A stretch of DNA of 52,581 bases from Chiloscyllium plagiosum (lineage: Eukaryota): contig NC_057719.1 of NCBI RefSeq assembly GCF_004010195.1, positions 32,303,153-32,355,733 on the forward strand, in the 5' to 3' direction. How positions within the stretch are numbered: the stretch's first letter is position 1; the number at the start of each line of letters is the position of its first letter. The translations under genes and the position numbers were made by a program. Below the pieces are notes generated by a model. The model saw nothing but the letters and a program-made list of their open reading frames with translations. It was not told where the DNA came from and made no database searches. Below are positions 1-52,581 of the stretch, piece after piece.

Positions 1-352
1 TTACTACTATCCAGATGTGTCGTAATTTCATCCTTTATAATAGACTCCAGCATCTTTCCCACCACTGAGGTCAGACTAACTGGTCTATAATTTCCTGCTT
101 TCTCTCTCTCACCTTTCTTAAAAAGTGGTATAACATTTGCCACCCTCCAATCCTCAGGAACTGACCCCGAATCTATTGAACTCTGGAAAATAATCACCAA
201 CGCATCCATGATTTCCCGAGCTACCTCCTTCAGTACCCTGGGATGTAGACCATCAGGCCCCGGAGACTTATCAACCTTCAGGCCTAACAGTCTCTCCAAC
301 ACCAAATACTGGCAAATTTAAATTCCCTTAAGTTCAGGTCCTTCAGCCACTG

Positions 353-1561
353 TTACCTCAGGGAGATTGCTGTGTCTTCCCCAGTGAACACAGCTCTGAA
401 GTTCCCATTTAATTCCTCTGCCATTTCTTTGTTCCTAGTAATATATTCCTCTGTTTCTGTCTTCAAGGGCCCAATTTTTGTCCTAACCATTTTTTTGCCT
501 TCCACATACCTAAAAGAGCTTTTACTATCCTCCTTAATATTCTTGGCCAGTTTACCTTCGTACCTCATTTTTCCTCTGCGTATTTCCTTCTTAGTAATCC
601 TCTGTTGCTCTTTAAAAGCTTCCCAGTCCTCAGTTTTCCCACTTATCTTAGCTATGTTATACTTTTTCTCTTTTAACTTTATATGTTTCTTAACTTCCCT
701 CGTCAGCCATGGCCACCCACGCCTCCTCCTAGGATCTTTCTTCCTTTTTGGAATGAACTGATCCTGCATCTTCTGCATTATACACAGAAATATCCGCCAT
801 TGTTCCTCCACTGTCATCCCTGCTAAGGTATTGCACCATTGAACTTTGGCCAGCTCCTCCCTCATAGCTCCATAGTTCCCTTTATTCAACAGAAATGTTG
901 TCACTTTCGATTGTATTCTCTCCCTCTCAAATTGCATATTGAAGCTTATTGTGTTATGGTCACTACTTCCCAATGGCTCCTTCACTTCGAGGTCCCTGAT
1001 CAATTCTGGTTCATTGCACAATACCAGATCCAGAATTGCCTTCTCCCTAGTAGGCTCCGGCACCGGCTGTTCTAAGAATCCATCTCGGAGGCACTCCATA
1101 AAGTCTCTTTCTTGAGGTCCAATACTATCCTGATTCTCCCAGTCTACCTGCATGTTGAAATCCCCCATAACAACTGTAGTAACATCTTTGCGACAGGCCA
1201 GTTTCAGCTCCTGATTCAACTTACCTCCGACATCCAGACTACTGTTTGGGGGCCTGTAGATAACTCCCAAGAGGGTTCTGCTTTTCAGCCTTCTTCCTAG
1301 TTCTCCGAAGTCCCGCTGTAGTATGTTCCTCCTCTTCTTCCCGACATCATTTGTGCCGACATGTACCACCACCTCTGGCTCTTCACCCTCGTCCTTGAGG
1401 ATTTCCTGCACTCTGTCTGTGATGTCTTTCACCCTGGCACCAGGAAGGCAACACACCATCCTTAAGTCCCGCCTGCTGCCACAAAAACCCCGGTCAGTTC
1501 CTCTCACTATGGAGTCCCCTATCACCACAGCTCTGTGCGATGTCTGACTCCTCACACTCAC
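353..1561 (-). CDS. Chimeric CR1 ORF: ORF1 esterase fragment fused in frame to ORF2 endonuclease C-half and linker (402 aa)
   Basis: Junction reads LKSRT|LLGVIYRPP near 1274, whereas the CR1 copy at 35515-35820 continues LKSRTSRIVFSGLL. The start codon is GTG, so translation is not established. Confidence 0.6.
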   Translation of the reverse strand: MSVRSQTSHRAVVIGDSIVRGTDRGFCGSRRDLRMVCCLPGARVKDITDRVQEILKDEGEEPEVVVHVGTNDVGKKRRNILQRDFGELGRRLKSRTLLGVIYRPPNSSLDVGGKLNQELKLACRKDVTTVVMGDFNMQVDWENQDSIGPQERDFMECLRDGFLEQPVPEPTREKAILDLVLCNEPELIRDLEVKEPLGSSDHNTISFNMQFERERIQSKVTTFLLNKGNYGAMREELAKVQWCNTLAGMTVEEQWRIFLCIMQKMQDQFIPKRKKDPRRRRGWPWLTREVKKHIKLKEKKYNIAKISGKTEDWEAFKEQQRITKKEIRRGKMRYEGKLAKNIKEDSKSSFRYVEGKKMVRTKIGPLKTETEEYITRNKEMAEELNGNFRAVFTGEDTAISLR

Positions 1562-1562
1562 T

Positions 1563-1750
1563 CAAATAACAATCACTTACCTTCCCGACCAGCTTTGCGC
1601 TCCGACTTCACTTCCGCCCAGCTCCCACCATTCTCTGCTGCAAAAAGACCGTTGGTGTCGAGGTGAGTTCTTAAATAACAATCACTTACCTTCCCGACCA
1701 GCTTTGCGCTCTGACATCACTTCCGCCCAGCACCCGCCGTTCTCTGCTAT
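1563..1750. repeat. Two ~80 bp direct repeats (period ~110 bp) in the CR1 5'UTR
   Basis: aaataacaatcacttaccttcccgaccagctttgcgct...cacttccgcccagc...ttctctgct occurs at ~1564 and ~1673. Confidence 0.9.
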
Positions 1751-2068
1751 GTTGCACTCAATAACTCTTTTAAGAAACCCGAAATCCCACCTGCTTTGCT
1801 GCTAATAATTTTCTTAGTGTCCTGCAATCTTCAACAATAAGAATGATCAAGAATCAATGTGATCATATCTGGAGGCACAAAACCCTTCACATCAATGCCC
1901 ATCCCCCGTCAAACCCTGAACTTACATTTGCCAAGGGTTTGTTTGTCACCAGGTTACTGATAGTTGATTTGGCTAGACTCTGCAGACCCTAGTGTATTGA
2001 AATGAAGGTTAGGAATTAAAATGATTCAGGACTCCTACTGAACAACTGAACCAGTGTTGTAGAAAATT

Positions 2069-4047
2069 CTATTCATAATTCTCAATAATTTTAAAAATAG
2101 TTATGGAAGAGGATAAGCCTTTCATAAAAGTTAAAGCTCTTAATTGAAGTAAGGCAAATTTTAATGGTATGAGATAATAACTTTCAAAAGTTGATTGGAA
2201 TAGACTGTTTGCGGGTAAAAAAAAATGACTGACAAGTGGTAGGTTTTTGAAAGTGTGATCATGAGAGTTCAGAGGCATTATGTTCTTGTTATAGTGAAAG
2301 GTAAGGCTGGTAGGTTTTGGGAACAATGGATGGATAAAGGTATTGAGGTTCTAGTCAAGAATAATAAATAATCACATATTAGATATAGACAACTGGGATC
2401 AAATTAATTTCTTGAAAATTATAAAGAGTGTAGGGGCATTCTTAAGAGGGAAATCAGGAAGGCAAAGAGGGGATTTGAAATAGTCTTGACAGGTAAAGTT
2501 AAGGATAATCCCAAGAGATTCCATGAGTACAATAAGAGCACAAGAGCAACTAGAGAGAGATTGGGCCTCTCAGACATCAATGTGGTCCTGTTCATGTTGA
2601 AACTCAAGAGCTGGGAGAGATATTCAATGAATATTTTGTGTCAGTTTTTATTGTGGAAAATAAATGGAGGCTTGAGAACCCTGGGAAATAAATACTGATG
2701 TTTAGAAAACAGGTCACATTACAGAACAGGATGTGCTGGAGGTCTTAGAAAACATAAAGGTGGATGTCTCCGGGAGCTGATCAAGTGCATCCCAAGATGT
2801 TGTGGGACATTAGGAAGGAAATTACAGCCCCTTAGCAGAAATATTTATGTCATCTATAACCATGGTGAGGTGCTGGAGGACAGGAGGGTGGCTAATGTTG
2901 CACCTTTATTTAAGAAATGTTCTAAGGAGAAGGCTGGGAAATATTGACCTGTGAGTCTAACATTTGGTGGTGGGTAAATCATTGGAGGGGATTCTAAAAG
3001 GTAGAATTTACATGCATTTGGAGAGGCAAGGAATGATTAAGGATAGGTGGGGATTAGTTTAGTGGTGGCATGGTTTTATGCAAGGGAAATTGTGTCTCAC
3101 AAACTTAATTGAGTTTTTTGAGGAAGTAGACAAAAGGATTGACGAGGGCAGAGTGGTAGCAGTTATTTACTTGGACTTTAGTGAAGCCTTTGACAAGGTT
3201 CCACATAATAGACTAATTAGTAAAATTAGATCACATGGGATTCAGGGTGACCTCGCCAATTGGATATAAAATTGGCTAGATAATAAGCAACAGAGGATGC
3301 TGGTGGAGGGTTGTTTGTCAGACTGGAGGCCTGTGATCTGCAGTGTTCCACAGGGATCAGTGCTGAGTACTCTTTTGTTTCTCATTTGCATAAATGTTTT
3401 GGATTAGAATTTGGTTACTAAGTTTGCATATGACACTGAGGTTGGTGGTATTGTGGTCTGTGAAGAAGGCCATCTAAGAAAGAAGACATCTTGATCAATT
3501 GAGTCAATGGACTGAGGAATGGCAGGAGTTTACTTTGGATAAATGTGAGATTTTGTGTTTTTATAAAATAAACAAGGGCAGGACTTGTACAACTAAATGG
3601 TAGGGACCTGGGTAGTGTTGTAGAACAGAGATCTAATGGTTCAAGCACATAATTCCTTAAAATTTGTATCACAGGTAGATAGGATGGTTAAGAAGGCATT
3701 TAGCATGCTTGCCTTCATTGCTCAGAGTCTTGAGTATAGGAGTTGTCTTGTCATGTTGAGGTCACACAGGATATTGGTGAGGCCTCTTCTGGAGTACTTT
3801 GTGCAGTTCTGGTTGTCCTGTTATAGGAAGGATATTATTAAACTGCAGAAGGTTCAGGAAAGACTTAGCAGGATGTTGCCAGGAATGGAGGGTTTGAGTT
3901 ATAAAAATAGGCTAGAACATCTTTCACTGGAGTATGAGGTTAAGGAGTGACCTTATAGAGGTTTATAAAATCATAAGGGGTATAGACAAGGTGACTAGCA
4001 AAGGTCTTTTCTCCCCCCAAGGTGGGGCGTTCAACACTAGGGTACAT
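2069..4047 (+). mobile_element. Degenerate CR1 LINE ORF2 fragment (linker and RT), 3' end missing
   Basis: ORF pieces CLTNLIEFFEEV/YLDFSEAFDKVPH (3078-3269) and LVRPLLEYFVQFW (3636-3950). Similarity stops at actagggtacatgg (~4047), before the usual CR1 3'UTR. Confidence 0.92.
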
Positions 4048-4378
4048 GGGGATGTGACTACAGATTTTAATGGTTGTTGGTCTCTGACCGGTGCCTGTGT
4101 AGTCACCTTTGTAATCGTTTCTACGTATTTTATCAATTGCAAAGTTGGTCGAACCTCCACGTGGTTCCTCCCGGAAACTACCTGTAAGAGGAAGCTCCAA
4201 ACAGGTGTGGTTTTACTTGTGTAGAGGTTATATTAGCATGGTTTTATCATTAGCTTTATCACTAATTTTACCTTTGGTTTTACCTTTGGTTTTAACCAAT
4301 GCTGTATGCCACTGACCGTTTTACTATTTCCTTCTGTTGTAAGAGCATTTACTCTGATCAGGTCGGCCAATACGACCA
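4048..4378 (+). ncRNA. HDV-like self-cleaving ribozyme at the R2 5' end
   Basis: P2 TGGTCGA (4146-4152) pairs with T(A)CGACCA (4371-4378). P3 ACC/GGT encloses L3 TCCACGT (4153-4165). P1 3' strand TCCTCCC (4166-4172), P1.1 GG (4173-4174). P4 base ACCTG..AGAG (4180-4190) pairs with CTCT..CAGGT (4352-4363). J4/2 is GCCAA with the putative catalytic C at 4367. The P1 5' strand near 4048-4055 pairs only partly. Confidence 0.8.
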
Positions 4379-4839
4379 GAGAAAAGATACGAGACGGCTG
4401 GTGACCACTTGGTCGATGATAGAAACCTAGTTTTGGAAGGGGCGATTATGTCTAACTCCAAAATTTTCCGGTTGGGTGGGAGACCGGGAAAATAACCGCC
4501 CCGCACGGTTGTTATTGGCGGCACTGTGTGCTAAGTGTTAGCCAAACATGGACTAGACCATCCATTTCAACACAAATGGAAGAGACCCTAAGAGTTACTC
4601 CGGCATGGCTGCCCTCTGGTAGGCACGAGGAAGCCAATAAGAAAGTCCAGAGTAATCAGGACCAAATTCGAATGGAAGGACTTAGAGAAGGCCCCTCTAG
4701 AGTCCTGGTTCGTTTAACAGCCGGACAATTTCTAATTTGATTTTAGTCAAATTGGAGAACTAGAGAGCAACAAGGAGAGGAGTGAGAGTAGGATTATTCA
4801 TCTGGTTATTAATGAAGAAGAAAAATTGGAGGAGATGAT

Positions 4840-7800
4840 AGAATACCTGTTAGACAATTTTGTGTAAATTTTGTAACAATTTATAATACTATGGGAATGT
4901 TTAGGAAACATCTAAAATTATGTAAAGGGATTAAAACGATAAGAATTAAATGTGGCTGGGAAGATTATTATTATTATTATTATTAAAATTTACAACACGA
5001 AAGGCACGTGCATCCCAATTTGAGAAACTTTAAGAGGAAAAAAGAGAATAAAGAAAATAAAGATCTCTCGGATAAAGGAGAGAAAGGTAAAAGAGGTATA
5101 TGGTCTAATTCTGAAATTAAAATGTTACAACAATTAGAATTGGAATTGAGGTTGTAAAAATATCAATAAAACTTATTGCGGAAAAATTGGAAACTAAAAT
5201 AGCAAAACAGATTTCCGATAAAAGGAGATTGTTAACTTTATCGTGACTCTTACTATGTTTATTTATGGGCATAAGTCAGGAAGTGGTCCTTTGTAGTAAT
5301 AAAAGTGAGAGTAGTAATCTGGATATAGATACAGTAATAGAGGAGATAGGAACTGGTGAGCGTAATCGCCAAGGTAATAATATTAATAGGTCACTAACAG
5401 AATTAGTAGAGATAATAGAGGATAAAATAAGTAAGAGTAAACGTATAATGAAGGACTACGATAGCATCATGGATATGATAGTTCGTAAATTAGAGAATAA
5501 TAATGAGAATAATAAGAAACAAGTAGTTACTGAGCAGAAGGTTAGTGGACAAGAATGTAGTAAGAAGGTAAATAACGCGAAGAGAAGATACAGTCAAAAA
5601 AGAAAGTTCAAAGAAGTCCAGGTTTTATATAAAAATAAAAGGCAATATTTAGCTAGAACCTTGATGGGGGCTCTGGCTAAGTGTGAATGCCTGCTCAGAA
5701 AGGAATTAGAGGAATATTTTAGAGATTATCTAACTCTAACGATAAAAGTAATCTAAAGAGGCTTTGCTAAATACAGAGGTCAGATTGAGGGATCAATATG
5801 CGACATACTGACTAGTCCTATAACGGTAGACATAAATCAGGCCGTGAAGGCGATGGATGTTAAAACTGTGGCGGGACCAGATTGGATGACGCTGAAAGAA
5901 ATAATTAGAATATTTAACAAAGATAATATGAGAATTCCTAAAATATTTACCATTTGGGTAAAAACAGGTAAAATCCCGGATAAACTTAAAATAAGTAGAA
6001 CCGTGTTGATTCCCAAAGTAAGTGATGAGGATGGATTAAAAGATATCAATAACTGGAGACCAATCACAATAGGTCCAATTATGCTTAGGCTGTTTACAAA
6101 AATTATAGCCAATAGATTAAGTAGTTATAAATTTAAATAAAAGGCAAAAAGGTTTTATGGCAGGTGTGGCAGGGTGTGAAGAAAACATTAAAATCCTGGA
6201 GAATATCATGAATGCAGCTAAGAAGAATAAAATTGATCTAGCAGTGGTACTCTTAGACCTGGCGAAAGCCTTTGATATTGTAGGACATAAATTAATAATA
6301 AATGCCCTTCGAAGAATTCAGCTCCCCCAACATTTATTAAATTAATTACAAATTTGTATGAAAATAATTTTACTCAGATTAAAGGTTTTAATTGTAAAAC
6401 TGATAAGATTAAAATTTTAAGAGGGGTTAAACAAGGTGATGCGTTATCACCAATTCTTTTTAATATAGTTATAGACCCCCTTATAACCACTATTGAAGAA
6501 GGAAAAAGAGGATTATTTTTAGGTCAAGATAAAGAGAGCAATCATTGTGCAACTCTAGCATTTGCTGATGGTATAGCTTTAATTAGCCAATCCTACGATG
6601 GAATGGCATACAATTTAAAACTAGTTGAGAAATTTTGTAGTAATACGGGGATGGAGGTCAATATAAGAAAAACAAAAGGGTTCTACTTTACTTATAAAAA
6701 CAAAACGTTTTTATATATAATGACAAGGCAAATTGGAAATTTAATAAGGGAAACATGCAATTCATAGATCCAGGAAGTACTGATAAATATTTAGGAGCAA
6801 AGATAGACCCATGGATTGGTGTACGCCAATCAGATTGGGAAAACCAACTAGGTATATAGATTGAAAATCTTAAAAGATCCCTTTTAAAACCTGTTCAGAA
6901 ATTGGAACTTTTAAAAATTTATTTTATCCCTAGATGATATTATCTAATTTTATCAGAGGTATCATTAAACTATCTTAATAAACTTGATAACATAATTAAA
7001 AATGCAATTAAAGAAATATTACATCTCCCATAATCCATCACGGATGGCTATTATATACAAAGTCCCAGGATGGCAGCCTTGCGTTGAACAGACTGTCAAC
7101 ACTTATTCCAGTTGCAATTTTGAGGAAATATGAGATGCTATACAAATCCGAGGATGAAATCTTACATGCCTCATTTTCATTCGAGGGTGGTATATAGCTA
7201 CGAAAATGCACAAGCTCAGTAAATTCAAAGTATTAGAAAATATCTGGAATCCAAATAGAAATCGACAGTTGGGAGAATCTGATATTATTGAGGAAGAGAA
7301 CGAGAGAGTAGAAGAATTTAGCAATAAGAACTATGCTAACTGGAGATCCATGGAACTTCAGCAATGGATGGCCTTGCCCTGTCAAGGGGCTGGTACCCAT
7401 TATTTTAAGAATGATGATATCTCTAATAACTGGTTGATGAAAATACAACACATGAAGATGTCCAAAGTAATAAATCCAATTTTATTACGAACGAATTTTT
7501 ATCCAACATGGGCGTCGCTAGTGTATGGAAGGCCTTTTAATATCAGGAGTTGTCGGAGATGTAATGATAATTCTGAAACATTGCGCATATCGCAGGATGG
7601 TGTCCCTATGTTAAAAATGAGGATAAAAAGATACAATAGAGTAAGGGAAGAGCTAACAAAGTTTATCAAGATAAAAGGATGGATAATATACATGGAACCA
7701 CGTATTAAAGATAATACCGGGAAATTATGGATATCGGACTTAACCTGATTTTCCTTTTTAAAAATTATCGTGGATGATGGGGTGATCAGAACGGATTAAC

Positions 7801-8115
7801 AAATTAACTCGCTCAAACAAGCCTGGGAAGGAAAGAAAGATCAATATAAACATCTGGAAAAGTAAATAATGGACCTTTCAAAAGGAACTAAAATATCCTT
7901 TTTATGGTTTTGTGATGGGATCTCAAAGAAAATGGTTTGGAAAGAACAATGAACTAATGAAAGACCTTGGGATAGAAAGATTTAAATCTCTTGCTCAGAA
8001 CATTGCAAACCTTGTTTTATCTTTGACTCTTGAGCTTTTAAGGATTTTTATGGACTCTTGGGATTCTCCAGTTGACAAAATTAATAACTTTTTAATTTTG
8101 TTTGTTTTTAAATAA
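4840..8115 (+). pseudogene. Frameshifted R2 polyprotein (ZF-Myb-RT-RLE)
   Basis: Collinear ORF fragments 5265-5756, 5844-6140, 6157-6345, 6354-6767, 7206-7748 and 7912-8115. The catalytic FADD reads FADG, and there are several stops and frameshifts. Confidence 0.88.
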
Positions 8116-9258
8116 AGTTTTAGGTTAATTTAAATTAGCATTGATTTTAACTATATATTAAAATTTTAATGTTTTAAGTGCCATTTTGTGACTAGTCACA
8201 GACTCAGTTCTCGGCTTTCACATTGAGTTTCCTTTCACTTCATTTCTTGACAGTTCATTATTTCTCCTTCCCCCAAATGGACTGACAAGCCCCTCACTCA
8301 ACTTTTATTAACTCACTGACTTTTACATTCCCAAATCTTTCTAGTTTTGAACAGCCATCCAGAATGTTTCCTGCTCATGTAACTCTCCAATATGTCAGTC
8401 TCTCCATGGAAATGGTAATTGTCTCAAACCAGAGACAGTTGATGCTGCTCATGCCTTGGATGGACTCCCCCATTGTCCATAAATGACCAATGTCCAAGCA
8501 GTTCACTCTTCTCCTAGTGTCTGCTGATCATTTCAGTCTCACCAGCTATGTCAAGTTGAGCACTAATGGGCTGTTTCTCAGTTTTCTAACTGAGAATAGC
8601 CAGAAATATTAGTCTGCCTTTATTGACTGTACCTTTTATGCCATACTGACCAGCTAATGCTACCCTTTCTGACTATGAACTAATACCCACTCACATGCAA
8701 ATACCCGCAACCATGCACAGTGCACTGGAATGATGTGACGTTCTGCTGATGTAGTCCCAAACAGTTGCTTGGAACTCTTCTTCACCTCATTTGTGACATC
8801 ACCTTCAAGAAAGAAGATTGATATTGACATTGTGACCAACTCTCTCTGCTTCACCGTTCTTCTTGGAGCTCCCTCTGTTCACAACTAGTCACAGACACAT
8901 CAGAACTGTTCATGGATACTTGCATGAAGTAACACTCTGCCCCCACGTCACCCTTAGCTGCAGGCTAACATGATGAAACTCCTCTCACCTGCAGTGCCCC
9001 CATCTCTTTTGATGATCAATACAGTTAGCAAAGGCAATCTTCCTGCAGCTCATCTCGGCCTTCTGGCATTTACAAACGTCTTTCTTCAAAGTACAGAAAT
9101 ACCACTGCTCTCTAAAGGTCCAGTCACATTTCCCTGTTCCAGTTCAAGATCTAGCATTGTCACTGGGAGGCTCTAGCTGTGAGTGCCATTTTGTATTTGT
9201 AATGCAGCACACATCCCTGACTGGGCTAGGGCCTCCTTTGTGAGTCTACAAATGTGTC

Positions 9259-10527
9259 ATTAACCGCCTCAACCTGTCTACCTCCCTTCCCTACTCAACC
9301 TCTCACCCTCACAATGCACAGCCCTCCAATCCCTCTGCTCCAATCCCAACCTCACCATTAAGCCAGCGGATAAAGGGGGCACAGTGGTAGTCTGGCGCAC
9401 TGACCTCTACACCACTGAAGCCAAACGTCAACTCAAGGATACCTCTTCCTACTGCCCCCTCGACCATGACCCCACCCCCCATCACCAAACCATCATCTCC
9501 CANNNNNNNNNNNNNNNNNNNNNNNNNNNNNNNNNNNNNNNNNNNNNNNNNNNNNNNNNNNNNNNNNNNNNNNNNNNNNNNNNNNNNNNNNNNNNNNNNN
9601 NNNNNNNNNNNNNNNNNNNNNNNNNNNNNNNNNNNNNNNNNNNNNNNNNNNNNNNNNNNNNNNNNNNNNNNNNNNNNNNNNNNNNNNNNNNNNNNNNNNN
9701 NNNNNNNNNNNNNNNNNNNNNNNNNNNNNNNNNNNNNNNNNNNNNNNNNNNNNNNNNNNNNNNNNNNNNNNNNNNNNNNNNNNNNNNNNNNNNNNNNNNN
9801 NNNNNNNNNNNNNNNNNNNNNNNNNNNNNNNNNNNNNNNNNNNNNNNNNNNNNNNNNNNNNNNNNNNNNNNNNNNNNNNNNNNNNNNNNNNNNNNNNNNN
9901 NNNNNNNNNNNNNNNNNNNNNNNNNNNNNNNNNNNNNNNNNNNNNNNNNNNNNNNNNNNNNNNNNNNNNNNNNNNNNNNNNNNNNNNNNNNNNNNNNNNN
10001 NNNNNNNNNNNNNNNNNNNNNNNNNNNNNNNNNNNNNNNNNNNNNNNNNNNNNNNNNNNNNNNNNNNNNNNNNNNNNNNNNNNNNNNNNNNNNNNNNNNN
10101 NNNNNNNNNNNNNNNNNNNNNNNNNNNNNNNNNNNNNNNNNNNNNNNNNNNNNNNNNNNNNNNNNNNNNNNNNNNNNNNNNNNNNNNNNNNNNNNNNNNN
10201 NNNNNNNNNNNNNNNNNNNNNNNNNNNNNNNNNNNNNNNNNNNNNNNNNNNNNNNNNNNNNNNNNNNNNNNNNTACCTGCCTATCTCCTTTTCCACCTAT
10301 CCACTCCACCCTCTCCTCCCTGACCTATCACCTTCATCCCCTCCCCCACTTACCCATTGTACTCTATGCTACTTTCTCCCCACTCCCACCCTCCTCTAGC
10401 TTATCTCTCCATGCTTCAGGCTCACTGCCTTTATTCCTGATGAAGGGCTTTTGCCTGAAATGTCGGTTTCGAAGCTCTTTGGATACTGCCTGAACTGCTG
10501 TGCTCTTCCAGCACCACTAATCCAGAA
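9259..10527 (+). mobile_element. Penelope-like element spanning an assembly gap
   Basis: LTIKPADKGGTVVVWRTDLY (PLE RT N-terminus) left of the gap. Right of it lie a C-rich 3'UTR and a hammerhead-like cctgatgaagggcttttgcctgaaatgtc at ~10437-10465. Confidence 0.85.
9503..10273. other. Assembly gap (N run)
   Basis: Run of N. Confidence 1.
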
Positions 10528-11057
10528 CCCTAGTGCATGGTCATACTTCTGTTATCAACATGGATTTATATTTCATTGACACTGTTTATGATTCTGTTAC
10601 AAACTTGGTATAACACTTGTCTTGCTAAATGTCAAAAGGTCATTGAAATACGTGCAGCACTAATGCTATGTCTGTGTGGTTTCTCAATGACCAATGTCCC
10701 TGTGATCTCCAGTCCTAGGCTTGCTGGCCTCTTCTTCCAATCAGCCATCTCTTCCAGTACCTGGGCTTCATGGAGAAGCATCACCAAAGCAGAGAACCAC
10801 ACCACTTCCAACGACAGTTCTTCCTTGAAAGTAACCCCTGAGGAGTCTTTGAACCAAGTTCGGCCATTATGGCACCTTCACTTCAGTTGCTGGAACTGCC
10901 TCCTGTTGGGCTCCAGGGATTAGCTAACACTCATGCTGTCATGAAAATGAAAACACAGCACCACTTTTAAATTAGTCTTCTTACACCTATTGTAACTAGG
11001 TTTACATTTTACAGTCCAGCTATAACAAGCAGGGATTCATACATTCCTAAAGCTTTG

Positions 11058-14000
11058 CATAGAACATAGGACATTACAGCACAGTACAGGCCCTTTGGTT
11101 CTCGATGTTGCACTGACTTGTGAAATTAATCTGATGTCCATCTAACCTACACCATTCCATTATTATCCATATGTATGTCCGATGCCCATTTAAATGCCCT
11201 TAACGTCAGCGAGTCTACTACTGTTGCAGGCAGGCTATTTCACACCCCTAATACCCTGAGTAAAAAAAGACTACCCAATCTGTCCTAAATCTATCACCCC
11301 TCAATTTAAAGCTGTCTCCTCCTGTTAGCCTTCACCATCTGATGAACAAGGCTGTGTCCACCCTATCTAACTCTTATTCGTTTTGAGTAAGTCACGTCTT
11401 AACCTTCTTCTCTCCAACGAAAACAGCTTCAGTTCCCTTCGCCTTTCCTTGAGCCCTTTCCTCCTCCATACCAGGCAACATCCTAGTAAATCCCTTTGAA
11501 CGCTTTCCAAAACTTCCACATCCTTCCTAGAAGGCAGTGACCAGAATTGCACGCAATGCTCCAGGAATGGCCTTACCAGAGTCTTGTACAGCTGAAGCAT
11601 GACCTTGTGGCTCCAAAACTCAATTCCCCTACCAATAAATGCCAACACACATGCCTTCTTAATAACCCTATCAACCTGGGTGGCAGCTTTCAGGGATTTA
11701 TGCACCTGGACAGAGATCTCTCTGTTCATCTACACTGCCAAGAATTTCACCATCAGCCAGTACTCCGCATTCCTGTCACTACTTCCGAAGTGAACTACCT
11801 CACACTTTTCCGCATTAAAGTCTATTTGACACTTCTCAGCCCAGCTCTGCATCTTCCCTATGTCCCTTTGTAACCCACAATATCCTTCAGCACGGTTCAC
11901 AAACCTTCCTACCTACATGTCATCTGCAAATTTACTAACCCATCCTTCTACACCTACAACGAGATAATTTATAAAAATGACAAACCGCAGTGGCCTCAAA
12001 ACCAGATCCTTGTGGCATTCCACTGGTAACTAAGCTCCAGGATGAACATTTCCCGTAAACCAACACCCTCTGACATCTTTAAGCTAGCCAATTTCTAATC
12101 CAAACTGCTAAATCACCTTCAATCCCAGTGACTAGAGTAAGATTAGGGCCATTCAAAGATGGTGGTGGAAAGTTGTGTGGAATCTGAGGATATAGGGGAA
12201 ATGCTTAATTTTCCAATGTGAATACTGATGAAAAGTAATGTGAGTGAGAATACAGATACAGGCTACAAGATTAGATGGGATTGAGGTTGACAAACAGGAG
12301 GTTTTAGCAATTTTGAAAAATCTGAAAATAGGTAAGACCCTGTGGCTGGATGGATTCATCCTCAGATTCTCTGGGAAGCCAGGGAGGAGATTGTGAGCCT
12401 TTGGCTTCAATCTTTGTCAGCATTAACTCCTTCAATAAACCATGGGTCCCTCTCTCGACAACTACCTCCATGCCTGATAGGCATATACTTATCAAGGTGA
12501 TAGCTGTTTCTTGAAATGTGGAGCTTATTCAAGGATGTCCATCCCCTGCAGTTTCCTTCCCCATTCTATACATCCTAAATCTTGCCTAATCACATCATAA
12601 TTGCCTTTTCCCCCCATTATACTTTGTCCCTGCAGTATATACCTATCCCTGCCCATTGCTATCGTAAACATAACTGAATTATGGTCACTAATGCCAAAGT
12701 ACTCATCAACCTCCAAATCTAACACCTGGCCAGGTTCATTCCCTAGTACCAAATCCAATATGGCATCGCCCCTTGTTGGCCTATCTACATAATGTGTCAG
12801 ATAACCCTCCTGTTATACTGAACAAAAACTGACCCTTCTAAATTACTTGAACTATAGTATTATGAGTCAATGTTGGGGAAGTTAAAGTCTCCCATAACCT
12901 ACACTGTTACTCTTGCTCCTATTGAGAATCATCTTTGCTATCCTTTCCTCTACATCCCTGGAATGATTCAGAGGCCCATAGAAAACTCCCAACAGGGTGA
13001 CCTCTCCTTTCCTGTTTCTAACCTCAGCCCAAACTACCTCAATGGATGAGTCCTCAAAGGTTATCTCGCTGCTGTAATGCTACCCTTGATTAACAATGCC
13101 ACACGCCCACCTCTTTTACCATCTTCTCTGCTCTTGCTGAAACATTTAAATTCCAGAATCTGCAACAACCATTCCCATCCCTCCTCCAGCCATGTCTCTG
13201 AAATTGCCACAACATTGAAATCCCAGGTACCAACCCATGCTGCAAGTTCACCCACCTTATTCTGGATGCTCCTGGCATTGAAGTACACACATTTCAAACC
13301 AACATCCTGATTGCTGGTGCCTGCTTGCGACCTTGTAATCCTATCCCTGACCTCACTACACTCAGCTTCCTGTGCACTGGAACTACAATTCAAGTTCCCA
13401 TCCCCTGCTGTATTAGTTTAAACCTCCCTGAAAAGCATTAGCAAATTCCTCCTCCCAGGATATTGGTACCACTCTGGTTCAGGTGAAGACCATCCTGTTT
13501 GTAGGGGTCCCACTTTCCCCAGAAAGAGCTTCAATTATCCAAGAATCCAAAACACTCCCTCTGCACCATCCCTGCAGCCACGTATTCAGCTCCACGCTCT
13601 CCCTTTTCCTCGCTTAACTAGCACATGGCACGGGCAACAAATCAGAGATAACAATCCTGTTGGTTCTAGCTCTAACTTTCCCCTCTAGCTCCCTGAATTT
13701 CTGCCTTAGATCCCCACCTGTCTTCCTACCTGTGTCATTGGTGCCTATGTGGACCATGACTTGGAGCTGCTCCCCTCCCCCTCAAGGATCTGGAAAACAT
13801 GATCAGACATCACGAATCCTGGCACCGGGGAGGCAACTACCAACCATAAGTCTCTCTCATTCCCACAAAAACTTCTATCTGTCCCCCTAACTCTGGAGTC
13901 CCCAGTGACTAAAGATCTGCTCCTTTTCCCCCTTCCCCTCTGAGAACCAGGGACAGACTCTGCGCCAGAGACCTGTTCCCCATTGCATACCCTGGTAAGT

Positions 14001-14660
14001 CCCTCCCCACCCCAACAGTATCCAAATCGATCTACTTATTGTTGAGGGGAACTACCACCGGAGATCTCTGCACTGCCTGCCGGTTCCCTTTCCTAACCCT
14101 GACAGTAACCCATCTACCTTATTCATGTGGCTGTGGAGTAACTACCTCTCTGTAACTTTCTCAATAACCCCCTCTGCCTCCTGAATGATCTGAAGTTCAT
14201 CCAGCTCCAGTTCCCTATCACACTTTTTGAGGAGCTGGAGTTGGGTGCATTTCTCACAAATGGAGTCAGCAGGGACACTAAAAGTGATCCTTTCCTCCCA
14301 CGTCCTGCAGGAGGAACATTCATTAAGCTCCATTCTTGCTATTCTAAATTCCCAAATAGACTGATGGAAAAAAACAAATGAAACACGAAAAAAAACTTGT
14401 CACTTTACCAACAAGCGCACAATTTTGGGTTGGAGGAGAAGGAAGGGTGGGGGCCACTTACCCGAGTAGTGTTTCAGGTAAAGCAACCACCGAAATATGT
14501 GATCTTGTGACCCCTCCGATTGCGTCCAGGAACTGAAGGAAAACCAGAACGAAAGAAATTTAAACCATCAACTCACGTATCTGGAGATGCTCCGCTGCTC
14601 CCTGGAGACCTCGTAACCTCTCTAACTGGATCCAGGAACTGAAGAAAAACCAGACTAAAA
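11058..14660 (-). mobile_element. Near full-length but rearranged CR1 LINE (5'UTR, ORF1 zinc finger, EN, RT 3' part, 3' tail)
   Basis: CSSCRTW..CEKC (14142-14333), CVYFNARSIQNK..VAISETWL (13061-13393), DLVLGNEP..SDHN (12525-12758), LYKTLVRPFLEHCVQFWS (11367-11729), and a catagaacatag tail at 11058. Segment 12128-12420 is inverted. Confidence 0.93.
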
Positions 14661-15917
14661 GAAATTTAGTTAAAAATCACACAACACCAGGTTATAGTCC
14701 AACAGGTTTAATTGGAAGCACACTAGCTTTTGGAGCGACGCTCCTTCATCAGGTGATAGTGGAGGGCTCGATCGTAACAGAATTTATAGCAAACATTTAC
14801 AGTGTGATGTAACTGAAGTTATACATTGAAAAATTGATTGTCTGTTAAGCCTTTCACCTGTTAGATTACAGTGATAGTTTCACTTCTTTCATGTGTAAAT
14901 CATGCAACCTTTTTTAAAAGTTGCATTCTCGGGTTAGCTGTTAACAATGGTAATAGCGAGACAATATGTTGAAGGTGTTGGCCCCCTGTGTTCTCTGTCT
15001 ATGCCATGATGTTTAGATTGATTCTAAAGGTACACAAAGCCGACACACTGGGACGTCCCATCGTGTCGGGCAATGGGACCCTATGTGAGAATCTCTGCGG
15101 CTATGTGGAAGGCATCTTGAAACCTAGTGTACAGGGGATCTCCAGCTTCTATCTCGACACTATTGATTTCTTACAAAAACTCAGCACCCACGGATCAGTC
15201 AAACCGGAACATTCCTCGTCACAATGGACATTTCCGCACTCTACACCATCATCTGTACTTCAGTACTCAACACCAACAACTGCCAATCTCCAAACACCAT
15301 CCTACAACTCATCCGCTTTATCCTCGATCACAACGTCTTCACCTTTGACAACCAGTTCTTCATCCAGAAACATGGAACAGCCATGTTTGCACCCCAATAT
15401 GCCAATATTTTTATGCACAGGTTCGAACAAGACTCCTTCTCTATGCAGGATCTCCATCCAACATTATACACCAGGTACATTGACAACATTTTCTTCCTCT
15501 GGACTCATGGTGAGGATAAAACTACACAGTGACATCAAGTTTCATTCCACCATCAAATTCACCATGGACTACTCAACGGTCTGTCTCATTCTTGGCCACA
15601 TGCATATCCAGCAAGGATGGACACCTCAGCACCACAGTCTACCGCAAACCCACAGACAACCTAACAATACTACACTTCTCCAGCTTCCACCCAAAACATA
15701 TTAAAACAGCCATTCCCTATGGACAAGCCCTACGCATACAGAAGCTGTTCAGATGAGGAGGAACGTGATGGACACCTGGAAGTACTCAAGGATGCCCTCA
15801 TGAATGGGGTACGATGCTCAACTCATCAACCGCCAGTTCCGACATGCCACAGCAAGGCACCGTAATGACCTCCTCAGGAGACAGACACGTGCTGCAACTG
15901 ACAGGGTACCCTTCGTG

Positions 15918-16092
15918 GTAAAAATAATGACTGCAGATGCTGGAAACCAGATTTTGGATCAGTGGTGCTGGAAGAGCATAGCAATTCAGGCAGCATCCGA
16001 CGAGCAGCAAAATCGACGTTTCGGGCAAAAGCCCTTCATCAGGAATAAAGGCAGAGAGCCTGAAGCGTGGAGAGATAAGCTAGAGGAGTGTG
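15918..16092 (-). mobile_element. 3' end of a second PLE family nested in the PLE above, running into the gap
   Basis: Interrupts the host frame after RVPFV. Nearly identical to 52431-52581 and to the reverse complement of ~10395-10527. Confidence 0.88.
16011..16046 (-). ncRNA. Minimal hammerhead ribozyme motif
   Basis: Minus strand CUGAUGA-A-GGGC-UUUU-GCCC-GAAAC-GUC with an intact core. Confidence 0.8.
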
Positions 16093-16681
16093 NNNNNNNN
16101 NNNNNNNNNNNNNNNNNNNNNNNNNNNNNNNNNNNNNNNNNNNNNNNNNNNNNNNNNNNNNNNNNNNNNNNNNNNNNNNNNNNNNNNNNNNNNNNNNNNN
16201 NNNNNNNNNNNNNNNNNNNNNNNNNNNNNNNNNNNNNNNNNNNNNNNNNNNNNNNNNNNNNNNNNNNNNNNNNNNNNNNNNNNNNNNNNNNNNNNNNNNN
16301 NNNNNNNNNNNNNNNNNNNNNNNNNNNNNNNNNNNNNNNNNNNNNNNNNNNNNNNNNNNNNNNNNNNNNNNNNNNNNNNNNNNNNNNNNNNNNNNNNNNN
16401 NNNNNNNNNNNNNNNNNNNNNNNNNNNNNNNNNNNNNNNNNNNNNNNNNNNNNNNNNNNNNNNNNNNNNNNNNNNNNNNNNNNNNNNNNNNNNNNNNNNN
16501 NNNNNNNNNNNNNNNNNNNNNNNNNNNNNNNNNNNNNNNNNNNNNNNNNNNNNNNNNNNNNNNNNNNNNNNNNNNNNNNNNNNNNNNNNNNNNNNNNNNN
16601 NNNNNNNNNNNNNNNNNNNNNNNNNNNNNNNNNNNNNNNNNNNNNNNNNNNNNNNNNNNNNNNNNNNNNNNNNNNNNNNNN
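16093..16681. other. Assembly gap (N run)
   Basis: Run of N. Confidence 1.
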
Positions 16682-17244
16682 TGCAACACATTATCAATGA
16701 GGATGAGCACCTCACCAAGACCTTCCCCACACCTCCACTACTTGCCTTTAAACAACCGCCAAACCTCAAACAGATCATTGTTCATAGCAAACTGCCCGGC
16801 TCTCAGGACAACTCCATACAACCCTGTCATGATGGACACTGCAAGATGTGTCAGAGTGGACATAGATACCATTATTACGTGTGGGAACACCTCCCACCTT
16901 GTACATGGCAAGTACTCATGTGACTCAGCCAACGTTGTCTATCTTATACGTTGCAGGCAAGGATGCCTGGAGGCATGGTACATTGGGGAAAGGCTACGAC
17001 AACGGATGAACGGGCATCGCACAACAATCAACAGACAGGAGGGTTCCCTCCCAGTTGAGGAACACTTCAGTGGTCCAGGACATTCAGCCTCGGACCTTCG
17101 GGTGACCATCCCCTCAGGTGGACTTCGGGACAGGCAGCAGAGAAAAGTGGCCGAGCAGAGGCTAATAGCTAAGTTCGGTACCCATAGGGAGGGCCTCAAC
17201 CAGGACCTTGGGTTCATGTCACATTACAGGTGATCACCATTGCA

Positions 17245-17425
17245 CTACACACAGATATACACGGACACACGCACACACACACACTCCCACACGGGGACAC
17301 ACACACTCTCACACGGGGACACACACACTCTCACACGGGGACACACACACTCACACACGGGGACACACGGACGCGCGCACACACCCACACGGACGCGCGC
17401 ACACACCCACACGGACGCGCGCTCC
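17245..17425. repeat. CA-rich minisatellite in the PLE 3'UTR (~22 bp units)
   Basis: cacggggacacacacactctca repeated about 4 times, then cacggacgcgcgcacacaccca 2-3 times. Confidence 0.9.
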
Positions 17426-18594
17426 CCCTCACAGACTTAAGACACTCTGCACTCACTAAACACACACTTTCTCTCACACTCAACCCCCACCCCAGACACA
17501 CATACACTCTTTGTGGGGTGAATTTATACTTGCAGAGTTACATTGTACTTTGCTCAAAAACTGCATGCATTCATGTAGAACTCTGAGCTCAAAATTGCAT
17601 GAATTTATGTAAAACTGTTATCTCTCTTTTTAGATTAGAATCAATCTAAACATCATGGCATAGACAGAGAACACAGGGGGCTAACACCTTCAACATATTG
17701 TCTAGCTATCACCATTGTTAACAGCTAACCTGAGAATGCAACTCTTTAAAAAAAAAAAAAATAGGTTTTGTGATTTACACACGAAAGTAGTGAAACTCGC
17801 TGTATTCTAACAGATGAAAGGCTTAACAGACAATCAATTTTTCAATGTAAATTTTTGCTATAAATTCTGTTACGATCGAGCCCTCCACAATCACCTGATG
17901 GAGCGTTGCTTCGAAAGCTAGTGTGCTTCCAATTAAACCTGTTGGACTATAACCTGGTGTTGTATGATTTTTAACCGGCATCTCCAAATCATAAAAAATT
18001 TAGTGTGCTTCGTGCTTGTATAGTCTGATCATGACTTGTTAAGGTTTATGCTTGCATTAGAAAACAAAAAACTAAAAATAATTCATGAAAAATAATCATC
18101 CATTGGTATTTTAATGTTACATAGTTAATCAAAACATTATAGCATCACTTTCAACGCACAGAATTTAATCACTTGCAATTGTAGCCAATCTTGCATGTCA
18201 ACCAGTAAAATTTAATTTGCAATATTTCAAGTGAAACATGGCTAGTTAATGAAATATGTTAGTGGTGACTGTACTCTTCCAGCCAGTTTTAGCACTAATG
18301 ATGATTCTAATATCTGTCAAAAATCATCAACATTAGTTTTGGTCTTGTGGGCAATTTTTGCTTTTGCACATCTGTGTTCATTCTTTGTTTGTGTCTCTGT
18401 CTCTTAATTTCCTATGATTGGTTTAACAAAAGCAATGGTGAAAATTAAGATTATGAAAGCAACTGTGAATCATGTCAGTATATTAATTATACTTTAGTAG
18501 CTTAAACTGAATTGCTCACATGTACATTATAACTCCGAGCATCACAAGGAAAACATTGCAGAGAATCAGTCTGTATTTGTTCTAGATAGTTCTT

Positions 18595-18720
18595 AGGCGA
18601 AAGTGAGGACTGCAGATGCTGGGATCAGACTCGAGATTGTGGTGGTGGAAAAGCACAGCTGGTCAGGCAGCATCTGAGGAGTAGGAGAATCGACGTTTCG
18701 GACAAAAGCACTTCAACAGG
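18595..18720 (-). mobile_element. Short PLE 3'-terminal fragment with a decayed hammerhead
   Basis: gaggactgcagatgctgg...gaaaagcacagc..gtcaggcagcatc...aatcgacgtttcggacaaaagcacttcaacagg. Confidence 0.8.
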
Positions 18721-18865
18721 CGAACTTTTTTTATCCAATTCATGAAGAGTAAGTCCAGTTTTAAAATGAATGTGAACTTGAACTTTTAATCTTCCTTAAT
18801 TGTTTTAACTCAAGAACTAGCTGCAAAAGCAATATGTGAAAACATATGGAATAGCTGTAACTTTG

Positions 18866-19469
18866 TCTAAATTAGTGGTGCAGAAAAAGCACAGCAGGTC
18901 AGGAGACATCTGAGGAGCAGGAAAATCGATGTTTCGGGCAAAAGCTCTTCAGGAATAGAGGCAGGGTGCTTGCAGAGTGGAGAGATAATTGAGAGATCCT
19001 CTTGCAAGGATGCCTGCCTTGAAGACGTTCTCCCCCTGACAAGAATCTCAGTGAGTCTCTCTCTCACTGCAACCCCCAGGTCATCTTCTCTGCCCTGAAG
19101 CTCTTCAACCATATCCTGAAACAGACTCGCTCCTCATTTCCCCTCTCCCCACCTCACCCCAGTTCCAACCTTCCAGCTTAGCACCATCCCCATACCTGTC
19201 CTACCTGCCTATCTTTCTTTCCACCTATCCACTCCACCCTCCTCTCTGACCTATCACCTCCATCCCACCCCCATTCACCTATTGTACTCTATGCTACTTT
19301 CTCCTCAGCCTCTCCACCCTTCAGGCTCTCTGCCTCTATTCCTGATGAAGGGCTTTTGCCCGAAACATTGATTTTCCTGCTCTTTGGATCCTGCCTGACC
19401 TGCTCTGCTTTTCCAGCACCACTCTGATCTAGACTCTGGTTCCCAGCATCTGCAGTCCTTGTTTTTACT
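18866..19469 (+). mobile_element. Internally deleted PLE with an inverted terminal duplication
   Basis: 18866-18990 is largely the reverse complement of ~19320-19435. Hammerhead motif at 19341-19373. 14 bp TSD with 2 mismatches (TAGCTGTAACTTTG 18852-18865, TATCTGTACCTTTG 19470-19483). Confidence 0.85.
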
Positions 19470-20584
19470 TATCTGTACCTTTGGTCCAGTTTGAGTTAAA
19501 ATCGTATACCACTTGATGACAAAAAGAGTTGAACTTTAAAATGCTTTCAGTCCTTTTTTTTTACAACTAGTTTCTTGTTTCATAAATTGAAAATCAGATG
19601 GCTGGAAAGTATTTGCGAACTCAGATTGCTGTCAGAATAGATCCAGTGAGGATCAGACAATAGCTTCCAATTAAATTTTAGATTAGTCTAAGCTGTTAAA
19701 ATTACTAATTTATCTGTCAATTCAATAGCAAAGTAAAAGCTTGGTACCTTATTTTTAGAAAAGTGGACATTTATAAAATAAAATTCAGAATGTTCAAGGC
19801 TATGTTGAATTAACATTTTAGGAACAAGATTTGCTTGGTGTTGAAACAATATTATAATATATTAAGACAGGACTTATGGAGGTGTATCTAATTGATGATA
19901 ATGCAACATGAGATAAAATGATTATCTATTTTGATATTGGCGCCTGTTGCCTTAGTCAATTTTTGAAGGTTGATGAAACATAAGACCATAAGTCCTTCAA
20001 GGCTGTTCCAATATCAATTAGATCTAGATTGATCTATGCATTAATTCCATTTGCAGACCTTTGTCCTTTGACATCGAAACAAACAGTTTTTTTTTCTACA
20101 ATTATCTATGTGAAATATAACTGACCAAATTGACTTCAGAGACATCTTATGCCACTTAAAAGGTTTTATCTAACCAGTTTGAGTGGCTGAGAGCAAACCA
20201 TTCTTCCATTGGCAACATTGGGCTGGGAGGTTTTAGCATCTGGATACACCTGATTGTCTCTAATGAGTTTCCCACTTGAAACCTATGGAACATAGTGGAT
20301 GGAGTGTAATATTATCTGCATTACCTGGGCCACAGTGGAGTTGCTCTGTAGCATTCAACAGAACGGGCACAGAGAGCCATGTTCATTTACTGCACAACTT
20401 CACTATCAGGAAAGTACAAGCCTTGCCATCAGCCATACATTAAGATGCTGAGGGTCAGGAAAAAGAAAAAATGAGGAAAATCTGCAAGAACAAGTGAAGA
20501 GGCAAGCTCTAAAATCACTTTCTGACTGGGTTATTGAAAATGAATGATATTACTCTTTTCACAACCACTGTATATCCTAAATTG

Positions 20585-22724
20585 GCTCAAGTGAAGAGAA
20601 AAGAAAATCTGAGAGGGATTGAAAAAATATTAGCAAACGTGATAAAGGAGAACCCAAAGTTGTTTTTTGCCAGTATATAAAGACTAAAAAGAAATTTAAG
20701 GGAAAAATGGGACCCGTCAGAGATAAGGAAAGGAAATTGTATGAAGATGCAGAGGATATGGGAAGAATTTTAAGTAACTTTTGTTTTGATTAGATTCCCT
20801 ACAGTGTGGAAACAGGTCCTTTGGCTCAACAAGTCCACACTGACCCTCCAAAGAGCAACCCACCCAGACCCATTCCCCTCCATTTATCCCTGATTAATGC
20901 ACCTAACACTACAGGCAATTTAGCATGGCCAATTCACCTGACCAGCACATCTTTGGACTGTGGGAGGAAACCCATGCAGACACTGGGCTAATGTGCAAGC
21001 TCCATGCAGACAGTTGCCCAATTGAACTCAGGTCCCTGGCGCTGTGAGGCAGCAGTGCTAACCACTGAGCCACCGTGCCGCCCAATTGTTTCCACAATTC
21101 ACATAGAAAAGAGAAGATGTTGAGATAGTAATCCAAGAGGAGCAGTGTGAAATATTGGGCAAAATAACTATAACGAGAGAGGAAGTGTTAGAGGAGTTGG
21201 AATAATTGAAAGTGGATAAATCGCCGGGGCTAGATAAATTGTTCCCAAGGATGTCGAAGGAGAACAGGGAGGACGTAGCAGACACTCTCAGGATTATTTT
21301 CCAAAATTCGTTGCACACAGGTGAAGTACTAGAAGAATGGAAATGTGGTTCAGGATTGTTTTAAAAAGGGTGCAAAGGAAATGCAGAGCTATTATAAGCC
21401 AGTTAGTAATATTTTGGTGCTGGGCAAATTGTCAGCATCAATCCTGAGAGATTAGAAAACTGTCACTCAGAAAGACATGGACTTGTCAGGGCTAGTCTGC
21501 ATGGCTTTAAGGGAAAGTCATGCCTTACCAGTTTGATTTAATTCTTTTGAGGACGTGACATGGAGGATCAACAAGAGTAGTGTAGTGAATATTTTCTACA
21601 TGGATTTTCGTAGGGCATTTGGCAAGATCCCACATGGCAAACTAGTTTTGCAAAAAAGTAAAATGGATGCAGAGTAATGTGTCACATTGGATCCAAAGTT
21701 AGCTTTAGTAACAGAAAACAAAGGGTAATGGTCAATGGCTGCCCTTGCAAATAGAAAGCTGTTTCAAGTGATGTTCTATAGACTTTGGTGTTGGTATCCC
21801 TGCTTTTTGTTTTATACATTCACAATTTGGGCTTGTCTGTGGGTGGGGGACACAGTTGGAAAAATGCAGATGACACAAAAATTGGCCGTATAGTGGCTTG
21901 TGTAGAGAATAGCTGTAAGCTCCAAAATGATATAGATAGGTTGGTGGAATGGGCTGGAAACTGGCAGATGGAGTTCAGCTCACATTGGTCTGAGGTAATG
22001 CATTTAGGGAGGTCAAACAATAAAAGGGAATACACAATAAATGGGAATATTCTGAGGGGTAGTTGAAATGAGAGATCTTGGTGTGCAAGTACACAGGTCA
22101 CGAAAGGTAACAGTATGGTAGATAAGGTTGGAAAGAAGACATATGGAATGCTCTCCATTTGTGGTATGGAATACAAACTCAGTGATATGATGAAATTGTA
22201 TAAGACACTGGTGAGGCTACAATTGGAGTATTGTGTGCAGTTCTGGTCACACATTACAGGAAGGATGTAACTGCTCTGGAGAGAGTGCAGAGAAGATTTA
22301 TTAGAATGTTGACAGGGCTGGAGAATTGTCTGAGGAGAGATTGGAGATGATGGGGTTGTCTTCCTTGGAACAGAGAAGGGTGAGAGGTGACATGATTGAG
22401 GCATACAAAATTGAGGGATAGAGATAGAGTAGACTGAGCTCAAAAACCAGAGGTCACAGATTCTAGCTAGGTGGCAGAAGGATTAGAGGGGTCATGAGGG
22501 AAAGCATTTTTACACAGAGGGTGGTAGGTGTCTGGAATTTGCTGCCTGGGTTAGTGGTGGAGGCAGAGACTCCAAACTCTTTGAAAAGGTTTCTGGATCT
22601 GCACTTTAAGTACTGTAAGCTGCAGGGCTATGGGCCATGTTCAGGAAGATTGGAATAGAAATGGCATCTGGGTTTCTTTGGGGTGGGATGGACAAGATGA
22701 TGTGCTGTACCATTTCTATGGTTC
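20585..22724 (+). mobile_element. 5'-truncated degenerate CR1 LINE (RT and 3' tail)
   Basis: KSPGLD..PRM, ADDTKIG..LQNDIDRLVEWA..WQMEF, LYKTLVRLQLEYCVQFWS; ends in tttctatggttc. Confidence 0.9.
20787..21085 (-). mobile_element. HE1-like tRNA-derived SINE inserted into the CR1
   Basis: Minus strand GGGCGGCACGGTGGCTCAGTGGTTAGCACTGCTGCCTCACAGCGCCAGGGACCTGAGTTCAATT (A and B boxes), CR1-like tail, and TTGTTT duplicated at 20781-20786 and 21086-21091. Confidence 0.92.
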
Positions 22725-22754
22725 AAGGGCTCTTTGCAGTTAAATAAGTACACT

Positions 22755-23045
22755 ATGAACTGTAGTCCATTTATAATGTAGGAAGTATAGCAGGTAACTT
22801 ATGCCACAGTCCCACAGATGGCGATGTCTTAATGGCCAAAAGATCTGTTCTTATAATGTTGATTGAGAAATATTAGCTGGTGATCTAGGGATAATTCCTC
22901 TCCTCTTCTTTGGGACATCGCTACAGGATTTGTTTACAGCCAGTTGAGTTGGCAGTCAGGGATCTGAAATACAGTATCTGGGCTGAACACCATTGCCTTA
23001 ATATTTCATTGAAGTTTCAGCCTTGAGTCTTGTGTTCAAGACTTG
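22755..23045 (-). mobile_element. Old Deu-domain (SacSINE1-like) SINE
   Basis: tgtagtc..taatgtaggaa...tcccaca...atctgtt..atgttgattgag...ctcttctt resembles the shark DeuSINE consensus as recalled; highly diverged. Confidence 0.55.
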
Positions 23046-23269
23046 GTCAAATAAATGGACAACGACAAGATGAAATGACAAGTATGTGAAGGTATTGGTA
23101 AATGAAGGAATAGGGGGCTTCATTCTTGTGATTCTGATGCCATGCTATAAATTTGTTTGAGAAAAACTAGTCAAGTAAAAGGCATAGTCAAGCACTGTGT
23201 TCAGGCTCACAGTGCAAAGTAAGATGATTTAGTTATTTGATAGTACAGAACTTGAGGATTGCTGACACA

Positions 23270-23535
23270 TTTTATCAAAGTTTTTTGACTTGACTTGAAC
23301 TTACAAGGATTATTTGTAAGAATATCAATTCAAGGTGAAATCCAACATTTGTACTGCATGACAGGAAAGTGCTGACTGTTGGCAAGTGGACTGTCATTGG
23401 TAGACTGTCATTGCCATGGACAATGTATCCATCGATTGTGTATAACTGTTGGCTTTTCCTTTGAATTGTTATTCTTGAAAGTTGTCCTGATGAGTGTAAG
23501 CTAAAATGCTTTGACAAAATATATCTTTTTAGCAA
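23270..23535 (+). mobile_element. Probable PLE-derived terminal fragment with a decayed hammerhead
   Basis: ttgtcctgatgagtgtaagctaaaatgctttgacaa at ~23482-23517 (CUGAUGA core flanked by ttgtc/gacaa). Confidence 0.5.
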
Positions 23536-23920
23536 TTTGTAACATTGAGTATTAATGTGTAATAAATAATCATAGATATACCAATCTTTGACTTCTAGTT
23601 ATGTTAGGTTAGATCAGATTAAACTATCTTCTTTGTGTTCATCTCCACATGCTCTCAAGGTATTTTCCAGAGTGCAAAGTTTTCATACGGTCTGAAGCTT
23701 TTCTTAGTATGTTTTAAATTGGTCTACGCTGTGGTATTTATACCCAGTGATGAGCAGCTCTGAGACATCATCAGAAGGTTGCTCTGTGTCCTGAAACCTT
23801 TAGACAGCAGATCAACTCTTGTTGACACCAACTGTTTTTTTTAAAGAGATCTTTCTGACCTGATGAGCTGAAATGGCCTCCATCTGTGACACATTCCTTT
23901 GCTTCTGCAAGCAGAAGGGT

Positions 23921-24425
23921 TCATAGGAACAGGCATAGGCCATTCATCCCCTCAAACCTGTTCTGCCATTCAATGAGATCATGGCTGATCTGCGGCCTAA
24001 CTCCATATATCTGCCTTTGGCTGACATCCCTTAATGCCTTTGCTTAACAAAGATTTAATTCTCTCAGATTTAAAACTAAGAACTGATCTATGTCATTGTG
24101 GAAAAGAATTCCAAACCTTTACCACCCTTTGTGTTTAGACATACTTCCTAACTTCTCTCCCAAAGTGTCTGGCTCTAATTTTTATCCTAGCTTTCCTCGA
24201 TCTAGAATTCCCAACCAGAAAAAATATTTTTTATCTCCCCTCTCTTTTCCTGTTAAGGTTTTGAAGACTTTGATTGGATCACCCCTGAGCCTTCTAAACA
24301 TGTCTAATTTGGATAACTTCTCCTCATAGATGAACTCCTGAAGTTCAGGCTTCATTCTTTTAAGCCTATGATGTACGCCCTCTGAGCCCAAAATACCCTC
24401 CCCACCATGTGGTGACCAGATATCA
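23921..24425 (-). mobile_element. CR1 3' fragment
   Basis: YEEKLSKL..RRLRGDPIKVFKTL and a typical 3'UTR (cataggaacagg..taggccattca..gatcatggctgatc). Confidence 0.88.
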
Positions 24426-25289
24426 TTTTCTTCCCAAATGCTGTACAAGTATTATCCATGCATGCTTTCCTGTTTCACTTATGCTCAAAACAGCCTTTTC
24501 CTATTGCTACTTGTTAATCAAGTCACTATTGTTTCAAATAGCTGATGAACAAGTGCCTGTAGTTTCTTTTCAAGCAATTGGTGAATGATGAATAGTTTGA
24601 ATTTAAAGGCATTCTAGGAAGTGTCCTTTACCTTCTAGTACAGATGATTGGCTCATTAACTGTCAGCAGTAACTTGGCAACCTCATTGTTTGAGTCTTCA
24701 GCATTTAGCAAATAAGAGTTTAAAAGTGGAAGAGTCTGTCGCTGTCCACCTTGTGCATTCTGCCAGTGCAGAATTCCTCTAATGACTGAATCAATGTATT
24801 ATCTTTTCAAGAGACATGAGGTTTCAACATGTGCACTGATTTTTTTTTTGAAAGAAGATACAAATCAACTTTTGAAGTAAGGTCTGCCGAATCGTGATGT
24901 CATTTCTCATAACAATGACAACTCTTTGTGACTCTATGCTGTAAGCCATTTGCAGGCAAAGTGTTGTGACAGACTGAACATAAGTCTCCTTTGATGAAGA
25001 ACTTCCAAATACTAACACCCATTTTTGATTTCTGGATAGTGTTGTCAGATGGCCTAATAAGTGGCAAAATAAAAACATCCCTTTCACAGAATTTAAGATC
25101 TATCTACATTTGTGACTACCCAACGACAACCATTGGAAGAAAAAACATAGCTGACATAAAAATCAAACTGGGTAGAATAGATACTCTCCTGCAATTTCCC
25201 ACTGAACGTGTTAAGTTGTAGCAATGCCAAATATGTTGAACTCTTTCAACTTTACATGGCTTCATATCCTGGTTGTATTCATGTTTTGA

Positions 25290-25492
25290 ATGAGATGTTA
25301 ATTTAAGGTATAGTCTCTCAGGTGAATGTACAACATAACCTTGAACCAGAATGGATGGTTTGTCTATGGTATCCTGGCCAACATTTATCTGAGCGTAACC
25401 TTCTTGCTGTTTCTGAGAGCTTGCAATGTGATAATTGCCTGTCATGCTTCTTACAATGACTACACATCAAAATGTCACCATTGATTGCAACA
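25290..25492 (+). mobile_element. Old Deu-domain SINE fragment
   Basis: ctctcaggtgaatgta...ggtatcctggccaacatttatc...tacaatgactacac resembles the Deu domain. Confidence 0.5.
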
Positions 25493-25496
25493 GGAT

Positions 25497-26090
25497 AAAA
25501 CCAAGAACTGCAGTAGCTGGAAGTCTGGAACAAAACAGATTGCGAGAGAAACTCAACAGGACTGGCAGCATCTCTGGGGAGAAAGCAGAGTGAATGTTTC
25601 AGCTCCAGTGGTCCTTCTTCAGAGATAGCAGTCACATTCAAACAGCTTAACACTGAAATATCAGTCTGTTTCGTGTTCAGCCAAGTAGAGTGGAGCTTCA
25701 ACCAATAAGCTCTAATTCAAAAAAAAAGACTGCAAACAATTGGGTAATGTTAATCCTTATAATTGCAGCAAAGCTTTGGAATGTGTTCTGTGTGTCCTGA
25801 ATTGGTATACTGGGACAATTTGTGCTTCCCCCCGCCCTCCAAAGCAAAGTGTACATCAGCCGAATATAGTTACGGCTTGGTATTCTGGATTAAATCAAAT
25901 AATTAGTGAGCAGGCTCTTGAACGTAGTCACCAAAACAGAATTTGCCGGAGGAACTGAGCAGGCAACTCGTGCTGCTTATGATGAAGGGTCACTGGACCC
26001 CAAAATGTTCACTCTGCTTTCTCTCCATAGATGCTGCTGAAACTTTGCAACAATTTCTGTTTTGTTTCTGAGCATCCACATTTCTTTATT
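25497..26090. mobile_element. Two opposed PLE-terminal fragments (25497-25625 minus, ~25978-26090 plus)
   Basis: ggcagcatctctggggagaaagcagagtgaatg..tccagtggtccttcttca is mirrored by tgatgaagggtcactggac..atgttcactctgctttctctccatagatgctgc. Confidence 0.65.
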
Positions 26091-26701
26091 AGTGAATGTA
26101 AAAAAAAAAACACTCAGTCACTTCAAAAAAATACAGATACCTGTGGCCTGTACAGACATAGGTTGAGCAAGTTTGAGCCTTGAGTCATATTTAGCATGTG
26201 GCACAATTCAAGAATTGATTCCCCACTCAAGCTCAATTCCCCTGAAGTACTAACAAAGATGTGATGCTATGTTTGACATCTTTGACCTTTAACATCTCAT
26301 TTGCACAATGTGTATTCCCTTCAGAGCCCTTATACTTCTGTGCTTCACTTTGTCCTGTTCTTCATCTGAAATCAAAAACCATGTTGCAATCTGTCTGCTT
26401 GTCCAGTTAGCATTAACTCTCAGTAAACCTTCACTGTGCCAGATGATTGATAATGCAACGTAGCACACTTTCCACCTTTGTAGCAAATCAATTTTGGGGT
26501 TAGATTTTCAGCTTTGAGAGGAAAGCAGACAGAACAGCAGGAGCATGTAGGCAGAAAATTTGGGCTGGCTTCTCCACAGCTGAATTTTCTCTCTACCTAT
26601 GTAACCCTTTATATATTTTTGTTATTGGTGCTTGATAACTTTATAACACCCTGAACCACACTTGTAGTGTCACAGCAAATAATTTCAGTCTAAAGTGAAC
26701 A

Positions 26702-26917
26702 CAGTCAGTTCTTCCATAACACAATGGTTGTGTTCTTGTGCAACCCTGTGTTATAGAAAATTTGCGCTTTAGATACAGTGGTTAAAGTGTTGATGTATTC
26801 GCATTACAGTCAACACGCATTTTATAAGTTTGTATTTTAGAAAAAGCATCCCCAACTTGTCAATCGCGTTACAGTGAATTTGTGTTAACAAACTGTGTGT
26901 GATAGCAGAACGACATG
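26702..26917. mobile_element. MITE, probably Tc1/pogo (Tigger)-type
   Basis: Imperfect TIRs (cagtcagttcttccata / tagcagaacgacatg, followed by ta); homologous to 29044-29246. Confidence 0.7.
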
Positions 26918-27429
26918 TACGTGTTTCATGTTATATAACATGACTGTGTTTAACATCATCATTAGCTCTGCTCTTCCAGTCTTACGTACGCCTTACCTCC
27001 TTTTAGCAGCTGTCAAATGTCTTGGGGACCTTTCAAACATTTTACTTACTGGAATTTGGTAGCTATTGCCAAAAGATGGCTGTGTCTTGGCCTCCATTGC
27101 TGATCTTGCCCTGAATGAATTTCTAGTCGGATTCCAATTTATGGAAGATTCTAGGACAGGCCAAACTTGGAAGACTGGCTGAAAAATATCACAAACGGGT
27201 AAGTGGGCAATCTTTAATGAGATTACTACCAGTCAACTCTGTTTTGAAAGTAAACAAAAAATATGGGTCATTGACTTAGTTAGCAGTGGCTTGAGTGTTG
27301 CTTTCCTGAAGGGGCAATTACAAATTTAAAACAGAAATAAATCACGACATTAATTAATCTCATTAAAGATTTCTATGGTACTTAGTAAGTCACAAATCAG
27401 GAAGGTTTTGTGGAAAACAAGCAGAGTTA

Positions 27430-27640
27430 ATGGATGTAAGTTTGCTCACTGACCTGGAAGATTTGTTTTCAGATGTTTCGTCACCATACTAGGTAACATC
27501 ATCAATGAGCCTCTGGTGAAGCACTTGCGCAATGGCCTGCTTTTTATTTGTTTAGGTTTCCTTGCGTGGTTGATGTCATTTCCTGTGGTGATGTCATGTC
27601 CTGCTCTTTTTCTTAAGAGGTCGTAAATGGGATCCAGGTG
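27430..27640 (-). mobile_element. PLE 3' fragment (same family as 37947-38711)
   Basis: tttgctcactga...cagatgtttcgtcaccatactaggtaacatcatca...tgatgtcatttcc matches ~37990-38210. Confidence 0.85.
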
Positions 27641-27699
27641 TAAGTTCGTATAAGTTTTTTTTTGTACATTTGTCTAGTTTTTTCTATAATGTTGGCTCT

Positions 27700-28050
27700 C
27701 CACCTCACATGCTCCAGTGAAACAAAATCCCAGGTGATCCAGCCTTTCTTTATAACTCAAAGCCTCCATTCCTAGCAACATCCTGATAAATCTCTTCTGA
27801 ACCCTCTCCAGCTTAATAATATCCTTCCTATAACTAGGAGACCAGAAGAGACAGTATTCCAGAAGAGACCACCTGAATAACCTTTACATGATGTGCCAAC
27901 TCCTATAGCCAAAGGTCTGAGCAATGAAGGCAAGCGTGCCAAACATCATTTTAACCACCCTGTCTATATGTGATGCCAACTTTGAAGTATTCTGTACCTG
28001 AACCCCTGGGTCCCTCTGTTCTACAATGCATCCTTTAACTGAACATGTAT
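27700..28050 (-). mobile_element. CR1 RT C-terminal fragment
   Basis: EQRDPGVQV..KLASHIDRVVK..FGTLAFI (27884-28126). Confidence 0.8.
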
Positions 28051-28149
28051 AGCTAAAAGCAACGCAGGAGAAAAACTGCAAAGTGATGCCGCAGCACAGT
28101 GAGACTGGTGGGTCTAGGCTAAGCAATTAATTGAATCAGCCCATAATAA

Positions 28150-28514
28150 GATCATTACAAAATTATAAAGGGCATGGATAGGGTAAATAGGCAAAGTCTT
28201 TTCCCTGGGTCGGGGAGTCCAGAACTAGAGGGCATGGGTTTAGGGTGACAGCGGAAAGATATAAAAGACTTAAGGGGCAACTTTTTCACGAAGAGGGTGG
28301 TACATGTATGGAATGAGCTGCCAGAGGAAGTGGTGGAGGCCGGTACAATTGCAACATTTAAGAGGCATCTGGATGGGTATATGAATAGGAAGGGTTTGGA
28401 GGGATATAGGCCGGGTGCTGGCAGGTGGGACTAGATTGGGTTGGGATATTTGGTCGGCATGGACGGGTTGGACCAAAGGGTCTATTTCCATGCTGTACAT
28501 CTCTATGGCTCTCT
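28150..28514 (+). mobile_element. Well-preserved CR1 3' end
   Basis: aactagagggcatgggtttagggtga...ggaatgagctgccagaggaagtggtgg...catgctgtacatctctatg. Confidence 0.9.
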
Positions 28515-29043
28515 AAATTTTAAAACTGTTGATTAAATACACTAGATGATTAATTTAAAAAGTCAAGTTTATTTGTGAAATGTCACACATGTAACACATG
28601 GGGTTCAAGAGAATTGCAATTGTGAACATATCAAATCTGCTATTTGTTGATAATTGCTCTATCCCATAAATCCATTTCCCAATAGCAAATGAGTACATGT
28701 TTACCTAAGTTAACCTGCACATTTCAACAAAACCATAAAAACATTTTCAATTCCTTTTTCTGTCTCTTGCTAGTTTACTGCTATATTCTTTTTTTTTCTT
28801 CCTTTATCAATTTCCTGGCCATCCTTGCTGAATTCTAAAATACTCTGAATTTTCAGGCTTACTCATTTTGTCCTCTTCCTTTGAACTAATGCCATCTGTC
28901 TCCAGTTGTTAGTCATGTTTAGATGATGTTTCCTGTTGGACTTTTATTCCTTAAGTGAATAAATTTGCCAAAAATTAGGAAATAATTTGGTAACTGATCT
29001 CCAATGCTTGTTTACTGACATTTTTAATGCAGTTTCCAATCTA

Positions 29044-29246
29044 CAGCTAGTTCTTCTATAACGCGATGATTGCCTTATTTAAAAAAAAGTCACACTTTTA
29101 AAATAGTGCTTAGAATGGCGCTGTTGTAATTGTGTTACAGCTAACATATGTTTTAAAAGTTTGCGTCTTAGAAACAGTGTCCCCAATTTATTAATTGCAT
29201 TACAGCGAACTCATGCTAACAACACGTGTCGTAGCAGAACAAATTG
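29044..29246. mobile_element. MITE, same family as 26702-26917
   Basis: ta|cagctagttcttctataacgcg ... cgtgtcgtagcagaacaaattg, with shared internal blocks. Confidence 0.7.
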
Positions 29247-29384
29247 TGCCTTTCAATATTTACTCCCCATACCAGGGGAATTTGCTTTATTCAGATTTAA
29301 ATGAACAGTTGTGAAAGTAAATAAATTATTCTCAATCTCAATGTAAAATTCTATAACATTGTGATCTCTCTTCCCTCAACCTCT

Positions 29385-30055
29385 TTAGACAATAGGTGCA
29401 GGAGTAGGTCATTCTGCCCTTTGAGTCAGCACCACCATTCATTATGATCATGGCTGATCATCCTCAATCACTTTACTACAAGGTTATTAACCAACTGATC
29501 TCTCAGCCTATTCTCAATAACCTGTTCACAAATTAATGACTTGCAAAACAATTGAGTATAGGTTCCATGAATGAATGTAAGTTCGGTTTGCCTGGCTATT
29601 TTTCCCCATGATTGCAGCACCACCCTTATTACATGAGAATGTAAGAACATAAGAATTAGGAGCAGGAGTAGGCCATTCAGCCACACAAGCTTGCTGTCCT
29701 ATTCTATAAGATTGTGGTTATAGGCCTCACTCCACTTTTATGCTAGCTCCTCAAATCTATAGTAAATCTCAAATCTGTCTAACCTCTCTTTCAATACTTG
29801 CAGTGATCTAGCCATCACCACTTCTTGGGTTGGGGGATTCCAGACATTCACTGCCCTCTGGGAGAAGAAATTCCTTCCCATTTCAGTTTTAAATGAGTTT
29901 CTTTTTATTCTGAACTACGTTTTCTAGCTTGAGATTTGCCCACCAGTGGATATAACTTTTCAACAGCTGTCCTATCCCCTCAATGTTGTGTGCTTCAATA
30001 AGATCACCTTTATCCTATTAAACTGATGAATGAAAACCTAACTTGTTTAGTTCTT
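29385..30055 (-). mobile_element. Two CR1 3'-end fragments (29385-29470, 29642-30055)
   Basis: ggagtaggtcattctgccc..gatcatggctgat and taagaacataagaattaggagcaggagtaggccattcagcc tails. Confidence 0.8.
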
Positions 30056-30231
30056 AAAGTGAATATAGTTTAATTTTCTGATTCATATTTATTAATTACA
30101 CCATTATTCCTGTTAGAATATATATAATTTACATCCATCAATACTCCCCCCCCCCCCCCCCCCCTTTTTATGCTCTTTTTGAACTGATTCAATGTTAATT
30201 TTATGTGCTAAGATTCTTTCTCCCTACTGTA

Positions 30232-30516
30232 CAGCACAGTGACACATGAGCTAACACTGCTGCCTTATAGCGCCAGTGACCCAGGTTCAGTTCCACTCTT
30301 GGGGACTGTCTGTGTGGAGTTTGCACATTCTGTGTCTGTGGGTGCTTCGTTTTCCAACCACTGTCCAAAAGTGTGCAGGCCAGTTGGATTAGTCATGGTA
30401 AATGTGGATACGGGGATAGGATAGGAGTCTCCGGTGGCAAGCTTTTTGGAGGCTAGATACAGACTCTATAGATATGGTGTCCTCTGTAGGGATTTATATG
30501 ATTCTATTCTATGATT
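30232..30516 (+). mobile_element. Diverged HE1-like SINE
   Basis: cagcacagtgacacatgagctaacactgctgccttatagcgccagtgacccaggttcagttcc...tgtgtggagtttgcacattct...tgtagggat..attctatg. Confidence 0.85.
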
Positions 30517-30663
30517 ACTGCATTCATCCAATCCTTTATTATCAGGATTACACCCTTCTTTTCCATTTTGTCTGTTCAGAAAGTCAAGTACTCTGACAAT
30601 TTAGATTCTAATCTTTGTTATTCTACAAATAAGGGCAAAGAAAAATAGAGGATTTGTGTTGGA

Positions 30664-31445
30664 ATCATGAGACATAGGAGCAGATGTAGGCCATTTGGCC
30701 CACTGTGATGATGCAGTTCACTGAGATCTTGGCTAAGCTGACGATCCTCAACTCCATTTTGCTACTTTTCCCCTTAACTCTTGATTTCCTTTCTGACTAA
30801 CAAGAATGTCTACCTCAGCCTTGAATATATTTAATGACCCAGCCTTTACAGCCCTTTACAGTAAAGAATTCCTTTTGATAGAAGAAATTCTTCCTCATCT
30901 CTGCCTTAAAGGGGCAATCCTTTACTTTGAGGTTTTGCCCTTTGGTCCTAGACTCTCCCACAAGGGGACACAACCTTTCAGCATCTCCCTTCCCCTTAGA
31001 ATCTTGTATATTTCAATAAAGTCATTTCTCATTCTTCTTAAATCCAATGAGTACAGACTCAAACTATTAAACTGCTCCACATGAGAAAATGTCTCCATGC
31101 CTGGGATTGACCGAGTGAACCTTCTCTCCAATACCAGTACACCTGAACCAGCAGCATTCTGAAAGCTTGTACTTTCAAATAAACATGTTGACTATAGCCT
31201 GGTGTTGTGATTTTTAACTTTGTCCACCCCAGTCCAACACTGGCACCTCCACATCATTCTTTAGATAAGGGGACCAAAACTTTTCACAGTATCTTTGGTG
31301 ACCTTTAAGCGGCAATTGGATAGGTACATGGATGGTGCTTAAACTAGGACAAATGTTCGGCACAACATCGTGGGCCGAAGGGCCTATTCTGTGCTGTATT
31401 GTTCTATGTTCTATGTATTCTAGGTGTGATCTAAATAGTCTTGAT
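30664..31445 (-). mobile_element. CR1 3' fragment containing a mini-PLE terminus (~31141-31256, +) and a short CR1 tail (~31301-31415, +)
   Basis: RRFTRSIPGM..RRMRNDFIEIYKIL (30922-31131); aaataaacatgttgactatagcctggtgttgtgatttttaac matches the PLE end at ~17930-17975; gggccgaagggcct..ttctatgttctatg tail. Confidence 0.8.
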
Positions 31446-32389
31446 AAAATTGTACAACATTCTATCAGCTCCCAACATATTCCTATGGCCAGGTAAGTTT
31501 TCAAATGACTGTGTAGGTTCAGATTGGTAGCCAGGTCCATGAAGGTGAGCAGCCAAGTTCAGTGTTTAAGACTCTAAGTAGGAATTATTTTTGTGCTTTG
31601 CAGAAGCAGTGTTCAGTTGCATCACAGTATCTTTCTGGCCATAAAATGTGGCCATAAAAAGCATTAATAAAATTTCATCTCTGCATTTTTATCAGCTGAC
31701 ATATCTAATTACACATGGAAGAATGAACTATTCACCCTTCTGAATTTTTTTAGTGCCTGTCTAATGGTCCCTTTGCATATTCTAGCGCAACATAGGGCTG
31801 CCACAATAACCATCACCTGGTTGCTGACATTTTACAGGGGGAAAGGTTTTGTGGATAGTTTTGAGCAAATCTGGGCCTACTAGCCTTGGTTTCAGTGGGA
31901 AGCAACTGCGCATGAACAGAGGCAGCCTACACTGGCCGGGCTACTGCTGACTTGGAAGCAATGGGGTAATGAATGTCATCTCTCTGAGAGAAAGCAATAT
32001 GTTTATGCACTATCGAATGTTATCTCTGGGGTGCTACCTTTCCAATTCTAATAATCTTTTGGAAGGAAAATTGAAAGAGTTTTAGGGTCTACAACACAGA
32101 AAAGGGCCCTTCAGCCCATTGAGTTTGTGCCAGGAAAAGTAACCATCTGACAATTCTATTACTGCAATTTGCTTCAAGTCCTTTTGAACATTGGTTTCCA
32201 TTTAAGAGCATAGTCTGAGTCTGCATGGCCTCAAGCTGAGCTTATACAACCTTAGCATGAGCTTCTGTGGTATGCCTTCTGTTTTTGCTGAAATAAAATC
32301 AGTGTGAGCATAACATGTGCCATCATGGAGTTGGCCATCTCTTTCACGCTGGAAAGGATAGGGTCCAAGCTCTATCCAACCTGACTTGG

Positions 32390-35300
32390 ATAGAACATAG
32401 ACCATATAAAAGTACAGCGCAGTACAGGCCCTCTGGCTCACAATGTTGTGCTGAGAATTAATCTTAATGTAAAATAAAATAACCAAACCTACACTCCCCT
32501 CCCTTCAATTCATTGCTGTCCATGTTCATATCCAGCAGTTGCTGAAATGTCCCTAATGACTCTGCTTCCACCACTACCACTGGCAATGCATTCCATGCTC
32601 TCACAACTCTCTGCGTAAAGAACCTACTTCTGAAGTCTCCTCTATACCTTCCTCAAAATTATGACTCCTTGTGGCTGTCAATCCTGCCCTGGGGAAAAGA
32701 CTTTGGCTATCAACTCTATCTATGCATCTCATTACCTTGTATACCTCTTCTTCCTCCTCCAGAGAGAAAAGTCTGAGCTCAGTCAACCTCTCCTCGTAAA
32801 ACAAGCCCTCCAGTTCAGGCAGCATCCTGGTAAGCCTCCTTTGTGCCCTCTCCAACGTTTCCACATCTTTCCTAAAATAAGGCGACCAGAACTGGACACA
32901 ATATTCCAAATGTGGTCTCAACAGGGTTTTGTAGAGCTGTAGCAAAACCTCGCAGCTCTTAAACTCGATTTCCCCTGTTAATGAAAGCTAAAACACCATA
33001 TGTTTTCTCAACAACCCTACCCACTTGGGTGACAACTTTGAGGGATATATGCACTTAAACACCAAAATCCTGCTGTTCCTCCACACTGCCAAGAATCCTG
33101 TCTTTAATCCTATATCAACATTCAAGTTTGACTTTCCAAAACACATCACTTCTCATTTATCCAGGTTGAACTCCATCTGCTATTTCTCAGCCCAGCTCTG
33201 TTGATGTCGCACTGCAGCCTGCAATAGCCCTCAATACTATCAAATGCATCTCCAACCTTTGTGTCATTGGCAAACTTACTAAACAACCCCTCAATCTCCT
33301 CATCCAAGTCATTTATAAAAACTACAAAGAGCAGAGGCTGAAGAACAGAGCCCTGCAGGATGCCACTCACCACTGACCTCCAGGTAGAATACTTTCCAAC
33401 TACAACCACTCTCTGCCTTCTGTCAGCCAACCAATTCAGAATCCAGAGAGCCAAATCTCCCTGTATCCCATACCTCCTGACTTTGTGAATGAGCCTACTA
33501 TGGGGAGGCTTATCAAATGCCTTACTGAAGCCCATGTACACCACATCCACTGCTTGACCTTTGTCAACCTGTCTCATTACCTCCTCAAAGAACTCAATAA
33601 GATTTGTGAGGCATGACCTGCCCTCACAAAGCCATGCTGACTGCCTTTAATCATGCTATGCTTTTCCAAATAGTCACAAATCTTATCCCTCAGAATTTTT
33701 TCCCAAACCTTGCTGACAACAGACATTAGACTGACTGGTGTGTTCTTGCCAGGGATTTCCTTATTCTCCTGGTTGAAAAGAGGAACAACATTCGCCTCCG
33801 TCCAATCTTCCGGTACGACTCCCGTGGAGAGTGAGGAAGCAAAGATCTTGCTCGCAACTTAATAACCTTCTTTTTTCACTTGCTGGAGCAATTGAGGATA
33901 AATCTGGTCTGGCCCTGGGGATTTATCAATCTTAATCTTAATGTTTGCCAAAACTTCCTGCACATTAACTTCCTCAATCTCGATCTGTTCAAGCCTGTTT
34001 CTTGGCTCCTCAAAGTTCTCATTCACACAAGACCCCTTTCCTTAGTACAAACTGAAGCAAAAAACTCACTTAGGGCTTCCACATCTGCTCAGACTCCATG
34101 CACAAGTTCCTTATGCTATCCTTGACCGGCCCTATCTCCTTCCTTATTATTCTCTTATTCTTCACTTGTCAGTAAAGTGGCTTTGGGTTCTCCATAATTC
34201 TTCCTGCCAAGCCTTTCTTGTGCCCCCTCCTGGCTCTCCTCAGTCCATTTTTGAGCTCCTTCTTAATAAGCCTGTAATCCTCTAAAGCTGTGCTAGACCC
34301 TTGCTTCCTCCACTTTACGTACGCTGCCTTCTTCCTTTTTGATAAGCTCCTCTGTTCTCGTCATCCAAGGCTCTTTAATCTTACCCCATCTTGTCTGTCT
34401 CAGAGGAACAAATTTGTGCATAACTTGCAACAACTTAAACAATCTCCACATGTCTGTTGCGCCCTTTCTGGGCAACAATTACTTCCCAACTCCTGTCTGA
34501 TAGCGTCATAACTTCCGATTCCCCAATTAAATATTTTCCCATGGTAACTGCTCGTTTCCCTCTCCATGACTATGGTAAATGTGAGGCAGTTGTGGTGACT
34601 GTCACCAACGTGTTCTCCCACCGTGAGATCTGACACCTAACCTGGCTCATTGCCAAGCACCAAATTCAAAATGGCCTCTCCCCTTGTCATCCTGTCTACA
34701 TACTGAGTAAGGAAATCCTCCTGAACACACCAGACAAAAATGGGTCCCTCCAAACCATCTGCACTGAGGAGGTTCCAATCAATATTGGGAAAGTTGAAGT
34801 CACTCCTAACAACAACCCTGCTATATCTGCACCTTTCCCAAATCTGCCAGCCTATGAGTTCTTTGATCTCCCTACTGCTATTAGGAGTCTGTAGAAGATA
34901 CCCGATGAGGTAACTGCTCCTTTGCTGTTCCTAACTTCCACCCATACTGATTCAGTAGACAAATCTTCCTCGACAACCTTCATTTCTGTAGCTGTGATGC
35001 ACTCTCTAATTAGCAATGCTACCACACCCCACTTTTTTACCCGCCCCCCCTCACCCTGTTCTTTTTAAATGTTCTAAACCCTGGAACATCTAGCAACCAT
35101 TCCTGCCCCGTGAAATCCATATCTCCGTTATGGCCACAACATCAAAGTCCCAAATACTGGTCCATGCTCTAAGTTCGTCACTCTTCTTTCTGACACTCCT
35201 TGCGTTAAAGCAGACATACTTTAACCGATCCCTTTGTTCATTGCGTGAGAAACCTTCCTGATAGATTCACTACATCCTGTCTCTGCCTCATCTACAACTA

Positions 35301-36655
35301 CCTCCTCTGCCTCAGATGTGTAGCTCTGGTTCCCACCCCACTGCCAAACTAGTTTAAACCCTCCCAAACCACACGAGCAAATCTCCCACCCAGGACATTT
35401 GTGCCCCTCCAGTTCAGGTGCAACCCGTCCTTCATGTACAGGTCCCACCTTCCCCAGAAGGCATCCCAAAGGTTTAAGTATCTAAAGCCCTCCCTTCTGC
35501 ACTTGCTGCCTGTCTCATGGCACCAGTAGCAAACCTGAGAACACTATTCTACTCGTCCTACTCTTCAGCTTCCATCCTAACTTTCTGTAGTCACTTTTCA
35601 GATCCTCAATCCCTTTCCTGGCTATATCAGTGGTGGCAATATGTACCACGATTTCTGGCTGCTCACCCTTTCCCTTCAGAATCTTGTGAACCCGATTGGC
35701 AACTACCCGGACCCTGGCACCAGGGAGGCAACATACCTTCCAGGAGTTCCGTTCCTGACCACAATCTTCTGTCATTCCGTGTATTGGGTCTCCTGCCGCT
35801 AGCGCTTTTCTATTTTCCACCCCCCACCCACCCCTTCCCTTCTAAGCCTCAGTGCCAGAGACCTGACAACTATGGCTTTTCCTGAAGAAGGGCTTATGCC
35901 CGAAACGTCGATTCTCCTGTTCCCTGGATGCTGCCTGACCTGCTGCGCTTTTCCAGCAACACATTTCCAACTATGAACTATGGCTTTTCCCTGGTAGGAT
36001 GTCCCCACAAGCAGTATCCAAACTGGTATACTTATTGCTGATGGAAACAGCCACAGGGGATCCCTGCTCTGACCGTCCGTTCCCTTTCCTCTCCCTGACA
36101 GTAACCCAGTCGTCCTTATTCTAGGCCTGAGGAGTGACCACCTCCCTCTACATCCTCTCAATATCCCCTTCTGCCTCCTGGATGATCTGTAGTTCAGCCA
36201 GCTCCAGCTCCAGTTCCCTAACTTGGTTTTTGAGGAGTTTGGGTTGGGTGCTCTTCCTGCAGATGTGGCCTGTAGAGATATGTGTTGTGTCTCTCACCTG
36301 CCACATTCTACAGGAGGAACATGCTACTGCCCTAACAGCCATACCCTGATAATCTGAAAACCCACACAGGACTAAACAAGGAAGAGAAAAAAATAAGAGA
36401 ACCTGAAAAACTTACCGAGTCTACAGACTCTTATTAAGGTTAGAGGAGGCCCATGGTGTAGGGTCTCGGGTTTAGATTGCACTCAATTAGAAAAGAATCA
36501 CTTACCTTCCCAGCAGGCTCTGCTTCTTCTACTCTCTGTTCCTGTTGCCTGAACTCAAAAAGGCCACTGGCGCGTGAAAGTGGGTCCCTTTGTAGAAACT
36601 CTTACCTTCCCAACAGGATCTGCATCTTCCGCTCTCTGCCCTCTGCCCGAACCCA
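32390..36655 (-). mobile_element. Full-length degenerate CR1 LINE (5'UTR, ORF1 zinc finger and esterase, EN, RT, tail)
   Basis: MAVRAVACSSCRMW..ICRKS (36148-36342), CCLPGARV..VVHIATTD (35515-35820), DSHHN (34400-34636), FSKAFDK..QGSVLQPLLF..FANDTK (33146-33577), LYKTLLRPHLEYCVQFWSP (32601-32945), tagaacatag tail. Confidence 0.95.
35883..35975 (+). mobile_element. 93 bp PLE-derived hammerhead-bearing insertion in CR1 ORF1
   Basis: Perfect 15 bp TSD AACTATGGCTTTTCC (35868-35882, 35976-35990); core CUGAAGA-A-GGGC-UUAU-GCCC-GAAAC-GUC at 35882-35909. Confidence 0.9.
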
Positions 36656-36689
36656 AAATATATCACCATTCCTTCATTGACACCTTGGT

Positions 36690-36853
36690 CAATATCTTAG
36701 AACACCCTTCTTAACAGATCTCTGAGCGCACTGACCACCACATGGATTGGAGCAGTTCAAGAAGATGTCTCACTGTCACGTTCTCCTGGGCAGTTACAGA
36801 TGGGCAACAGGTGGTAGCCAAGTATATTCAGTCATGAAGCACGAAGAAATAAA
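36690..36853 (+). mobile_element. 3' tail of an old LINE (probably the family seen at 41175-41790)
   Basis: caccacatggattggagcagttcaagaaga..ctcac..ttctc..gggcagttacagatgggcaa resembles a common shark LINE tail as recalled. Confidence 0.55.
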
Positions 36854-37946
36854 TTTCAAATTGGCATTGTAGTTGTTGAGCCAACTAATGGAGTTTAGCA
36901 AATTCTCTAGCTCAGTGTTAGAGTACATAATAAGCCACTGATGACAATTTTATATTAAAAAATTATAATAGCAGAATAGTAACCTAAAAAAAAAAATAGA
37001 GCACACAGTCTAAAACAATACTTAATCAAAATGCTTTCAAAAAAATCTTAGGAACTGCAACATATGCAAATGAATTAGTTGATAGAATTTCATGATTGTT
37101 AATAATGATATGTATTAAATTTTCCAATCATTGGTTATGTATTGTGAGTGTTGAAATAAGTTAATGGAACTATACCATGCTGTTAATAATACTGTCATGA
37201 AGATATTTACAAGGAAAGCTAAAATTTTAGTCATTTTATGATTTTACCAAAATGATTTTAATGGGTTCTGTCCATACCTATGACATATGAATTAAAAATG
37301 TCCCAAACAATGTCCTTTAGAAAAATCTTACAAATGCAACAAACCGCAATTATGTCATGCCTTTTGTGTAATGAAACATTCCAAGGTACTACATGGGAGA
37401 ATTATGGAATAGTGCTCTATTGGCCGAACATGAAATCAAGGACCACATCGCCTGTGAAATCAAGGACCATGTCACCCAGTGCAGTGCTTGTAATGAGTAT
37501 CAAGCTAAGTCAGTTAGAGAACCAACGATGACATTTGGAATTCCAGAGAGATGAAGCTGTCAATAGATCTCTTTATACTTGCAGGAGCTGATTGTCTTGT
37601 CCCACTAGATTACTTTTCTGACTATTGGAGGTGGACCAGCTGACTTTGACAACTACCTCGACAACTACTTACATTGTTGAATGCCTAAATGCACACTTCA
37701 GCCATTGTGGCTTTTCTGACATTGTGATAAGCAATTATGGTCCTTCATTCATGAATGAAGAATGCATTCATTTCATAAACAACTAAAAAATTCAACTCCA
37801 CCCACATTATCCCCAGTCTAATGGCAAGCCTGACATGGCAGTGAACATTGCCAAAGGAATCATAAAGAAATTGAGTGAATCCAGCACAGATGTATACAAG
37901 GAGAACACTTACTAAATTCATTGAAAGTCCCACACAAAGACCAATG

Positions 37947-38711
37947 AGTTTTGAGAAGATTTGTAGCTCAGGTTGAGGTTCTGGATGCAGGTTTGCTCGC
38001 TGAGCTAGAAGGCTCATTTTCAGATGTTTCATCACCATACTAGTTAACTTCTTCAGTGAGCTTCCAAATGAAGCACTGGTAGTGTAGCCCACTTTCTATT
38101 TCTATGTTTGGGTTTCCTTAGGTTAGTGATGTCATTTCCCATGGTGATATCATTTCCTATTGTGATGTCATATCCATTCTTTTTCTGAGTGGGTGTAAAA
38201 TGGGATCCATGTCAATGTGTTTGTTGATAGAGCTCCAGTTGGAATGCCATTCTTCTAGGAATTCTCATGCATGTCTCTGCTCGGCTGGTCCTAGGATGAA
38301 TGTGTTGTCCCAGTCGAAGTCTTCTCCTTCCTCATCCATATGCAAGGATACTAGTGAGAGTGGGTCATGTCTTTTTGTGGCTAGTTGATGTTCATGTATC
38401 CTGGTGGGTAGTTTTATGCCTGTTTCTCCAATGTTGTGTTTGTTACAGTTCTTGCAAGCTATTTTGTAAATTACACTAGTTTTGCTTGTTGTCTATATGA
38501 ACAGGAAAACGAACAGGAAATGACATCACCATAGGAAATTGTATCATCACAGGAAATGACATCACCGACCCAAGGAAACTCAAACATATGAGTAGAAAGT
38601 GGGCTGGACCACCAGTGCTTCATCTGGCAGCTCACTGAAGACGTTACCTAGTATGGTGACGAAACGTCTGGAAACTAACCTTTCAGCTCAGCGAGCAAAG
38701 CTCCATCCAGA
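37947..38711 (-). mobile_element. Truncated PLE (GIY-YIG and 3'UTR) with an inverted terminal duplication
   Basis: Minus strand VIYKIACKNCNKHNIGETG..RIHEH..FDWDN. ~38510-38711 is the reverse complement of ~37980-38170. TSD ACAAAGAC(C/T)AATG at 37934-37946 and 38712-38724. Confidence 0.9.
38631..38672 (+). ncRNA. Minimal hammerhead ribozyme motif
   Basis: CUGAAGA-C-GUUACC-UAGUAU-GGUGAC-GAAAC-GUC. Confidence 0.75.
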
Positions 38712-40089
38712 ACAAAGACTAATGTCATACTGCCTACAAATGACTTCCACTCTTAAAGAAACTTCTGAAGCCAGAAGTGGTCGCAAAAGTGTGTGCTAAA
38801 GCCAAGTGATAGAACTGTGAAAAGCTAAATTTAATTTTGATAAGACTGCTAAACCCCATTGCCAGTGTTGGGCATGAGGGAATCGGTCAAGGTACAAACC
38901 TTTAATATTCTTAACAAAAGCAAGACAAAGTGGTAATTTGGGACCTGCACGGAGCGGTTGTCACCTTGATTGTAAGCACTGACAGTGAATGACCAGCTTT
39001 ACCATTATAATCTCAAGCACATCTGCCCAAATGGAGAAACAGTTACTGGTCGGCAGATGTCTGATCTGGAAAAGGCGAATGCATCATCAGCAAAGACCAC
39101 GCATCAACCATTAGACCAAGAATCCACAGCAATCCATCATAGAAAGGGAATAATAGGAAACACCATAACAATAACAAATAACACAAGGATGACATTCTGT
39201 AGGGAAGCAACAACATTAAGATAAATTGTCAATGACAACAATACGCATGCATTACAAGTAAGAGACCAACATGGACTACATGTACAATATATATGCATAA
39301 TCTGATGGGAATAATGAACTGTCAAGGCATGAGAATAGTCATCAATATATATTGTAACTTGCATCTTAAGCTCACTTCAAAAAAAATTCTTGTGATGAAT
39401 ACAATATTGCACAAAAAAACATACTGTTGATGTAGAGAGGTCAGGTGTATCACATTATTAAAGAGAGGTTGTTCAAATCTAAGATTATTTCAAAATAATA
39501 TTTATTCACATTATACCAAATAGATCAATTTAGTCTTAACACATGATCCAAACTTCAGGATGGGCTGGGAATCTCCAGCACACTTCACCAGAAATAAAAA
39601 TATTGAAAACAAGAGAAAAAAGCTGTTTGGCTGACAGTTAAGCATTGTTCAATTATGTATTTTAAAAAAAAATTCCAGTTGATGTAGGGAGTTAGTGAAT
39701 CCTAAGGTTGGATGTATTGGTTAACCAATGGTTGGAGCTTGGGGGCAAGTCATGTATTGAAACCTCCAGGAATAGATTCATTTGGAGCTGGCAATCTTAC
39801 TCGTGCTTCTTTCTTCATTGTCATTTCATCATAATGTGACATATTATATCATCACTGATGTATCTTTTCTTATTTACAAAGTAGGTGTGAATCCTTTACT
39901 CAACAGTAAAGTGATTAAAACTGGGAATGCTCATCAGGCCAGACTTTACATAGCAGTGATGTCGATGTTGTAACACTGAAGAAGATTACAGAATGCTGGA
40001 GTGGCAAGGCCCTGAAACTATTTGCAAACATGGTTCAGAATTTGTAGTTCAGGTGCTATTTAACTGGGAGCTAATATAGGTAAGTGAGT

Positions 40090-40760
40090 ACAAAAATGAT
40101 TGGTGAAAGAGTAAGTTTAGATAATGGATAGGAGAGTTTTCAATTATTTAACTTGATAATGGATAGAACATGGAAGACTTGAAGAAATTACATTGGAGTT
40201 AACAGCTCTAGAGATAACAAAGGCTTGGATAAATGTTTCAATAGAAGATATTTGAATGAAGGTTGAATTCATGCATAAATGCAGAGGTAAACATAGGCAG
40301 CCTTAGTAATGGTACAAATGTATGAGAGAAAGCTCATCATTAGGTTAAATATGATGCCTAGAATATGAGCAGTTTGGATTCAGCCTTGGTTGTTGTCAAT
40401 TTGAGGGATTGAATTCAGTGACAATGGAACAGACTCTGTGACAAGGACCAATCGCAATATCTTCTATTTTTCCAATATTGCACTGGTGGATGTTTCTCTT
40501 CATGTTGGATATTAGCCAGAAACCCTTGAGACAGAAGAGTGTTCAAGAAAGCTTGAGGAGAGGTAGCAGGGAGGCTGTGCTGGGTGTGGTCAATACATAA
40601 CTGATGCTATATTTTTGGATGATGTCACTGAGATTTAAATATGAAATAGAAAAGGGGACAAGAATGAATCCTTGGGAACACTAAAGCTATTGGTTTGGGA
40701 GTGTGAAGAGAAGCCATTGCAGGGATTCCTTGGCAACTACTGGATAGATATAAATAAAAT
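40090..40760 (-). mobile_element. Old L2-like LINE RT fragment
   Basis: Minus strand YLS....CNGFSSHS....SVPKDS.L.P.LF (decayed GVPQGSILGPLLF), then DII and a decayed YADDTQL region. Confidence 0.65.
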
Positions 40761-40967
40761 TATGGAGAAGAGGGTTAATAATCTACTCAATACATGGTCA
40801 GCCAAAGTCTGTTCTGATGTAAGTGAGCACATGTTAGCAGATTCCAGAGAGAAATTATTCTCTGGAAAAACCAAAACAGAAATTTCTGGAGAAATCAGAC
40901 ACCTTGTAGCATCTGAGGAGAGGAACCACAGTTGTTTTGAGTACAGTGAGCATTATTCAGAATGAGG

Positions 40968-41168
40968 TGAGCTCAGTTGCTGGATGGCTGGTTTGTGATG
41001 TAGAGTGATGCCAGTGGCATTAGTTCAATTCCTATACTGGCTGAGGCTACTATGAAGGACTCTCCCTCTCAACCTCTCTCCTTATAAGGTGACCGTCAGG
41101 TTAAACCACCACCAAAAATTTGTGTCTGATAAGAGAGTGGCCCATTAAAGTGCAAACACAGCCTTTAC
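40968..41168 (+). mobile_element. tRNA-derived SINE (non-HE1)
   Basis: gagctcagttgctgg (A-box-like) and agttcaattcc (B-box-like), then ggctgagg..catgaagg-like and caggttaaaccaccacc blocks. Confidence 0.65.
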
Positions 41169-41174
41169 TGAATC

Positions 41175-41790
41175 TGCAAAATTCTGCTTACTAACATTTG
41201 GGAGCTAGTGCCAAGATTGGGAGCGTTGTCTCATAGTTTAGTGAAGTGACAACATAATCTGTCATACTCATAGACTCATACTTTACACATAATGCCCCTG
41301 ACAACACTACAACCATCCTTAGGCATGTCCTATCATATCAGCCCAGCAGAGGTGAAAAAGCATTGGTACATGGTGAAGTAGGAATTATCCACAAAGGCCT
41401 CAAGATTAAATCTGAACTCATATGGATTAGCAAGTAGCAATGGAGAGTGCAGAAAGACATGCCAGGGGATGCTGATGCTTGTACAATGATCAGCACCGTT
41501 TGCGAGTCCTCAGATACTGAAACAGTTCATGTTCAAATGATCCAAGATCTGGGCAGTATTCAGTCTTTGACTGATGAGTAGAAAATAATGTTCATGCTAT
41601 GCTTTTGCGAGGAAATGGCACTATTTCCAACAAAAGCGAATTTAACTTAACATTCAATGGTACCACTGTCACTGAATTCCCCCATTACAAATGTCTTTGT
41701 GTTTCAACTGACCAGAAAATGAACTGGAATAGCCTTACCAATACTGTAGCTGCAGGAGCAGGTCAGAGGTAAGGAATCCTACAGCAAGTA
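41175..41790 (+). mobile_element. Internally deleted old CR1-group LINE (EN N-terminus joined to RT C-terminus)
   Basis: LTNIWELVPRLGALSHSLVK..VILIDSYF (APE start), then a decayed ADD region with QDLGSIQ. Confidence 0.6.
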
Positions 41791-43215
41791 ATTTCTCTTG
41801 ATCTTGTTAGTCTGTGTAAAAATTTCATTCCTTTCACCACTGACACACAGCCTTTCATTACCTTGATCTGTCTATCTCTGCAGTCTCATGGTTCAATGTC
41901 CATTTCCTTAGTTACTTTCATTCAAAGCAATTTGTAAAAACTGTGCATTTTTGTCTATACTAAATTGTTTTCAACCTGTATATTCCATTGCTAAAAACAG
42001 TATGAAAGTAGATGGCACCAGAGAGAGGGTAGGATTCAAGTGGGCACAATGGTAAAGTTCACCTCAGATCAGCTGCCTGTTAGTCATTCGGTTCAACTTG
42101 CTTAAAAACCTGATTCAATATCACCCGTTTGCTACTTGAGCCAAATTTGAAGATTTCACAGGGATTTCTCAAAGGAAATTTTTCAAACTGGATTAAGGAT
42201 TATTCACAGGCGTGAATGGATAATGCTGAAGAGAATGTTAAGTTTAAGCTTTCATTTTGAATTAGTCATTGCATTTAGTGAATTTTATTTTGCCATTTTC
42301 ACAATTGTGTACATTTATTATTGTTAAATATTCTCCTGATGTAGTTCTGAACAATGCACTGAGTTCCTGCCTTTTCTTTTGCAAGGTCAGCAATGAGTCA
42401 CCAGAATGAGTTTAAAAGTTAGAATGCAAATGTGGAGTGCTGAAGTTGCCTGCTATTTCTGTGAGTTACTGAGAGGCTTATCGGGTCATTAATTGGCTGA
42501 GTCCTGGGCACTCAAGAGCTTTGTCTCACAGAATTATAATAAAAGCCAATATTCATTTGGAAGACAGCCAGTGTGTGAATTTCAGAGCTGGCAGCATGCG
42601 TTTAAAAAGTGTTCATTGCTGCCTAACAAACGAAACAGAACTAGGTTACAGTTATAACAAATAAGTGTTAGCACTTAAAGAGTAAAATAGATAAAAACAA
42701 ATAAATTGCTCTATTTTGAATGTTGTAGTGATTGTCTGTTTTCTTTTGTTGTTCAAGATGGCAGTGTGACCTATATCTGTTATTATATTGTGACGGTTTG
42801 CATGTCCACCACACAGCCAGGGGTGAATTGACTGATTTGGCTGGAATTGCCGAGCTTGGCTTTTGTCCTTTGTTGCCTGTATGCCTTGCTGTTTGAAGGA
42901 AACCATGCTACTGTTTGAGATTGCTCCCGAGGTACTACATTCCGTTTACATTTTTCGCCTAGTCTGTAGCAAACATCACATATCTCCTGACATTCATTTT
43001 CAAGGTCTTGAACCTGATTCTCAGTCCACGTTACAGGTGGCATCCAAGTTTAATTGTGAATATATGACCACCATTGGGGTTTTATTATTAGTCATACATG
43101 TTTGTTCATTCCTTCTGAGACATTACTGCTCCTTGATGTCCCTCAGAATTGGACTCTTTAACCTTCCATTTAAATTCCATGAAGTCCAAATGGAACCTGA
43201 CCAACTGCTTAATAT

Positions 43216-43339
43216 GCTGAAAATATGTTGCTGGAAAAGCGCAGCAGGTCAGGCAGCATCCAAGAATGCCTGACCTGCTGCCCTTTTCTAGCAACACATT
43301 TTCAGCTCTGATCTCCAGCATCTACAGTCCTCACTTTCT
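43216..43339 (+). mobile_element. 124 bp fold-back PLE-terminal insertion
   Basis: ~40 bp inverted repeat (43216-43255 with 43267-43306) and a perfect 15 bp TSD CCAACTGCTTAATAT (43201-43215, 43340-43354). Confidence 0.9.
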
Positions 43340-44349
43340 CCAACTGCTTAATATATCTGGAATGGGAAGTCCATCTCTCACAGGCAAATAGGGTGATAGA
43401 TATTACCATGGCTTTAACTGCACGTATAGCCTGTTTCCTCCTTAGTCTCTTACAAACAAATGCTGACGTTGTTGTAGCAATTTTTGGCCAATACAGACAT
43501 TTCTGGATATTGTGTTTCAAGATAGGTGAAGGTATCCCTAGCCTTTGGGGTTCTGTCATTGATTGTTATAGTCGGTGGGGTATACTGTAGTCAGAATTTG
43601 ACAGTGGAGGTTGGTGGGGTATCTCTAACCTCCTTAAGCTAATGGTTAACTAATATTATCAGCTGCTTTTAACAAAAAAGTCATGATCCTTGAAGACCAC
43701 AAAGTGATATGAGGGGACAATCATCACTGTATCATCATCTTTGATATCCTGGTTGATGATTACAGTCATCTCAGATTTACCGTCTGTTCTGAATTGGATG
43801 CAGATTCCATCAACATTTCCATCAAATACACCAGAAAGGACAGCAAAGAATTTATTGACGAGTACATTGGTTATGTGCTCCACATCACTGGTTATATCAA
43901 AGGGGTCAGTACATTCACTACTGTCAGTGACTTTGGCTGTCATTTTCCCATGGAGCTGCTTTATCAGATTAGCAGCTCTATATGACATTTAAGTTTGGTT
44001 AAGACAGTCCACGAGGCTTTTTATTTACTGTGCCATAGGCCTTCATTGGGTCAACAAAGGCACTAGAGCCCTAACTGTTTTTCACAGCATTTCTCTCATT
44101 GTTGCTGAAGGGTGAAGATTATGTCGCTTATGCCTGTCCCTTTCCACAAGCCTCTTTGATTTTCTGGCATTGTACGTTCTACTAAGTGGCTTAACAATCT
44201 ATTAAGCTGAATTTTGCCTTGCATTTTATCAGCTCAATCAGGCAGCAAGATTCCTCTATTATTACTCACAGATATTTGTCTTTTTCCTTTGTACAAGTGA
44301 ACAATCATGGTATTCTTGAAATCCAAATGAAAGGTCTCATTTTATGGTA

Positions 44350-44573
44350 GCCATGATGTGGAGGAGCAGGTGTTGGACAGGAATGGACAAAGTTAAAAAT
44401 CACACAACACCAGGTTATAGTCCAACAGGTTTATTTGGAAGCACTAGCTTTCGGAGCACTGCTCCTTCATAAAGTGGTTGTGGAGCAAGACCATAAGAGA
44501 CAGAATTTATAACAAATCTTTTTCTATCAAATAAACCTGTTGGATTATAACCAGGTGTTGTGTGATTTTTAAC
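44350..44573 (-). mobile_element. Mini-PLE terminus with an inverted duplication
   Basis: ~44392-44436 is the reverse complement of ~44528-44573. Decayed hammerhead at ~44442-44475. TSD CTCATT(T/C)T(A/G)TGGTA at 44336-44349 and 44574-44587. Confidence 0.85.
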
Positions 44574-45789
44574 CTCATTCTGTGGTATAATTGTAAGAGT
44601 TTGTCAGATTACTGGAGTCCCCCAGATTTTTTAATTTCCTCTTGGAGTCCTGTTTAAATCAAGAGCTATCCTTGAGGATGGTGATCTGATGTCTTTGTCA
44701 ACCTCCATGACAGAGAGATTATTGTTTACATTTTCACATTTGGATGAGTCTGGACACTTGTCTAGATCTAGCCCATTCATGGTTTAGCACAATCATAAAG
44801 TTTAGCCCAGTGCTCTTTAATAACCATGAGCTGAGATTTCTTATAAATATTGAGAGCAAGTGAGTTACAGTTTGAAGGAGGACCATGTACAGACTTAAGG
44901 GCTACAGACATTCCTCAGGTCATATTGGTCATTGAAGCTCTCTGCCTCGTTTGGCCTACCATGTTTCTTAGAACTCAGAGCTTCTGTTGCAGATTCCTTT
45001 TGCTCTCCTAGAGTGAAATCTCAGTAGTGTACATACCAGTTTTCCCAATTAAGTTGCATTTTTCTCCTGTCACAATTCAGTGCTTTCTTTTGTGTTTCTA
45101 GTAAATCATTAACATGTTGTAGAAATGTTGATTTTTAGCTACTTCAGTATCATTACTCAGATGGTTTTTGCCCTGTAGATGCCAGTTTCTGCACTTCTCA
45201 GGTGGATTACAATTAAAGTAGCGATATCAAAGGTATTACAATAGCTCCCTGCCAAACTAAGTAAGTCTGTGCTTGGAGCAAGACCAAGTTGGTGGAATCT
45301 TACAGCCATCTAAACAACACAAGCTGTGACAATGTTTCTGGGGAAAACAATGAATAATGTGATAAACCACCAGGGGGAGCAGGAGCAGTGTTCTGTGGTG
45401 AGGGCTGAAGACACTGGGGAGGAGGAAGCTCTTCTTGCAGATGGCAGCTATATTAGGGAGACAAGACAGATAGGGTTTCACTGACACAAAAACAAATTTG
45501 CTGGAAAATCTCAGCAGGTCTGGTAGCAGTAGTGGAGAGAAATCAGAGTTAACATTGAAGGTCCAGTGACCCTTCTTCACAGAACTGATGGTAGCTGGGA
45601 AAGGGTTTATTTTTATGCAGGGGCTAGGGTGAGTGAAAGGAGAAAGGAGTAAATGATAGGTGGAGATAGAGCTCAAAGACAGAGAAGACAAAGGAGTGGA
45701 TAACTATCAGCCTGGAGAATGAATAGCTACTTGTAGGGTCTATTAATGACTAACAATGGATTGCGTGTAATAGCAGGCCAGATGATAAC

Positions 45790-46150
45790 CCTCCAACCAC
45801 AAGGCATCAATGTAACTTCATCAGTTCTCTCATGTCCCCTCCTCCCACCTCATCCCAGATCCAATCCTCCAACTCGGCATTGCCCTCTTGAACTGTCCTA
45901 TCTGTCCAAGTTCCTTCCCACCTATCTGCTCCACCCTCCCATCCAATCCATTACCATCACCCCCACCTGCATCTACCTATCACCTTTCCAGCTCCCTCAT
46001 TCTCCCACCCCATCTCCACCCTCACCCTCCTATTTATCTCCCAGCCCTCTCCGACATTCCTGAGGAAGGTCTTATGCCCGAAACTTTGATTCTCCTGCTT
46101 CTCGGATGATGCCTGACCTTGCTGTGCTTTTCTAGCACCACACTTATTGA
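45790..46150 (+). mobile_element. PLE 3' fragment inserted in reverse into the PLE above
   Basis: Perfect 11 bp TSD CAGATGATAAC (45779-45789, 46151-46161); hammerhead-like cctgaggaaggtcttatgcccgaaac at 46059-46084. Confidence 0.85.
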
Positions 46151-47012
46151 CAGATGATAACAAGGCTTCATGTGTGTTTTTGGGATAAGGACAGGTGAGA
46201 AGATGCCTCAAGCCTTAAAATTGTTGAACTCATTATTGAGTCCAGGAGGCTTCAGAGTACCCAAGTGGAAAATGAGATGCTGTTTCCCCCGTTTCACTGA
46301 GCATCGCTGGAGCACTGCAGCAAGCCTGAGATAGGGACATTGACCAGGGAACAAGGTGGTATGTTGAAATGACAGGCAACTGGAAGCTCAGGGTCTTTTT
46401 TGCGGGCAGAACATTGATGTTCTGCAAAGTGGTCATCCAGTCTACGCTTTGTTTCTCCAGTGTAGAGGAGACCACATTGTGAGCAATGAATGCAGTAGAC
46501 TAGATTGTATGAAGTGCAGATAAAGTGCTGCTTCACCTGTAAGGTATGTTTGGGCCCTTGGATACTGGGGAGAGAGCTAAATGGGCATGTGTTATACCTT
46601 CTGCTATTTTAGGGAAAAGTATTGTGAGGCTGTGGGGGTCATTGTTGGAAGTGAAGGAGGAATGAATCAGGTATTCTGGAAAGAATGGTCCTCTTGGAAG
46701 GCTGACAAGGGAGGAGAGGGGAATATGTGTCTGGTGGTGGCATCTCGCTGGAGGTGGCGGAAGCAGCGGCTGATGATCTTCTGGATGTGGATGCTGGTGG
46801 GATAGAAGGTGAGGCCAAGGGGAACCCTACTGCTGTTGTGGGAGGGGAGTGAGGGGGTGAGGGTGGAAGTGCGGGAGATGGGTCAGACCCGGCTGAATGC
46901 CCTGTCAATTATGGTACTGGGGAATCCTCAATTGTGGAAGAAGGTGAAATTTTGGAGGGCCCCCTTGTTGAAATTGGCATCATTAGAACAGATGTGACAG
47001 AGACAGAGGAAG

Positions 47013-47629
47013 ACCATAAATCCATGAGACATTGGAGCAGAAATTAGGCCTTTTGACCCATCGAGTCTGCTCCGCCATTCAATCATGGCTGATAAGTTTC
47101 TCAACTTCAATCTCCTGCTTCCTCCCTGTAACCTTTGATTCCCATGACAATCAAGAACCGGTCTATCTCAGCCTTAAATATACTCAATGACCTGGCCTCC
47201 ACAGCCTTCTGTGGCAATTTAATTCCATTGATTCCCCACTCTCTGGCTGAAGAGGTTTCTCCTTATCTCCGTTCTAAAGGATCTTCCCTTTACTGTAAGG
47301 CTGTGTCCTCGGGTCCTAGTCTCTCCTGCCAATGGAAACATCTTCCCAACATCCATTCTGTCCAGAGCATTCAGTATTCTATGGTTCAACTAGATCCCCC
47401 TCATCCTTCTAAACTCCAATGAATATAGACCTAGAGTCCTCAAACATTCTTCATAAGTTAAGCTTTTCATTCCTGGTATCATTCTTGTGAACCTCCTGTG
47501 GATCTGCTCCAGAGCCAGTACATCCTTCCTGAGATATGAGGCCCAAAATTGTTCGTAAGATTCAAATTTGGTCTCCCCAGCGCCTTTTAGAGCTTCAGAA
47601 TTACATCCCTGTTACATTCTAGTCCTCTT
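47013..47629 (-). mobile_element. CR1 3' fragment nested in the PLE
   Basis: ccatgagacattggagcagaaattaggcc..ccattcaatcatggctgat tail; ggaa occurs on both sides. Confidence 0.88.
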
Positions 47630-48862
47630 GGAACTGGGAGAATAGAATTTTTTTTTACAGGAAGCAGGAATAAGACTGGAACAAAGAATGTTCCATGTAA
47701 CCCGCAAAGACCCGCATAACTGAGGCCCACGTGGGTACGCATGATCACCCCTTTGACCTGAAGAAGGTGAGAGGAGTTAAAAGTGAATTTGTTCAGAGTG
47801 AGGATGAGCTCGGCCAGTCAGAGGAGGATGGTGGTGGATGGGATGTTCAAGCATTTACTCCAAGAAGAAGTGGAGAGCCCTGAGACCAACCTGATGGGGG
47901 ATGGCTGCGTAAAGGGACTGCACATCCATGCTAAAGAGGAGGCAGTTTGAACCCACAAACTGAAAAATTTGCACTAATGTAAAGCATCAGAGGAATCACA
48001 GAGCTAAGTGGGAAGAGACTGGACAAGGGGAGTCGAGGTAGGAAGAAATGAGTTCGGTGGTGCAGGAGCAGGCAGAAACAATGGTTCTGTTTGTGAATTT
48101 TGGGAAGAAGCTGTGTTAATAGTTAATGAGGTGCATTTGATAAGATACAGTGAGAAACCTTGCTGGCCTTTCATTGAGAATCCCTCCAGAAAACTTAAGC
48201 AAAAAGTGGTAAGGTTCAACCTGTTTTCCTTATCATGTGGAGTTTGCATGTTCTAAGAAACAAATTAGACATCATTTTCTTCTGCTTTTATCTCAGTTAC
48301 AATGTACTGGACTGGGTGGGCAAATATTACAGGGATGTATTTTAGGATATAATGGGTTACATATTCAAGAATCATTAAGGTATACCCATAAGAAACATCT
48401 CTGGCTGAGGTGACGATAGTGGAAGTGGATTGAGCTTGGCCAGACACATCCAGTCCTGATGGCTTGATAAATCAAGATGACTGGAGATGCAGTTGACTGT
48501 AGCACCTTCTGTGGACTTGCTAATGAACTTTGCAGTTGTTCTGCATACTTTCAGAGCTAGTATGAAATTAAATTTCCTCTTCTAAATTATATTTACACCT
48601 CAGAAGAGATTTTTGTACATAGATATTCTCCCTAATATCAGCCTGCATGGCATCTGTATTGGTCTATGAACCAACACAATTACCTCTGGGTGTTCTGGTT
48701 TCCTTCCACAGTCAATCTGTGTTTGTCTTTCCACAGATTGGCCATGATAAATTGCCAAACTATGCAGGTGTTTTGAAGGTGTAGAGGTGTACTGTACCTT
48801 TAATAGAGTTGAAAAGCTAGCAAGGACTGACAAAGCACAGAGAGTTCTGAACAAGGTAATAA

Positions 48863-49503
48863 TGTAACACTTGGTCAAAACAAATAGGAGCAACTAGGTT
48901 GTCATGAAACAAAACAAATTCAAATTTGGCCAAACAGTTTAAATTATGCCCCAAGATACCAAAATCCAATCAAATTTGAATTTAGTATTTGGATAATATT
49001 AAAACCAATGAAACGATCTGATGTTTTTAGTTATAAAAGTGGACATTTTGAACAGTTAGGGGGAGAACTGCCAAAGACCAACAAATGTAGACTGCTAGCT
49101 GAAGAGTTCTCTGAAATGTACCTGTCTGTGGGGAGTCTGCACAGCAGAACATTGAGGCCGACCTGAAGAGAATCTACAGAGGAAAATCTACAGAGGAGAA
49201 TTGCCAAAGCTGACTGGTTTTGAAACATGTTTTTTTTTGTAAATCTTAATTGGGATTTCTTTTATTGGACTAGTATTATAGACTGGGAGGTAAAAGATAG
49301 GTTTAAGAGAAAGGAGTTGTAAATAATTGTTGGTTTTAATATTCCCTGTTGGACTTAAAGAATAAAGTTGTTAATTTTTATTTTAAATAGTGACCTCTGG
49401 GATAGTTTTTTGCCTCTTGAATTTTGACAGATTACAGCACAAAGTGAATCTTTTATGCGTGACTGGTTTAAAATAGCAGAGGGGTTTACCCCATGTCACA
49501 ACA
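48863..49503 (+). mobile_element. Probable solo LTR (5' boundary uncertain)
   Basis: CCAAT at 48966 and 49005, TATAAAA at 49032, AATAAA at 49361, and a ..ccccatgtcacaACA terminus. No TSD found. Confidence 0.55.
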
Positions 49504-49654
49504 TCAGGGATGTGCAGACTAGTTGGATTAGTCATGGGAAATGCAAGGTTGTGGGGATAGGATCAGGAGTGGGCCTGGGTGTGATGTCCTTTGGAGATTC
49601 AATGTGGACCAAAGGGCCAAAAGGCCCTTCCATACTGTAGGGATTCTATGATTC
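49504..49654 (+). mobile_element. 3' half of an HE1-like SINE
   Basis: gatgtgcag..tagttggattagtcatgggaaatg...aagggccaaaaggccc..actgtagggattctatgattc. Confidence 0.75.
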
Positions 49655-49737
49655 AGTGTCATGCACTAACTGCTACACAGCAGGTACTGGGTAAATGTTG
49701 AGGATCAGCTGTAGTTATCCAACCTATGAAGTGAGAT

Positions 49738-49862
49738 GTTCTGAAGAAGTCATATCAGAACTCAAAATGTTAACTCTGTTTGTCTTTCCACAGATGCAAC
49801 TTGACAGGCTGAGTTTCTCCAGCATTTGTTTGCATTTTTCTCACATTCCCAGCATCTACTTT
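49738..49862 (+). mobile_element. PLE-terminal fragment with a decayed hammerhead
   Basis: ttctgaagaagtcat..actcaaaatgttaactctgttt..ccacagatgc..gctgagtttctccagcatt. Confidence 0.7.
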
Positions 49863-50535
49863 ACTTGCATGAATTGTCTGATTCCTCCAAAATGGACTGT
49901 TTATGACACGTACATACTCCAATATAGTCCATTTGAATGTATGGGAAGTATATGCTTCATAGTCATTTACTTTTTACTATTCATTCATCTTAATAGTCTT
50001 CTGTAAATAAAACTATTTGTTGCTCCAGTGCCAATTGCTTGATTTGGAAAGCTCACATGATAATATGCTCCAATGGCTAGTGTACAGATTAAGAGTTCTC
50101 CATTAGGTCTCATCAGTTTTACTATCCCATCCTTAATATAAGACTTTGTGCATTTGTAAAGATCAATAAGTTTTGCTAAATCCATATAAATATTTCCATG
50201 GGTTATGGTAACCTATAAGGAAACCTTTGAATGTGACAATTAGTAACTACTTTCCCTCATTAGCTTAGATTGCAAAATCATTCTCAAAATTGATTAAACT
50301 GAGTTTCGAAATAGCTTTCATTTAACATTGCTGAAGGTAACTTTAGCTTCTTGTAGATTGCTGGTTTTTAAGTGAAAGTTTTCCCTTCAGCCCAGGCAGA
50401 CTACATCTGCTTCTCCCACACCTAGCAAATCAAAAACTGAACATTTTGCAGGTAATTCCTGAGACTGCCACCTAGGACCTTTAGCAATGCCACTCAAGAC
50501 TTGGCACAAGTAAAGCATAAACAAAAATTTCCTCC

Positions 50536-50671
50536 GTTCTGAGGAAGGGTGACTCGATCCAAAATGATAAGTCTGATTTCTCTCCACAGATGCTGCCAGA
50601 TCTGCTGAGGATTCCCTGCAATCTCTATTTTTGTTTCTGATTTATAGCATCTGCAGTTCTTTCCATTTTTA
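50536..50671 (+). mobile_element. PLE-terminal fragment with a decayed hammerhead
   Basis: ttctgaggaagggtgactcgatccaaaatg..ctctccacagatgctgccagatctgctgag..agcatctgcagttctt. Confidence 0.75.
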
Positions 50672-52430
50672 TTAAGGCAAAGCATCTGCTCCATTTGCTT
50701 CACCTTGAATTTTGGATTTAAATTTGCATATTTAAAAAGTTTAACGTCTTTTTCAGGTGACTGTCGGAATAACAATAAGCTGAGACAACAGGATACCTAG
50801 CACACTTCAGATCCAGATTCAGCACGACAGTTTGCAACCTGTAAGTTGAATCTCAGCAATACCTGAGAGATGAATTTTCCCTCCTTATTACAAAAACAGG
50901 TAATTGCTTTATTTGTGTGCTATATTAAATAAAACTGCTTCGAGGAGGTGGATCAACTCACCATAACCATGTTGCTTTGTAATGAATTATGAACAAGCTT
51001 TATGTTGTAAAAACATATCATTTATATACAAGATTTTTATCCTTTGTAAATATTCATTAATATTTATGAAGCTAAGACCTTTTAGAGATAATTAAACTGT
51101 TATTTGGTCACATTATTTTCAGCAGAATATTACACCAGGGTTTTGCAATGTTTGCCTTTAATACTTTCAGCGTAATCTTAAATTTTTGATTCTATGATAT
51201 AGATTTGAACAGTCAACAATCTTTTACATTTGCTTGGGTGCCACAGCATCCACTTTCTGTTGAACGCTCAATGTGTTTTTCGTGCCTCCACTTCAGTCTC
51301 CAGGTCAGGAGAGGTTTTTAGATATAAACCACCATGTGTATTTAAGCTCTTAATGATTGAAACTTACATATTCCAAATAAAGGAGGCATTTGTGTTATCA
51401 TAACTTAAATGAGCTACTGTTACAGATATTTGATTTGGATTTTATTATCACATGTACTCAAGTACAAGATACAGAGGTACAGTGAAATGTGTATATTGTC
51501 ACCACACAAGTACCATCTTTGGTACAAGTACCTAGGTACAGAATCTTAAAACCAAGGTAGGAAGAAAGAACAAAGTCAAAAGTTAAATATTGCAATAATT
51601 CTAATATAGCATAAATCATACATAATAAGGTTGGAAGTTACACATTGCAGACCTTCTTAGTTTAAAGTAGAAAATAAAGAAATAAAGCTGAAAGTTCAAA
51701 TATTACAGTCCTTCTTAAGTGCTGGTAGATGCTGAATGTTAGCTTGGGCAAGGAAACAGAACATATGGCAAAGAAACAAATGAAATATTCGCTGGTATGC
51801 TTCAGAGGGGCCACCTGAATTTAACTGAAAACATTATCTTGAAATTAAAGATATTAGAATGTTCTTGAAGCAACATTGGATGCTAGCAAGGCAGGGTCAT
51901 TAAGGATTGACCAGCTCGTGTGGGTCTCAATTGTTTTTGTCTTTAATTGACAATATTAAATGTATCAGCTTTGTATTTAATTTATCTCAAGTATTGTAGT
52001 GAATATCCCATCTATTAAAAACATTCAGAGTCCCAATTCTTTTCTGGGATCAAAACCCATAGGGTGGGAACAATTTTGGGTTCTAACCCCAAGTTGTTTC
52101 AGTGCCTGACCCATAAGCAACAGTCAACAAACAGGCTGTTCAGTGGTCAGTGGGTGTACCTGAAGTCACTTAAGAATCGGGTGGCACCCTGTTGGCAATG
52201 GGTGACCCGTCAATCATTACTGCAGTTGCCAGTGGAATGGGAAGTGTATGGAAAAGATCAGTGGCAGAGCAGAAGACCAGACAACTATTCCAAGGCAGCC
52301 CCATAGCACAGACTGCCTTCCTTGAGGTTCACTTGGAGGCAGTGTCAGTGCAGAAGGCCATCTATTCCTGGAGAGTGGCAGAGGCCAGCCAAGCAGACCA
52401 AAGAGGCCTTTCTGGGGATGGCAGTGTTAG

Positions 52431-52581
52431 GTAAAAACAATGACTGCAGATGGTGGACACCAGATTCTGGATTAGTGGTGCTGGAAGAGCACCATAGCAC
52501 AGTTCAGGCAGCATCCAAGGAGCAGCGAAATCGACGTTTCGGGCAAAAGCCCTTCATCAGGAATAAAGGCAGAGAGCCTGA
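52431..52581 (-). mobile_element. Young PLE 3' end with an intact hammerhead core (52529-52564); runs off the window end
   Basis: Nearly identical to 15918-16073; minus strand cctgatgaagggcttttgcccgaaacgtcgattt. Confidence 0.9.

What the first reader, a model, noticed from the sequence alone, without database searches (positions are those of the whole stretch)
4048..8186. Full-length R2-type retrotransposon outside 28S rDNA in a shark-like genome
Seen: the complete domain order ZF, ZF, Myb, RT, CCHC, RLE. The left flank is a CR1 LINE, and the right flank lacks the 28S sequence TAGCCAAATGCC that follows canonical R2 insertions. Known: R2 elements are usually strictly 28S-specific, and this architecture with several zinc fingers typifies clade A. 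From memory, KNINKLIAE..TK.AKQISDKRRLL and LKDINNWRPITIG closely resemble avian clade-A R2 proteins used for genome engineering. Inference: this is either a rare off-target insertion of a chondrichthyan R2 or a member of an R2 lineage that has lost or changed target specificity.
Basis: partly seen in the sequence, partly recalled or inferred. Interest (0 to 1): 0.85.

Follow-up and report, generated by a model that had tools for sequence, protein, structure and literature searches.

The report
Shark R2 fossil outside ribosomal DNA
This is a broken copy of the jumping gene R2 sitting outside the ribosomal genes where R2 normally lands; dozens of sister copies in the same genome do the same at short look-alike sites while others sit at the normal site, so it is likely a preserved record of aiming errors rather than a lineage that gave up its target.

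Summary
The element is real but not full-length: a dead three-zinc-finger (lineage A) R2 at 4048-8176 with a zinc-finger deletion and its last ~290 bases missing, so its right flank says nothing about targeting. Its family is already catalogued as a 28S element (R2-1_CPl/R2-1_CPu, PMC13188248). What I did not find in print is the population: 34 independent non-28S 3' junctions beside 20 28S-linked ones; 20 of 34 start with TAG (2.1 expected); 25 of 32 are 5'-complete; four insertions share one 28S-like site in a host repeat. 28S-linked copies occur throughout the copy tree, including the window's subfamily. The family carries a self-contained HDV-like ribozyme whose first helix likely derives from a captured 28S duplicate. 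A second R2 family with the ordinary 28S-dependent ribozyme is dispersed too, so the internal ribozyme is not needed for dispersal. Best reading: leaky 28S targeting whose errors persist while rDNA copies turn over (0.75). The scan noted off-target R2 copies in this genome before (e1-8030535, e1-7858572).

The parts
2400..4047 (+). Host repeat (CR1-like LINE, name recalled) into which the element inserted; about 10 bases of the host site upstream of the inferred nick are missing
   Evidence: 53 blast pieces among held loci; L033 and L114 sit at the same host site; start coordinate approximate
4048..8176 (+). Degenerate lineage-A R2 retrotransposon, 5' end nearly complete (two G missing), 3' end truncated by about 290 bases
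4048..4378 (+). Predicted HDV-like ribozyme: P1 remnant 4048-4052, hairpins 4054-4106 and 4107-4144, P2 4146-4151 with 4373-4378, P3/L3 4153-4165, P1' 4166-4172, GG 4173-4174, putative catalytic C 4367
   Evidence: alignment and pair counts over sisters; in this copy P1 keeps only 5 of 7 pairs
4863..4923 (+). ZnF3 (C-x2-C...H-x3-C; last ligand Cys instead of the usual His), frameshifted
4954..4991 (+). AT-rich microsatellite replacing about 160 bases (most of ZnF2, first half of ZnF1)
4993..5016 (+). Last part of ZnF1 (HERHVH)
5101..5230 (+). Myb domain, frameshifted
   Evidence: weak Pfam Myb hits (E 0.006-0.04, below curated cut-off) in intact sisters; aligned to R2Tg
5850..6950 (+). Reverse transcriptase in at least four frames; catalytic motif FADG at 6561-6572
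   Evidence: (RVT_1 E 7.6e-15 for 6291-6764); limits approximate
7551..7602 (+). CCHC zinc knuckle, split by a frameshift
7700..8061 (+). Restriction-like endonuclease remains (WISDL at 7728) and end of the reading frame
   Evidence: weak nuclease-family hits in sister L214
8062..8176 (+). First part of the 3' UTR; the rest and the true 3' junction are absent

Best explanation
The window holds a dead, 3'-truncated R2 copy outside rDNA, likely one of many off-target insertions made by a family that kept its home in 28S rDNA. Shown: sisters lie both at the canonical 28S site and at dozens of unrelated sites whose downstream flank begins with TAG(C), without target duplications and with 0-27 bases of target lost. 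Inferred: source elements in rDNA are transcribed with the rRNA, the element's own ribozyme cuts at its first G, and the R2 protein now and then nicks and primes at a near-match of the 28S site (protein reading of upstream DNA, pairing of a few 28S bases on the RNA tail, or both). Inferred: on-target copies are purged by rDNA turnover and are under-assembled, while off-target copies stay and decay, so the assembly over-represents errors. Inferred: the first 29 bases are an old duplicate of 28S -28..-1 that took over the first ribozyme helix after a compensatory change.
For: Six full-length copies with 28S on both sides (L110, L121, L124, L128, L214, L261). L214 is identical to published R2-1_CPl over the ORF start, ORF length (915 aa) and 5' junction shown. 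3' motif in 34 independent non-28S junctions: TAG 20 (null 2.1), TAGC 14 (0.4), TAGCC 9 (0.1), 0 of 2000 null sets as high. Empty copies of host repeats carry the motif natively in the few testable cases (L122, L035, L048). Four insertions from different subfamilies share one host-repeat site whose 24 empty copies match the 28S target at 15.9 of 33 positions against a window background of 8.2, 99th percentile 14. 28S-linked copies are spread over the copy tree; L049 is in the window's group, L298 nests in the one group that looked all-dispersed. A second R2 family, whose P1' matches 28S -28, also has off-target copies that begin at 28S -28 (12 of 27 pattern matches). Avian R2 gives about 0.1-1% off-target insertions sharing mainly the bases just downstream of the nick (PMC11371274, passages). 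A 2026 review warns that unequal loss from rDNA and from the rest of the genome can mislead such counts (PMC13580325, passages). Only 5 exact empty targets are assembled.
Against: Non-28S junctions outnumber 28S-linked ones in my sample (34 to 20), more than a 0.1-1% error rate gives without strong differential loss, and I cannot measure that loss. Upstream likeness to 28S is weak overall (10.2 against 9.2 of 25 bases, p 0.001, n 31) and only at the 95th percentile for the CR1-like site of the window itself (11-12 of 33, n 3). 14 of 34 junctions lack a perfect TAG. L298 sits on a long branch (0.31), so the 10-copy group has only uncertain 28S support. Two dispersed copies keep frames of 1196 and 1130 aa, so recent dispersal is not rare. 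The 28S-duplicate origin of the 5' end is significant in some subfamilies (p<1/3000 in 4 of 10 copies) but not in the window copy (p 0.09).
Confidence: 0.75

Rival explanations
1. The family has a truly loosened target choice and some dispersed copies act as sources: the self-contained ribozyme would let host read-through transcripts be cut into full-length R2 RNA anywhere, making rDNA optional.
For: P1' pairs 7 of 7 with the element's own G-run in 14 of 37 parsed copies and never 7 of 7 with 28S -28. None of 31 dispersed 5' flanks carries the 28S leader. 25 of 32 non-28S 3'-anchored copies reach the first 250 bases. A 10-copy group (97/100) has no 28S-linked member in the 3' tree. ZnF3 ends in Cys, unlike the other vertebrate R2s aligned.
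Against: The second family with a 28S-dependent ribozyme disperses as well. No 3' transduction from a dispersed copy was seen; the one shared-flank cluster is a segmental duplication. No fully intact dispersed copy was found. ZnF3 contacts RNA and backbone, not target bases (10.1101/2024.11.11.623112, passages), and deleting ZF3-2 keeps target fidelity (PMC11204384, passages).
Confidence: 0.16
2. The dispersed copies were not inserted by the R2 endonuclease but captured from R2 or R2-28S RNA or DNA by another LINE or by break repair.
For: At least 11 chromosomal copies are 5'-truncated R2 pieces with 28S tails (about 30 to over 1400 bases), unrelated 5' flanks and no target duplication, so such capture happens in this genome.
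Against: It does not explain ends at the exact R2 3' terminus followed by native TAG(C), nor four hits at one 28S-like site. The captured class is all truncated whereas the motif class is mostly 5'-complete.
Confidence: 0.06
3. The window element is not an R2 (NeSL/Utopia, Hero, R4) or its junctions are misassembled.
For: My protein tree held no NeSL, Utopia, Hero or R4 sequence; the assembly is fragmented (101,977 contigs).
Against: Sisters sit at the exact R2 site in 28S, carry three fingers plus Myb and score E 6e-187 against R2Tg; both junctions are bridged in independent runs.
Confidence: 0.03

Closest known systems
R2-1_CPl and R2-1_CPu (bamboo-shark R2, Table S2 of PMC13188248; rows seen in the spreadsheet supplement, cells cut at 400 characters)
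   Same: Same family: L214 equals R2-1_CPl in the part shown; same 5' UTR start, ribozyme core and Cys-ended ZnF3
   Different: The passages and rows read list them only as 28S-inserted elements; no dispersed population, target motif or ribozyme analysis seen. In the R2-1_CPu row the G-run is filed under upstream 28S, whereas dispersed copies show it belongs to the element
Avian and turtle lineage-A R2 (R2Tg 9dou, 9nl3, 9nl2)
   Same: ZnF3-ZnF2-ZnF1-Myb-RT-CCHC-RLE; E 6e-187 to 5e-161; off-target sites with a short downstream match (PMC11371274)
   Different: Zebra finch R2 is predicted to cut at 28S -28 (PMC3774820, passages); this family is predicted to cut at its own first base; ZnF3 is CCHC
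Sea squirt R2 B and C; model of Fig. 8d in Eickbush et al. 2013 (PMC3774820, section 18 read)
   Same: A 28S duplicate at the 5' end takes over P1 after a compensatory change in P1'
   Different: Here in a vertebrate lineage-A family, with off-target copies of two families in one genome showing the two kinds of RNA 5' end
R2NS-1_SMed and R2NS-1_CSi, non-specific R2 of flatworms (PMC5035012, parts 1-3 of 5 read); R2Bm copies outside 28S (Xiong et al. 1988, title only, seen in a reference list)
   Same: R2 copies outside rDNA
   Different: The flatworm families are clade D and C and reported as without specificity; this family still occupies 28S and keeps a target motif

Membership tests
R2, lineage A | Single ORF with Myb, RT, CCHC knuckle and restriction-like endonuclease | tested here: met
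   (broken in the window, long frames in L214, L215, L218)
R2, lineage A | Three N-terminal fingers (CCHH, CCHC, CCHH) | tested here: met
   Three fingers in sisters; ZnF3 ends in Cys, a variant; the window copy has lost most of ZnF2 and half of ZnF1
R2, lineage A | RT groups with vertebrate three-finger R2s | tested here: met
   (quick tree, 44 rows): window pieces with own copies 100, shark group 98, vertebrate group 93 (below the starred level); no NeSL/Hero/R4 rows
R2, lineage A | Family inserts at the canonical 28S site | tested here: met
   six copies with 28S on both sides; 20 distinct 28S-linked 3' ends
R2, lineage A | HDV-like ribozyme at the 5' end | tested here: met
   92.9% of 588 cells paired against at most 44% for slid controls; compensatory P2 change; cleavage itself not testable here
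R2, lineage A | Endonuclease and TPRT activity on 28S DNA | not testable with these tools
   needs biochemistry
Non-specific R2 (R2NS type) | No insertion at 28S and no shared target motif | tested here: not met
Retargeted R2 (R8/R9 type) | One new strict target shared by all copies | tested here: not met
   34 unrelated flanks; hotspots of only 3-4 copies
NeSL/Utopia, Hero, R4 | RT groups with these clades | not tested
   no such sequences were in hand; Utopia is said to lack Myb (PMC13188248, section 5), which this family has

The most novel reading that the evidence does not exclude
A vertebrate lineage-A R2 caught halfway out of rDNA: it captured the 28S strand of its ribozyme, became able to mature its RNA at any locus, loosened its target to a short 28S-like motif, and ran part of its history from dispersed source copies.
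Probability: 0.16. Interest if true: 0.8.

Novelty: new variant of a known kind. Interest (0 to 1): 0.5.

Why it matters
Lineage-A R2 proteins are being developed for gene insertion because of their site specificity, and a recent review calls the specific/non-specific split an oversimplification that genome snapshots may distort. This genome offers dozens of natural germline off-target sites of a vertebrate lineage-A R2, with a measurable motif and repeat hotspots that can be put straight into nicking assays. Because off-target copies preserve the RNA 5' end, the two R2 families here also give an in-genome test of where each ribozyme cuts and of the published model for how the cut site moves from 28S into the element. 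The window copy itself is an ordinary dead fossil.

Tried and rejected
Palindrome at 8187-8200 and the 8-base match to the 5' end as a target duplication or new target: rejected, the element's true end is missing and no sister has this flank. 3' transduction from dispersed copy L116: rejected, the cluster shares 5' and 3' flanks, a segmental duplication. Target duplications or poly(A) around 28S-tailed copies: none. Internal ribozyme as the cause of dispersal: weakened by the second family. In organism B, run X13 holds the family at over 90% identity but no listed contig bridges the window's junctions: no verdict on orthology. Expression: no RNA holder listed; RNA run X22 gave 0 reads on 6% of the run, no test. 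Plain folding of 4046-4185 gave z -1.79 and cannot show the pseudoknot. No CR1 outgroup was found for the protein tree and the careful search did not finish. One search compared the 5' end with 28S in the wrong register; repeated. Xiong et al. 1988 is not held; Fell et al. 2025 did not appear in the listing and is known only through PMC13580325.
Full report
Observation. The + strand from 4048 holds a broken R2-type reading frame. A 127-aa piece finds three vertebrate R2 chains at E 1e-24 to 4e-21, ahead of silkmoth R2 (5e-6) and L1. Rfam finds no rRNA in the window. Against long frames of sister copies the window switches frame at least eight times, holds stops, and reads FADG in the RT motif. 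Homology with sisters begins at 4048 and stops at 8176; sisters continue about 290 bases to a common end. The copy is therefore 3'-truncated and its right flank is not the insertion junction. About 160 bases covering most of ZnF2 and half of ZnF1 are replaced by a short AT-rich repeat. Contigs of two studies bridge the left (X1, 0 differences) and right (X2) junctions, so misassembly is unlikely.

The family. An 801-base RT query gave 42 matches at 74-98% identity from 40 scored of 123 candidates; a 25-base ribozyme-core pattern gave 48 matches with 0 in the control. Sisters with long frames show ZnF3, ZnF2, ZnF1 and Myb; ZnF3 ends in Cys where the aligned bird, fish and other homologs have His. 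L215 scores E 6e-187 against R2Tg. In a quick RT tree of 44 rows (39 of the 120 homologs, four own copies, the window pieces) the window joins the own copies (100) inside a shark group (98) among vertebrate three-finger R2s (93); NeSL, Utopia, Hero and R4 were not represented. L214, which has at least 1.5 kb of 28S unit on both sides, equals published R2-1_CPl in ORF start, ORF length and 5' junction as far as the table shows. The family is thus known as a 28S element.

Where copies sit. Clustering 107 complete 3' ends by flank gave 34 independent non-28S junctions (tandem ends and one duplicate cluster member set aside, L174 added by hand) and 26 rows of 28S-linked ends, which I reduce by coordinates to 20 loci. 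Of the 34, 20 show TAG within -1 to +3 of the end (null 2.1), 14 TAGC (0.4), 9 TAGCC (0.1). Upstream likeness to 28S is weak but present (10.2 against 9.2 of 25, p 0.001, n 31). For 24 copies with both ends, empty host sites were found for four non-28S ones: no target duplication, 0-27 bases lost upstream in three, unclear in L126; where visible, the motif is native to the host repeat. Four insertions from different subfamilies (L042, L115/L037, L215, L220) hit one site of an abundant repeat; 24 empty copies of it match the 28S target at 15.9 of 33 positions, against 8.2 for the window background. The window copy, L033 and L114 share one site in a CR1-like repeat, a weaker match (11-12 of 33, n 3). 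Of 32 non-28S copies found by their 3' end and with the 5' side in hand, 25 reach the first 250 bases. A separate class of at least 11 chromosomal copies are 5'-truncated pieces with 28S tails and unrelated 5' flanks, without duplications; they look like captured fragments of R2-filled rDNA and record on-target insertions. Only 5 exact empty targets are assembled, so arrays are under-represented.

History. Trees of 49 and 54 copies form a ladder of subfamilies with 28S-linked copies in most branches; L049 lies in the window's 17-copy group. One 10-copy group had no 28S-linked member; in a 5' tree the 28S-flanked L298 nests inside it, on a long branch. Most end branches are 0.02-0.06, the window's 0.12. 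Two dispersed copies keep frames of 1196 and 1130 aa but lack the endonuclease end.

Ribozyme. The 5' 330 bases fit an HDV-like fold: 92.9% of 588 cells pair in 17 copies, against at most 44% when partners are slid (related sequences inflate the shuffle test), and P2 shows a compensatory change across about 220 bases. P1' pairs 7 of 7 with the element's own G-run in 14 of 37 parsed copies and at most 6 of 7 with 28S -28; the others have lost part or all of the G-run or carry point changes. The first 29 bases resemble 28S -28..-1 (p<1/3000 in 4 of 10 copies tested, 0.002-0.04 in five, 0.09 in the window). In the table rows of stingray, chimaera, zebra shark and catshark R2, P1' keeps the G that pairs with 28S (read by eye). 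This fits the published model in which a 28S duplicate takes over P1 (PMC3774820, section 18). Cleavage is predicted, not shown.

Control. An earlier scan note pointed to off-target R2s that start at 28S -28. I tested it: 12 of 27 matches to the 28S leader have non-28S sequence upstream and R2-like sequence downstream (for four of them only the 5' motifs, no protein match); four fetched ones are 4.3-kb elements 86-89% alike and distinct from the window's family. So dispersal does not need the internal ribozyme, and the two families start exactly where their P1' predicts.

Mechanism and verdict. The most likely reading (0.75) is a 28S-resident family whose occasional near-match insertions persist while rDNA copies turn over. 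Avian R2 in human cells gives 0.1-1% off-target insertions that share mainly the bases downstream of the nick (PMC11371274, passages), as here. A truly loosened lineage with dispersed sources is not excluded (0.16). I found no report of dispersed shark R2 copies in searches (open-licence full text only). Papers seen: PMC13188248 passages, section 5 and 9 of the Table S2 rows for cartilaginous fish (its 15 PDF supplements unread and could bear on this claim); PMC5035012 parts 1-3 of 5; PMC3774820 passages and section 18; PMC11371274, PMC11204384, PMC13580325 and 10.1101/2024.11.11.623112 passages only. The labels CR1 and the HDV helix names are recalled. Novelty: new variant of a known kind; interest 0.5.

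Noticed in passing
L127, L130, L139, L140, L141, L143 (unplaced contigs of G000): Head-to-tail tandem R2 copies; the upstream copy's 3' end joins a 17-base repeat of the element's start, and L143 ends in 28S. Could be insertion at the 5' junction of a resident copy or template jumping.
   Followed up: partly
L302-L305 (G000:C10, C15, C27, C48): Second lineage-A R2 family, 4.3 kb, off-target copies beginning with the 28S -28 leader; some other leader matches (L287, L288, L291, L292) have different 5' UTRs and may be further families.
   Followed up: partly
L116, L253-L257 (G000:C8 and unplaced): One R2 copy amplified inside a larger duplicated unit, with different internal deletions in the duplicates.
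   Followed up: partly
window 8177-9194: A 13-base direct repeat (8177-8189 and 9182-9194) brackets about 1 kb right after the break, as a target duplication of another insertion would; the enclosed DNA had almost no match among held loci. It holds a 14-base palindrome at 8187-8200.
   Followed up: no
L215 (G000:C20), L218 (G000:C16): Dispersed copies with reading frames of 1196 and 1130 aa, candidates for recent, possibly polymorphic insertions.
   Followed up: partly
L282, L285, L296: 28S target followed directly by a short (about 60-base) 3' end of a related R2, some with degenerate 28S downstream.
   Followed up: no
L051 (G000:C7): A 28S fragment of about 130 bases that begins just upstream of the R2 site, without R2.
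   Followed up: no

Follow-up and report, generated by a model that had tools for sequence, protein, structure and literature searches.

The question raised by this locus is whether the helices between positions 4146 and 4378 of the window (the whole stretch of 52,581 nt of Chiloscyllium plagiosum DNA analysed here) form a true HDV-like ribozyme with an unusually long P4, to what element they belong, and whether the site can still cut. The motif is confirmed: it is an HDV-like ribozyme and belongs to a dead R2 retrotransposon of lineage A, sited in a LINE outside the rDNA. The reading preferred here, at a probability of roughly 0.8, is a fossil 5' HDV-like ribozyme from a lineage-A R2 family with its own P1 and a long, zipped P4, the window copy being an off-target insertion that probably does not cleave.

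Each part of the ribozyme (P2, P3, L3, the P1 3' strand, P1.1, P4, and J4/2) lies where the original prediction had placed it (Table 1), but the feature is larger than first called: it begins at 4048 and takes in two J1/2 hairpins. The parts follow the HDV-like nested double-pseudoknot order P1-P2-P3-L3-P1'-P1.1-P4-J4/2-P2'. The CC of L3 pairs with the GG to form P1.1 (95% paired among copies), and in J4/2 a C is followed by an A. The J4/2 C, retained in 43 of 44 copies, is C4367 here, and its position suggests a catalytic role.

Table 1. Features of the R2 copy, its ribozyme and its host LINE (window positions)
Feature	Position	Strand	Remarks
Host LINE, decayed	2040..4047, start approximate	+	Translation shows broken RT motifs; other LINE copies share homology with the flank
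P1 5' register	4046..4052	+	Element-derived part 4048-4052 (GGGGA) only; intact siblings G6A
Dead R2 (lineage A) copy	4048..8176	+	Lacks 2 nt at the 5' end and ~290 nt of 3' UTR
Putative element head: decayed captured copy of 28S -28..-1 leader	4048..4073	+	Six sibling heads align to the leader; window head not among the six
J1/2 hairpin 1	4054..4106 (4054-4063 with 4095-4106)	+	97% of cells paired; two-sided change in 2/10 pairs
J1/2 hairpin 2	4108..4143 (4108-4116 with 4135-4143)	+	95% paired; two-sided change in 3/9 pairs
P2 5' strand	4146..4152	+	Distal pair A-U in 31 copies, U-A in 11
P3 and L3	4153..4165	+	P3 4153-4155/4163-4165; L3 UCCACGU 4156-4162
P1 3' strand and P1.1 GG	4166..4174	+	UCCUCCC 4166-4172 here, UCCCCCY in family; GG 4173-4174
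Long P4	4175..4366, 192 nt	+	Six stacked helices, U-rich tip; base helix 4178-4184 with 4359-4365
Degenerate 12-nt tandem repeats, P4 tip	4242..4294	+	Array extends from the perfect part, 4266-4294, to 4242
J4/2 and P2 3' strand	4366..4378	+	GCCAA with putative catalytic C4367; P2 3' strand 4371-4378, bulged A4372
Motif 3' of P2	4389..4398	+	Present as well in the second R2 family and in lineage-A R2s of other sharks, partly by eye in Table S2 rows (PMC13188248)
Broken R2 ORF	4448..8061, end approximate	+	Three zinc fingers, Myb, RT, restriction-like endonuclease

A relaxed HDV descriptor allowing a P4 of ~260 nt, composed with the motif already known, matched the 4146-4378 site and no other on either strand of the window, and had no match in 200 block-shuffled windows. 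At gathering thresholds, Rfam had no match in the window, nor in eight sibling loci except to LSU rRNA. This miss is probably not class-defining, since the models seem not to accommodate such insertions, and the suggestion that the long P4 would defeat motif searches is plausible.

The fold was examined in the 44 copies (from 53 distinct cores, with tandem and duplicated copies included) that have both a head and the P2 3' strand. The structure combined P4 helices from RNAalifold with pairs set by hand; run on the whole alignment, RNAalifold mis-paired J1/2 hairpin 1 and gave no pseudoknots. In the 77-pair fold (14 helices), 92.9% of 3321 cells are paired, against 28-44% in slid controls, and 21 pairs show two-sided change, a result matched by none of 500 shuffles; these covariation counts are inflated by the shared ancestry of the copies, and the same alignment had supplied part of P4. 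Covariation in P2, P3, and P4 had been proposed as the check: P2 and P4 do covary; P3 is conserved but, like P1 and P1.1, has no two-sided change within the family. The motif's identification as an R2-type HDV-like ribozyme is borne out.

Among the 40 of 152 candidates scored in a DNA search of the genome (3.56 Gb), copies are 74-92% identical and mostly begin at window position 4048; the majority of sibling matches begin there and continue beyond 8176 to a shared end. Compared with a sibling open frame, the window ORF falls into seven segments with changing frames and 16 stops, with an RVT_1 domain match at 6291-6764. Sibling open frames of 1196, 1130, and 1062 aa carry three zinc fingers, Myb, RT, and an endonuclease motif, and the single-ORF R2 domain arrangement is found in siblings L081-L084 and L087, the window ORF being broken. 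Zinc-finger and Myb Pfam scores are under the cut-off in siblings; the motifs nevertheless align to R2Tg. The best PDB match of the 1196-aa frame is R2Tg (9dou, E 5.6e-187), with 8gh6, which we take to be R2Bm, at E 1.3e-65. With three N-terminal zinc fingers and a predicted protein nearer R2Tg than R2Bm, the family is assigned to R2 lineage A. Some individual copies have peculiarities of their own: the first zinc finger of L081 (protein residues 168-188) is CCHC, lineage A being described with CCHH; L110:1408-2345 is a ~940-nt internally deleted copy, the only one seen, with its 5' 380 nt joined to its 3' 500 nt; and in L095:1-3711 the 3' end of a long-P4 copy directly adjoins the ORF of a more distant R2.

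At the family level, insertion into 28S is canonical: LSU rRNA flanks both ends of four copies (L078, L079, L084, and L090; eight loci scanned), and the genome has 22 exact R2-28S 3' junctions. These insertions and junctions rule out membership in R2NS, which has no 28S insertion. The window copy itself is flanked by LINE, with no rRNA within the window, and is an off-target insertion near the 3' region of its host, presumably a CR1-type LINE. Elsewhere in the window, a 402-aa open frame at 356-1561 (- strand) belongs to another LINE; its Pfam matches are of endonuclease type and, weakly, GDSL-like, and homologous pieces lie at 12528-13918 and 34082-35808. Stop-free frames are clustered on both strands at 9264-10493 and 15804-17233, in very AT-rich bins (GC 0.20-0.25); these regions are absent from a tandem-repeat scan at score 80, and are possibly low-complexity or masked sequence.

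The family's P1 differs from expectation. A need for the true 28S leader had been supposed, but the P1 5' strand of the family is an element-encoded G6A, at -12.6 kcal/mol vs. -8.4 kcal/mol with the 28S leader; P1 duplexes in intact copies range from -12.6 to -14.3 kcal/mol. Heads with exactly six G's, which match the 7-nt P1' UCCCCCY, are the commonest class (17/46, or 14/35 once duplicates are collapsed), and those with five to seven G's make up only 24/46. A P1 of 6-7 bp starting with a G at the cleavage site is found in the family, with 7/7 pairs in 18 of 44 copies; the first pair is G-U in 18 copies and G-C in six. Since this strand is element-encoded, cleavage is predicted at the element's own end, and the modal G6 5' end may be taken as indirect support for Mg2+-dependent self-cleavage by the family.

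As to its origin, in six siblings the opening 28 nt can be aligned with 28S -28..-1 (shuffle p 0.0004-0.005), and the P1 5' strand would open a decayed, captured version of this leader that carries a compensatory swap. Such a duplication-plus-compensation route has been modelled, and sea squirt R2 B and C provide a precedent (PMC3774820; this and the other PMC articles are cited from portions of their text). A second lineage-A R2 family in the same genome (L199-L212 and L217) has a P1' of CCCGCC type, which retains a G pairing with the true 28S leader. Five of its copies outside rDNA (L200, L201, L208, L209, and L211) start with the true 28S -28 leader; L199, L207, and L209 carry repeated leader fragments. 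By eye, G-run heads are present in a stingray R2 from a different lineage too (table in PMC13188248), so the self-contained P1 is not unique.

The P4 is indeed unusually long: from GG to C it measures 192 nt here and 164-206 nt over the 44 copies, vs. 29 nt in six of the eight second-family cores found among 22 loci. It is a single hairpin, long and interrupted, with a 12-nt periodicity at its tip. The tandem repeat first noticed there is real (a 12-mer, 2.4 copies at 100%), and autocorrelation peaks at 12 across copies. Taken alone, P4 has 35 pairs, 94.1% paired, 15 of them with two-sided change (0/500 shuffles). Folded alone, the window P4 is no better than shuffles (z -1.25), and five siblings have z from -2.5 to -6.7. 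The length is most likely derived, because second-family P4s are short, as are those of four other chondrichthyan R2s (by eye; Table S2, PMC13188248). Two copies are oddities: L052 has a shorter P4 tip, its 3'UTR-to-head junction lying beside an N gap, and in L216, an old R2, P4 appears split by another insertion.

It is possible, if somewhat doubtful, that P4 is a positively useful module, serving R2 protein binding, translation initiation, or nuclease protection; this would be compatible with the rest of the preferred reading. Covariation reaches the tip through six helices, internal-loop motifs are strongly conserved, and the length is held within its range in subfamilies ~30% diverged, and at 174 nt in the more distant copy L213; roles of the R2 5' UTR in translation and protein binding have also been reported (PMC6765202; PMC12203849). 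Against this, tip length ranges over 27-69 nt, the second family makes do with its short P4, and P4 is described as “highly variable” and dispensable in other R2 ribozymes, in which J1/2 can reach >700 nt (PMC3774820).

The window copy is filed as a defective relic rather than a working ribozyme. Its P1 falls short of the 6-7 bp of the family: with four G's, G1 and G2 being missing, it forms 5/7 pairs (positions 1 and 2 unpaired) at -5.5 kcal/mol, and it has a private C-to-U change in the P1 3' strand (C4169>T). The original prediction that the core is better preserved than the ORF does not hold, private changes standing at 3/41 for the core and 240/3545 for the ORF (p = 0.76), with 14/188 in P4; pooling seven clade copies gives 11/257 vs. 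1272/23900 (p = 0.57), the core's small size limiting the power of both comparisons. Decay of this copy is neutral. As to expression, in four runs presumed to be RNA there was no raw read at ≥99% identity and there were no start peaks; contigs of related copies were present, and the runs speak neither for nor against it.

With such a P1, the further suggestion that the site might still cleave is not supported, and the copy probably does not cleave, or does so weakly. Residual cutting of read-through transcripts, via the 5-bp P1 or via an alternative P1 strand from host LINE positions 4021-4027, is quite unlikely. P2 (7/7), P3 (3/3), P1.1 (2/2), L3, and C4367 are all intact, the host LINE segment offers 6/7 P1 pairs, and an active R2 ribozyme with a 4-nt P1 has been reported (PMC3774820). 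Either P1 option, however, comes to only about -5.5 kcal/mol, far from the intact copies; loss of activity in a horseshoe crab R2 was linked to one P1 mismatch (PMC3774820); the private changes and poor z of P4 count against it, and the core shows no sign of selection.

How the copy came to lie in a LINE can be approached through its dispersed siblings. From 49 3' ends, 15 were set aside (five without tail match, seven tandem, three duplicate), leaving 34 distinct junctions. Of these, 28 join non-28S sequence, which begins with TAG in 17 cases (3.57/5 vs. a null of 2.50±0.13). This TAG may be target- or RNA-derived, as empty sites could be reconstructed for few LINE-hosted copies only. No target duplication >4 nt was found in 14/14 two-ended copies. 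Upstream recognition was assessed on 22 flanks (excluding seven 28S, nine tandem, five duplicate, and five short-head copies): the proximal 10 nt are above null (p = 0.003), -40..-19 gives p = 0.135, and -25..-19 gives p = 0.009 under best-offset anchoring but 0.07-0.55 under fixed offsets. R2Tg off-targets (~1%) share mainly the bases just after the nick (PMC11371274; PMC12222951), and by analogy the dispersal seen here is in keeping with off-target insertion as known for R2.

Seven of 12 junction loci have 55 to >1100 nt of downstream 28S and no upstream 28S, which points to rDNA co-transcripts as source RNAs. In L133, L135, L139, L140, L142, L146, and L151, the R2 end is followed by 55-529 nt of 28S and then by unrelated DNA without poly(A); short-tailed loci like these are candidate retrocopies of R2-28S read-through RNA, or rDNA fragments. 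On/off-target ratios are biased, because only four intact empty 28S targets are assembled and the assembly contains hardly any of the rDNA array. A tree built from 34 RT stretches (seven dropped for short coverage) shows numerous subfamilies with short tips, 28S copies being intermixed with dispersed ones.

Several kinds of multiplication and recurrence can be seen among the stray copies. One R2 copy (L178-L183, on C8 and unplaced) was multiplied at least 11 times within a multi-kilobase segmental duplication. Head-to-tail R2 tandems (L077:4250-9756; L019-L023, L026, L121, and L123) occur on small unplaced contigs only, with a period of ~4670 nt in C94519 and often a short head duplicate at the joint, an arrangement that fits template jumping. 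Four insertions of different subfamilies (L008, L011, L024, and L081) fall at roughly one position within a single host repeat bearing a loose resemblance to the 28S target. Insertion into the 3' region of LINEs, presumably CR1-type, is recurrent at TTTAAG/TAG-like sites (window 4020-4047, L002, L100, L025, and L029), three of these copies sharing the same sub-site.

That the family has escaped the rDNA, its self-contained ribozyme letting dispersed copies serve as sources, as in R2NS, is very unlikely. A flank-blind search puts 21 of 25 assembled copies outside the rDNA (11 of the 21 being one duplicated site); the window's 12-member tree clade has no 28S-labelled member, some “off” labels being provisional; the longest open frames (L081-L083) have non-28S 3' flanks; and head-to-tail tandems occur. 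However, dispersal is also seen in the second family, which depends on the 28S leader, and this rules out the self-contained P1 as the cause of escape. The 22 R2-28S 3' junctions, many with short 28S tails, also speak against it, as do the under-assembly of rDNA and the potential of extant element locations to mislead (PMC13580325). The sole shared non-rDNA 3' flank, in 11 copies, was considered as transduction from an off-rDNA master and rejected: kilobases are common to both sides (87-98%, six loci compared), as in a segmental duplication. As for a chance arrangement in a U-rich UTR with no true structure, it could draw on the lack of an Rfam match and the non-significance of the window P4 alone, but is contradicted by covariation, descriptor specificity, sibling P4 folding, and the modal G6 heads, and is extremely improbable.

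On the preferred reading of a fossil ribozyme in an off-target copy, active R2 elements in 28S rDNA would be co-transcribed with rRNA, the ribozyme cutting directly 5' of G1 of the element-encoded G6A. The P1 strand would stem from a duplication that placed the 28-nt 28S leader inside the element, with G-C replacing a C-G pair, as the homology of sibling heads to the leader suggests. P4 would have expanded from ~29 to ~190 nt, with slippage of 12-nt units as the probable mechanism, and compensatory changes, to which the covariation points, would have kept it zipped; the simplest reason would be that P1.1 and the catalytic C can meet only when P4 is closed. The window copy would go back to one such RNA that inserted off target in a LINE, lacking two G's at the 5' junction, and decayed neutrally. 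A more far-reaching proposal, which we consider unlikely, is that a vertebrate lineage-A R2 freed its ribozyme from rRNA by leader capture and built from 12-nt repeats a selected 190-nt P4 domain that binds R2 protein or drives cap-independent translation, letting some dispersed or tandem copies self-release from any read-through transcript.

The window copy itself has no apparent function. The family offers a natural example, with a control family in the same genome, of the proposed move of the R2 cut site from 28S -28 to the element's own 5' end, and shows the extent of P4 expansion compatible with continued pairing. In its dozens of stray copies, off-target insertion by R2 has left a natural record, relevant to gene-insertion work with lineage-A R2 proteins.

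The sequences of the family are already published as the bamboo shark elements R2-1_CPl and R2-1_CPu (Table S2, Hassan 2026, PMC13188248), which have the same core motif and, by eye, a long P4. R2-1_CPu has the same G6AT head at the 28S junction; PMC13188248 lists G6AT under “Upstream 28S,” and in the portion available does not treat the ribozyme, the word appearing in a reference only. Within the open literature searched, with subscription papers outside its scope, no description of this family's ribozyme was found, nor a paper joining bamboo shark with retrotransposon and rDNA, nor mention of a “long P4.” The long covarying P4 and the captured leader appear to be two derived traits undescribed for this family. 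Other chondrichthyan lineage-A R2s (R2-1_STig, SCa, HSa, and CMi) and the second family have the same protein lineage and core, but their P1' keeps a G pairing with 28S -26 and their P4 is short (29 nt in the second family, ~15-35 nt by eye in Table S2). The motif 3' of P2 is common to STig, SCa, and both families here, and its ten bases (4389-4398), conserved in both families, can be seen by eye in zebra shark and catshark R2s.

Like the R2 5' HDV-like ribozymes described by Eickbush (2013; PMC3774820), this one has a nested double pseudoknot with an L3/P1.1/J4/2 core at the R2 5' end, and a variable J1/2 and P4. Unlike those in the part of that article available, it has a P4 that measures ~190 nt, contains helices that covary and ends in a tip of 12-nt repeats, with no claim to be the longest. 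Sea squirt R2 B and C likewise cut inside a captured 28S duplication, and in Drosophila and tick R2s the cut falls at the end of the element; zebra finch R2, the vertebrate example, cuts at 28S -28, unlike the own-end site predicted here (PMC3774820).

The protein resembles zebra finch R2Tg (PDB 9dou) in its three zinc fingers, Myb, RT, and endonuclease, but its first zinc finger ends in C rather than H, and unlike in R2Tg the ribozyme has no need of 28S sequence. Off-targets of R2Tg similarly share mainly the 4-5 nt after the nick, and head-to-tail tandems have been reported for it (PMC11371274; PMC12222951). Copies are dispersed outside rDNA, as in R2NS-1_SMed and R2NS-1_CSi (Kojima 2016, PMC5035012); unlike these, the family is leaky rather than non-specific, since canonical 28S insertions and 28S-tailed copies persist.
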